A stretch of 64,000 nt of DNA from Scyliorhinus canicula (taxonomy: Eukaryota), in NCBI RefSeq assembly GCF_902713615.1, contig NW_024055479.1, positions 1-64,000 on the forward strand, written 5' to 3'. The notes under the pieces are model-generated. The model saw nothing but the letters and a program-made list of their open reading frames with translations, was not told the DNA's origin and made no database searches. The position numbers and the translations under genes were made by a program. This document shows, one piece after another, positions 1 to 64,000 of this stretch (position 1 is its first letter; the number at the start of each line of letters is the position of its first letter).

Positions 1-864
1 GCTTCAACGACAGATGTCATCTCTGCTGAGTGGCTCTCAAACCAGTTTTTGTTGTGGGTTCCACCTTTACTAAATGTTACGGCTGCTGTGTCAGAAATGA
101 TTCAACTCAGCGACTTCCAAACTTCATCAATAATAATGTTGATTAAGTTTCTATTCATGAGGTGGTGAAATATTTTACGGTTTTATTTCATGTTGATAAT
201 TTAATTTCATAATGGTGGTGTCACAGTGAAAAATGTGTAAATCAGAAAGAATTGCCAGCAAGGATTAATCAGCATTTTCCAATCGGAGATCAGTAGAATG
301 TTTCAGAAACTGAATTATAGATTTGCACCAAAAACTATTTAGGATTAAAGTAAAAGTGTATCACACTATAGCAAGTGTGTTCCTGAGGAAATGAACAGAA
401 AGGCATAATGGGTAGTAGGCCAAGTTAGGAGTAAAATTTTACTGCAGTAGAATAAGGAGTTAGGTTAGTGGACTTTTAAACATCAACTGGGATTCAAGGC
501 AGGAAGGGGGATGGGCAGCCACTAGGACCATTTCTTTGTTGCCAGGGATACTGGGAAAGGGGGCCTCAGGCCATGTTAAGGAATGTGGGGAAAGCCTATG
601 GGAGCTTTGCATTTGTACCGTTGCCTTATTTGGTTGTATGTATGTGAAACTTGATGCAACTTGAATGTATATGAAATGAGATGTTTTGTTCCCTCGGCTC
701 TCTGGCTGTTGAAGAGGCAGGAGACTGGTGGTGTCCTGCTCTCCCAATAGAGTGAGTCACTCAGCCAACTGGTTAAAAAACAATACCTGCAAATCCATCT
801 CAAATTTTATTGAGCCCAGACTGGCAGCAAAAGAATCAGGATTGTTATTCCTGGGAGAGATCTT

Positions 865-1209
865 GAACATAGAACATAGATCAGTACAGCACAGAACAGG
901 CCCTTCGGCCCTCGATGTTGTGCCGAGCAATGATCACCCTACTCAAACCCACGTATCCACCCTATACCCGCAACCCAACAACCCCCCCTTAACCTTACTA
1001 TTAGGACACTACAGGCAATTTAGCATGGCTAATCCACCTAACCCGCACATCTTTGGACTGTGGGAGGAAACCGGAGCACCCGGAGGAAACCCACGCACAC
1101 ACGGGGAGGACGTGCAGACTCCGCACAGACAGTGGCCCAGCCAGGAATCGAACCTGGGACCCTGGAGCTGTGAAGCATTTATGCTAACCACCATGCTACC
1201 GTGCTGCCC
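865..1209 (-). mobile_element. tRNA-derived V-SINE (shark HE1-like), full length, CR1-type 3' tail
   Basis: Reverse complement shows head GGGCAGCACGGTAGCATGGTGGTTAGC..GGTTCGATTCC, V-domain GGGTTTCCTCCGGGTGCTCCGGTTTCCTCCCACAGTCCAAAGATGTG and (TTCTATG)n tail; near-identical copies elsewhere in the window. Confidence 0.9.
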
Positions 1210-1399
1210 CTAATAAAGAGGAAAGATGGTTTTAAAAAGAGACACTGCAGCCCCAAAATCAGTGACAAATCCAGAATATTAAACTGCAGCCAGTTATAGG
1301 GGTTGTTGACATCAGCAAAATAAACATATATTGTAAGACTATCGATCTTGTATGTGATTAACAGCAGCAATAACAGCAGAATCCAGTCTCTTCAGTCAC

Positions 1400-2220
1400 T
1401 CATGTAGCTGTTGATGTCAAGAGGTTAAATGACTGAGTGAATCCCTTCCACACACAGAGCAGATGAACGGCTTCTCCTCTGTGTGCGTACGTGTGTGCAA
1501 CAAACAGCAGGCTGCTGGACTGAGAATATCTCTTCCCAGAGACAGAGGAGATGAACAGTCTTTCCCCTCTGTAAGTGCAAGGTGTAATAAACAGTAGGCT
1601 GGACTGAGAGTATCTCTTCCCAGATACAGAGGGATGAACGGTCTTTCCCCAGTGTGAATATGTTTGTGTGCAATCAGAGTGGATGACTGCCTGAAATTCT
1701 TCCCCACTGAGTACAAGTCAGTGGATTCTCCTGGTGTGTATTTGCTTGTGCATCAGAAAGCTGGTTGAATGAATGAATCCCTTCCAACACACAGAGCAAG
1801 TGAATAGTCTTTCCCCAGTCTGAACATGCTGGTACACATTGAGGTTAGATAACCGCCCAAACCTCTTTTCACAGTGAGTGCAGCTGAATGGCCTCTCCTC
1901 AGTGTGAATTTGCTGGTGTGACATGAGGCTGGCTGACATACTGAATCCCTTCCCCCACACAGAACAGATGATTGGTTCTCCCCAGTGTGATTGCATCGAT
2001 GATTTTCCAGCTGTGATGAACATTTGAACCGTTTCGCACAGTCCTCACATTTCCACACTTTCTCCATGGTGCCAGTGTCCTTGTGTCTCTCCAGGTTGGA
2101 TGATCAGTTGAAGCCTCGTCCACACAGAACACATGCACGGTGTCTCCCTGCTGTGAATGGTGTGTGTTTTTCCAAGCTGTGTAACTGGTTAAAGTTATTT
2201 CCACAGTCTGTTCACTGGAT
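1400..2220 (-). pseudogene. C2H2 zinc-finger pseudogene (about 7-8 decayed fingers, frameshifted)
   Basis: CxxC..HxxxH and HTGE(R/K)PF remnants spread over three frames (ORFs 1417-1716, 1718-2023, 1753-2067); flanking sequence paralogous to the other ZNF genes. Confidence 0.85.
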
Positions 2221-2224
2221 CAGA

Positions 2225-3770
2225 CAGATGGGTGACCACTAGAATGGGCAGGCAGGCAATGCAGGAATCTCCTATGGCTGTCCCCCTCTCTAACATGTAT
2301 ACCATTTTGGATACTGTTGGGGGGGGGGGGAGGGGGGGGGGGTAGCCCAGTGGTGAAAACAACAACAGCCTGAACAGTGGCACCACAACTGGCTCTGTTG
2401 TTCAGCAGGGGAGGGCAAACTGCGGGAGAGTGATAGTTATAGGGGCCTCTATATGAAGGAGTCCAGATAGGCGCTTCTGTGGACGGGAAAGAGACTCCAG
2501 AATGGTATGTTGCCTCTCTGATGCCAGGATCCAGTCTGTCTCTGAACGAACACGGGACATCCTGAAGGGGGAGGGTGAACAACCACTGGGATCTCTTCCG
2601 GGGCAGGTGTGACCTGTACAAGAAGGACGTGTTGCATCTAAACTGGAGGGGCACCAATATCCTGGCTGAGAGGTTTGATGTAGTCACTCGGGAGGATTTA
2701 AACAAGTATGGCAGGAGGGTGGGAGCCAGAAGGTGTAATAACTGAAGGTGAATTGGAGAACAAAAAAATAAGAGAATCACATCACCCTGTCTGCTCAAAC
2801 ACAGTGGTTGAAGAGTATTTGTTTCAACTCCAGAAGTATACCGGGGAGGCAGATGAACTTAGAGCACTTATTAGTACTTGGAATTACAATGTTGTGGCTA
2901 TCACAGAAACATGTTTAAAGGAAGGGCAGGATTGGCAGCTGAATGTTGGAGGATAGAGATGCTTCAGGAGAGATAGAGAGGGATGTAAAAGGGGTGAGTG
3001 AGTAGCATTACTGGTTAAGGAGAATTTATTATTATGAGGGGAAATATACCGTTAATGGCAAAACTCCCAGGAATATAGAAAGTCAGAGAGATCTGTGTGT
3101 GCATGTGCACAAATCTTTCAAGTTGGCATCACAAATGAACAAGATAGTCAAGAAAGCAGATGGAATGCTTCCCTTCATTGGACGGGGCATCAAGTAAAAA
3201 ACTGCCAAGTCAGGCAATAGTTGTGTAGAACCTTGTTAAGGCCACACTTGGAATATTAAGCACAATTCTGGTCGCCACAGTACCAGAAGGATGTGGAGGA
3301 TTTGAAGAGGGTGCAGAGGAGGTTTACCAGGATGTTGCCTAGTCTGGATTGTTAGGTATGTAGAGAGGCTGAATAGACTCGGATTGTTTTCATGAGAAAG
3401 ACAGAGGTTGAGGGATGACCTGATAGAGGTCGACAAGATTATGAGGGGCATGGATAGAGTGGGGTGGGGTCAGTCACCCGGGGGCATAGATTTAAGGTCC
3501 CTGGGGTAAAGTTTAGAGGAGATGTGCGAGGCAGGTTTTTTTTATGCAGAGGGTGGTGAGTGCCTGGAATGCATTGCCAGGGGAGGTTGTGGAAGCAGAT
3601 ACGTTAACGGCGTTCAAAGGCATCTTGACAAACACATGGATAGGATGGGTATAGAGGGATACGGCACAAGGAAGTGCTGAGGGTTTTGGCAAATGTTGGT
3701 ATCATGACCGGTACAGGTTTGGAGGGCCGAATGGCCTGTTCCTGTGCTGTATTGTTCGTTGTTCAAGACC
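2225..3770 (+). mobile_element. CR1 LINE, internally deleted: ORF1 esterase remnant, endonuclease start, RT C-terminus and 3' tail
   Basis: Degenerate DRRFCGRERDSRMVCCL-GEGEQP (ORF1 esterase) at ~2465-2585; DELRALISTWNYNVVAITET (EN) at ~2850-2910; PHLEY..FWSP at ~3240; GGCCGAATGGCCTGTTCCTGTGCTGTA tail at ~3725. Confidence 0.8.
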
Positions 3771-4020
3771 CTGTTCAGTGTGGGAGAAACAGCTCCCATG
3801 TTCGGAATGTGGATGACGTTTTAGCCGATGGTCTGACCTTTCGAACGATATGTAGTCACGCAGGAAGAAACCTTGGAAATCTGGGGACTGTGGAATAGAT
3901 TTAATCAGACCTGGAGATTCATCGACCTGTTCACACTGAGGAGCGACCATTAATGTTCTCCGTGTATGGGAAGGGACTCACTCAGTTCATCAGCCTCACT
4001 TCATCATGGTCAATCTGTAC
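3770..4020 (+). pseudogene. Highly decayed C2H2 zinc-finger fragment
   Basis: Remnants resembling GEKP..CSECG and HTEERP coding sequence; no open frame. Confidence 0.5.
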
Positions 4021-4470
4021 TGGACCGTTACCGAGTGCAATGTATCTTTCCTGAGGTTTGGTGGCCAGTACGGAACACAGTTCATGCAGCAAGTGAGGAA
4101 AAGACAGCAGGAATTTATCTAATCTGTGATTTACAAGGGCACATTCTTGGTTCCCAGCAGTTAAGTTTCTGCAGTAATTTCCTCATTTTCCCTGAACTAC
4201 CCTGCCTGTTAATTCTATTTCTGATAATTCCACTACTGTAGCGAAAATATCACAGGTTAGAATTTAATCTGTTCTATTATTCACTCTGGTTTAAGTTTAT
4301 GTTGAGGTTAATAACAGACAAACTCTGTCCTCTCCCCGATCCAATAAAAGTTTCCAATGAGTCGATTCTGTGGAATGGAATGTCTTATCAGCGTTTCCAC
4401 GGTGACCTGTCTGCAGTGAAGCTCCTGCTTGAGTTTCTAACTCAGACTAAACTTCTCTCCCCATAACACA

Positions 4471-4790
4471 CATAGAACATAGAACAGTACAGCACAGAAC
4501 AGGCCCTTCGGCCCTCGATGTGCCGAGCAATGATCACCCTACTTAAACCCACGTAATCCGTATCCCAACAATCCCCCCATTAACCTTACACTACGGGCAA
4601 TTTAGCATGGCCAATCCACCTAACCCGCACATCTTTGGACTGTGGGAGGAAACCGGAGCACCCGGAGGACACCCACGCACACACGGGGAGGACGTGCAGG
4701 CTCCACACAGACAGTGACCCAGCCGGGAATCGAACCTGGGACCCTGGAGCTGTGAAGCATTGATGTTAACCACCATGCTACCGTGAGGCC
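4471..4790 (-). mobile_element. V-SINE
   Basis: Same head, V-domain and tail as 865-1209. Confidence 0.9.
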
Positions 4791-4889
4791 CCCATTATAC
4801 CTTATACACATTATATCAGACATTGGATGTCAATGAATTTCAGCCATGTTATGTTAATATCTCCCAAACCCAAAAAGTAGTTCAGATAC

Positions 4890-5190
4890 ACAATATTTAA
4901 ACGTGGGAGGACAAGTTGATAAAGTGTTTAAAAACACATGGGATCCAAGGTTTTATAATTCTAAGTGTGGAGTACAAAATGACAGATGTCATGTAAACCT
5001 GGACAAATCATTGATTAGGCTGCAGTTGGAATATTAGATCAGGTTTTGAGGATCTTACACCAGGAAGGATGTCAAGGTCATGGAGAGGGTGTGGAAGAGA
5101 TTCACTGAGATGATCCCGGGGAAGAGAGGCTTTAGTTACATGGAGGGATGAGAGAAACTGGGGCTCTTTTCATTCAAACAGGGCTAACTG
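4890..5190 (+). mobile_element. CR1 LINE RT C-terminal fragment
   Basis: Decayed similarity to the same CR1 segment seen at 3100-3450. Confidence 0.6.
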
Positions 5191-5204
5191 GAGATCAGAG
5201 GGAG

Positions 5205-5480
5205 GGGTTTTGATTCCGGCCTTGGGTGACTGTGTAGAGTTTGCACTTCCTCCCCGTGTCTGCGTGGGTTCCTTCCGGGTGCCCCGGTTTCCTCCCACAG
5301 TCCAAAGACTGTGGTTAGCGCAGGTGAGGTGGATTGGCCATTTAAAAAGATTTCCTCTGAGTGTCCAAAGGTTAGGTGGGCCTCAGGGTATAGGGTTGAG
5401 GAGTGGGGTGCCGTATTGGAGAGTTGATGCAGCATTGATGGGCCAAATGGCCTCGTTCTGCACTGAAGGGATTCTATGGG
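5205..5480 (+). mobile_element. V-SINE, 5' truncated
   Basis: V-domain and GGGCCAAATGGCCT..CTGCACTG tail. Confidence 0.8.
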
Positions 5481-5729
5481 ACAGAAAAAGACTCATATGA
5501 AATATCAATCAGACTGTACAACAATGTTTTGGACTCTCACTGTCCCTCTGGGCCTGCGGGGTATTTGTGTGTAGTGTGGTGGTGGTGGTGGTGGTGGTGG
5601 TGGGGGGGGGGGGGGGGGGGCAGGGGGGGGCGGCAGTGGGGGAACCAGTGATGGTTTCTCTTATGTCTGAATGAAATGTAATTTTTAAAGTGAAGGGTGT
5701 CTGTACTGGGAATCTGAGTACCAACTGCC

Positions 5730-6115
5730 AGCTTGAACCATTCCCGGCAGAAAGGCCTTTCCCCAGTGTGAATCCACTGGTATCTCAGCAGGTTGCCTGA
5801 GTGAATGAATCCCTTTCCACACTGGGAGCAGGTGAATGGTCTCTCCCCAGTGTGAATCCGCTGGTGTAGAGTGAGTGGAGACGATCGTCTGAACCCAGTC
5901 CCACAGTCGGAGCAGCTGAGGCTGAATGGTTTCTCGTCAGTGTGAACTCTTGATGGGACACCTGATCCCGAGAACTTTTAAAGCACTTCCCGCATTTAAA
6001 AGTTCGCTCATCATTGTGAATCTGCTGATGTGTCAGCAGTTGGGATGAATGAGTGTATCCCTTCCCACCATCGGGGCAGGTGAAAGGCCTTTCCCCAGTG
6101 TGAACTTGCTGGTGC
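5730..6115 (-). pseudogene. C2H2 zinc-finger pseudogene fragment
   Basis: Repeated CTCTCCCCAGTGTGAA (HTGER, reverse strand) at finger spacing, with indels. Confidence 0.8.
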
Positions 6116-6399
6116 AGAAAGGGAGAGAGAACGGAGTGAGGGTAACAGGAAGCAATGAACCAACAACTGAATCACAATTTGACAGAATCTCCAAAACACT
6201 TAACCTCCACCACCTGGATGGAGCAGGACAGCAGATGTATGTGAACATCACCACCTGCAAGTTCCTTTCCAAGCCACACACAGTCCGATCTTGTCCGACA
6301 TCCAGTGCTGGATGAGCAGAACTTTCCTCCATTTAAATATTGAGAGACTGAACCCATTCCCTTTCATCCCCTCTACAAACTCCACTCCCTTGTTACCAA

Positions 6400-6990
6400 T
6401 TCCATTCCTGTCAAATGTTTCACCCCTAGATGAGCTCTTAACCACATATCCACATCATCACCAAGATTGCCGATTTCCACCTCAGGAAGATAGCTCTTCT
6501 GCACCTTAGTCTCTGTTCATCTGCTGCAGAAACCATCATCCATTCTTCTGTTACGTCTCAACCAAATTATTCCAATGCACTCGCAGCCGGACTCCAACAT
6601 TAAACAACCCCCTCCATCCCATCCCAAACTCTGCTACCCATGTGCTTACTCACACCAGCCCCTGTCCCACTGATCTGCAAATGCTTCCTTTTAAAAGGCA
6701 CAAAAAAGTTTTAATTTCTCATTCTTCTTTTCCTCCATGGTAGTGATCATCCAGATCTCTGTAATCTCTTCCACACACACCCCTTTGAGATCTCTGCACT
6801 CATTTAATTCCAGCCACTTGAGAATTCCTGATTTTAATCTCTTCACCGTTACTGAGTTGCCAAGGCCTCAATTTCTGGAATTTCCTCCTTAAAACTCTCC
6901 CACTCTCTGACTCAATTTCCTCCATTAAGATTCTCCTTAAAAACTAATATCTCCTCATGTGGCTCAGTGTCAATTGTTATTTTGTGACGT
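6400..6990 (+). mobile_element. L2-type LINE RT C-terminus / 3' fragment
   Basis: Degenerate HI..ITK.A.FHLR.IA..AAETIIH..VTS..YSNAL.AGL motif typical of the L2 ORF2 end. Confidence 0.7.
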
Positions 6991-7139
6991 TTCTCTGAAA
7001 GTCTTAAAAGTTGTATTCTGTTCAAGTCATAATATAAATTCGAATTATGGTCACTGCCCTCGACATATATTCTGCCCCATAAATAAGAATTTGTAACTCA
7101 GCGTGAAACAGTCTGCCAGGAAGACACATTTAAAAAATG

Positions 7140-7760
7140 TTGCCCCCAACAATGATGGCGACTGAGCCTGCGCTCTGCTATTCGTGCCCCAATAAAGATG
7201 GTGGGTGCGCGTGCGCACTGCCGCGAGTGAGCCAAATAATGATGCCGAGGGCGCATGCGTAGCGTTGCGAGCACCAAATAAAGATGGCGGCCGCATAGTC
7301 TCTTCTCGAACAAAGCTACAACCTCCGCTCAGATCCCCAGGTACCGGTGGTTTATTTTGTCAGATGTTCGGTTTATATAACATGTTTACGAAGCGTCCCT
7401 AATAAACTGCATGATCCAGCTCTCCCTCCGACCCGCCATTCCCACCTTCACTGATTATGGTTCCGAGAAAGAACCTTTTCCGCGTCGCCATTAATCACAC
7501 TGCGCATGCTTCACTCGGCCCAGTCCCGCCCCTGTTTCACTCCGATTGGTTGGAGGACCAGTCATTCCCGCCATGTTCGACCGAACCCGCCTACTCCACT
7601 ATTGGTCGCGCGATGCCGTCAATCATTGCTCGGGCATTGTGAGGCGTCAGGTGAGAGGTCCGTGGGGGGCGGGGTTTACAAATCCCCAGTGCGGCCCCAG
7701 AGCCGAACAATGAATATTCTCCACTATCACTGTCCGAAGTGACTTCCGGCTTCTCGCCAC
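7140..7760. promoter_or_regulatory. CpG-rich promoter, probably of the ZNF gene(s); candidate non-coding exon 1 with donor CAG|GTGAGA at 7650/7651
   Basis: YY1-like AAGATGGCGG (7281) and CCGCCATGTT (7568); NRF1-like GCGCATGCG (7251); ATTGG boxes (7545, 7601); GC boxes (7525, 7667); ETS ACTTCCGG (7742); high CpG density. Confidence 0.7.
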
Positions 7761-7959
7761 AAACAACCTCATAGAGACCAGGAAGGAGACACTGACCCAG
7801 TGACAATGTCACTGCATTAGTTACCCAGAGAGACAGGAAAATGTTCTGGGGACATCGGCTCCAATCCATTCAATTAATAAAATCTGGAATTTAAAGTTAA
7901 TCTCAATGATGGTGACTGAGGGTCACTGAGAAAATCTCCAATGTCACTGGATTAGGTCA

Positions 7960-8935
7960 AAAAGGCAGAAAGTAGGAAACTAGTTAGTTTAAAGTCTGTT
8001 GGGGAAACTGTTGGAATCCATTATTGAGGAAGCAGTATCTGGACATTTGGAAAGTCAAACTGCAATCCATCAGAGTCTGCGTGGTTTTGTGAAGGGTACA
8101 TTGTGTTTGATTCATTTCTTGCAGTTCTTGGAAGATGTAACAAACCAAGTGGATAATGGGGTCCTGTAGATGTATTTGGACTCCCAGAATATGTTTGATA
8201 AGGTGTCACACAAAAGGTAATAATCAACGTAAAATCCCACGGGGTTGAGAGATAATAAATTAACTTGGATAGAGGATTGGCTAACCAGCAGAGAGTGGGG
8301 ATTAGATTTATTGACACAGGTACTGAGGAAAAATATTTCTATCCAGAGGGTGGTGACGGTCTGGAATGTACTGACTTTGGAGGGTGACAGAGACGGGTTG
8401 CCTCACATCCTCTAAAAAAGTACCTGGATGAAGACTGGCACGTCATAACATCGAAGGCTATGAGCCAAGTGCTGGCAAATGGGATTAGGTAGGTGGGTCA
8501 GGTTTATCATGTGTCGGTGCAAATTTGATGGACCGAAGGGCCTCTTCTGCACTGTGAATGAAATGAAAATCGCTTATTGTCACAAGTAGGCTTCAAATGA
8601 AGTTACTGTGAAAAGCCCCACATTCGGGGAGGCTGGTATGGGAATTGAACCGTGCTGTTGGCCTGCCTTGGTCTGCTTTAAAAGCCAGCGATTTAGCCCA
8701 GTGTGCTAAACCAGCCCCTCTGAGTTGCTGATGGTACAAAGTTTGGTGGCATCATAGACAGCATAGATGATTGCATTAAATTGCAAGAAGAAATTGACAG
8801 ACGAGGTGAATGGGCAAGATTGTGGCATTATAAACAGGTGTGAGGTTATCTGTTTAGAACCGAAAAAGGATCGAACTGAGCACTTTCTGAATGGAAAGAG
8901 GTTCAGTACAGTGGGTGTCCAAAGAGACTTGGGGT
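7960..8935 (+). mobile_element. CR1 LINE RT and 3' fragments (interrupted by a SINE)
   Basis: GK.LESII..HL..Q.GF.KG..C..FDKV motif remnants and CR1 tail. Confidence 0.75.
8557..8719 (-). mobile_element. Short tRNA-derived SINE with (CATTT)n tail
   Basis: AGGGGCTGGTTTAGC head and GGCTTTTCACAGTAACTTCATT..GTGACAATAAGCGATTTTCATTTCAT tail; six copies in the window. Confidence 0.85.
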
Positions 8936-8936
8936 T

Positions 8937-10165
8937 CATAGAATCTATGGTATGGAGACGGGCCCTTCGGCCCAAACTGGTCCATGCCAACCAAAAAGCT
9001 CATCTAAGCCAATCCCATTGGCCTGTATTTGGCCCCTATCCCTCTGAACCTTTTCTATTCATGTATCTGTCCAAATGCCTTTTCAGTGTTGGCAATGTCC
9101 CTGCCTCAACTCCTTCCTCCGCCAGCTCATTCCGTACTATCCTCTGTGTAAAACCATTGCTCCTCAGATTCCCATTAATTCTTTTCCGTCTTACCTTTAG
9201 TTCTCGATTCCCCAACCCTGAGAAAAAGACTGAGTGCATTCACCCTGTCCATACCTCCCATGATCTTATACACCTATATAAGATCACCCCTCAGTCCCCT
9301 ACGCTCCAAAGATAAAGGTCCTGGTCTGTCGAATCTCTCCCTTTCACTCAGTCCTGGCAACATCCTTGTAAATCTCTTCTGCGCTCTCTCCAGTTTAATA
9401 ACATGTTTCCTATAGCAACGCAGCCAAAACTGAACACCATACTCCAGGTGCGACCTCACCAACATTCTGTACAACTGCAACATAACGTCCCAACTTGTAT
9501 ACTCAATGCCCTAACTGATGAAGGCCAGCACGCCAAAAGCCTTCTTCAGAGAATTTGCAGTGCAGATGGAGGCTATTCAGCCCATCGAGTCTTCCAGAGC
9601 TGGATAGCCCTTAGAAAGAGCATCCTACGCAAGCCCACTTATCTACCCTATCCCTGTAACCCAGTAAACCCCACTTAACCTTTTTTTTGGACACTAAGGG
9701 CAATTTAGCATGGCCAGTCCACCTATCCCGCACATCTTTAGACTGTGGGAGGAAACCAGAGAACACATGCAGACACGGGAGAGAACGTGCAGACTCCGCA
9801 CAGACAGTGACCCAGCTGGGAATCGAACCAGGGACCCTGAAGCTGGTGAAGCAACTGTGCTAACCACTATACTACCGTGCTGCCCTATCTACCTGTGACT
9901 CCACCTTTAAAGAACCGTCCACATGAACTCCAAGATCCCTTCTGTGCCATGATACACCCTAAGGCCCTACCATTCACTGTGAAAGTCGGACCTTGATTTG
10001 ACTTCTGAAATGCAACACCTCACACTGATCTGTATTGATCACCATTTGCCATTTCTCGGCCCACTTCCCCAGCTGATCAAGATCCTGCTGCAATTTTTGA
10101 TAACCTTCCTCACTGTCTACAATACCACCTATTTTAGTGTTATCTGCAAACTTACTGATGAAGGA
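8937..10165 (-). mobile_element. CR1 LINE 3' portion carrying a nested V-SINE (~9545-9885)
   Basis: LYRMLVRSHLEYGVQFW (ORF 9274-9483) and CR1 tail at 8937; SINE head and V-domain inside. Confidence 0.8.
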
Positions 10166-10790
10166 CAGAGGACTTACTGTATCAAGACATCGAGGGCCGA
10201 AGGGCCTGTACTGCGCTGTAATGTTCTATGCCTTGTACATTCTCATCCAAATCGTTGATTATAGATACTAACAGCAATTTCCTGGTTACTGATCTCCGAG
10301 TTACTCCCTACTTAGTTAATTACTCCAGTTTCTCAAATTTAGAACAGATTCCCAACCAGCCAATCAGCTTTACTCTGAGGTAAGTTATTTATATTTACTG
10401 TTCCGAAGCTCCTTCTCCCTGGATTTGCGCCAGCTCCTCTCCCTGCTGCCTAGGCCCTGAATTCCCGAGGTACATTATTTATATTTACCGTTCCGAAGCT
10501 CCTCCTGCCCGAGTTCACACCAACTCCACTCCCTGTGTTGGTGACATTCATACCTGGGTGTCTGGAAAATCATCAGGACAGTAACTGTCCTATAAGGTAA
10601 TGAGTCCTTTCCCAATTGGCCGAGGAAGGCAGCGTGTCACAAGGATGGATGTGTTGACCGATTAATGGCTTGAGGATGGGGGCAGGTTATGTGATCAAAC
10701 CTCCAGGAATACATTTAATCAAAGTTGGCGAGGAGAGAATGTTGTGAATTTCTATCCTAAACTGACAGTGAGGTTTCTGTAAATTTACAG

Positions 10791-10990
10791 GATACTGGAA
10801 GAGGAGGTTTAGCAGACGGGAAACTCAAACCAAACGTCACATCGCGATCTGACAGAGTCACTCGATTCATCAGAACCTGAATTTCAGCAGCATCTGGGTG
10901 TGGAAGGTAAAAGGTTTGTCTGTTCTGTCTGTGAGGGAAGATTTCAGGTCTCAGTGTGACTGGAAAAGCCCCGAGATTCACAAACCCTGG
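10791..10990 (+). pseudogene. Truncated ZNF entry-exon remnant
   Basis: Acceptor TTTACAG|GATA then sequence paralogous to the ZNF entry exons at 12936, 29618(-) and 34429; broken by CR1. Confidence 0.65.
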
Positions 10991-11129
10991 TTAGACCAAA
11001 CCTGGAGAACTGTGTTCAGTTCTGGACAACAAACGTGAGGAAGGATAGAATGGCCTCGGAGGGAATGTAGCACAGATTTACCTGAGTGATATCTGAACCC
11101 CCCCGGGGTTAAATTACAAAACTAGATTA

Positions 11130-12000
11130 CACAAACGAGTCAGAGACATGATGGCACAGAGAAGGGCATTCGGTCCATTGAATCCATGCTAGCTCTCTGG
11201 GGCAATCCAGTCAGTGCCATTCTCCTGCTCCCTGTATCCTCGCAGGTTTATTTCCCTCAGATGTCTATCCAATTTCCTTTTGAAATCAAATGATTCATTG
11301 TGTCTATTTTCAAACTCCCTCATAGGCAGCAAGTTTCAGGTCATTGCCGCTCGCTGTGTAAAAACATATCTCATATCACCTCATATCTCCTGTAGCTTTT
11401 ACATACAAACTAGGAACAGGTCACTCGGCCCCTCGAGCCTGCTCAGCATTCAGTTGGATTGTGGCTGATCGCATTCCAACTTCAATGCCACATTCCTGCC
11501 TACCCCTGATAACCTTTCACCCCCTTGCTCATCAAGAATCTATCCAGCTCTGCGTTAAAAATATTCAAGGACTCTGCTTCCGCTGCCTTTTAAGGACGTG
11601 AGTTCCAAAGTCTTACAACCCTCAAGAGAATAAAAAATCCTCATCTCCATCTGAAATGGGTGACTCTTTATTTTCCAACAGTGATGCCCTTGTTGTAGAT
11701 TCTCCCACAAGAGGAAGCATCCTCTCCACATCCACCCTGTCAAAACCCCTCAGGATCGTGTATCGTTCAATCCAGGCTTTACCCAAAACTTTAAATCTGT
11801 GTCCCGACTGCTTGTACGATCAGTGAATGGAAACAGAGTTTCTTTGTCCACCCCAATGGAAATCTGGCATAATCTTGTGTCCCTGAATCAAATCTCCCCT
11901 CAACCTCCTTTGCTGGAACCATTCTGGTAAATCTCCTCTGCATCTTCTCCAAGAACCTTCACATTCTTCCTGAAGAGTGGTGACCAGAGCTTTATAAAGA
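11130..12000 (-). mobile_element. Two adjacent CR1 3'-end fragments
   Basis: Two CR1 tails (11140, 11410) followed by RT C-terminal similarity. Confidence 0.7.
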
Positions 12001-12002
12001 TT

Positions 12003-12633
12003 CATAGAATAGAATTAGAACCATAGAATTTCTACAGTGCAGAAGGAGGCCATTCAGCCCATCAAGTCTGCACTGATTCTCTGAAAGGGCACCCTGCCTC
12101 GGCCCACACCCCTACCCTGTTCCTGCCACCCCATAGCCCCACCTAACCTGCACATCCCTGGACACTAAGGGGCAATTTATCAAGGTCAATCCACCTAACT
12201 TTCCCTTCTTTGGGCTGTTGGAGGAAACCTGAGCACCGGGTGGAAACCCACGCAGACACGGGGAGAAAGTGCAAACTCCACACAGTCACCAAGGCCTGTG
12301 AATCATAGAATTTACAGTGCAGAAGGAAGCCATTCAGCCCATCGAGTCTGCACCGGCTCTTGGAAAGAGCACCCTACCCAGGGTCAACAACTCCACCCTA
12401 TCCCCATAACCCAGTAACCCCACCCAACACTTAGGGCAATTTAAAACAGTAAGGGCAATTTATCATGGCCAATCCACCTAACCTACACATCTTTGGACTG
12501 TGGGAGGAAACCGGAGCACCCGGAGGAAACCCACGCACACATGGGGAGGATGTGCAGACTCCACACAGACAGTGACCCAAGCCGGAATTGAACCCAGGTC
12601 CCTGGCGCTGTGAGGTAGCAGTGCTAATCATTG
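12003..12633 (-). mobile_element. Two tandem V-SINE copies (12003-12296 and 12300-12633)
   Basis: Two V-domains, each with its own (ATTCTATG) tail. Confidence 0.85.
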
Positions 12634-13043
12634 CCGCCAGAAGCATAGTTTTGGTATCAATATTACTGTTTATGAAGCTCAAGGTAGAATTTGCTTTGCC
12701 ATCCATTCTCATTACTGTGACTTGTAGATATACAAAATCCCTCTTCGCCTCTTTCTCTCTCCTCCCAAAGAGGCCAGTTGGGTTTTTTTGACAATCCAGC
12801 AATTTTCATGGTCACTTTTTCCCAGTGCCGGCCCCACAAATGACCAGATTCATTCCGCTCAATTTCACAACCTGCCTTTGTGTTTTTGTGGGTTCTCTCT
12901 CACTCCCTATTTTCTGTTTTGAATCCATTTCACAGGGTGTTCGAAGGGGAGGATTCAAAGTCCGGAAACTCAAACCGAGCATCACATCAGGATCTGACAG
13001 AGCCCTCAATTTATCATATCCTGAATATCATTGTACTTTGAAC

Positions 13044-13790
13044 ATGGAAGGAAAAAGCATTGTTCACAGTGGGGAGAAACCGTACACGTGTTGTGTGTGT
13101 GGACAAGGATTCAGTCAATCATCAGGCCTCACAAGCCACAAATGCAGTCACACGGAGGGGAAACCGTGGAAATGTGCGGACTGTGGGAAAGGATTCACTT
13201 CCCCATCCCAGCTGGAAACTCATCGACGCAGTCACACTGGGGAGAGACCATTCACCTGCTCCAAGTGTGGGAAGGGATTTACTCAGTCATCCACTCTGTC
13301 CATACACAAGCGAGTTCACACTGGGGAGAGGCCATTCACCTGCTCCAAGTGTGGGAAGGGATTCATTAAGTCATCCGCCCTGCTTAGTCACCAGCGAGTT
13401 CACACTGGGGAGAGACCATTCACCTGCCCCAAGTGTGGGAAGGGATTCACTCAGTCATCCGCTGTGTCCAGGCACCAGCGTGTTCACACTGGGGAGAGAC
13501 CATTCACCTGCTCAGAGTGTGAGAAAGGATTCAGTGATTCATCGGCCCTACGGAACCACCAGCGAATTCACACTGGGGAAAGGCCATTCACCTGCTCAGA
13601 GTGTGGGAAGGGATTTACTATTTCAGCCCACCTGCTGAGTCACCAGCGAGTTCACACTGATGAGAGACCGTTTCAATGTCCAGACTGTGGGAAGCGCTAT
13701 AAAAGTTCTGGGAATCTGATGAACCATCAGGGTGTTCACACCGACGAGAGACCGTTTAGGTGCTCTCACTGCGGGACTGGGTTCAGATGA
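13044..13790 (+). CDS. Tandem C2H2 zinc-finger protein, 8 intact fingers, truncated by a premature TGA in finger 9
   Basis: Acceptor CACAG|G at 12935/12936; ATG 13044 [14 protein letters not shown]; eight CxxC-x12-HxxxH units with TGERPF-type linkers; no effector domain. Confidence 0.8.
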
Positions 13791-14166
13791 TCATGTGACC
13801 TCACTGTACATCAGCGAATTCACACTGAGGAGAGGCCATTCACCTGTGCCGAGTGTGGGAAGGGATTCACTCAGTCATCCAATCTGTCCACACACCAGAG
13901 AATTCACACTGGGGAGACGCCATTCACCTGTGCCGAGTGTGGGAAGGGATTCACTCAATCATCCGCCCTGTCCACACACCAGCGAGTTCACACTGGGGAG
14001 AGACCTTTCACCTGCTCCAAGTGTGGGAAGGGATTCACGCAGTCATTCGCTCTGTTCACACACCAGCGAGTTCACACTGGGGAGAGGCCATTCACCTGCT
14101 CAGAGTGTGGGAAGCGATTCACCACTTCACCCAACCTGCTGAGACACCAACGAGGCCACAAGTAAC
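13791..14166 (+). pseudogene. Remaining fingers 9-13 of the ZNF gene beyond the premature stop
   Basis: Frame continues [22 protein letters not shown]..; extra C at 14120/14121 shifts the last finger, which otherwise ends [17 protein letters not shown] at 14166. Confidence 0.85.
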
Positions 14167-14889
14167 CATAATGATTGGGTTTTGCTGTTCCTCACATTCA
14201 GGACTGAACCATGTTCATTTGGGTCTCTTTCTGCTGATAACAAACTCCAGCCCTTTTACAGGGGCTAATATTCTGGCTAAAAGTCAAATAAATTGTCTTC
14301 TGGTGGTGTTCGTGAGCGGAGCGGCCGAGTTGAGGAGAAAGCTCCCGCCGGTCCACGATATCGCGGTCTTTTTCGGGGGGCATCCCGCTGTTTAAAAAAA
14401 ATTAAACTTCTCCGGGGCGGCCCTGCCTCCCTCGCCCAAGCGTCAAAGCTCCGTTTGACGAAGCCGGAGGGTTGGAAGGGTGAGGGGGGAAGTGACTGGT
14501 CCCGGTGGGTTCGGCAGAGCGGCTGCACGTGGAGGAGGATTGGGACAACCTGAAAGCCGGACCTGAAAATTTGAAAGGAGCAGCGGGGCGGAGCCAAAGG
14601 GGGGCCGAGGCGGCAGGCCCGAAGCCAGGGTGTAATGTAGGTGAGATTTCCCACATCGGATCGCTCCCGCCTCGAATATGGAAACAAGACTGAAGCCCGG
14701 TCCCAGGGAAATTCTGGAGAAATACAAAAAAGAAGAGAAAAAAGTTTTAAAGAAATGTGGTTAAAGTTTTTTTCCCCCTGTTTTTTCTGAAAGAAGAAAA
14801 ATTTCATGTTTTTTCTATTTAAAAAAAAAAGAGGATTGAAGAAGGAAAGAAGGGTGGAAAAAAAAGGAAAAATAATAATCTGTTAAAGG

Positions 14890-15534
14890 ATGCGAAAAGC
14901 AGCGTTGAGGAAGGGTGGCTCACCGTTGAATGTGAAGATGAGCAAAAGTGCGAACAAGATGACGGAGGCCGGACCACATGGTGGAGCCGCACTACTTATG
15001 GTGATGAAAATGACCGAGGTGATGGCGGTGGAGCTGGAAAAGCTATTTGTGAGGCACATGGAGGCTTTGAGGAAGGACATGGCATTGAAGTCATTGGTGG
15101 AGGATGTAATCGCCCCGGTGAGGGTGGCTGTGGCAAAGACATCGGCCGAGGTGAGAGAGCAGGGCAAGAAGATTAAGGAGGTGGAGGAGGCCCTGTCGCA
15201 GCACAGCGACCAGTTCACGTCGATGGGGGACAAGCTGCGGAGGGTGGTGGAGGTCAACAGAGGACTCCAAGCAAAGCTCGAGGACTTGGAGAACCGCTGG
15301 AAACGGCACAGTCTGAGAATTGTGGGCCTGCCTGAAGGGACAGAGGGTCCAAGGCCAACAAAAAGACCAGCGGTGTTCAGGCGAGTGAAGGCAGCACTGT
15401 ACAAAAAGGGAGTGCGATTTGGTATGGTGTACCCGGCGAAGCTGAGGGTGACATATGATGCCAAAGACTTTTATTTTGAGACAGCAGAGGCGGCTGAGGC
15501 GTTTGTGAGGGTAGAAGGCTTGGGACAGACGTGA
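14890..15534 (+). pseudogene. L1 ORF1 (coiled coil + CTD), RRM region deleted in frame
   Basis: LEDLENRWKRHSLRIVGLPEGTEG joins directly to KRPAVFRRVKAALYKKGVRFGMVYPAKLRVTY at ~15360. Confidence 0.85.
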
Positions 15535-16097
15535 GGAGGGGAGCTGAAAGAGAGACTGTGGACTGTGATTGGTGAGCTGGAAAATGTATAAATGCTATAA
15601 CTTTCATTTCACTGAAGTGTATTGTAATTTACTTCTCTTCACATTGTTGCAGAGTTCAAGTTATTGGTTGAGTTGTTTGGCATTCTGTGTTGCGACGGTT
15701 AGATCTTATTTTAGTGAATTGTATGGGTTGGCTCGTTGGTTTTGTTTTTTCTTGCTCTGGGACTGTGTGGGAGGGGACGATATATCCCCGCGCTAGCTAA
15801 CGAAAGTCGGCTGGTGAACGGAGGTGAGAGGAGGCTGCGGACATTGGAGCCTGGTTGGCAGGTTTCGATGGGCCGACGAGGCGAGCGGGGGAGGGATTGA
15901 TGCTGCGAGATGTTTTTTTGAGAGGAAATGTGGGGGGGGGGGCGTTTGGGAGGGGGGGGGGGAAGGCATTCGATGTTAATAATGGATAGGGGCGGGTCAT
16001 GCTCATGGGGCAGGGCCAGGTGGTATGATAATGGTGGTTAAGAAGTGGGGGGGGGGGCGGCGTTGAGAGACCCCCAGTAAGGATAGACACGTGGAAC

Positions 16098-19000
16098 ATG
16101 AGGGGATTAGGAGATCCGGTCAAGAGGTTAAGGGTGCTTGCGCATCTTAAAAGTTTGAAAGCCGATGTGGCAATGCTGCAGGAGACTCACTTGAGTCTGA
16201 AGGCTCAGGTGAGACTTAAAAAGGACTGGATTAGTCAGGTGTTTCACTCTGGATTTGATGGAAGGGCTCGAGGGGTAGCGGTGTTGGTCAGCAAAAGGGT
16301 ACGCTTCCAGATGGAGAAGGTGGTGGCAGATAAGGGGGGTAGATATGTGATTGTGACAGGGGCGCTGGAGGGGAGGTTAGTGGCGCTGTTAAGTGTATAC
16401 GGTGCCAACTAGGACAATGCGGGATTTGCGAGGAAGGTGTTTGGGGCCATTCCCGACTTGGACACACACAAGCCGATTGTGGGGGGGGGACTGGAACCTG
16501 GTGCAGGAGCCAAGTTTGGACAGGTCACGGCCGCGCTCGCTGGTCCCATCAGGGGGTGCGAAGGCGTTGGCTGGGCTAATGGAGGAAATGGGAGGGGTGG
16601 ACCCTTGGACGTTTCTGCACCCGAGGGAACGGGAAAATTCGTTTTTCTCAGCAGTCCATAAGGTACATTCGCGGATCGACTTTTTCGTGGTGGGGAAGGC
16701 TTTGTTGGCTGGGGTTAAGGGGTCGGAACACTTGGCAATTGCAGTGTCAGATCATGCTCAGCATTGGGAGGATATGATACTGGAGAAGGGGGTAGCGCAG
16801 AGGCCAGGGTGGAAACTGGATGTGGGGCTTTTGGGGAACCAAGTGTTCTGTGAGAAAATTGAAAAGGTAATTAAGGAATATGTAGGTTTCAACTGTACGG
16901 GTGAGGTGCCGAAGGCAGTTGTCTGGGAGGCTCTAAAGGCGGTGGGGAGGGGTGAGGTAATTTTGTTTAAGGCCAGGGTGGACAAAGAGGAGAGGTCAGA
17001 GCAGCAGAGGGTAATAGATGAGATATTGGAGGCAGATAGGAGTTATGCAGAAGATGGGGACCCAGCGAAGGTGGAAAAGAGGACGAAACTACAGGCGAGT
17101 TTCAACCGACTGTCCACCAGGAAGGCGGTGTGCCAACTGAGATGAGCAAGGGGTGCAGTTTATGAACATGGAGATAAGGCTGTTAGCAGGTCAGCTCTGG
17201 AGGGAAGCAGCAGCAATGGAAATTCTTTAGGTGAGGGGTAGGGCAGGGAAGTTGGTTGTGGCCCCGGAGCTGATTAACAAGGTTTCTGAGTTTTATGAGA
17301 GGTTGTACAGGTCACAGCCACCCGAGGGAGACCGTGAGATGCAGGAAGGTGGCAGGGCCGGATGGGTTTCCGGTGGAATATTATAAAAAATTTAAGGATA
17401 AGTTGGCACCCCTGATGGTAGGGATGTTTGAAGAGGCGATAGGGAAGGAGGTGTTGCCACAAACCTTGGGGCAGGCATTGACTTCACTGTTGCTAAAAAA
17501 AAGTAAGGATCCGACGAAGTGTGAGTCGTATAGGCCCATATCACTTCTGAATGTGGACGCAAAAGTATTGGCGAAGGTACTGGCGGGTATTTGGGTCTTT
17601 CTCGGGGTACAAGCTGAACCTGGACAAGAGTGAGTATTTTGTGGTGTCTCGGCCGGGGGGGAGGGGGGGGGGCTGCAATTCCGTAGGGAAGGGACTCACT
17701 TTGGGTATCTGGGGTGCAGGTTGCCCGGGAGTGGGGGAGGCTTCGCAGGTACAACATCACCAGTTTGGTGGGGAGAGTGAAAGCTGACCTGGCGAGGTGG
17801 GATGGTCTCCCTCTGTCACTGGCGGGTCGGGTACAGGTGGTTAAAATGAATATGTTGCTGCGATTTCTGTTTAATTTTCAATGCCTACTGATTTGCCTCC
17901 CAAAGGTTTTTTTCAGGGAGATTGAGGGAAGGATTACCTCGTTCATATGGGGAGGGTAGGTGGCTAGAGTTAGAAAGGTGCCGCTGCAGAGGGGAAGGCA
18001 GGCAGGGGGTTTGGGTCTCCCGAATCTGATGTACTACTACTGGGCGGAGAATGTGCGAAGGTACGGGTCAGAGGGGTTGATTCCCAGTGGGTCAGAGTGG
18101 AGGAGAGTTTGTGCAGGGGGTCGGGACTAAAAGCACTCGCAACAGCGCCGCTCCCGATTGCTCCGGGGAAATACTCAGGGTGTCCGGTAATAATAGCTTC
18201 ATTGAAAATCTGGATGCAGTTTCTCCAACACTTCGGGTTGGGGGCAGGGTCAAGGGAAATGCCGATTCGGGAGAACCACAGATTTGAGCCAGGGAAGTGG
18301 GATGCAAGTTTTCGGAAATGGGAGGAGAAGGGGATTAAGACGCTAAAAGGTTTGTTTCTTAGGGGTCGGTTTGCAGGAGGGAGCTGGAAGCGAAGTATGG
18401 GCTGGAGCAGGGAGAAATGTTCAGATACATGCAGGTTCGAGATTTTGCCAGGAAGGAGATACAGAGCTTCCCAGAGGAATTGGCCTCCACATTGCTGGAG
18501 GAGGTGCTGACGACAAGGGGACTGGAGAAGGGGGTAGTGTCAGCGGTGTACGGAGCTATTTTGGAAGACGATAAGGCACCACTGGAAGGGATCAAAGCAA
18601 AATGGGAGGAAGAGTTGGGAGAGGTTATAGAGGAGGGGGTCTGGTGTGAGGTGCTCCGGAGAGTGAATGCCTCCACCTCGTGTGCGAAGTTGGGGCTGAT
18701 GCAGCTGAATGTGGTATACAGAGCGCACCTCACGAGGGCGAAGATGAGCCAATTCTTTGAAGTAGAATATGTGTGTGAGTATTAGGGGGGAGGGGGGGGG
18801 GGGGCTAATCACATTCAGATGTTTTGATCCTGTCCAAAGCTGGAGGAGTACTGGAAGGAGGTTTTTAGGGTAATTTCCAAGGTGGTGAAATTGGACCTGG
18901 GTCCCCGGGAGGCCATATTCGGGGTGTCGGACCAGCCAGGGTTGGAAATGGGTGCGGAGGCAGATATCGTAGCCTTCGCCTCGTTGATCGCCCGAAGGCG

Positions 19001-19181
19001 GATCCTGCTGGGATGCAGAGCAGCCTCTCCACCCTGTGCCCTGGCATGGCGGGGGGACCTGTTGGAATACTTGACCCTTGAGAAGGTTAAGTTTGAACTG
19101 AGGGGAAGCTCAGAGGGGTTCTACAAGTCATGGGCATTATTCATTGTACACTTTCAAGAACTGGATAACATCGAACATTAG
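16098..19181 (+). pseudogene. L1 ORF2, frameshifted, with the RT catalytic core deleted
   Basis: Fragments in ORFs 16098-16412, 16393-17145, 17295-17633, 17714-17959, 18097-18785, 18882-19181; AKVLA joins FGSFSGYKLN at ~17590 with no QG or YADD motif in between. Confidence 0.85.
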
Positions 19182-19824
19182 TTGGGGGGATGGGTGGGGT
19201 GGGGGGGGGATGGGTGGGGGGAGGGGGGCTGTGGATATTAAGGATGACTATGGATAATCCACAATTCTTTTTGTCCTTTGTTTATGTTAACATGCGGGCT
19301 GATGTTTGGGGGTTGGTGGGAGGATGGGATCGTTGTTATTGTTATGGGGATTGACACATCTGTTGCTGATTATTGTTTATTGTTGGTGGGTGTAAATTCA
19401 GGAGAGAGTGTGAAAAAGGAGAATAAAAATAATTTTTTATAAAATTGTGTAATAACCACAGCGTTGACACCATTTTGAATACTGTGAGATACTCGAGACA
19501 CACCATATGCACAATTATTTGTTGTAAAACACAGCGAGTTGTTGTGATTTGGAATGCACTGTCTATAAATGGTGCTGGAATCTCATTGCACTGTAACTTC
19601 CAAAAGGGAAGTTGTGCATTCTGAAAAAAAAACAAAATAGTCGAACTCTGGGATTAAATGGGTCACTGTACAAAGAGCTGGCACGGGGAAAATAGGCCAA
19701 TTACACTCCTCTGTGCTCGAGGAGCCTTGTGTACATGTAAAGGGAGTGGTAACAACCTGGAACCTACTGCCTATGAGCGTAGGTGATGCAGAAATGACGG
19801 AAGGATTTCAATACGAAATTTGAC

Positions 19825-21292
19825 GGGCACTGAGAGAAATAAACCCACAGCGATTGGGCGGGCACGCAGAGAAATAAACCCACAGCGATTGGACAGGCAC
19901 GCAGAGAAATAAACCCACAGCGATTGGGCGGGCACACAGAGAAATAAACCCACAGCGATTGGACAGGCACGCAGAGAAATAAACCCTCAGCGATTGGACA
20001 GGCACACAGAGAAATAAACCCACAGCGATTGGACAGGCACGCAGAGAAATAAACCCACAGCGATTGGACAGGCACGCAGAGAAATAAACCCACAGCGATT
20101 GGACAGGCACGCAGAGAAATAAACCCACAGCGATTGGACAGGCACACAGAGAAATAAACCCACAGGGATTGGAGGGACACGCAGAGAAATAAACCCACAG
20201 GGATTGGACAGGCACGCAGAGAAATAAACCCACAGCGATTGGACAGGCACGCAGAGAAATAAACCCACAGCGATTGGACAGGCACACAGAGAAATAAACC
20301 CACAGGGATTGGACAGGCACGCAGAGGAAATAAAACCCACAGCAAATTGGACAGGGCACGCAGAGAAATAAACCCACAGCGATTGGACAGGCACGCAGAG
20401 AAATAAACCCACAGAGATTGGACAGGCACACAGAGAATAAACCCACAGCGATTGGACAGCAGGCAGCAGAGAAATAAACCCACAGGGATTGGACAGGCAC
20501 GCAGAGAAATAAACCCACAGCGATTGGACAGGCACGCAGAGAATAAACCCACAGAGATTGGACGGGCACGCAGAGAAATAAACCCACAGCGATTGGGCGG
20601 GCACCAGAGAAATAAACCACAGGATTTGGACGGGCACTGAGAGAAATGAACCCACAGGGATTGACGGGCAACAGAGAAATAAACCCACAGGATTGGAAGG
20701 GCACGCAGAGAAAATAAACCCACAGCGATTGGATAGGCACGCAGAGAAATAAACCCACAGGGATTGGACAGGCACGCAGAGAAATATAACCCACAGGATT
20801 GGACAGGCACCGCAGAGAAATAAACCCACAGCGATTGGACTAGGCACGCAGAGAAATAACCCACAGCGATTGGACAGGGCACGGAGAGAAATAAACCCAC
20901 AGGGATTGGAAGGGCATGCAGAGAAATAAACCCACAGCGATTGGATAGGCACGCAGAGAAATAAACCCACAGCGATTGGACAGGCACGCAGAGAAATAAA
21001 CCCACAGGGATTGGAGGGGCACGCAGAGAAATAAACCCACAGCGATTGGACAGGCACGCAGAGAAATAAACCCACAGCGATTGGACAGGCACGCAGAGAA
21101 ATAAACCCACAGCGATTGGACAGGCACGCAGAGAAATAAACCCACAGCGATTGGGCGGGCACGCAGAGAAATAAACCCACAGGGATTGGACAGGCACACA
21201 GAGAAATAAACCCACAGCGATTGGACAGGCACGCAGAGAAATAAACCCACAGGGATTGGACAGGCACGCAGAGAAATAAACCCACAGGGATT
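19825..21292. repeat. 35-bp minisatellite, about 42 copies (CACGCAGAGAAATAAACCCACAGCGATTGGACAGG)
   Basis: Period 35 read directly (19863, 19898); flanked on both sides by CR1 3'-end sequence. Confidence 0.95.
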
Positions 21293-21482
21293 CGGGGACA
21301 GAATGAGGCAATGGACAGACTGGCTTCCTAAACAGAGAGCTGACATGGTCCCAAAGGGCTGAATGGCCCCATTCCCCACCCTCCACATGCTGTGATCTCA
21401 GGAGAGAAATTCAGCTGCTCCAGTCACTTCAACTGAGTCCCTCATCTCTGGTGCCTTTCTCGTAAATGTCCTCTACCCCTCT

Positions 21483-21833
21483 AGAACATAGAACATAGAA
21501 CAGTACAGCACAGAACAGGCCCTTCGGCCCTCAATGTTGTGCCGAGCCATGATCACCCTACTCAAACCCACGTATCCACCCTATACCCGTAACCCAACAA
21601 CCCCCCCCCCTTAACCTTACTTTTATTAGGACACTACGGGCAATTTAGCATGGCCAATCCACCTAACCCGCACATCTTTGGACTGTGGGAGGAAACCGGA
21701 GCACCCGGAGGAAACCCACGCACACAGGGGGAGGACGTGCAGACTCCACACAGACAGTGACCCAGCCGGGAATCGAACCTGGGACCCTGGAGCTGTGAAG
21801 CATTTATGCTAACCACCATGCTACCCTGCTGCC
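21483..21833 (-). mobile_element. V-SINE, full length
   Basis: Near-identical to 865-1209. Confidence 0.9.
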
Positions 21834-21879
21834 TCTCAAAGAACTTCACATCTTTCCCAAAGTGTGGGGCCCATATATA

Positions 21880-22300
21880 GGTTTCCACTCTAAAGGATAG
21901 AATTGATAAGCTCAGGGTTAGACTACACTGGGAGCACTTTCAACATTGATGATCTCCATTCAGAAAAAGGAAATTGAGGCACTGGAGAAGGTGCAACAAA
22001 CATTCATGATATGCAGAACTGAGAGCATTTAACACTCGGGAAAGGCTGGGGCTGCTTTTTTTGGAAAAGAGAAGACTGATGGGTGACCTGATGGACGTCT
22101 TTCAGATTATGAAGGAATTCAATAATCCAATAGGAAGGTCAGTAGAACCTCTTTACCCAGAGAGTGGTGGGAATGTGGAACTCGTTACCACAGCGAGTGG
22201 TTGAGGTGAACAGCATGAATCCATTGAACGTAAAGCTAGATACATACGTGAGGGAGAAAGGAATAGAAGGAGACGCTGATTGGGGGGGTGGGGTGGGGGG
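21880..22300 (+). mobile_element. CR1 3' fragment
   Basis: VVGMWNSLPQRVVE motif (ORF 22164). Confidence 0.7.
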
Positions 22301-22445
22301 GAGAAGTAGAGGGGTGGGTGGAGGATCATGTGGAGCATACATACTGACACAGACCATGGCTAACCTCAGCCAGTATGGGAATTTAACCTGTGCTGTTGGT
22401 GTCACTCAACACAAACCAGACATCCAGTCAACTGAGCTAACTGAA

Positions 22446-22650
22446 GGGCAGCACGGTGGCACAGTGGGTAGCACTGCTGCCTCACGGCGCCGAGGTCCCG
22501 AGATCCCAGCTCTGCGTCACTGTCCGTGTGGAGTTGGCACATTCTCCCCGTGTTTGCGTGAGTTTTGTCCCCACAACCCAAAGATGTGCAGGGTAGGTAA
22601 ATTGGAAAAAATGAATTGGGTACTCTACAATTATAACAGTAAAAGAAAAT
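22446..22650 (+). mobile_element. Short V-SINE variant
   Basis: GGGCAGCACGGTGGCACAGTGG head, partial V-domain, AATTGGGTAC tail. Confidence 0.8.
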
Positions 22651-22689
22651 TGACCTAACCGATCCCCGTGTAAATCTGTAATGATTCCT

Positions 22690-23265
22690 CAAATATCAGT
22701 GATTGCCTGTCTCCCACCATACTATTCAATGTAGTTTCCCAGTGCACCTCAGGCAACTTGCCCCTCATACTCCGATAGTTTTATTCTGTGAGAAGCATCA
22801 AGATAAATTAAAAAGAACCATGTAACCACCATAGCCCATCTTCATGGCAATGTGGCATGATTTTGGGGGTTTCCAAACATAAATGGTAATGAAACATCTT
22901 CTAACCTCCAAACCCCCTTTCAATCTTTGATCCTTGTGAAATGTGAAACGAGGTATTCGCAAGAAGGCTCAGAGAGAATCAGCCCACTGGAGACGAAGCC
23001 GTGAGACCGGCCAGACCAGCAGAAAGAAACCCTCTGACCATCCCCATTGACCAACAGAATGAACAAAATGCAGTCCTGGGTGTAATTGAGAACAGAAACA
23101 ATAACAGCGGAATCCAATCCCTGTAATCAGTTGTGAACTTGTTGGTGTCTTAGGAAGTGCGATGAATGACTAAATCTCTTCACACATTGAGGGCAGGTGA
23201 ATGGCCTCTCCCCAGTGTGAACTCCCTGGTGTGACTGCAGACGGCATAACCAAGTGAATTGCACA
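22690..23265 (-). pseudogene. ZNF 3' remnant (last fingers plus 3'UTR)
   Basis: [34 protein letters not shown]-stop; UTR paralogous to 28050-28450. Confidence 0.8.
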
Positions 23266-23287
23266 AATATACATGAACAGGTGTGAT

Positions 23288-24355
23288 ATAAGAACATAAG
23301 AACTAGGAGCAGGAGTAGGTCATCTGGCCCCTCGAGCCTGCTCCGCCATTCAATGAGATCATGGCTGATCTTTTGTGGACTCAGTTCCACTTTCCGGCCC
23401 GAGCACCATAACCCTTAATCGCTTTATTCTTCAAAAAACGATCTATCATTATCTTAAAAACATTTAATGAAGGAGCCTCAACTGCTTCACTGGGCAAGGA
23501 ATTCCATAGATTCACAACCCTTTGGGTGAAGAAGTTCCTCCTATACTCAGTACTATAATCGGGATTATGGATACGTGGCTGCAGAATGACCAGGGATGGG
23601 AACTGAATATATTCAGTATTTAGGGAGGACAGACAAAAAGGGAAAGGCAGTGGAGTGGCAGTGCTGGTTAAAGAGGAAATTAATGCAATAGTGAGGAAGG
23701 ATATTAGCTCCAACAATGTGGAATCTGTATGGGTGGAGCTGAGAAACACCAAGGGGCAAAAACATTAGTGAGCATCGTATATAGACCCCCAAACTGCAGT
23801 GGTGATGTTGGGAATGGCATAAAACAGGAAATTAGGCTGATTGGAAAAGTTTCTATAGGTATGTGAAGAGAAAAAGATTGGGGAAGACAAATGTAGGTTC
23901 CTTACAGTCAGAAACAGGGGAATGTATAATTGGGGACAAAGAAATGGCTGAGCAAATAAATACATACTTTGGTTCTGTCTTCACAAATAAGGGCTCAAAT
24001 CAGATACCAGAAATGTTGGGAAAGCAGGATTTAGTGAGGGGGGGAACTGAAGGAGATCAATATTAGGAGAGAAATGGTGTTGGGAAATTGATGGGATTGA
24101 AGGCTGATAAATCCCCAGGGTCTGATAATCTGCATCCCAAAGTACTTAAAAGAAGTGGCTGTAGAAATAGATGGTGGTCACCTTCCAGGATTCTACAGAC
24201 CCTGGAACAATTCCTGCAGATTGGAGTGTGCCTTATGTAATTCCACTATTGAAAAAAGGGATACAGAGAGAAAACAGGGAATTATCGACCAGTAAGCCTG
24301 ACATCGGCAGTGGGGGAAAGTCTAGAATCCATTGCCAAAGATTTTGTAGCAAAGC
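23288..24355. mobile_element. CR1 fragments: 3' end on minus (23288-23560), EN/RT fragments on plus (23570-24355)
   Basis: (AAGAACAT)n tail; MKRKRLGKTNVGSLQSETGE and LKADKSPG.D..HP motifs. Confidence 0.75.
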
Positions 24356-24392
24356 ACTTATAATAATAATCTTTATTGCCACAAGTAGCACG

Positions 24393-24723
24393 GGGCAGCA
24401 CGGTAGCATGGTGGTTAGCATCAATGCTTCACAGCTCCAGGGTCCCAGGTTCGATTCCCGGCTGGGTCGCTGTCTGTGTGGAGTCTGCCCGTCCTCCCCG
24501 TTTGTGCGTGGGTTTTCTCCGGGTGCTCCGGTTTCCTCCCACAGTCCAAAGATGTGCGGGTTAGGTGGATTGGCCAGGCTAAATTGCCCTTAGTGTCCTA
24601 AAAAAAATAAGGTTGTTGGGTTACTGGTATAGGGTGGATACGTGGGCTTGAGTAGGGTGATCATTGCTCGGCACAACATCGAGGGCCGAAGGGCCTGTTC
24701 TGTGCTGTACTGTTCTAATTCTA
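24393..24723 (+). mobile_element. V-SINE, full length
   Basis: Head, V-domain and tail intact. Confidence 0.9.
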
Positions 24724-25051
24724 AAAAAAAAGTAGGCTTACCCCACCCCTGATTAGTTGGAGGTCCATTTCACAAGTCAGGCCTCCAATACCTTCCCGTC
24801 TATTAGTGAACAGGCCCCTTTATTCTCAGCTAAATTCAGCCCTCAGCTCCATCACCTGGCTGCCTTTGACACGAGCAATAGAAACAGAACGGTACCCGAT
24901 GCTCAAATCCGAAGTAAGATTTTGTGGATTAGGACTTCCATAAATGTCAGCACCTTCTTTAAAAGAAATTGAATTCCCAGTCAACAAATGAAAGAATCAC
25001 ACAACGGGCCTTTATGTTTTATGACTTTTAATGCATCAAACTGTTACATGT

Positions 25052-25124
25052 GGGCCAGTGGCGCAATGGATAATGCGTCTGACTACGAATCAGGAGATTC
25101 GAGGTTCGATTCCTGGCTGGCTCG
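25052..25124 (+). tRNA. tRNA-Arg(ACG), variant or possible pseudogene
   Basis: GGGCCAGTGGCGCAATGGATAATGCGTCTGACTACGAATCAGGAGATTCGAGGTTCGATTCCTGGCTGGCTCG; 73-nt cloverleaf, anticodon ACG, TTTT terminator 25135-25138; G50:G64 T-stem mismatch. Confidence 0.85.
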
Positions 25125-25140
25125 GTGTTCAAACTTTTAT

Positions 25141-25475
25141 GGGCAGGACGGTAGCACAGTGGTTAGCACAATTGCTTCACAGCTCCAGGGTCCCAGGTTC
25201 GGTTCCCGGCTGGGTCACTGTCTGTGCGGAGTCTGCACGTTCTCCCGTGTGTGCGTGGGTTTCCTCCGGGTGCTCCTGTTTCCTCCCACAGTCCAAAGAT
25301 CTGTCGGTTAGGTGGACTGGTCATGTGCCTTAGTGTCCAAAATTGCCCTTAGTGTTGGGTTGGGTTACTGGGTTATGGGTGGAAGGTGGGATTGGGTAGC
25401 GTGCTCTTTCAAAGAGCCAGTACCGGGGCAGACTCGATGGGCCGAATGGCCTCCTTCTGCACTGTAAAGTCTATG
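25141..25475 (+). mobile_element. V-SINE directly behind the tRNA terminator
   Basis: Head GGGCAGGACGGTAGCACAGTGG, V-domain, CR1-type tail. Confidence 0.85.
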
Positions 25476-25539
25476 TTTCAAACAAACTAGAAGATAGTTT
25501 AACCTACACACAGAACTTTGCTCATTTTTAATAATAATA

Positions 25540-25822
25540 ATCTTAATTATTTTCACAAGTAGGCTGACATTAACACTGCAATGTTACTGTGAAAATCCCT
25601 AAAGTCGCCACAGTCCAGCGCCTGTTCGGGTACTCAGAGGGAGAATTCAGGACGCCAAATTCATCTAACAAGCAAATCTTTTGGGAGGAAACCGGAGCAT
25701 CCGGAGGAAACCTACCCAGACACGGGGAGAACATGCAGACTCTGTACAACAGTGACCCAAGTGGGAATCTAACCTGGGACCCTGGCGTTGTGAAGCAACA
25801 GTGCTTACCACTGTGTTACTGT
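25540..25822 (-). mobile_element. V-SINE variant with the alternative (GTGACAATAAA-type) tail
   Basis: V-domain plus a tail similar to that of the short SINE family. Confidence 0.75.
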
Positions 25823-26009
25823 ACTAAAGTTACGCAATCTAAATTCGAACTGTACAGTTATGGTTACTCTGCCCTGCAAGTCGAAACTGAATTATCTCAG
25901 AACCAGTCCTAATTAATGAGTCATTCCCGAGGATTTACTTCCGTTCTTTTCACAGTCAGGCAGCCTTTAATCCCAGAACTGTCTTTCACGGTGAAAGATT
26001 AGCCAGCTG

Positions 26010-27750
26010 CCAGAAAACCGAGAGTAGGCATAAATAGGCAATTTTCTGGTTGGCAAGGTGTAATGAGTGGTGTGTCACAGGGATCAGTGCTGGAGCCTCA
26101 ACATTTTACAATTTATATCAATGACTTTGATGATGGGACCAAAGGTATGCTCACTTAGTTTGCTGATGATGCAGGCAAAAAGGAAAAGGAGGTGGTGTTG
26201 CTCGGATAATAAGGGACGGCATCAGAACATTAGTAAGGGTGGATCTCAGATCAGGAATACAAAACCTGGAATATGTTTGGATGGAGCCAAGAAACTGCAT
26301 GGGGCAGGAAACATTGGTAAGAGCTGTTATAGGCCACCAAACAGTAGGGGTAGTGTGGGACATGGTATTAATCAGAGATTAGAGAAGTATGTAGCATGGG
26401 TAAAACAGTAATGGGTGACTTCAATCTGCATAAAGACTGGGTAAACTTAATGGGCACTGATGCTGTGCAGGACACGTTTCTGGGTGTGTTAGGGACAGAT
26501 TTCTACAGCAGTAAGTTGAGGAACCGACTAGAGAACAGGCTTTTGCAGATCTAATATTATGCAATGATAAAGGGCTAATTGATAATTGCGCTGAAAACAA
26601 TCTTTAGGGATGAGTGACCAGAATATTGAATCTGAGGTATTCCAATCCGAAGCCAGGGTATTAAGTTTGAAGGAAATTATGAACGTAGAAGGGATAAATT
26701 AGCTGAGGTGGATTGGGGTAAGTAAATTAAAATGTGTGACAGTCCACAGGCAATGGATAGACTTTCAATAATTATTACACAGTTTACATTCCTTCAAGGC
26801 ACAAGAACCCCAAAAGGTCAGAGAACCGTGACTACCAGAGGGAAATGAAATGAAAATCGCTTATTGTCACGAGTAGGCTGCAATGAAGTTACTGTGAAAA
26901 GCCCCTAGTCGCCACATTCCGGCGCCTGTCCGGGGAGGCTGGTACGGGAATCGAACCGTGCTGCTGGCCTGCTTTAAAAGCCAGCGAATTAGCTCAGTGA
27001 GCTAAACCAGCCCCTAGGAGTGAAGTTTTGTAAAAGATTGAAAGAAAAGGCCGATAATATTATCAGAAATAGGAATAAACCTGAGGATTGGGACGATTTT
27101 ATAATAGAGCAAAGGACCAAGACACCGAGAAAGCGAGGGAGAATAGAATATGAATGTGAACCAGCAAACTACATAAAAATGGACGGTGGTAAAGGTTTCT
27201 ATTTGCACGTAAAAAGGAAACGTTTGTCCGTTACAGATAGAGTCAGGAGAATTTAGAATGAGGAAAGCCACCTTGTTCAACACTCTGGGATGTGGATCAT
27301 CAGCTTTTGGGTATTTATTCACTTCCAACCCCATTAATTTCTCCAGTACTACTTTTTCACTAATTCTCATCTCTTACTGTTCCTTGTGCTCACGAGCCCC
27401 TTGGGTCTCTAGGGTTTGGGGGAAATTTTTGCATCTTCCTCCGTAAAGACAGACACACATTGTTTAGTTTCTCTGCCATTTCCTTACTCCCCATTATAAA
27501 CTCTCCTGTCTCTGCCTGGAATGGACCTATATTGGTCTTTGCTAATCTTTTCCTTTTCACATTCCTATCGAAGCTTTTCCAGTCGGTTTTTATGTTTCTC
27601 ACCAGTTTGCTCTCATCAGTTTCTTGATCCTCCTTTGCTGAATTCTAATGGATCTCATGAATCTTTAACTTTTCTTGTTAGCCATGGTTCCATCACTTTT
27701 CCTGTTGGATTTTTATTCTTTAAAGGAATCTATATTTGTTGTATTTATGT
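26010..27750. mobile_element. Mosaic of CR1 ORF2 fragments on both strands, with a short SINE at 26843-27015 (-)
   Basis: GV.QGSVL..FADD at ~26080-26170; KRKRLAKTNIGP on minus; SINE identical in type to 8557-8719. Confidence 0.7.
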
Positions 27751-27779
27751 GAAATAAAAGTTGCAAAAATCCCAGAGGA

Positions 27780-27985
27780 GCATAGGCTGCTCTCCCCTTT
27801 GACACAGAGAGAGCTGACTGGAGGTGATTTAACCCGAGGGTCAGCACACCTCAGGCGAGGGGCCTGGTTGAGAAGGCCGGGCCTTCATGAATAAACCCAG
27901 CCAGTACGGGAGTTGAATCCTCACTGTTGGCCTTGCTCTGCATCACCAACCAGTCGTCCAGCCAACTGAGCTGACCGACCCCCTG
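27780..27985 (-). mobile_element. tRNA-derived SINE, third family
   Basis: Head GGGGTCGGTCAGCTCAGTTGGCTGGACG; body CCCCTCGCCTGAGGTGTG; related copies at 48517-48712 (-) and 32480-32545 (+). Confidence 0.8.
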
Positions 27986-28448
27986 ATAAATATGTAATAA
28001 TTTCTTAAATATTAGGTATTCCCTGTACCAATCAGTTTCCCAATCCACCTCAGACAACTTGCCCCTCATACCCTGATAGTTTTCTTATGTGAGGAACACC
28101 CAGATAACTTAAACAAAAGAACCAGGTAACCACCAGGGCCCATCTCCATGGCAACATGGCATGCTTGGAGGGTTTGAAACAGAAATGGAAACTAAATATC
28201 TTCACACGACCAAACACCCTTTCACTCTGTGATCCTTGTGCAATTTGAAGCCATGTATTAGCAACAAGGCTCAAAGAGCATCAGCCGACTGGAGGCAAAG
28301 TTGTGAGACCGGCCAGTCCAGCAGAAAGAAACCCTCCGACCATCCCCACTGACCACCTGTCAGAATGAACAAAATGCAGTCCTGGCTGTAGAGCAGAAAC
28401 AATAACAGCAGAATCCAACCCCTGTAATCGATTGTGAAATTGTTGGTG

Positions 28449-29267
28449 TCACAGGAGGTGCGATGAAACATGTAATCCTGTCTCACATGGAGAGGTGGAC
28501 GGCGTCTCCCCAGTGTGAACTCGCTGGTGTCTCCGCAGGGTGAATAAACGAGTAAATCCTTTCCCACACTGAGAGCAGATCAATGGCCTCTCCCCAGTGT
28601 GAACTCGCTGGTGTGACTGCAGGTGAGATAACCGAGTGTATCCCTTCCCACACCGAGAGCAGGTGAAAGGCCTCTCCCCAGTCTGAACTCGCTGGTGTGT
28701 CCGCAGGTGAGATAATTGAGTAAATCCTTGCCCACACTGAGAGCAGGTGAATGGCCTCTCCCCAGTGTGAACTCGCTGGTGTCTCCGCAGGTTGGATACT
28801 TCAGCAAATCCTTTCCCACATTGAGAGCAGGTGAACGGCCTCTCCCCAGTGTGAACTCGCTGGTGTGACTGCAGGTTGAATACTCGAGTAAATCCTTTCC
28901 CACACTGAGGACAGGTGAATGGCCTCTCTCCAGTGTGAACTCGCAGGTGTCTCTGCAGGTGAAATAATTGAGTAAATCCCTTCCCACACTGAGAGCAGAT
29001 GAATGGCTTCTCCCCAGTGTGAATTCGCTGATGTGTCTGCAGGGTGGATAACCGAGTAAATCCCTTCCCACACTGGGAGCAGATGAATGGCTTCTCCCCA
29101 GTGTGAATTCGCTGATGTGTCTGCAGGGTGGATAACCGAGTAAATCCCTTCCCACACTTTGAGCAGCTGAATGGCCTCTCCCCAGTGTGACTGCGTTGAT
29201 GAATTTCCAGCTGAGATGGGACTCTGAATCCCTTCCCACAATCACCACATTTCCACGGTTTCTCCAT
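28449..29267 (-). CDS. Tandem C2H2 zinc-finger protein, 9 fingers (finger 7 has H to Q), decayed terminal finger
   Basis: [10 protein letters not shown].. start, regular TGE(R/K)PF linkers, open to TGA 28449; entry-exon acceptor CTTCCAG|G at 29618. Confidence 0.8.
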
Positions 29268-30279
29268 GTTTTGGGTCTCCTCACGTCTCTCCAGGTTGGA
29301 CAATCAGTTGAAGCCTCATACACAACACGGGTACGGTCCCTCCCTGCTCTGAATGTTATGTTGTTCAGGCTGTGTAACTGGTTAAAGCTCTTTCCACAGT
29401 CAGTTCACTGGAACTCTCTCACTCGGGTGTGTGTTGTGTGGGTCTCGGTGCTTTTCCAGTCGCACTAATGGTTGAAATGTTTAGCTGACAGTTCGGGTAA
29501 ACATTTCTCCTTCTAGATTGAAAGCCCGATGGTATTCAGGTTCCAAAGAAGGGAGTGGCTGTCAGATCGGGACGTAACATTTGAGATTTCTAGCTGTAAT
29601 TCCTCCTTGTCTAATATCCTGGAAGAAACAATTTACAAAATTCATTACTGTCAGTACAGGATTGAAACTCAGAACAGACAATGCTAGTTTCTATGTCACA
29701 TTGTTTCCTCTCTCTTATTCCCTGAGAGCTGTAAATCTCCATCCCACACACTCTCCCTCCATTCTGACTCTGCTGTATCTAATATTCACTCTCCCAATTC
29801 TCCTGAAGGTGCTGATTCATGTTGATTGACAGATCCAAGCTCACAGCTTCCTGTCCAGGAGATCATAACAAAAATGAGTTGCAGTCGGCCATTCAGCCCA
29901 TTGAAGCTGAACCATTCAATGGGATCCTTAGCCGATCTACCTCAGCACCATTTTCCCACACTATCCCCATAGCCCTCGACATCTTCAATGTCCAGAAACT
30001 TGTCAATCTGTGTCTTGAACATACTTGACGACTGAAGCTGCAGAATCCTCGGAGGTAGAGAATTCCAAAGCTTCACCACATCCTCGAGTGAAGAAATCCC
30101 TCCCACCGGAATGGGATTAGCTTGTTTTCCGCAGGTTCTGGTGCCACTGACCTATGATCTGTCACTTATGCTGATTGCCTGGCACTCATCTACCTAATTC
30201 TTGAATTAATATTTGTTATCATGTCCCTGGAAGACTTCAGGGTTCGGTCTGGAAGGATTATGCTGTAAAAAGTGAAGAA

Positions 30280-31100
30280 ATGCGCTGATAAAACAGCGCA
30301 GGTGGATTCAGCGGGAATGAAGCCGCCTTTTCAACAATGCGGCCTGACCCTCAGGAGGTCTCACGATCCCGTGCTCTGTGGGGCTCTCTCAAGAGGTGCC
30401 GAAAATGTTGACTGCCGACATTATCCGTGTTACTGACCAGAGGCGGAGTGTGCTGACTCAATATCTGTGAGCTCATGAGGCCCAGCTGCAAAACACCAGG
30501 AAGAGGCTCGATGATCCGGAGGAGAGAACCTGAACATTCAGCAAGATGCCTCCTCGATGGAGGCAAGAATTCAATCCTTTGAAAACCAGCCGGGTGCCTG
30601 GCGGAGGTCCTGGAGGATTTGGAGAACCGAGTGTCGGAAAAAGAACATCCGAGTTGGCGGCCTGTCAGAAGGTGTGGATGGTAAGGCTCCCGTTAGTTCT
30701 TCGAGGACCGGAAGCCACGTTTTCTCAAGCTGGATGTGAAGCCTGGGTGTTTCAAATTAGAAAGGATGTATCGTATCCTGTCCCTGAGGCTGAGGGATAG
30801 TTTTCATCCCAGGCCTATAATCATTCACTTCCACAACTGGAAAGATCGGCAGAATGTCCTGGAGAGGGAACGGTGAGGTAGCGTCTGGCTCCAGAGGAGA
30901 GGGAGGATTTAGGACTTTCGGCAGCAACACAAACAAAGTGTCGAGGCTTCGATGAAGTTCAAAGGCAGCTCAAGCCCGTGGGTCGTAAATTACGTCAGGC
31001 TTTATCCTGAGACCCCAAAAATGGTCTCCAACAACTCCGTCAAGTCTTTCAATAATCCAACTATCGCCTTGGCCTTCATTAAATCCATGAAGGGCCAGGA
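30280..31100 (+). mobile_element. Old L1-type ORF1 remnant
   Basis: RKKNIRVGGLSEGVDG and downstream CTD-like remnants in broken frames. Confidence 0.6.
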
Positions 31101-31173
31101 TCTGGAGGGATGGTTTGCAGCTCGGACTAACTCAGGTTCTAATCCGAACTCTTTCCCTGTCATGGTATACTAT

Positions 31174-32188
31174 TTTTTTAAAATTTAGTGTACCCAATTC
31201 ATTTTTTTTCCAATTAAGGGGCAATTTAGTGTGGCCAATCCACCTAGCCTGCACATTTTTGGGTTGTGGGGCCGAAACCCACGCAGACATGGGGAGAATG
31301 TGCAAACTCCACATGGACAGTGACCCTGAGCCGGGATCGAACCTGGGTCCTCGGCGCCATGAGGCTGCAAGGCTAACCCCACTGCGCCACCGTGCTGCCC
31401 CTGTCATATTATTGTCTGTATTTCAGAATTACAGAAATACACATAGGGACAGGAGTAGGCCATTCAGCACCTCGAGTCTGTCCTGCCATTTAGTGAGATC
31501 ATGGCTGATCTGTGATCTAACTCCATATCCATTCATATCTTTGCTTAACAAAACTCTACCTCAGATTTAAACTTAACAACTAATGCAACTTCCCCTGCTG
31601 TTTGTGGGAAAGAGTTTCAAACCTCTCCCACCCTGTGTGTGAAGAAGTTCTTGCGAACATCTCTCCTGAATGGTCAAGCCCTAATTTTTAGACAATGATC
31701 CCTACTTTTGGAATCTCCAACCAGTGGAAATAGTTTATCTTTATCTACCCTGTCTTTCCCTGTTAATATCTTAAATACTTCAATCAGATCACACCTTAAC
31801 CTTCTAAATTCTACGGATCACAGGCCGAATTTATGGTTAAAACTTTGGGTAAGAGCCACTGCAATCTCTCCCTCTCCTCCCTCAGCATCCTGGGACACAA
31901 TTCATCCAGAATTAATAATCTAAGTGGTTAGCACTGGTGCTTCACAGCATCAGGGACTTGGGTTCGATTCCTGGCTTCGGAATCTGCACGTTCTCCCCGT
32001 GTCTGCGTGGGTTTCCTCCAGGTGCTCCGATTTCCTCCAACAAGTCCGGAAAGTTGAGCTTGTTAGATGAATTGGACGTTTTGAATTCTTCCTCTGCGTA
32101 CCTGAACAGGCGAGTGGGGGATTGTCACAGCAACTTCATTGCAGTGTTAATTTAAGCCTACTTGTGACACTAATATTAAAGATTATTA
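31174..32188. mobile_element. SINE (31174-31400 -), CR1 3' end (31430-31810 -), V-SINE (31922-32188 +)
   Basis: SINE heads and V-domains; CR1 tail. Confidence 0.75.
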
Positions 32189-32559
32189 TGAATGGGCCAA
32201 AGGGCCTCTGTCTGTGCTGTAAAGAGAGGGAATGAATGAGAAGGACTTTACAGAGAAACTGCCAAAGCCACAACATTCACCAGCTCTAAGGACACACCTT
32301 AGCTCCCTTTCCAAACTGAAAGCAGCCTGAGCTGGATTTACATTCCCCTTAATTCATCATTGCTGGGTGATAATCCTGTACTTCCTTACCTCTCACCACT
32401 GTGACAGCACCTTCACTACACAGACTGCAACAACTGACCAAACATCACCTTCCCAGTTATTCCTGAAGGCACCGCCTTCCCAACCTGGCCCCTTGCCTGA
32501 GGTGTGGTGATCCTCAGGTAACATCACCGCCGGTCAGCTCTCTGTCCCGGGACCAGGCC

Positions 32560-32720
32560 CTGCTTCACAACCGCCATCTTGGTTCACCGGGGAAGCAGAG
32601 CGCATGCGCTGGCGTCTTGGTTATGCAACAGCTGGTGGGCGGGGCCTGAAGGTTTCTGTTCCCAGCCGGGTCCTAGTGCCCGGGGTATATGCAGACAACA
32701 GGTTTTTAAGATCTTTCACC
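32560..32720. promoter_or_regulatory. Second CpG promoter, likely for the minus-strand ZNF gene, possibly bidirectional
   Basis: YY1 CCGCCATCTT 32571-32580; NRF1 GCGCATGCGC 32600-32609; GC box GGGCGGGGC 32637-32645. Confidence 0.65.
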
Positions 32721-33199
32721 CACTCGGCTGAAGCTGATGTTTGCAGCCTGGAGGTGTCTATGGATCACGTAGACATTCAGTGTGAGAGGCTGCAGCCTCT
32801 ATAAAGCTTCCTGAAGGGGGTTATACAACGGTTGATTACATTTCGTGGTCCTTTCCCGTCCATTATCAGGATGTTTGTGTGATATTTTCTGACCCTCAGT
32901 GTGATATTTCTTTATTTAAAATACAGTTCAGCAGCAGGCTTACTGGTGATTTTTAAAGGAATAAAGGTTATTTATTATCAGAACCTTTCCCTGGATGTTT
33001 GAGCATCTAAGTCTCTCGGCTCTTTCACTCACTGACACATACACAGATCAAGTTGAAGCTGTGATGATGAACATGGAATGTAGACTGCAATCTTTATATC
33101 GCTGCAGGTCTGATGTCTTCTTATTGAGTTCATCTTTTCGTTGGAGTGAAGCGTTTTTAGACACAAATAAGTTCTCATGAGTCTCTGAAGCCTCTTATA

Positions 33200-33630
33200 T
33201 GACCATAAGACATAGGAGCAGAATTAGGCCATTTGGCCCATCGAGTCTGCTCCGCCATTCAATCATGGTTTATATTGTTTCATCCCCATTCCCCTGCCTT
33301 CTCCTCATATCCCGTGATCCCCTTATTAATAAAGAACCTACCTATCTCTGCCTTAAAGACACTCAGTGAATTGGCCTCCACAGCCTTCTGCGGCAAAGTG
33401 TTCCACAGATTCACCCCCCTCTGGCTGAAGAAATTCCTCCTCATCTGTTTTAAATGATCGTCCCTTTAGTATGAGATGGTGTCCTCTGGTTCTAGTTTTT
33501 GCTGCAAGTGGAAACATCCTCTCCATGTCCACTCTATACAGGCCTCGCAGTATCTTGTAAGTTTCAATAAGATCCCCTCTCACCCTTCTAAACCCCAACG
33601 AGTACAGACCCAAAGTCCTCAAACGTTCTT
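33200..33630 (-). mobile_element. CR1 3' end
   Basis: RTLGLYSLGFRRVRGDLIETYKIL..RTRGH (ORF 33353-33622) and tail. Confidence 0.85.
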
Positions 33631-34428
33631 GTAGATGAAAAGCCAGGATGTTGGGTCTGAGGTGGGCTTGGAAGCTGGAATAAGTTCAGTCCTGTGGCTG
33701 CATTGGGAGACATTCAGCTCTGTTGGTCCAGCTGGTTCCTGGTGCTTCAGATGCTTCTCACACACACATTTGCTTTGTGCAGGGTTTATTATACTGCATC
33801 TCTGACAATTAACTATAGGGTTAAAACTCTGAGATCCAGAACACCCCGATGCAATAGCAGTTTACGATGCTCACTCATGCTTATCTTTGTATCAATTCAA
33901 GTTCATTCTCCTCAAATGCTAGTTCATCCTGACACAACGAAACATTTAAACTTCACAGGTGGCTGCAAAGTTTCCTTATTCAGGTCCGTGTTTAACTAAA
34001 TATTTGTCACAGTAACTTCATTTCAGTGTTAATATAAGCCTACTTGTGACAGTAAAGATTATTGTTATTATGGAGGTGTGTGAGTGGTTACTCGGGCTGC
34101 TGACTTCTGTTCCGTGGTCTTGTCTATTCCCAGTGGCCCTGCAGAGGGAGCAGGCGATATCCACCAGAATGTTTGACACCTTCCACACCCAGTGGATTCC
34201 TCAGCGGACAGAGTGTTTCAGAGACACTGGGAACAATATTCTGGTTCAGTTAGGAAAATTCCCTACACTTTTGTTGGGACTTCTAGCTGATTTTGGTCTT
34301 TTATTTTGACTGAACCACGTGCTTGGGGAAAGCAAGAGGGGAAAGGAGGTTCCATAGAAACTAGAATGATCTGTTGTGAATTTCTATCACATTCTTACAG
34401 TGATCACTTTTGTAAACTTCTATTTCAG

Positions 34429-34680
34429 GCATTAGAATGGGAGGACTGGCAGCTGGGCAACTCGAACCAAATATAACATCAAGATCTCACAGTCACTCAA
34501 TTCATTAGGATCTAAATATCACAAACTGTCAATGTGCTTGTCTGTTCTGACTGTGGGAAGAGATTTCAAACATCAGTGTGACTGGAAAAGCCCCGAGACA
34601 CACACACACCTGAGTAAGAGAGTTCCCGTGAACTGACTGTGGAAAGAGCTTTAACCAGTTACACAGCCTGAAAAACAATC
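34429..34680 (+). pseudogene. Truncated ZNF entry exon with first-finger remnants
   Basis: Acceptor TTTCAG|GC; paralogous to 10791 and 29400-29618; broken by a CR1 fragment. Confidence 0.7.
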
Positions 34681-35331
34681 TTGTTTCCTCTTGTGGGAGA
34701 GTCTAGGACCAGAGGGCATAATCTAAGAGTAAGGAGTCTCAAATTTAGGACAGAGACGAGGAAGCATTCTTCCATCAGAGGGGAGTGAATCTGTGGAATT
34801 CTTCAGCTGTGCAATCATCCTGTCTCTGGTGTTTACCATAAAAAGGCAAAGGTGAAGGTGACTTAACCCGGATGGACCGCATGGTGGCGCAGTGGCTCTT
34901 TCACTGAGGGGCCTTGAGTTCAGACACATCCCAGACAGGACTGGCGGGAAATATCTGTCTGGGAAAGGGGAGCAAACTGTATAATCGGGGAAAAGGATCA
35001 GTGTCGATGGACCTTAGAGAAAGGAGTTCAGATTAGTCTTATTTTTTCATTTTTCATTCAATATTTATTAAAATTTCAGCAAAAATATTACACAAAACTT
35101 TATTTTGATGTTTACAAAAGGGAACATAACGATTGAGTGTCACACTGAGAACAGAGCACATGCCCTCTGAGCTGCCAAATGTATGTACAACTGCAACAGA
35201 CACAAGAGAGAACAAGAGCTCAACATAAAGGGAAGGCAACAGTTGTTAATAAGGTACGAGATAAATTACTTATTTAGACATAGTAAGAAGTCTTACAACA
35301 CCAGGTTAAAGTCCAACAGGTTTGTTTCAAA

Positions 35332-35366
35332 CACGAGCTTTCGGAGCACGGCTCCTTCTTCAGGTG
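35332..35366 (-). ncRNA. Second, identical hammerhead ribozyme in the inverted PLE arm
   Basis: Exact reverse complement of 38974-39008. Confidence 0.8.
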
Positions 35367-35511
35367 AATGGAAAGGCTTGTTCCAGAAATGTTTATATAG
35401 ACACAGTCAGAGATGCCCCGGAATGCGAGCACCTGCAGGCAATCAAATCATCAAAGATGCAGAGAGAGAGGTAACTCCAGGTTAAAGGGGTGTGAATTGT
35501 CCCAAGCCAGT

Positions 35512-36735
35512 TCAGTCGGTAGGCCTCTGCAAGTCCAGGCTTGTTGGTGGGGGCCGAATGTAATGCGACATGAATCCCAGATCCCGGTTGAGTCCGCATT
35601 CATGCGTGCGGAACTTAGCTATAAGTTTTTGCTCAGCAATTTTGCGTTGTCGCGTCTCCTGAAGGCCTCCTTGTAGAATGCTGACCCGGAGATCAGAGGC
35701 TGAATGTCCTTGACTGCTGAAGTGTTCCCCAACTGGAAGGGAACAGTCCTGCCTGTTGATAGTCGCACGATGCCCGTTTATTCGTTGTCGCAGTGTCTGC
35801 ATGGTCTCGCCAATGTACCACGCTTCGGGACATCCTTTCCTGCAGCGTATGAGGTAGACTACATTGGTCGAGTCGCACGAGTATGCGCCGCGTACCTGGT
35901 GGGTGGTGTTTCCACGTGTAATGGTGGTGTCCATGTCGATGATCTGGCATGTCTTGCAGAGATTACCCTGGCAGGGTTTTGTGGTGTTGTGGTTGCTGTT
36001 CTGAAGGCTGGGTAATTTGCTGCAAACAATGGTTTGGTTGAGGTTGCGCGGTTGTTTGAAGGCCAGTAGTGGGGGTGTGGGGATGACCTTGGGAAGATGT
36101 CCATCCTCGCTGATGATGTGTTGGAGGCTGCGAAGAAGATGTCGTAGTTTCTCCGCCCCAGGAAAGTACTGGACGACGAAGGGTACTCTGTCAGTGGTGT
36201 CCCGTGTTTGTCTTCTGAGGAGGTCGGTGCGGTTTTTTGCTGTGGCGCGGTGGAACTGTCGATCAATGAGTCGAGCGCCATATCCCGTTTGTACGAGGGC
36301 ATCTTTCAGCATCTGTAGGTGTCTGTTGCGCTCCTCCTTGTCTGAGCAGATCCTGTGTATACGGAGGGCTTGTCCATAGGGGATGGCTTCTTTAATGTGT
36401 TTCGGGTGAAAGCTGGAGAAGTGGAGCATCGTGAGATTATCTGTGGGCTTGCGGTAAAGCGAGGTGCTGAGGTGACCGTCCTTGATGGAGACGAGTGTGT
36501 CCAAGAATGGAACTGAATTTGGAGAATAGTCCATGGTGAGTTTGATGGTGGGATGGAACTTATTGATGTCATCGTGTAGTCGTTTCAGTGATGTCTCGCC
36601 GTGGGTCCAAAGGAAAAAAATGTCATCGATGTATCTGGTGTATAGCATCGGTTGAAAGTCCTGTGTGGTGAGGAAGTCCTGTTCAAACTTGTGCATGAAG
36701 ATGTTGGCATATTGAGGTGCAAATTTGGTCCCCAT
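35512..36735 (-). CDS. Inverted duplicate of the PLE ORF C-terminal 407 aa
   Basis: Translation identical to the C-terminal part of 36855-38828. Confidence 0.85.
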   Translation of the reverse strand: MGTKFAPQYANIFMHKFEQDFLTTQDFQPMLYTRYIDDIFFLWTHGETSLKRLHDDINKFHPTIKLTMDYSPNSVPFLDTLVSIKDGHLSTSLYRKPTDNLTMLHFSSFHPKHIKEAIPYGQALRIHRICSDKEERNRHLQMLKDALVQTGYGARLIDRQFHRATAKNRTDLLRRQTRDTTDRVPFVVQYFPGAEKLRHLLRSLQHIISEDGHLPKVIPTPPLLAFKQPRNLNQTIVCSKLPSLQNSNHNTTKPCQGNLCKTCQIIDMDTTITRGNTTHQVRGAYSCDSTNVVYLIRCRKGCPEAWYIGETMQTLRQRINGHRATINRQDCSLPVGEHFSSQGHSASDLRVSILQGGLQETRQRKIAEQKLIAKFRTHECGLNRDLGFMSHYIRPPPTSLDLQRPTD

Positions 36736-36854
36736 GGCTGTTCCGTGCGTCTGGATGAAGAATTTGTTGTCGAAGGTGAAGACGTTGTGGTCTAGAATGA
36801 AACGGATGAGTTGCAGATTGGACCCCTTCGGAAGGCCGCTGCCCTAGACTCGAC

Positions 36855-38828
36855 ATGTATGCTCAAGCCGTCAGAAGTCGTGTCAATGCCAGATTCATCA
36901 CTCGCAATCACAAGGCAGCCTCAAACGTCACCCAAGCACAACGCAACGCCATCCGCACTCTCAAGACCAACCGCAACATCGTCATCAAACCAGCAGACAA
37001 AGGAGGGGCCACCGTCATACTGAACAGAACAGACTACTGCAAAGAAGTATACCGACAACTCGACAACCAGGAACACTACAGGCAGTTACCCGCAGATCCA
37101 ACCAAGGAACACATCCGCCAACTCAGCAGACTGATCAAGACCTTAGATCCAGACCTTCAGAACACCCTACGTGCTCTCATCCCACGTAATCCCCGCATTG
37201 GAGATCTCTACTGCCTCCCGAAAATACACAAGGCCAACACACCAGGCCGTCCTATCGTTTCAGGCAATGGGACCCTGTGTGAGAACCTCTCTGGCCACAT
37301 CGAGGGCATCTTGAAACCCATCGTACAAGGTACACCCAGCTTCTGTCGCGACACAACGGACTTCCTACAGAAGAAACTCAGCACCCATGGACCAGTTGAA
37401 CCAGGAACATTCCTCGTCACAATGGATGTCTCGGCACTCTACACCAGCATCCCCCATGACGACGGCATTGCTGCAACAGCCTCAGTCCTCAACACCGACA
37501 ACTGCCAATCCCCAGACGCAATTCTGCAACTCATCCGTTTCATTCTAGACCACAACGTCTTCACCTTCGACAACAAATTCTTCATCCAGACGCACGGAAC
37601 AGCCATGGGGACCAAATTTGCACCTCAATATGCCAACATCTTCATGCACAAGTTTGAACAGGACTTCCTCACCACACAGGACTTTCAACCGATGCTATAC
37701 ACCAGATACATCGATGACATTTTTTTCCTTTGGACCCACGGCGAGACATCACTGAAACGACTACACGATGACATCAATAAGTTCCATCCCACCATCAAAC
37801 TCACCATGGACTATTCTCCAAATTCAGTTCCATTCTTGGACACACTCGTCTCCATCAAGGACGGTCACCTCAGCACCTCGCTTTACCGCAAGCCCACAGA
37901 TAATCTCACGATGCTCCACTTCTCCAGCTTTCACCCGAAACACATTAAAGAAGCCATCCCCTATGGACAAGCCCTCCGTATACACAGGATCTGCTCAGAC
38001 AAGGAGGAGCGCAACAGACACCTACAGATGCTGAAAGATGCCCTCGTACAAACGGGATATGGCGCTCGACTCATTGATCGACAGTTCCACCGCGCCACAG
38101 CAAAAAACCGCACCGACCTCCTCAGAAGACAAACACGGGACACCACTGACAGAGTACCCTTCGTCGTCCAGTACTTTCCTGGGGCGGAGAAACTACGACA
38201 TCTTCTTCGCAGCCTCCAACACATCATCAGCGAGGATGGACATCTTCCCAAGGTCATCCCCACACCCCCACTACTGGCCTTCAAACAACCGCGCAACCTC
38301 AACCAAACCATTGTTTGCAGCAAATTACCCAGCCTTCAGAACAGCAACCACAACACCACAAAACCCTGCCAGGGTAATCTCTGCAAGACATGCCAGATCA
38401 TCGACATGGACACCACCATTACACGTGGAAACACCACCCACCAGGTACGCGGCGCATACTCGTGCGACTCGACCAATGTAGTCTACCTCATACGCTGCAG
38501 GAAAGGATGTCCCGAAGCGTGGTACATTGGCGAGACCATGCAGACACTGCGACAACGAATAAACGGGCATCGTGCGACTATCAACAGGCAGGACTGTTCC
38601 CTTCCAGTTGGGGAACACTTCAGCAGTCAAGGACATTCAGCCTCTGATCTCCGGGTCAGCATTCTACAAGGAGGCCTTCAGGAGACGCGACAACGCAAAA
38701 TTGCTGAGCAAAAACTTATAGCTAAGTTCCGCACGCATGAATGCGGACTCAACCGGGATCTGGGATTCATGTCGCATTACATTCGGCCCCCACCAACAAG
38801 CCTGGACTTGCAGAGGCCTACCGACTGA
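36855..38828 (+). CDS. PLE reverse transcriptase + GIY-YIG endonuclease (5' truncated, uninterrupted 657 aa)
   Basis: LVTMDVSALYTSIP, GTAMG, RYIDD RT motifs; CxxxxCxxC linker; VVYLIRC..WYIGET GIY-YIG. Confidence 0.92.
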   Translation: MYAQAVRSRVNARFITRNHKAASNVTQAQRNAIRTLKTNRNIVIKPADKGGATVILNRTDYCKEVYRQLDNQEHYRQLPADPTKEHIRQLSRLIKTLDPDLQNTLRALIPRNPRIGDLYCLPKIHKANTPGRPIVSGNGTLCENLSGHIEGILKPIVQGTPSFCRDTTDFLQKKLSTHGPVEPGTFLVTMDVSALYTSIPHDDGIAATASVLNTDNCQSPDAILQLIRFILDHNVFTFDNKFFIQTHGTAMGTKFAPQYANIFMHKFEQDFLTTQDFQPMLYTRYIDDIFFLWTHGETSLKRLHDDINKFHPTIKLTMDYSPNSVPFLDTLVSIKDGHLSTSLYRKPTDNLTMLHFSSFHPKHIKEAIPYGQALRIHRICSDKEERNRHLQMLKDALVQTGYGARLIDRQFHRATAKNRTDLLRRQTRDTTDRVPFVVQYFPGAEKLRHLLRSLQHIISEDGHLPKVIPTPPLLAFKQPRNLNQTIVCSKLPSLQNSNHNTTKPCQGNLCKTCQIIDMDTTITRGNTTHQVRGAYSCDSTNVVYLIRCRKGCPEAWYIGETMQTLRQRINGHRATINRQDCSLPVGEHFSSQGHSASDLRVSILQGGLQETRQRKIAEQKLIAKFRTHECGLNRDLGFMSHYIRPPPTSLDLQRPTD

Positions 38829-38973
38829 ACTGGCTTGGGACAATTCACACCCCTTTAACCTGGAGTTACCTCTCTCTCTGCATCTTTGATGATTTGATTG
38901 CCTGCAGGTGCTCGCATTCCGGGGCATCTCTGACTGTGTCTATATAAACATTTCTGGAACAAGCCTTTCCATT

Positions 38974-39008
38974 CACCTGAAGAAGGAGCCGTGCTCCGAA
39001 AGCTCGTG
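38974..39008 (+). ncRNA. Minimal type I hammerhead ribozyme in the PLE terminal repeat
   Basis: CAC-CUGAAGA-aGGAGC cgu GCUCC-GAAAGCUC/GUG: conserved core, stem II, palindromic AGCU stem III (dimer type), 3-bp stem I; predicted cut after 39005. Confidence 0.8.
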
Positions 39009-39335
39009 TTTGAAACAAACCTGTTGGACTTTAACCTGGTGTTGTAAGACTTCTTACTGTGCTCACCCCAGTCCAATGCCGGCATCTCCACATCATTATT
39101 TAGACATGACATTGAAAGAAATTATTAGTTACTATTACATTACAGCCAAAATGATCTCGTACATTTTAAACTGAAAAGCAGAAATACTGTCCATGATTGT
39201 GTCAGTTACAGATGCAGAATAATAAACTGAGAGAATTTTACTGTGAGAGTCACCAAGAGGAGATATTGTATTTCTGTCACACACAGATCATAATAAACAG
39301 CTGAGGAAAATCTACAGCGTCCGAACGTCAACCCA

Positions 39336-39344
39336 TCACTTGAT
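39336..39344 (-). CDS. IGHM: IgM heavy chain TM2 exon (I-K-stop)
   Basis: TCTCTCTCTTTTACAG|ATC AAG TGA, 138 bp after the TM1 donor; gives a K-I-K cytoplasmic tail. Confidence 0.8.
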   Translation of the reverse strand: MK

Positions 39345-39482
39345 CTGTAAAAGAGAGAGAAAATAATGAAGCAGATGTTTATGATCTGGGACATTGATGT
39401 TAGAGTTTTTACTCAATCAAACATTTAGTGCTTTTAAACAGCTTCTGTCAGTTTGATGTGTGAGTGGATTGAATCTTCTCAC

Positions 39483-39601
39483 CTTCACCAGAGTGACTGC
39501 AGCGCTGTAGGAAATGCTCAGGAAGAACAGGGTGATGAATGTGGAAGCGGTTGTCCAGATGTTGCCGTTATCATCCTCATCGTCTTCAGTCCAGGTGTGG
39601 T
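39483..39601 (-). CDS. IGHM: IgM heavy chain TM1 exon (5' boundary uncertain: 39601 with AG, or 39610 with GG)
   Basis: DHTWTEDDEDDNGNIWTTASTFITLFFLSISYSAAVTLVK|GTGAG; CART-type Ig transmembrane motif. Confidence 0.88.
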
Positions 39602-39774
39602 CTGTGGTATCCATGGGGATAGAGCCCAATAAATATAATCAGATTGTTTGTTAATACACGTTTTGTTTTTAATATTCTCGTTTCATTTTCTCCCTCTGCT
39701 ATTTCATTCTTTAATATATTTGTCATTGCATATCTACTGTTGAGTTCATGGCACTCGGAAATCGATCTCTGTAA

Positions 39775-41217
39775 CTTTTTCCTACCAATTAAGGGGCAAG
39801 TTAGCCTGGCCAATCCACCTACCCTGCACATCTTTGGGTTGTCGGGGTGAGACCCACGGGTCATGGAGAAACTCCACTGGGATAGAGACCGAAGCGCGGG
39901 ATCAACCCAGGTCCATGGTGGCGTGAGGCAGCAGTGCTAAACATTGCGTCACAGTGCCGCCCTTGCCTGACGTTTGTGTTTGTTCTTCATCTTTTGTGTC
40001 TCTGTAGATGCGAAATTCGTGTTTCTTTACTCTTAATTTGTGTGTCCCGATGCCTTGATAAGTGTCATAAGGGGCTGGTTTAGCTCACTGAGCTAAATCG
40101 CTGGCTTTTGAAGCAGGCCAGCAGCACGGTTCGATCCCCGGACAGGCGCCGGAATGTGGCGACTTGGGGCTTTTCACAGTAACTTCATTGAAGCCTACTC
40201 GTGACAATAAGCGATTTTCATTTCATTTTTCAATTCATTTAATTGTGTGTGTTCATGTGTCAATGAATATTGATCTGTGAATTTTTGTGTCAGCGCCTGT
40301 ATGTAAATTTATCTTAAGTCAATGTGTATATATGAGTGTTTTATTGTGCGTGTTTGTGTGTTGAAGCCTATGTTTATATTCTAATGCCTGTGTTAATATA
40401 AGTTTATACTTCCTTGCTCAGCAATAAAAGTGTTAATGTGGCTTTATACGTTCAACATGGGGCAGCAGGGTAGCATGGTGGTTAGCATAAATGCTTCACA
40501 GCTCCAGGGTCCCAGGTTCGATTCCCGGCTGGGTCACTGTCTGTGTGGAGTCTGCACGTCCTCCCCCCTGTGTGCGTGGGTTTCCTCCGGGTGCTCCGGT
40601 TTCCTCCCACAGTCCAAAGATGTGCGGGTTAGGTGGATTGGCCATGCTAAATTGCCCGTAGTGTCCTAATAAAAGTAAGGTTGGGAGGGGGTGGGGGGGT
40701 TGTTGGGTTACGGGTATAGGGTGGATACGTGAGTTTGAGTAGGGTGATCATGGCTCGGCACAACATTGAGGGCCGAAGGGCCTGTTCTGTGCTGTACTGT
40801 TCTATGTTCTAACATGCATGTCAGTGTCTTAATGTTTGTGTCTGGATAAGTGCGTTTGTGGGTGTGTGTTTGTTGATGCATGTAATTCATCATAGAATCA
40901 TCATCGTATAATCCCTACTGTGCCGAACGAGGCTATTCGGCCCATTGAGTCTGCACCGACCCTCCGAAAGAGCACTCTGCCTGGATGCATGCCCCTGCCC
41001 TGTCCGCAGAACATCGTAACCCCACCTAACGTTGTGGGCATTAAGGGGTAATATAGCATGGCCAATCCACCTAACCTGCACAGCTTTGGACTGTGGGAGG
41101 AAACCGGAGCACACGGAGGAAACAGGAACAGACACGGGAGAACGTGGGAACTCTACTTAATCACCCAAGGCTGGAATTGAATCCGGGTTTATGGCGCAGT
41201 GAGGTAACAGTGCTACT
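39775..41217. mobile_element. Four SINEs in the CH4-TM1 intron (39775-39962 -, 40070-40230 +, 40459-40811 +, 40890-41217 -)
   Basis: Heads, V-domains and tails match the families above. Confidence 0.85.
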
Positions 41218-42339
41218 TATGCGTTGATGGTTGTTTCTAACTATCTATTGAAGTGTATTGATGACTCTATGTGTATTCATCTGTGTTCGTGTTAGCGTGT
41301 GTCCGTCTGCTAATATGTGTCTACGTGAGCCCATTAGTGTGTTAATGTGGATTATTGTCTCTGTTTGAATGGAAATATTTCTGTCATCGTGAAATTCTGC
41401 TAATATAAATGTTATTGGTTACATTAGTGTTTCATAGTCTTCTGTCAACCTGCTTGTCTGGTTTTATATGTTTGTGCATCTGTTTGGACATGTGGTTGTA
41501 TGTGTCTGTTTGTGTACATTACCCGCTTGTGTGTGTGGATTTGTCTGTGTCTGTGTAGATGTGGACGTGTGTCTGTCTCTGTATAAGCATGTGTTTTTGT
41601 GTTTATGTGCATGTTTGTGAATTTTTGCGCACGTTTGCGTGTGTTTTTGTGTCAAAATATGTGTGGTTCTCTGTGCCTGGGTGTATGTTTATGCATGTGT
41701 TTCTATGTATGTGTCTATATGTGTGTTTGTGTCTCCGTGTGAGCTTGTGTATGTTTGTGGGTCTGTGTGGATGTGTGTGTAATGCTTGTGTCTGTTTATC
41801 TGTCTGTGTATTTGTATCAGCTGCCTGTAGCTTTGCCAGTTGTGGGTATTATTGTACCGATGTAGAATATGTTGAACTTTCTGCTTATAAATGTGTTTTC
41901 TGTGAGATGCAAGCTGACATCAGGTGACCTAATGCAAAAATACCAGGAGGTGCCGCAGGAGAGAACAGTGAAAACCCAGAGAGAATTCAATCACCAGTCT
42001 GGATTTGGATTATGGGGAATCGGTTTCAGCATACGGATAAGAGGAACAAGGGGGCTAAAAAATTATGTTGCATAAATAGATACTTTAAGAACATCTTTAT
42101 CATGATGGTCTTTTAAAGCCTTCAGCCAGTAAACTACATGCCGCCTTGTAATGTCAGTAACTGAATTCTTAGTCTAGAGAACCGTTTGCTTTTCAACTCC
42201 CTGCTTGGGGACTGGGAAGATATAGAGTTAATAATCTCCCACTCTGGTCAGCTCAGCAAATTGACTTTGGGTTCTCCCTGCTGGAGGTTGAGATACAGAG
42301 AGTTCACTCATCACCTTCCTCCTCTTGTGGTCGGGAAAG

Positions 42340-43610
42340 TGGAGTTAAAATGGGTTATTATTGCCCCTTTGCTCTCTTTGTTGGGGAAGTGTGGGTACAG
42401 TGGATTAAATAATGCCGCTCCACTCATTGTTGGAAGCGGGTGAACAGTGGATTACTCAGGCCCCACCGTCTCTTTGTTGGGGAAGTGAGGGTATAGTGTG
42501 TTAACTAATGCCCCTCCCCCTCTCTTTGTTGGGGAAGTGAGGGTACAGTGTGTTAACTAATGCCCCTCCCCCTCTCTTTGTTGGGGAAATGGGGGTACAG
42601 TGTGTTAACTAATGCCCCTCCCCCTCTCTTTGTTGGGGAATGAAGGTACAGTGGATTAACTAATGCCCCTCCCCCTCTCTTTGCTGGGGAAATTGAGGTA
42701 CAGTGTGTTAACTAATGCCCCTCCCCTCTCTTTGCTGGGGAAATTGAGGTACAGTGGGTTAACTAAAGCCCCCCCTCTCTCTGTTGGGGAAGTGGGGGTA
42801 CAGTGTGTTAACTAATGCCCCTAGCCCTCTCTTTGCCTGGGAAGTGGGGGTACAGTGTGTTAACTAATGCCCCTCCCCCTCCCTCTGTTGAGGAAGTGGG
42901 GGTACAGTGGATTAACTAATGCCCCTCCCCCTCCCTCTGTTGAGGAAGTGGGGGTACAGTGGATTAACTAATGCCCCTCCCCTCTCTCTATTGGGGAAGT
43001 GGGGGTACAGTGGATTAACTAATGCCCCTCCCCCTCCCTCTGTTGAGGAAGTGGGGGTGCATTGTGTTAACTAATGCCCCTAGCCCTCTCTTTGCCTGGG
43101 AAGTGGGGGTACAGTGCTTTAAGTAATGCCCCTCTTCCTCTCTTTGCTGTGGAATTGGGTTACAGTGGATTAACTAATGCCCCTCCCCCTCTCTCTATTG
43201 GGGAAGTGGGGGTACAGTGGATTAACTAATGCCCCTCCCCCTCTCTCTATTGGGGAAGTGGGGGTACAGTGGATTAACTAATGCCCCTCCCCCTCCCTCT
43301 GTTGAGGAAGTGGGGGTACAGTGGATTAACTAATGCCCCTCCCCTCCCTCTGTTGAGGAAGTGGGGGTACAGTGGATTAACTAATGCCCCTCCCCCTCCC
43401 TCTGTTGAGGAAGTGGGGGTACAGTGGATTAACTAATGCCCCTCCCCCTCTCTCTATTGGGAAGTGGGGGCACAGTGGATTAACTAATGCCCCTCCCCTC
43501 TCTCTGTTGGGAAGTGGGGTACAGTGGATTAACTAATGCCCCTCCCCATCTCTCTGTTGGTGAAGTGCGGGTACAGTGGATTAACAATTTCCCTTTTCCC
43601 TCTCTTTGAC
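42340..43610. repeat. ~52-bp minisatellite, over 20 copies (GGGGGTACAGTGGATTAACTAATGCCCCTCCCCCTCYCTCTRTTGRGGAAGT)
   Basis: Period 52 read at 43212, 43264, 43316. Confidence 0.95.
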
Positions 43611-44052
43611 TGGAGATTGTTGGTCCATGTTTCTGTGTGACCCTCAATCCAGTTCCCAGTGGGTGTGATACAGCAATTTAAAGCTTGACATTAATTTTAA
43701 AGGGATGGACAATGGGAGAAGCAGGAACACCGAGATCTAAATGTGATGGTTTGTTTGTCTGAAATGAGGAATTGTCCGATTTCTCCTCAGCGGGAGGAAA
43801 GTCAATGAAGATATTTTGCTGAATCCTGGAATGAATGAGTTTTACTCTGTCTCTATCCCAGGGTGTATCTGAGCTGGGAGCACTGGTTGTATCAGACTTG
43901 GGCCGAAACCTGTAGAAATTCGGGTCTCATTGAACAGATCTAATATCAGCAAAGTGGAAGCTCCATTAATTAAGCGGCTGTGTATTTAAATCACAATTGA
44001 GGAAAAAACCTTTATTATTTTTATTTTAGTTCGAAATATAACCAATCGATTC

Positions 44053-44444
44053 TCATTGACATGAATTAACGGTGTCCATCAGAGCGAGGGAAATGTTCAC
44101 AAAACTGGGTTTACCGCTGGATTTATCAACCGTTCTGTTGATGATCTTCAAGGGGATGGCTTCATGTCCCACCACACAGGAGTAAGAAGCGCCGCTGGCC
44201 CACTCCTCCGCTGCAATGGATAACAGGCTGTACATGAAGAAGGAGCTATTGCCGTTCTCCGCCATCACCTCGGTGTTCTTGTAGTTCCTGGGATTCACCG
44301 GCTTGTCATTGACGGTCCACTTGACGAAGATCTCTCGGGGGGAGAAACCTCTCACTAAGCAGCTGAGGGAGACGAATCTCTGAGCGGAGACGTCTTCAGC
44401 CGAGGGCAGGAGGACAGAGACGGACGGTTCCCGCGGATTGGGAT
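44053..44444 (-). CDS. IGHM: IgM CH4 plus secretory tailpiece
   Basis: Acceptor TTTTCTGCAG|AT; [17 protein letters not shown]; tail [19 protein letters not shown]-stop; internal TM donor AGC G|GTAAA at 44115; AATAAA at 44016-44011 and 44025-44020. Confidence 0.95.
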
Positions 44445-44729
44445 CTGCAGAAAATGTACAATAAATGTCAATAAAATGGGGAATTCCGGAGACAATGGAA
44501 CCGCGGGTTAGATGTGGGAGAAATGTGTTTTGTGTTGGATTTTAAAGGTTTCCATTTTCCGCTTTGGGATCTGTCCGGGTTCCCAGCTCGGAGCAGAGGT
44601 GGGCACAATCCTTTTCCCTGAGAATTTACGGATATTTGATTCGAAAGTTTCAGAAAGTGTACAGCAGGGAAACAGGCCATTCGGCCCAACTGTTCTGTGC
44701 GGGTGTCTAAACTCCAAACCAGGCTCCTC

Positions 44730-45830
44730 CCACCTTACCCCAAGAAGATTGGAAAACTGCCAATGTCACACCCTTATTCAAAAGGGAGGGTGTCAAAAAC
44801 AGGTAACTATAGGCCAGGGACGTTAACATCTGTCAGTGGAAAACGGTTCGAGTCCATTATAACAGATCCAATAGTTGAGCATTTCGAAATACACAATATA
44901 ATCAAACAGAGTCAGCCCGGCTTCGTGAAGGGGAAATCAGTGCCTGACAAATTTATTGCCCTTATTTGAGGTGATAACGAGAAGGCTAGAGAGAGGGGGA
45001 CCAGTAGATGTAATATACATAAATTTCAAAACTGTGTTTAATAAATGAATGCACTATTCCCACGGCTGCAGATGACAAAAATATAAAGGCAAGTGGTGAG
45101 GTTACAGAAAATCTAGAGAGGGACAGGGACAGCTTAAGTTACTGAGTAAAAACTTGGCAGATGGAACCTAATGTCGGAAAATGTGAGGTTAGCCACTTTG
45201 GTAGGAGGAGGAACATAACGGAATATTATTTAGATGGAGAAAGCCTGGAGAAAACTGAAGTAACGGGGGAATTGCGGGTCCTCGTGCAGAAAGCACAAAA
45301 AGCAAGTTCTGCAGGTAATATGGAGACAAATTGAATGTTGACATTTATTTCAAAGGGAATAGAATATAAACATGGGGAAATCGAGCTAAAACTATACAAG
45401 GCATTAGTTAGACTGCACCTGATATACTTTGAACAGTTTTGGTGCCCTTATCGAAGGAAGACAGATTGGTTTTGAAGGCAGTCCAGAGAAGGATCACGAG
45501 GCTGATCCCGAGTATGGAGGGATTTTCTTATGGGGAGAGGTTAAGTAGGCTGGGCTGTACTTATTGGAGTTTAGAAGAATGAAGGCGGCCTAATTGAGAC
45601 ATGAAAGATTCTCAGGGAGCTTCGGAGTGTAGTCGCTGAGAGGTTGTTTCCCCTGTGGGAGCATCTCGGACCAGAGTGCAGGATCACATAGTCAATGTTC
45701 GCCCATTTCAGACAGAGATGAGAAGGAATTTCCTCTCTCAGAGCGTCGGGGAGCTGTAGAATTATTTAACCCAGGGGGCTGTAGATTCTGGGTTGTTCAG
45801 TATGTTCAAGGTTGAGAGAGACATATTTTA
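44730..45830 (+). mobile_element. CR1 ORF2 fragments in the CH3-CH4 intron
   Basis: GNYRP..LTSV.GK.FESII..QPGFVKGKS (ORF 44697-44969) and later RT C-terminal similarity. Confidence 0.75.
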
Positions 45831-46432
45831 AACCAATCAATGCATCGAGAGATATGGGATTAGATTTTGTTTATTGTCACGTGTACCAAGGTACTGTGAA
45901 AAGTATTTTTCTGCGAGCAGCTCAACAGATCATTAAGTACGTGAAAAGAAAGGGAAATAAAATAAAATACATAACAGGGCAACATAAGGTTCACAATGTA
46001 ACTACTTAACACCGGCATCGGGTGAAGCATACAGAGGTGTAGTGTTAATGAGGTCAGTCCGTAAGAGGGTCGTTTAGGTGTCTGGTAACAGCGGGAGAAG
46101 GCGGGAAAGAGGAGTTGAAGATCATCACATCAGATCAGTTATGATCTCATTGAAGGCTGGATCAATGTTGTTGGGCTGAATGGCCTTCGGCTGCTCCTAA
46201 GTCTTGTGGTCATTGGTCTAGCTCCGTCTAAATCCCATATCACTGCTTTTAATTCATTGTTCCTTCATCTACGTATCAATTTCCCCCTTAAGATCAACAC
46301 GCCCAAAATATTTATTCGTGGAATTACCAATCAGAATGGATCATAAATACACTGAATGCTAAATACTGACCGCTGCACTGAAGCTAGAAATAGACACAAT
46401 GGCTCAATTATTGCTTCAGTTTCACCGCTCAC

Positions 46433-46741
46433 CTATTTTTTTGTGGATTGAAATTCTTAAAGGAGGTGGCAGGTCCTGATGGCTCGCCACACAGTCAAAT
46501 ACAGCCCCACTCAGCCAGGCTTGTGTCGAGATGTTTAATTTGCTGACCACGCTCTCAGTATCTGCCCCAGGCTGGTTGGCAATCTCTGATTTCAGCGGCT
46601 TCTTCGCTTCACTCCAGGACACGTTGACTCCATAAGGACCATTCGAAATGACGCAGGTTAAGGTGACAGTCGCGTCCAGTAAGACCTGTTCTATTGGTGG
46701 TGGCAGTATTGTTACTGAGGCATCAGTGCAAACGGAAGGAT
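46433..46741 (-). CDS. IGHM: IgM CH3 exon
   Basis: TTCACAG|AT .. ATA G|GTGAG; 309 nt, phase 1-1; VTLTCV..VSW..FDCVASH. Confidence 0.95.
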
Positions 46742-47374
46742 CTGTGAATGAAAAGAGTGGAAATCGACTCAAGTTTCAGCTTCAGAATCAGGACAGCAGG
46801 ATTCAGCCTTCACCCACTCAGTGGGAATAAATCAACTTCAAAACTTCTAATGATCGCCATTAATCTTCTGTACACAATGGAAAACCAGTTTTGTCACCTT
46901 AAACGATTCTCATTGTGAAATACAGTCAGCCCCAATGGCATTCTAATGAATGAGTATTGCAGCATTTCCAATACAAATATTCCAATCCTTATCTCGGAAA
47001 CCTAATATGGAAGGCTGATTTATAAATAGGTTGAATGAACTTTCCCAACACTTTACCTTGGAACTGTTATCAATAAAGGGGTTCAGACACCCACTACCTC
47101 TCAAATATAATCAGCTGTCTCAGGATAAAGCTGATATCAAGGCCACCTCATTCACTAAATGATTTCAAATTAGAGGCAAACATTTATTTCTCGGCTGATC
47201 AAATCCTGAATGGTGAGCAATCCTAATGCAGCTCTTACATCAGAATGAAACACAAACTACGTGGCAGTAAATTATAAGTTACTCTGTGCTTTGTATTAAC
47301 TTCAGTAAATTTCTGATTTGTATTAACATCAGAGTGCAGGATGATTTATTGTTTCCTCTGTTTGTGTCTCTTAC

Positions 47375-47683
47375 CAGACGCGGTGATGTTGTGACTTTGG
47401 GTGACCTCTTGATGAATGACCTGGCAGGTATAGACCGCTTTGCTGAACCATTCCCCAGCGGAGACTGTCAGCCGACTGCTCGCCGAGAAGTTCCCGTTCA
47501 CTTCACAGGCGGGAGAGGTGACAATTCCTGAACCCATGGCTTGTCCATTCTTCAGCCACTTCACCGTCATTGACTTTGGACGGAAATCGTTAATTGAACA
47601 GACGATGGTTGCAAATTTCTGTCTTGTGATTTCTTCACTGGAACTCACGGTGAGGAGAACATTTGGAGCATAAATTCTGGGAC
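47375..47683 (-). CDS. IGHM: IgM CH2 exon
   Basis: TTGAAG|GT .. TCT G|GTAAG; 309 nt; ATIVCSI..VKW..YTCQV. Confidence 0.95.
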
Positions 47684-47892
47684 CTTCAAGAAACACAATG
47701 AGATATTTCTTGCAGAAGAAATTGATAAATAAAATGAGTTCATATATTTATATAAATGTTTGTGGTCAATAGACACTAAGCTGGATTTTCCAGGGATCAG
47801 GAATATGCAGAGTATTACAAATGAGTCATATCCAAGACCCTATATAAGGTAATCATAGGTTTTCTATTTCTCACAGGTTCCATAACACTTAC

Positions 47893-48192
47893 ATTCCATT
47901 CCAATGCTCTTGTCTGAGCCGCTGTGTCGAACCTCACAGCTGATTTTACTGCATGCCCCCTCTGACTCGGTGATGGTTAACTGGCTGCTCAGGGTGTCGG
48001 TTCCCTTCTTGTTTTTTACTGATGGGTATTTATTAACTCCAGTGGTGATCAGCTGCCCATCTTTCTTCCAGGTAAGGCTGGTGATTTCTGGGGAGTAGTC
48101 CATCGCCAAACAGCCGTAGGTCACGGAGCCGTCGGTGTTGTGTTGCTGACATGAGGAGACCAGACTGTAGAGAGTGGGCGGAGACGGTGTCA
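47893..48192 (-). CDS. IGHM: IgM CH1 exon
   Basis: CTCCCCCAG|TG .. GAA T|GTAAG; 300 nt; [21 protein letters not shown]. Confidence 0.95.
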
Positions 48193-48506
48193 CTGGGGGA
48201 GAATGTCCCATTCAACAAGTTAGACTCTGGTATTTGTGATTTATAAGTAACCAAGCATTTCATAATTTGACTAGAACTATGATTTTATCCTAACATTTAC
48301 CGATTAAATCCCACATCCACATTGAATCTCCTATCAGTTCTATTGTTCGGAATCACCTACTTTTTGTACCTTCAGAAACTCACCTCTTTCTCCATCTCTA
48401 TCACAAAAAAAACATTTTGATGTAATATGAATGGTGTAACTTTCATTGGATTGAAAGAGAGGAGCAGAGAGTTTTCTCCATTATTTCAGCCACCATGTAA
48501 TATAAA

Positions 48507-48514
48507 ATGCAAAT
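48507..48514 (-). promoter_or_regulatory. Perfect octamer (ATTTGCAT on the Ig sense strand) in the J-CH1 intron
   Basis: ATGCAAAT on plus at 48507-48514; function not shown. Confidence 0.35.
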
Positions 48515-48516
48515 GA

Positions 48517-48712
48517 GGCCATAGTCCCGGAGACTGTTCTTTTCCTTTGAGAGCTGACTGTGGTGATTTAACTTGAGGGTCACCACACATCAGGCGAGGG
48601 GCAAGGTTGAGAATGAGGGTCTTCATGAATAACCTCAGCCAGTGCAGCAATTGAATCCGCGCTGATGGGATCGCTCTTCGTCATGAACCAGCCGTCCAGC
48701 TAATTGGGCTCT
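48517..48712 (-). mobile_element. tRNA-derived SINE (third family) whose 5' head runs into the 29-bp array
   Basis: Homologous to 27780-27985. Confidence 0.8.
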
Positions 48713-49391
48713 GTACGTCACGATACAGCTAACTGAACTGTGTACGTCACGATCCACCTAACTGAGCTGCGTACGTCACAAACCAGCTAACTGAGCTGTC
48801 TACGTCACAATCCAGCTAACTGAGCTGTCTACGTCACAATCCAGCTAACTGAGCTGTGTACGTCACGATCCAGCGAACTGAGCTGTGTACGTCACAATCC
48901 AGCTAACTGAGCTGTGTACGTCACAATCCAGCTAACTAAGCTGTGTACGTCACAATCCAGCTAACTGAGCTGTGTACGTCACGATCCAGCGAACTGAGCT
49001 GTGTACGTCACAATCCAGCTAACTGAGCTGTCTATGTCTCAATCCAGCTAACTGCGCGGTGTACGTCACAATCCAGCGAACTGAGCTGTGTACGTCACAA
49101 TCCAGCTAACTGAGCTTTGTACGTCACAATCCAGCTAACTGAGCTGTCTACGTCTCAATCCAGCTAACTGAGCTATATACGTCACAAACCAGCTGACTGA
49201 GCTGTGTACGTCACAATCCAGCTCACTGAGCTGGTTACGTCACAATCCAGCTAACTGAGCTGTGTATGTCACAATCCAGCTAATTGAGCTGTGTTAGTCA
49301 CAATCCAGCTAACTGAGCTGTGTACGTCACAATCCAGCTAAATGAGCTGTGTACGTCACAATCCAGCTAACTGAGCTGTGTACGTCACAAT
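48696..49391. repeat. 29-bp tandem array, 24 copies (CCAGCTAACTGAGCTGTGTACGTCACAAT)
   Basis: Counted by hand: 24 units, 41 AGCT tetramers. Confidence 0.95.
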
Positions 49392-50084
49392 CAATTTGTC
49401 TTACAAAAGTTGTCTCTTCATTTGTATCTTTGCAGTTTTGGGAAATTCCCTTTGTTCAAACTGACTGATGCCCCTCCTCTCTCCACCTCACTACCCCCAC
49501 TCCCCAAACCAGAGAGTAGTGGCTTTGCTTCAAAAACACCTTCTGAATGCACCTTTATATAATTACAATAAAACTCTACATTTGAGTAATTCCAACATTC
49601 ACTAATTTTAAGATCATGCACATTGACAGCAGGAGGAGGTCATTCAATCCGTCGAGCCTCCTCCCCCATTCAGTAAGAGCCTGCCTGTGCTGATTGTGGT
49701 GTTAACCCCACATTTTGCCTGTCACTGAGACCGGGCAGTCTGCAATCCCCCCCGCCCCGCGCTCTCTGTGGGTTCCCCCATCTCTCTGCCGTTCCCGCTG
49801 GATTTCTGTACCTTCCTCCTGGACCCTTCACTATCGTTTAGCTCTCTGCTCTTTTCCACGGCTCTCTGCGCTTTCCTCCGCATCTTTGCGCTTTCGGCTG
49901 TGAATTTTCTTCCTGCTCTCTGTGCTTTGCCCATGTGCGCTGCACTTTCCCCAGTTCTTTCGGCTTTTCCCGGTTCCTGGCACATTCCGCGGGCTTTTTG
50001 AACATTTCGCCAGCACTGTGCGCTTTACCCCGATTCTTATGGCTTATCGCACACTCTATGGACTTTCGTCCGTCTCTCTGCACT

Positions 50085-51530
50085 TGCGCCAGCTCTCTGC
50101 ACCTTTCCCCGGCTCTCTGCTCCTTCACCCGACTCTCTGCCCCTTCCCCCGGTCCCCGGCTCTCTGCACTTTCCCCCGGCTCTCTGCGCCTTCCCCCGGC
50201 TCTCTGCGCCTTCCCCAGGCTCTCTGCACTCCGCCGGCTCTCTGCTCCTTCCCCCGGCTCTCTGCACTTTCCTCCGGCTCTCTGCACTTTCCCCCGGCTC
50301 TCTGCCCCTCCCCCTGGCTCTCTGCCCCTTCCCCCGGCTCTCTGCTCTTTTCCCCGGCTCTCGGCTCCTTCCCCCGCCTCTCTGCACTTTCCTCCGGCTC
50401 TCTGCTCCTTCCCCCGTCTCTCTGCTCCTTCCCACGGCTCTCGGCTCCTTCCCCCGGCTGTCTGCACTTTCCTCCGGCTCTCTCCTCCTTTCCCCGGCTC
50501 TCTGCACCTTCCCCCGGCTCTCTGCTCCATCCCCCGGCTCTCGGTTCCTTCCCACGGCTCTCTGCCCCTTCCCCCGGCTCTCCGCCCCTTCCCCCGGCTC
50601 CCCGCCCCTTCCCCCGGCTCTCTGCTCCTTCCCACGGCTCTCGGCTCCTTCCCCCGGCTGTCTGCACTTTCCTCCGGCTCTCTCCTCCTTTCCCCGGCTC
50701 TCTCCTCCTTTCCCTGGCTCTCTGCACCTTCCCCCGGCTCTCTGCTCCATCCCCCGGCTCTCGGCTCCTTCCCCCGGCTCTCTGCCCCTTCCCCCGGCTC
50801 CCCGCCCCTTCCCCCGGCTCCCCGCCCCTTCCCCCCGCTCCCCTCCCCTTCCCCCGGCTCTAGGCTCCTTCCCCCGGCTCTCTGCCCCTTCCCCCGGCTC
50901 TCTGCACTTCCCCGGCCCCAGGCTCTCTGCAATTTTCCCGTCTCTCTCCACATCCCCCCCCCCCCCCGGCTCTCTGCGCCTTCCCCCCGCTCTTTGCGCC
51001 TCCCCCCGACTCTCTGCGCCTTCCCACGACTCTCTGCCCCTTCCTCCGGCTCTCTGCACTTCCCCGGCCCCAGGCTCTCTGCAATTTCCCCGTCTCTCTG
51101 TCCCTTCCCTCCCGGCTCTCTGCTCCTTCCTCCGGCTCTCTGCCCCTTCTCCCGGCTCTCTCCTCCTTCCCCCGACTCGCTGCTCCTTCCCCCGGCTCTC
51201 TGCTCCTTCCCCCGGCTCTCTGCTCCTTCCTCCGGCTCTCTGCCCCTTCTCCCGGCTCTCTGCTCCTTCCCCCGACTCGCTGCTCCTTCCCCCGGCTCTC
51301 TGCTCCTTCCCCCGGCTCTCTGCTCCTTCCTCCGGCTCTCTGCCCCTTCTCCCGGCTCTCTGCTCCTTCCCCCGACTCGCTGCTCCTTCCCCCGGCTCTC
51401 TGCTCCTTCCTCCGGCTCTCTGCCCCTTCTCTCGGCTCTCTGCGCCTTCCTCCGGCTCTCAGCTCCTTCCGCCGACTCCCTGTTCCTTCCCCGGCTCCCT
51501 GCTCCTTCGCCCGGTTCTCTATGATTCTTT
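50085..51530. repeat. ~20-bp purine/pyrimidine array (sense strand GAAGGAGCAGAGAGCCGGGG); degenerate flanks to ~49720 and ~51810
   Basis: Plus strand almost entirely C/T; CCCCGGCTCTCTGC recurs about every 20 bp. Confidence 0.95.
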
Positions 51531-51829
51531 CCAGCTTTCTGATCTTTTCTACGGTTCTCTGTACGTTCCCCCGCACCTCTGTCCTTTCCGCTGCATCTCT
51601 GCGCTTTCCACCCGACTCTATCATTTCGCCGCCTCTTCGTCTTCTCCCCCGCCCCAGCGCTTTTTCTCGGCAGAGGGCCTTTCGTCCGGCTTCTCTCCGG
51701 CTCTCTGCACTTTCCTCCCGCTCTCGCCACGCCCGTGGTACGATCCACATTCGGGCGCCACTCGTCATCCGTTTCGCTCCAGTTCTCTATTCCTCTCTCG
51801 TTCCAGACGCTCCCTTGTTAATTTCCTGA

Positions 51830-53310
51830 GCATGAGTGAGATGGGATGAGTGAGTAATTGAGTGAGGGTAGGAGAGTGAGTGTGGGTGAGTGAGTAACTG
51901 AGTGAGGGTAGGAGTGTGAGTGTGGGTGAGTGAGTAATTGAGTGAGGGTAGGAGAGTGAGTGCGGGTGAGTGAGTAACTGAGTGAGGATAGGAGAGTGAG
52001 TGCGGGTGAGTAAGTGACTGAAATGAAATGAAAATCGCTTATTGTCACGAGTAGGCTTCAATGAAGTTACTGTGAAAAGCCCCTAGTCGCCACATTCCGG
52101 CGCCTCTTCGGGGAGGCTGTTACGGGAATTGAACTGTGCTGCTGGCTTGCTTGGTCTGCTTTCAAAGCCAGTGATTTTAGCCCTGAGCTAGTGAGGATAG
52201 GAGAGTGAGTGCGGGTGAGTGAGTAACTGTGTGAGGATAGGAGAGTGAGAGTGGGTGAGTGAGTATCTGAGTGAGAGTAGGAGAGTGAGTGCGGGTGAGT
52301 GAGTAATGAGTGAGGGTAGGAGAGTGAGTCTGGGTGAGTGAGTAGGTGAGTGAGGGTAGGAGAGTGAGTGTGGGTGAGTGAGTAACTGAGTGAGGGTAGG
52401 AGAGTGAGTGAGGGTGAGTGAGTAACTGAGTGAGGGTAGGAGAGTGAGTGAGGGTGAGTGAGTAACTGAGTGAGGGTAGGAGAGTGAGTGTGGGTGAGTG
52501 AGTGAGGGTAGTAGGGTGAGTGCGGTTAAATGAGTAACTTAGTGAGGGTAGGAGAGTGAGTGCGGGTGAGTGAGTAACTTAGTGAGGGTAGGGGAGTGAG
52601 GGCGGGTGAGTGAGTAACTTAGTGAGGGTAGGGGAGTGAGGGTGGGTGAGTGAGTAACTGAGTGAGGGTAGGAGAGTGAGTGCGGGTGAGTGAGTAACTG
52701 AGTGAGGGTAGGAGAGTGAGTGCGGGTGAGTGAGTAACTGAGTGAGGGTAGGAGAGTGAGTGTGGGTGAGTGAGTAACTGAGTGAGGGTAGGAGAGTGAG
52801 TGCGGGTGAGTGAGTAACTGAGTGAGGGTAGGAGAGTGAGTGTGGGTGAGTGAATAACTGAGTGAGGGTAGGAGAGTGAGTGTTGGTGAGTGAGTAACTG
52901 AGTGAGGGTAGGAGAGTGAGCGCGGGTGAGTAACTGAGTGAGGGTAGGTGAGTGAGTGCGGGTGAGTGAGTCACTGAGTGAGGGTAGGAGTGTGGGCAAG
53001 TGAGTAACTGAGCGACGGTAGGAGAGTGAGTGTGGGTAGTTGAGTGAGTAACTGAGTGAGGGTAGGAGAGTGAGTGTGGGTGAGTAAGTAACTGAGTGAG
53101 AGTAGGAGAGTGAGTACGGGTAGTTGAGCGAGTGAGGGTAGGAGAGTGAGTGCGGGTGAGTGAGTAACTGAGTGAGGGTAGGAGAGTGAGTGCGGGTGAG
53201 TGAGTAACTGAGTGAGGGTAGGAGAGTGAGTGCGGGTGAGTGAGTAACTGAGTGAGGTTAGGAGAGTGAGTGCGGGTGAGTGAGTAACTGAGTGAGGGTA
53301 GGAGAGTGAG
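51830..53310. repeat. 40-bp tandem array (GAGTGAGTAACTGAGTGAGGGTAGGAGAGTGAGTGCGGGT), interrupted by a short SINE at 52019-52190
   Basis: Period 40 read directly; SINE matches 8557-8719. Confidence 0.95.
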
Positions 53311-53699
53311 AGAAAGAGTGTGTGGGAGAGAGAGAAACAGTGTGTGAGATAGACTGGATGCGAGTGTATTGGAGAATTGTGCGTGAAACAGCTAAATTGT
53401 GTGCATGCATCTGTAGGAGTGTGCATGTGGGAGAGAGAGTGAGAGCATGTGAGAGAATGTTTGTGAGACAGAGTGCGTGTGTCTGACAGAGTGTGCGAGA
53501 GAGGGCTGGTGTGTGTGAGTGGGTCAGAGAGAAAATGTGTGTGCGAGAGTGTGAATTTGTACATGTGTGAGAGTGTGTCTGTGTGTAAGGATGCGTCTGC
53601 GAGTATGAATTTGAGCGTTTCGTGTGTGAGAGTGTTGGAGAGAACGATACTGTGTATTTGTGTTTTGAGAGAGTGCATGTGAGATAGAGAACCAGAGAG

Positions 53700-54050
53700 T
53701 GAGTTGAATAAAAACGTGTTACTGCGGATGCTGCAATCTGAAAGGAAAACAGAAGCTTCCTTCTCCCTCTTCTCGCTCCACAGAGACTGCCAGACCTGCT
53801 GAGATTGTCGAGTATTTTCTGTTTTTGTTTCAGATTCCAGCATCCACAGTAATTTGCTGTTATCTTCCTGTTTAATTCACTGCCTCTTCTCTTCCAGTAA
53901 AGTATAACCTGAAGAAGCACTGCTCTTCTCTCCGACAGGATTTCCAACTCCCTGCAACTTTGACAAAGGGTCATTCAAGACTCGGAAGATTAGCTCCTTT
54001 CTCTCTCCACAGATGCTGTCAGACCTGCTGACATTGTCCAATATTGTTTG
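53700..54050. repeat. Short remnants resembling PLE-type terminal repeats
   Basis: TGCGGATGCTGCAATCTGAAA and CCACAGA..TGCCAGACCTGCTGAG..CAGATTCCAGCATC motifs in both orientations. Confidence 0.45.
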
Positions 54051-54191
54051 ACTCTGGTGATCGTTTGTTTGTGTGTGGGTGTGTGAGAGAAGCAGTGAGC
54101 GAGGGTGTGGCTGTGTCTATGAGACGGTGTGTGTGTCTCTGTGCGTGTGAGATAGAGAGAGACTATGTAAGTGAATGAGTGAATGTGTGTG

Positions 54192-54540
54192 AGAGAGTGT
54201 AATGTGCGTATGTGTCTGTCTGGCTCACTCCCAGTCTCCATATTCTCATTCATCCTCACACTACACACTCCCATAAACTCTGATAGTGAGTGTGTGTGAG
54301 AGTGTAATGCGTATATGTGTCTGCCTGGCTCACTCCCAGTCTCCATATTCTCATTCATCCTCACACTCTACACACTCCCATCCACTCTGATAGTGAGTGT
54401 GTGTGAGAGAGTGTAATGCGTATATTTAGAATTTAGAATTTAGAATTTAGAACAGTACAGCACACAATATGTGTCTGCCTGGCTCACTCCCAGTCTTCAT
54501 ATTCTCATTCACCCTTTCCCTCCACACATTCCCGTCCACT
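54192..54540. repeat. Three direct copies of a ~110-bp unit
   Basis: TGTCTGYCTGGCTCACTCCCAGTCTYCATATTCTCATTCA occurs three times. Confidence 0.85.
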
Positions 54541-55161
54541 CTCACAGTGTGTGTGGGTGACTAAGTGAGTACACTCCAGTTCGTGGACCACGGGTTGGAC
54601 AATTATTTAAATATTTCACAGGAATATCATCCACTGACTTTTCCAATTGCCGTGTATCATTTCACCGAGTATTGGAACTATTTTCATCATATACCTGATT
54701 CGATAACTCACAGCTCGTTAGTTCGATGTTTATTCAGTCTACTTGACCTCTGCGGGGAAAGGCTCTCAGGTCAGGCACAGGTCATTTTAAGATATAAAGT
54801 AATAACCCCACTCCTCCCCACCAAAGCTCATCTCCCCCTGCAAGGACGAAGGGATACCACTGATTTGATTTAAAATAAAACACCAACATTGTCCCACCAA
54901 GTGTGCCCATGGACGGGTTCAATCCAGTATTCATATAAATGCTGAAGCTACAAGAGCCGGCCAGAGGCTGGGAATCCTGTGATAAGTAATTCAATCCCAA
55001 TCAGCCCGCCAAATTAGCCACATTCACCGTCTGAAAAATTCACTCCCTCCATCACCGACAAACAAAGGCAGCAATGTGTATGGTATAAAATATACACTGC
55101 AGCAACTTTCCAAGACTCCATCGAAAGCACCTTCCAGACCTGCAACCTCTACCACCTAGAA

Positions 55162-56023
55162 CTGGAGTTCTCAACCTTTTTTAACCCATGGACCCCTTTT
55201 CCTCTTAATTTTTTTTTGTGGACCCCCATAGCCATTCCACAGAAAAAAAAGCTTCTTATATGCATGGTAAACTAATCCTAAAGTCCATCTACCTTACCGT
55301 GAGAGTTGGAAACGGATTAGCGGTATTTTCGTACGTTGCCAAACTTATTCTAACATGAAAAGTAATGAAAAAAACTTTTTACTGACTAAATTGAATTAAA
55401 TTACTCTAAAAATAACCAATTCACATCAAATATACACAGTTTCTAGTGATTACTGTGTTAAATCATTCATTAAACTTGTCAAGGAGAAACGTGGCATAAG
55501 CGTCAGGTCAACCGTGGGTATTTAATAAACTGCTTCTGTCATTAAAGGTCCTCCGGGCTGTTCCTAGGGGACAATAGCCCGGGCAATCTTCAACAACAAC
55601 TGTCATTAAAGCACAATAAACACATTTGTCATCAACCGGTATGGATTTTTTTTTCTCAGAATACAGTACCACAAAAATAAACACAGCAAATGCACCTTTT
55701 TGGTTCTGAGCCCCTTCAGCCCTCAAGCTAAATTAGATAGATTATAATCTCTCTTTGACCTTTGTCAGTGCGAGAGAGAGAGAGAGAGAGAGAAAGGTGA
55801 ATATTCATCATGAAAACAAACATTTTTTTCTTCTACTTGATTCTCAGTAATAACAATTGTTCTGAAGTAGAATTGCTCTATGGACCACTAAAATATCACC
55901 GTGGACCCCCAATTCGGTATTTTTTTGTGTGGACCCCCAGTAATGTTACATGGACCCCCAGGGTCCATGTCATATCGTCCTTCTAGGTCAGTGGTTCTCA
56001 ACCAGGGTCCACATGGTCCACTG
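55162..56023. mobile_element. Non-autonomous hAT (Charlie-like) DNA transposon inserted into a LINE 3' fragment
   Basis: Left end CTGGAGTTCTCAACC; right end ..CCACTG; 8-bp TSD ACCTAGAA at 55154-55161 and 56024-56031; host LINE sequence resumes after the TSD. Confidence 0.75.
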
Positions 56024-56115
56024 ACCTAGAAGGACGAGGGCAACAGATACATGGGAATACCACAACCTGCACGCTTCCTTCCAAGCCACACACCATCCTG
56101 ACTTGAAACCATATG

Positions 56116-56300
56116 AAATGAAAAAGTGAAAATCGCTTATTGTCACGAGTAGGCTTCAATGAAGTTACTGTGAAAAGCCCCGAGTCGCCACATTCCGGCA
56201 CCTGTCCGGGAAGGCTGGTACGGGAATCGAACTGTGCTGCTGACCTGCTTGATCTGCTTTAAAAGCCAGCGATTTAGCTGAGTGAGCTAAACCAGCCCCT
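56116..56300 (-). mobile_element. Short (CATTT)n SINE
   Basis: Matches 8557-8719. Confidence 0.85.
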
Positions 56301-57893
56301 GGCTATTCCTTCACTGTCGCTTGGCCAAAATTCTGGAACTTTCTCCATCACCGCACTGCGAGGGTATCCACACCAGTACCTGCACCACATGGACTGCAGT
56401 TATTCAAGGATGCTTCATATCAAGACATTTTCATGGGGCAATTAAGGGTAGGGAACAAATGTTGGCCTAACCAGCTCACTAAAATCCTTGAAGAAGATTA
56501 AATATGAGATACAGACTAATTTCTCCCTCTTCACTGTCCCATTAAATAGGACAAGGACTGCAACGGCATGGAATAAAAGAGAATAAATCTCCCTCTGCAT
56601 TGCCTAGTCTAACAATCCAAACGCCGATACATCACTGGTTAAAAAGTAACCGGATCTCCTCCAGTCTGTCTGGCGTTTCGGAATTGTTCTCTCTGACTGT
56701 CGCAACCTGGGGCAGGGATCTCAGTTCTGAGACACCTCGTCAAACATAAATAAAAAATTCACATTCCTCACATATGCAAGCTTTAAAAAAAATAATCAAA
56801 TTTCACTCCCTAAAATACAAGAGAACGAATCCTTCAAACTGCTGGATGCTAATTGATAAATGGTCAACTTATGACAAGAACAATTCAATAATAATATTCA
56901 TTTTAAAGCTCCCTTCGCCGTTCAGCTATATCCACCTGTCTGTCTGAACTGAGCAAATTGCATTTTCACTGAGAATGAACACATTAAATATAACAGATTG
57001 AGGGTAGTTTAATGTCAGTGACAGAGATCCGGTGATACAATAAGAACTAAACAAACCAGGAAAATTCACATTGGAAACCGATTAGAGGATTTGATCTAAT
57101 TTATTAATTAAATGTAATTAAGTAAAACAATTCAGGTGAAATACACCATCCACCTGAGTGAAGAAATTATTGTTTTCTAAATTCATTTTGCATACAATTA
57201 CAAATTATCTAATAGCTTTACTGCAGGGGGTCATTTATGATTAAATAGTTAATACTAATATTGCATTGCATGTTGTTGTTAATTGTCAATTAGTTGTCTT
57301 GTCAGATTATCTGCACGCTAATAAAAATAATAAAAATAGTTTTCTATAATTCAAAGCTAGTTCCTTCCTGCAATTTTGTTATATCATCTGTGTTTAATTA
57401 AATCTCAAACGATGCTAAACAATAAACCTCAAATAACTGGGTGGAAATATTCAGACATGTATAATATTTTTACTTAAATCTAATCCAATTTTAATGTTTT
57501 CCTTTTTTGTTTTTAACTGCCCTTTTTAAACTACAGAAATGCTAAATATGCATATTTTCGAAAGCATTGATAAATGTTGAATTCCATCTATTCACAGAGT
57601 GAATTGACATGATAGATCTGAGTGTAATATTTCAAATACTTTCAATCCCGGTGAAATAGTGAAAACACTCCCTGTGAGGTGGGGTGGCGGGAGGAGAGGG
57701 TGTGTGTGTGATTTCACTGTTAAAGCGGGACTCCCGCGTTTATAAATTATCGTTTATCAACTGGCAGTTGGTGATCGATAAAAGTGCTTCCTAGATTTAA
57801 TAACAATCCCTGTAATTTAATTACTAAAACTATTGCTAATTAAAGGAGATCCAAATTAATCAGTATAAAACACAGTTAAAATTATTAATTCAA

Positions 57894-58785
57894 GCGCAGC
57901 ACGGTGGGTTAGCCCTGCTGCCTCACGGCGCCGAGATCATAGGTTCAATCCCGGCTCTGGGTAACTGTTCGTGTGGAGTTTGCACATTTTCTCGTGTTTG
58001 CGTGGGTGTCGCCCCCCCAACCCAAATATGTGAAAAATAGGTGGATTTAACACGCTAAATTGCCCCTTAATTGGAAAAAAATTGGGTACACTAAATTTAT
58101 AAAAAAAATATATTAATTCAGATCCTCGACAAAACTGAAACATAATGTGCAAATGGAGTAAATTTTGTTGTTCAACTTAATACTTAATAGAAGAAAGCAT
58201 GAGGTTCAGGTATAATCTCTTCTATTCTGTTACTTGTATTTCCTATAATCCTATGTTGTGTACAGCACAGCTTTTTGACAGGGTATTATCATTTATTGCA
58301 AAGCTAAAATGCGCCTTGTGTAATTAAATTAATCTCTTTGAATTTCAAGCTTTTACTTGTCAATCTCCAGTGTTCTTCAGCCTGAACATTCCTACAATTC
58401 AAATAAAATCATATGAACAATTGCTTCACTTGCAACGACTTCCAGATCGCAGAAAACTCTTTTACGATCAGATTAGTGAAAATTATCTCACTATCCAACT
58501 ACAAATGACATTTATTGTATCATGCACTAAAAGAATAAAATAACCGATGCATAAATTGCCAAACTTTAATGTAAAACTACTATTTAAGTAACGTAATCAG
58601 AGATATATAGACTGGGCTAAATCGCTAGCTTTGAAAGCAGACCAAAGCAGACCAGCAGCACGGTTCGATTCCCGTAACAGACCCCCCCCCCGAACAGGCG
58701 CCGGAATGTGACGACTAGGGGCTTTTCACAGTAACATCATTGAAGCCTACTCGTGATAATAAGCGATTTTAATTTCATTTTCATA
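57894..58785 (+). mobile_element. Two SINEs (57894-58110 short V-SINE; 58611-58785 short CATTT SINE)
   Basis: Family heads and tails. Confidence 0.8.
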
Positions 58786-60631
58786 TACAAATTAATCCAA
58801 AAATCCCTTGTGTATCTCAACACTGCTGTAGGAACGGTATGTTATGATTAAAATAGTTTCAGGCATAATCACAGAATATTCCCAGCCAAGAAACGTTTCC
58901 GGCCATGCTAATTCTGTGCAGAGCACAGTAGAATTATGAAAGGCGATAAATGATTAATGATATTAATATAAAAACATCTTTAGTTAATATGGAGTTATAT
59001 TACCGCTTTATAATTGGTTAACTTATATTAATTTTACTGTCCAATTTGAAAATGTTTTACTGATGTAGCTTGAGATTGCAGGAATAATAATCTGTATTAG
59101 TGTCACAAGTAGGCTTACATTAACACTGCAATGAGGCTTCTGTGAAAATCAACGAATTATGTTCTGAATGAAGCCATAGTCTCGTTTATTCTGTAATCAT
59201 CAGTTAAAATTTTGAAAAGCCCGAAAATATCTTTAATTCATTTCTAAATTTCCGAAATCTGCCTCTTTTCTCCCTGGAAACGCGATTCAAGCAGATTCAA
59301 ACAATTCGATTACGTTTAACCAGAAAACATATAACCCTCAATATCACCCAGTTTAAACACTGCAGAAGCACCAACCCGTTTTTTCAAGTCACCCGGACAC
59401 AATCCCCTCAGCGGGAAAACAGCAAAACTCATCACTGAGGGACTGAAACCCGTTTCATGGGGAAGCAGCTCAATTCTAAATTCAACAGAATCAAACTTAA
59501 CATTTCAAAAACATCTCAATATCGAATCCAATAAACCGCTCACTACGAAATGTATGAATTATCAAACTAAATAGAAATATGGAATAACAGCAATCTTATT
59601 GTGATGAGGTGGGATAGGTCCAAAATAATATTTAAAGCTTACCACATTTTATTTATATTGGACCATATTTCAAACACATTTCAAACATATTTAAACACAA
59701 TGTCTGGAGTAGTTGGTAAAAGCAGCAACCATCAGATGCCGCCGAGATGAAACATTGCAGAAAAGCTGGGCCGTGATTGCAGTGACGAATTATATTCGGA
59801 AATAACGTCTTAAACCGTGATTTAGTTTACTCTGCAATTATCACTTTTGAAAAACCTAATGCCTGTTTTCAGCCGACAATCATGCGTGAAGCAGTTTCAA
59901 ACGCGGGTATTGTTTTCCTTCAATTGAAAAACGAGATGAAATCATGCAGAGACGCGCGAAACCGCTTCATACATTTTACTTCTTCAAAGTCACCCAGATA
60001 CAATCTCCTCAGCTGAAAAACACCAAATCACATCACCGAGAGGCTAAAACTTGATTCATGGAGAAGCAGCTCAATTCTACAAACACTTTCAACAGAATCA
60101 AACATAACATGCGAAAAGAAAATCTCAATGAGAACCCACCAAATCCGCTTGTCACCAAATTAATGAATAGTTCAACGAAACAGAAATGTGAAATAAAGCG
60201 TCAAAAATTGTGCGTTATTGGAACATGTTCAATAAATTAACATACAAACTTAAGCATATTTTGTGAATATTGGGTAGATTTCTAACACTTGTGCAGTTTG
60301 TGGTGAAACTGCAGCCACTAGATGTTACCGAGATTAAAAAATGCAGAAACGCCAAACTATTTAACAGACGGTAGGTATTTAAAATAACTCGGCCACACAG
60401 TATCCACAGCAAATAAACACCAAATCACCGTAACCCGGGACTGAATCCCTCAGCAGAACCTTTTGCCAAAATCCTACGCTTTTTCAGCAGAATCGGATGA
60501 AACATTGGAACACATCGCAATAAAGAATCCACCAGACCATATTTCAGCGAGCGAATGAATTGTCAACACAAAGAAAAATATAAAACAAAGTCTGAAGTAG
60601 AACAGTTCGTAAATAATTAAACAGATCTTAC

Positions 60632-60994
60632 CTGTAATTACCGTCACCGTGGTCCCTGGTGCCCAGTAGTCCAGAGCCCAACCCTCTGACCCTCTTGCAC
60701 AGTAATAGATGGCGGTGTCTTCGGTCTTTAGGTTCGTCATGGCCAAAGAGGAAATGTTGTTTGAAGTGTCTTTGGACGCAGTGAATCGATCTTTAATTGT
60801 TGGGGCGTAGCTGTTGCTGGATGAAGTATAGTCGTAAACCACCAACTCCAGCCCCTGTCCAGGAACCTGCCGGACCCAGTTCATGCCGTGGCTGCCAAGG
60901 TCGAAGCCGCTGGTTTTACAGGTCAGTGTCAGGGAGCCTCCGGGACGCCCGATCTCTGCCTCCGGCTGAGTCAACACAACATCCGACTGGACAC
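60632..60994 (-). CDS. IGHV: Pre-joined IgH VDJ exon
   Basis: TTTTTACAG|[53 protein letters not shown]|GTAAG; 363 nt, in frame; no RSS or intersegment DNA. Confidence 0.95.
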
Positions 60995-61122
60995 CTGTAA
61001 AAATATATCGAAAAGCCCGAGGATTAATGCTGGTGAAATGATTGGTGACTCTGGAACATTCCAGAGAGAGACTAACACTGAGACAGTAACAGTGAGAGAC
61101 TTGGACAATAAAAACTACTCAC

Positions 61123-61168
61123 GGGATAAGAAAGTCAGCAACAAACTGAGAGAAATGGCCCACCTCAT
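61123..61168 (-). CDS. IGHV: IgH leader exon
   Basis: ATG AGG TGG GCC ATT TCT CTC AGT TTG TTG CTG ACT TTC TTA TCC C|GTGAG (MRWAISLSLLLTFLS); 128-bp intron to V; in-frame upstream ATG at 61180. Confidence 0.92.
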
Positions 61169-61259
61169 CCTTCTGGTCATTTGGGGGAAATGGTTGTGTC
61201 AGGAACTCAGTGAACAAACCAGCTCCCGGACTGTTGGATTCGGGTCCCAGTGAGCGGCA

Positions 61260-61267
61260 TTTAAATA
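61260..61267 (-). promoter_or_regulatory. Candidate VH TATA box (TATTTAAA)
   Basis: About 90-100 bp upstream of the leader ATG in a GC-rich context. Confidence 0.6.
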
Positions 61268-62859
61268 CCCGGCAGAAGGGGGCGGCTTTCCAGGCGCCGC
61301 CTGTTGATTCCCTGGTGGAGGCGGCGACTGGATCCACGTCCCGCCTTCCACCCCCTCAACAGAATGGACCCGGAGATTTACTATAGGTTATTAGTAAAAT
61401 TGACTTTCCTCTGTGGTTTGTCTGAATGGATTCTCTGTAATGTCTCCATTGGTTCGAATGCCGAAATTACTTGTGAGAATCTGTTCATAAAAACTAATCC
61501 CATTGCAAATTAATTCGCTTTGTTTCTGCACTCCAACATAAGAGAATGAACATAAACAGGTCAAATTATATTAACAGGGAATAAGTTGATTGTTTGCCTA
61601 ATTTACGAAACTCTGAGTCTCTATCCAGTGAAAGCAATAAAGTATCGTATATCAGCGGAATTCGTATCGATTTATGGAATTAAACGCGGGGCTTGACCAA
61701 AGTTATTTACAGGATGGGTGGCTACCACTGTGCAATCTGGGTCTGTGGAAAAGAAGAAGCACTCACATTATACAATGTCACTATTTGCATTATGAACTAC
61801 CCCTGAGCCTCAGACAGTCCTGTGAACATCATCGGTAAAAGAAGCCGCTTGCCTGATAATTCAGCAGTGATTTGACAAAGAAAAGTAACATTTACATTAA
61901 CAGTTGACAGAGAAGTTAATAAATCGGAACGGGCACGGCGATCAGCAAAGTTATCCTTCAGCATCCAAATCATTGCCGCTAATTTTATTGATCACTGTTG
62001 GTTTAACATTCACTGGTGTTGGGAACACAGGATATCAGGACTGTGCGGCATATTACACAATATCACAGGAATAAATGTTTTATCTTCCACTGAAGCAGGT
62101 CATGAACTGGACATTTCTCCGCTCATTGGCAGCAATGGGAGGGACTGTTAAATAATGGGAATCAGCACAAATTAAACTGTACAGAACACGGTGCTGATCA
62201 GGTACAAGAGACTCCGCCGTTTAAATTCAGTCAACAACTCGGAGAATATTCCAGGAATTCCGGAGAGTTCAAGGCAGTTTAATGATTTTCTTTTAATTTA
62301 ACATTTTTTTTGCAATTCCCCTCATTTTCTCGGGCTTGTGGATTGTGTCCATCAACACCACTCACTCTCACTCCGTTAAGTTCTTGACGAACAGACTTTG
62401 ATAACTAGAGTGACCTTTACTCAGAACTAATATAAATTAAATAGCATCTGGTCAGTTCACTATTTCTCGATCATGTTTAACCTCAGAGTGAACAGAACAT
62501 TCACTGTATATAATACTGTCGATGAAATACGATTTAAAACGTTTACTTCATGTGGGACTGAAACATTTATTGTTTGAATGGATAAATCCCATTTTGTCCA
62601 TTCATATTCAGGTTAATCTGCTCCACACAGTATTTGGCAGCAATCCAGCAGCCTGCAGTCAGGGAGGCTCGAATGTTCAATGTTGTTTAAAGGAAGCATC
62701 TGGATTTTTTTCAGAGATCTGTTTCCTCAGTCCTGACCGCTTGGCTGCAAGCCAACTTCAAACTCTTAACATTGTCAATGAGGACTGTTTGTAAACAAAT
62801 CTACCCAGCAACAGCACTGGAGATCATTTTATGTTTTAAATTGTGAAGCTATTTGAACT

Positions 62860-63145
62860 TTTCTCATCTCTAATGAAAGGAGAGTTATCCAGCTTCTCTG
62901 GCACCTCTTAGCAACAGGTGTTTTTTTACACAGAGCGTATTGGGTGCCTGGAACTCGCTGCCGGAGGAGGTGGTGGAAGCAGGGACGATAGTGACGTTTA
63001 AGGGGCATCTTGCCAAATATATTAATAGGATGGGAATAGAGGGATACGGACACAGCGAGTGTAGAAGGTTTTAGATTAGACGAGCAGCATGGTCGACACA
63101 GACTTGGAGGACCGAAGGGCCTGTTCCTCTGCTGTACTTTCATTT
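62860..63145 (+). mobile_element. CR1 3' end
   Basis: TGGAACTCGCTGCC..GGGATACGG..GGACCGAAGGGCCTGTTCCTCTGCTGTA tail. Confidence 0.8.
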
Positions 63146-64000
63146 GTTCTTTGTTCATATAACCGACAGGAGGATCTCTTCCACATCCCATAAAATTGTG
63201 ACGATGGATAGAAATACAAGTAGACTATCAGACAGAGTATTAGACTGAGGGTAGATTGTGTAATAGATAAACATGTAGATTTATGTGCCTCTCCCTTTAT
63301 TCTTCCATGGAATATGGGACTCACTGGCAAGACCACCATGTGTTCCCTCTCGCGAGTTGCTGTTGAACTGAGTGGTTTGCTGGGCCAGCTCAGAAGGAAC
63401 TGAAGGGGCAGACATGTTGCTGTCCGACTGGAGCCACATGTAGGCGAGACCAGGGAGTGATATCAGATTTCCTTCATGGGTGAAAAAGAGAGGATTTCAT
63501 GGTCATCTTTAGTATATATTCCAGATTTATTAATTGAATTCAAATTCCAGCCATGGCGGGATTTGTACTGGGATCCTCACAGAATTAGCCTGGGCCTCAC
63601 GATTACTGGTACAATTACATTAATACTGCACCCACCATCTGCTCAAAATATACAAGGGTAACTTTGATGCAGGGATTAGTAATAGTTGAATATTTTGATT
63701 GAGGAATCAGTGAATGACATTGATGGATGGAGCTATAGATGGGCCTGAAAGATGCTGTTCAACATTCTCATTATTCTGCTTGACTACTTCGTAATTTGAA
63801 GCAGGTCCTTTGCAATGTGTGTCAGACCGATACATTCAGTCTTTCGAACTCTTCTGGATGAATTACATCCGCAGGCGATCAGGAACTAACGAGCGGGATG
63901 TCAGTAAGAGGAAGCTGACAATCTTAATCCGGTGCTGGTGATTCTTCACTGCTAGTGGTGAATCTTCATGTCAAAGACAGAAAGCTGGAACATGATTACA

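Follow-up and report, generated by a model that had tools for sequence, protein, structure and literature searches.

A young Penelope-like element in the membrane-form 3′UTR of one of many shark IgM copies

The window analysed here, a 64-kb stretch of Scyliorhinus canicula DNA, contains an IgM cluster in which a large inserted element separates the stop codon of the membrane form from its polyadenylation signals. This raises the question as to whether the insertion acts on B-cell receptor expression or is simply an ordinary insertion in one of many IgM copies. The original prediction proposed that membrane-form transcripts read into the element, where a perfect hairpin, a sense-oriented hammerhead or a cryptic signal could selectively suppress the receptor form. 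The evidence presented below favors the second answer, with a probability of roughly 0.7: neutral decay of the membrane route of a redundant, germline-joined IgM copy following one Penelope-like element (PLE) insertion, rather than a regulatory device.

The membrane route of this gene is encoded on the minus strand. It comprises the TM1 exon (DTTDHTWTEDDEDDNGNIWTTASTFITLFFLSISYSAAVTLVK; 39483-39610), defined by its ORF translation and by joints in RNA contigs, and the coding part of TM2 (39336-39344), defined by sequence and splice joint, which reads ATC AAG TGA and places the stop codon at 39338-39336. In an RNA contig, the CH4 donor at 44116 is spliced to ~39610, and 39483 to 39344; the latter joint has GT..AG ends on the minus strand and shows that the TM1-TM2 intron (39345-39482) is spliced out. 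A homology search with the TM1 frame returned a single match, from the bamboo shark, which was taken as the outgroup; no exact match to this frame is on record in public assemblies.

The stop codon is followed by a proximal 3′UTR of 240 nt (39096-39335, minus strand), which aligns with the bamboo-shark UTR. As had been predicted, no AATAAA or ATTAAA occurs on the sense strand between the TM2 stop and the element, the only candidates being the variant hexamers AATACA (39272), AGTAAA (39242) and TTTAAA (39170). The distal 3′UTR (35045-35269, minus strand), delimited by its signals and by the extent of an RNA contig, carries the natural signals, and the coordinates given for the two AATAAA motifs beyond the far duplication (35104-35099 and 35069-35064) check out. 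In the bamboo shark, the 3′UTR is uninterrupted at the insertion point and is approximately 70% conserved on both flanks, with a conserved block around the second natural signal, where it reads GATAAA.

The element spans 3,814 bp (35282-39095, containing copies on both strands) and begins 240 nt past the TM2 stop (~230 bp had been proposed), ahead of the natural poly(A) signals. A 12-bp target-site duplication (TTATTTAGACAT) flanks it at 35270-35281 and 39096-39107; the former was identified as the second copy, on the minus strand, by sequence comparison, while the latter forms the last 12 nt of the proximal UTR (39107-39096). The empty site was observed directly in an RNA contig and in a DNA contig from insertion-free copies, both of which join 35269 straight to 39096 and skip 3,826 nt, which is exactly the element plus one copy of the duplication. 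The insertion is not a chance arrangement.

Sequencing data comprised RNA contigs (runs X1 and X10), DNA contigs (X28) and raw oligo-dT RNA reads (X23). Contig 9 of X10, which derives from an insertion-free copy, runs in order through CH4, TM1, TM2 with its UTR, the empty site and the distal UTR as far as 35108, stopping 4 nt short of the first AATAAA. RNA contig depth is 0 in the bin 34871-35041, just beyond both AATAAA motifs. Since insertion-free membrane mRNA crosses the site and depth drops past these motifs, the natural poly(A) sites have been displaced by 3.8 kb in the present copy, in agreement with the original prediction.

The interior of the element is dominated by an inverted repeat (35282-36817 and 37523-39058) of 1,536 nt with 0 mismatches and a spacer of 705 nt, across which the PLE continues collinearly. 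The longer PLE copy (36818-39095, plus strand) is 5′-truncated and antisense to IgM. The reading frame remains open across its breakpoint at 36818, and a contig of X1 runs on for 72 nt past 36817. The shorter inverted copy (35282-36817, minus strand) lies in IgM sense and constitutes one arm of the repeat. A tail of 37 nt (39059-39095, plus strand) is present at one end only, outside the inverted repeat; copies of the family terminate either near 39060 or at 39093-39096. When the element and the UTR were compared by self-BLAST with the 64-kb window, neither the PLE nor the TM/UTR region turned up a second time. Two independent insertions were considered and rejected on account of the single duplication and the identical arms. 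With 0 differences over 1,536 bp, the 95% upper bound on age is ~0.5-2 Myr if rates of 2e-9 to 5e-10 per site and year are assumed, although gene conversion between the arms could preserve their identity and make the insertion seem younger.

The longer copy contains a 657-aa ORF (36855-38828, plus strand) in which a reverse transcriptase (RT) is followed by a C-terminal GIY-YIG endonuclease, as judged from domain matches, motifs and relatives. The RVT_1 match lies above its cut-off (E 4.8e-10, 39.9 bits), and the Pfam GIY-YIG match just below (E 3.4e-4, 21.3 bits; cut-off 22.6). Recognizable motifs are DKG, YIDD, CX4CxxC and GIY..C..C..YIG; the GIY-YIG core (VVYLIRCRKGCPEAWYIG) has two cysteines between GIY and YIG, followed by R..H and H (CCHH). 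The ORF is 90% identical to a Scyliorhinus torazame protein, and relatives in other sharks show 84-90% identity. Its nearest Atlas clusters contain the domains HTH_animal, DUF8422, RVT_1 and GIY-YIG, and none of the matches from the nearest-neighbour searches bears a PLE name. Copies of this family at 95% identity or above are very numerous. Taken together, the two domains, the tail, the twin inverted copies, the identical arms and the abundant family identify a young PLE, and, with membrane mRNA running across the empty site, they bear out the claim that a young PLE is inserted within the transcribed membrane-form 3′UTR.

The ORF aligns with residues 239-880 of an 881-aa relative, ~225-240 N-terminal residues being absent, and homology to this full-length relative extends upstream of the first Met to the breakpoint; both observations establish the 5′ truncation. 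Lacking a complete ORF and a 5′ region, the element is inert as a transposon (dead-on-arrival). The linker CX4CxxC (CQGNLCKTC, at residue 505) points to a Neptune-type rather than a Penelope/Poseidon-type element, given that a CX2-5CxxC linker is present in Neptune and absent from Penelope/Poseidon (PMC8557442). Compared with canonical EN+ PLEs (Neptune, Penelope/Poseidon, Nematis; PMC8557442, PMC11167929), the shark element shares the order of RT and C-terminal GIY-YIG, the two core cysteines, a 5′-side copy that is inverted and 5′-truncated, a one-ended tail of 30-40 bp, a terminal repeat bearing a hammerhead motif and an AT-rich target with its duplication; the tail, the inverted copy and the hammerhead are described as typical of PLEs (PMC8557442). 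Nothing essential differs, the shark copy being ~225-240 codons shorter and having no direct pseudo-LTR.

PLEs use two adjacent RT start sites, cleave and extend both target strands, and favor AT-rich targets (PMC11167929); a tail between the two start sites has been described (PMC11167929, PMC8557442), which the 37-nt tail fits. At this locus, a single retrotransposition would have placed a 5′-truncated PLE into an AT-rich site in the 3′UTR of one germline-joined IgM cluster. Both strands of a cut staggered by 12 bp would have served as primers for cDNA copied from PLE RNA, one from the inner and the other from the outer RT start site, a difference that would account for the tail. Head-to-head joining of the two cDNAs would then yield identical 1,536-bp 3′ parts within one target-site duplication. 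In L1 twin priming, both ends of a staggered cut likewise prime cDNA, and the joined products yield an inverted segment, with inversion accompanied by 5′ truncation. In contrast to L1, where the inverted segment derives from a more 5′ region of the RNA, the two PLE arms share one 3′ end, as would follow if the PLE 3′ start sites served for both primings. The locus offers a clean, datable case of PLE insertion by twin priming, and the precise unoccupied site can be seen both in paralogs that are expressed and in a second shark species.

What does the insertion do to the membrane-form mRNA? The stop codon now lies 3.8 kb from the conserved poly(A) signals, and the intervening sequence would fold as a 1.5-kb perfect duplex. 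Furthermore, comparison with the bamboo shark and the mRNA junction place GG, not AG, immediately before TM1 (39611-39612, minus strand): the window reads catGG/ATACC where the bamboo shark has catAG/ATTCA. This dinucleotide was overlooked in the original prediction. An in-frame AG 9 nt downstream (39603-39602) could rescue splicing of TM1. The displacement and the duplex, in addition to the GG acceptor, would most likely reduce or eliminate the normal membrane-form mRNA of this copy. The secretory route remains intact, with the tailpiece present and AATAAA at 44025 and 44016.

The preference for neutral decay rests on the many insertion-free copies that provide membrane mRNA. Indeed, all observed membrane RNA derives from such copies. 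In the DNA run X28, the window's letter at 35194 has a depth of ~27 out of 1,343, and word depth suggests, as a rough count, that insertion-free copies number in the tens. With so many near-identical IgM copies beside this one, the animal itself is unlikely to be affected.

It is conceivable, but unlikely, that the element is read through and that the 1.5-kb duplex leads to editing, dicing, nuclear retention or innate sensing, leaving a secretory-only copy with a biological consequence. We know of no paraspeckle-type retention in sharks. Several features speak for such an effect: there is no canonical signal from the stop to the element, the natural sites lie downstream, the secretory route is intact, and the predicted hairpin (MFE -3,656 kcal/mol) pairs 1,536 of 1,536 positions in register. 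Inverted Alu pairs (IRAlus) in human 3′UTRs cause nuclear retention (PMC4378195, PMC4387710), and, as opposite-orientation retroelement pairs with the potential to form a long intramolecular duplex, they provide a model for how the PLE insertion could reduce mRNA export or translation. Unlike IRAlus, the PLE arms are five times longer, perfect and derived from one event, the poly(A) site is displaced, and the arrangement is known here from DNA and a predicted fold.

The RNA data give no sign of such suppression. Neither RNA spanning the UTR/PLE junction nor RNA with this copy's own letters was found in X1, X10 or X23, that is, in two runs available as contigs, from which Logan assembly loses rare variants so that absence proves little, and in one set of reads with low coverage. 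X23 yielded just ~1-2 reads over the UTR, an IgM membrane signal too low for 3′-end mapping. Signs of editing were likewise absent: of the A>G differences listed for the arms, nearly all recur in the DNA run, the exception being one low-depth contig at 38897, in a check whose 95% filter would discard hyper-edited reads. Moreover, the many insertion-free copies make membrane mRNA in any case, and the acceptor change may block membrane splicing before the UTR comes into play. Read-through, suppression through the hairpin and a selective loss of the receptor form are left unsupported, and knowledge of B-cell receptor regulation is unchanged as the evidence stands. Should the filled and empty forms prove to be alleles, they would constitute a natural test of the effect of a 1.5-kb perfect 3′UTR duplex on a cartilaginous-fish mRNA.

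Rather unlikely, too, is a harmless insertion, in which the membrane mRNA ends at AGTAAA (39242) or TTTAAA (39170) upstream of the element, or at ATTAAA (36396) or AATAAA (35782) within it, and the protein is normal. The upstream variants exist and the sense arm does contain two canonical signals (35777-36396, minus strand, from a sequence scan): the predicted AATAAA at 35782-35777 is present, and an ATTAAA at 36396-36391 had been missed. However, insertion-free transcripts pass the upstream variants and proceed to the distal signals, which argues that the variants are weak, and the two cryptic signals belong to the second arm, which pairs with the first once made.

Quite improbable is the notion that this cluster is becoming a secretory-only, hard-wired antibody gene, for which the GG acceptor and the PLE would represent two independent lesions of the membrane route, while VDJ, the four C exons, the tailpiece and the secretory poly(A) signals are unharmed. 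An IgM cluster with a probably disabled membrane form matters for annotating functional versus decaying immunoglobulin clusters in shark genomes. An assembly artefact, in which a fold-back or chimeric long read produced the inverted duplication, is very improbable: library artefacts can yield perfect long palindromes and the filled site was not observed in the one independent DNA run, but the whole unit is flanked by a single 12-bp duplication, the spacer is collinear with the PLE, and a one-end tail with an inverted truncated copy is the textbook PLE arrangement (PMC8557442). The DNA run in question, X28, is probably not from the reference animal; neither the filled site nor contigs with this copy's letters at 39129-39245 were seen in it, and, for either flank of the element, any one sequencing run contained at most about half of the words sampled.

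The sense-oriented hammerhead proposed at 35366-35332 is indeed present as a motif, whereas a role for it finds little favor. A descriptor match places a minimal motif of 35 nt at 35332-35366 (minus strand, IgM sense), with a predicted cut between 35335 and 35334, and a mirror motif at 38974-39008 (plus strand, PLE sense), downstream of the ORF. The core reads CUGAAGA-A-GGAGC/GCUCC-GAAA-GC-UC, with helix II closed by G10.1-C11.1. The descriptor, composed after inspection of the sequence, matched only these two arm motifs in 64 kb and gave 0 matches in 200 shuffles. Rfam returned no hammerhead family in 8 kb, nor in 201 bases at E values up to 10; its matches to bxd_6, CAESAR and snoR639 are attributed to chance. 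The minimal hammerheads of metazoan PLEs (Cervera and De la Pena 2014, PMC4209133) share the CUGANGA and GAAA boxes, the G10.1-C11.1 pair, a short helix I and a palindromic GC at 15.2/16.2 that stands in for a true helix III; as single motifs they are inactive, and as dimers weak. Unlike these, the IgM-sense transcript would contain one sense copy only, with its perfect complement upstream, and the motif has no Rfam match. Cleavage of read-through RNA is unlikely, as the type depends on dimers, a single sense copy is present, and 29 of the 29 core nucleotides are paired with the perfect complement in the predicted fold. On this modelling, the hammerhead motif is family baggage and probably inactive here.

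The window, whose N content is zero, contains on its minus strand a complete IgM heavy-chain gene of the cluster type. A leader and an already joined, in-frame VDJ (about 61.2-60.7 kb) are followed by the exons CH1 to CH4, whose splice sites are canonical (48.2-44.1 kb), a 20-residue secretory tailpiece with AATAAA signals after it at 44025 and 44016, the TM1 exon (39610-39483), and the coding part of TM2, ATC AAG TGA (39344-39336). The only public relative of the membrane (TM) frame revealed by homology search is a bamboo-shark protein of 78% identity. The germline-joined VDJ (60700-61120, minus) retains the WVRQ tryptophan and the two cysteines of its V domain, and its J motif reads WAPGT rather than the usual WGxGT. 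Within the J-C intron (49800-54400) lie long tandem arrays of G-rich (non-template) and serine/threonine-like character; their GC skew is extreme, and the GC content is 0.65 at 50-52 kb.

The Penelope-like element (PLE) placed after the TM2 stop by the original prediction was recovered in every listed particular. The 12-bp direct repeat TTATTTAGACAT, present at 35270-35281 and 39096-39107, flanks 3,814 bp, within which 35282-36817 and 37523-39058 are reverse complements over 1,536 nt with 0 mismatches, separated by 705 nt. On the IgM sense strand, the 240 nt from the stop to the PLE hold neither AATAAA nor ATTAAA, only the weak variants AATACA (39272), AGTAAA (39242), and TTTAAA (39170), and canonical signals lie past the element at 35104 and 35069, again as predicted. 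Within the PLE, the cryptic signal proposed at 35782 is present, together with an ATTAAA at 36396 that had been missed.

This site lies inside the transcribed TM 3'UTR. Indeed, a 684-nt contig from an RNA run (X10) joins, unbroken, the end of CH4 (44116-44145), TM1, TM2 with the proximal UTR to 39096, and 35269-35108. Since it lacks both the TM1-TM2 intron and exactly the PLE plus one copy of the duplication, it is a spliced TM mRNA of an insertion-free copy; the same empty joint occurs in one contig of a DNA run (X28). RNA contig depth is present in the bin 35042-35212 and falls to zero in 34871-35041, where the DNA run continues, hence the natural TM 3' ends are at the two AATAAA signals. 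In the bamboo shark (locus L001, 10113-10600; window 39335-35045), the TM 3'UTR runs through the site uninterrupted, with about 70% identity to either side, and the sequence block surrounding the second poly(A) signal is conserved; such conservation over the whole length is above what would be expected of a neutral UTR. Just downstream of the gene, a repeat at 34700-34870 shows depth in both RNA and DNA runs, with all contigs differing from the window at 34725, and is probably another dispersed element.

The PLE encodes a 657-aa ORF (36855-38828, plus) with a reverse transcriptase (RT) domain (RVT_1, E 4.8e-10) as well as, at its C terminus, a GIY-YIG nuclease, whose Pfam match (E 3.4e-4) falls slightly below the curated cut-off. 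Direct reading, using published criteria (PMC8557442), identifies VVYLIRCRKGCPEAWYIG with the two cysteines diagnostic of PLE nucleases, and a CX4CxxC linker preceding the GIY-YIG region; furthermore, the nearest Atlas clusters carry HTH_animal, DUF8422, RVT_1, and GIY-YIG. Full-length relatives measure about 830-890 residues; in one of 881 aa, the ORF corresponds to residues 239-880, and alignment persists through the 12 codons 5' of the ORF's first Met (EGR...LD-M/I-YA) as far as the breakpoint (36818). The long copy is therefore 5'-truncated within its ORF. The RNA contig of another family member extends 72 nt beyond 36817. A 37-nt tail (39059-39095) is found at the right end and is absent from the left, and family copies genome-wide end, in the runs, near 39060 or at 39093-39096. 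The element thereby resembles described PLE insertions, with their inverted 5'-truncated copy, one-end tail of 30-40 bp, terminal-repeat hammerhead, and AT-rich target (PMC8557442). In biochemical work on an anole PLE, the tail was bracketed by two adjacent RT start sites, and both DNA strands were cleaved and extended (PMC11167929); on this basis, the twin shape would be explained by two cDNAs, one per nick of a 12-bp staggered cut, joined head to head.

Rfam returned no hammerhead, even when the search was narrowed to 201 bases and E values up to 10 were allowed. A 35-nt minimal motif was, nonetheless, read by hand at 35366-35332 (minus) and 38974-39008 (plus): CUGAAGA, an additional A, a helix II of 5 bp with G10.1-C11.1 as its closing pair, GAAA, a palindrome GC replacing helix III, UC, and a 3-bp helix I, the same traits as those of minimal PLE hammerheads (PMC4209133). 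A descriptor of these traits, composed after the sequence was seen and therefore of weak statistical value, gave two matches in 64 kb (both in the PLE arms) and 0 in 200 shuffles. In that study, single minimal motifs were inactive and dimers only weakly active (PMC4209133). An IgM-sense transcript through the PLE contains one sense copy only, of which 29 of 29 core nucleotides pair with the perfect complement in the predicted fold. Together, these points make cleavage of read-through RNA unlikely.

The mRNA junction sets the TM1 acceptor directly before 39610, a place at which the expressed, insertion-free copy must possess a functional one. At 39611-39612 (minus), the window reads catGG|ATACC and the bamboo shark, at the aligned position, catAG|ATTCA. 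The host copy thus seems to have lost its TM1 acceptor through one base, a polarity that rests on the outgroup and the mRNA. Nine nt downstream, in the window and in the bamboo shark alike, lies an in-frame AG that might serve as a substitute, giving a TM form three residues shorter.

The PLE RNA is predicted to fold into a 1,536-bp duplex (MFE -3,656 kcal/mol), so that host-copy RNA passing the secretory signals would have to cross a 3.8-kb duplex-forming element before the conserved signals. With inverted Alu pairs of human 3'UTRs as the analogy (PMC4378195), and considering the acceptor change, little or no normal TM mRNA would be expected from this copy. Compared with the window, the mRNA contig of X10 shows differences at 1 of 162, 5 of 249, and 0 of 129 positions. 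The window's letters at 39201 and 39245 did not occur in contigs or reads of four runs, and no UTR-to-PLE bridge at the locus was seen among those listed; X10, X1 (RNA), and X28 (DNA, probably from a different animal) are contigs, in which presence is informative and absence is not, and the raw-read RNA run (X23) covers the UTR with only about 1-2 reads. In X28, the depth of the window's letter at 35194 is about 27 against 1,343, which suggests tens of near-identical UTR copies, a rough figure as it is depth-based. Of the A>G differences listed for the arms, nearly all are present in the DNA run as well and therefore give no sign of the anticipated A-to-I editing, with the proviso that hyper-edited reads would fail the filter.

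Selective suppression of the BCR form, as originally envisaged, gains no support from these RNA searches and, since other copies supply TM mRNA, there is no reason to call the insertion regulation. A more interesting alternative, that the cluster is turning into a hard-wired, secretory-only antibody gene, is improbable. Most likely, a dead PLE copy was recently inserted into a redundant IgM cluster. Zero differences over 1,536 bp give a 95% upper bound of about 0.5-2 Myr (assuming 2e-9 to 5e-10 per site per year), an estimate that arm-to-arm gene conversion could distort.

Regarding the wider family, word depth in the DNA run is 5-10 times as high over the final ~170 nt of the PLE, containing hammerhead and tail (35213-35383, 38975-39145), as in the interior, and about 1,000 times as high as over the UTR; this end is shared either by a non-autonomous family or by a very large number of short 5'-truncated copies. 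Position 39077 is T in the window copy and C in most copies. Sixty-two raw X23 reads fuse the PLE 3' end (loose end 35281) to one foreign flank with 91% agreement, hence another locus carries this end in an expressed transcript. Finally, the PLE protein (36855-38828, plus; compared with P0002 and P0003) shows 90% identity to a protein of Scyliorhinus torazame and 84% to copies from the sevengill shark Heptranchias perlo, values that are high for a transposon in long-split lineages and could reflect very slow evolution or horizontal spread.
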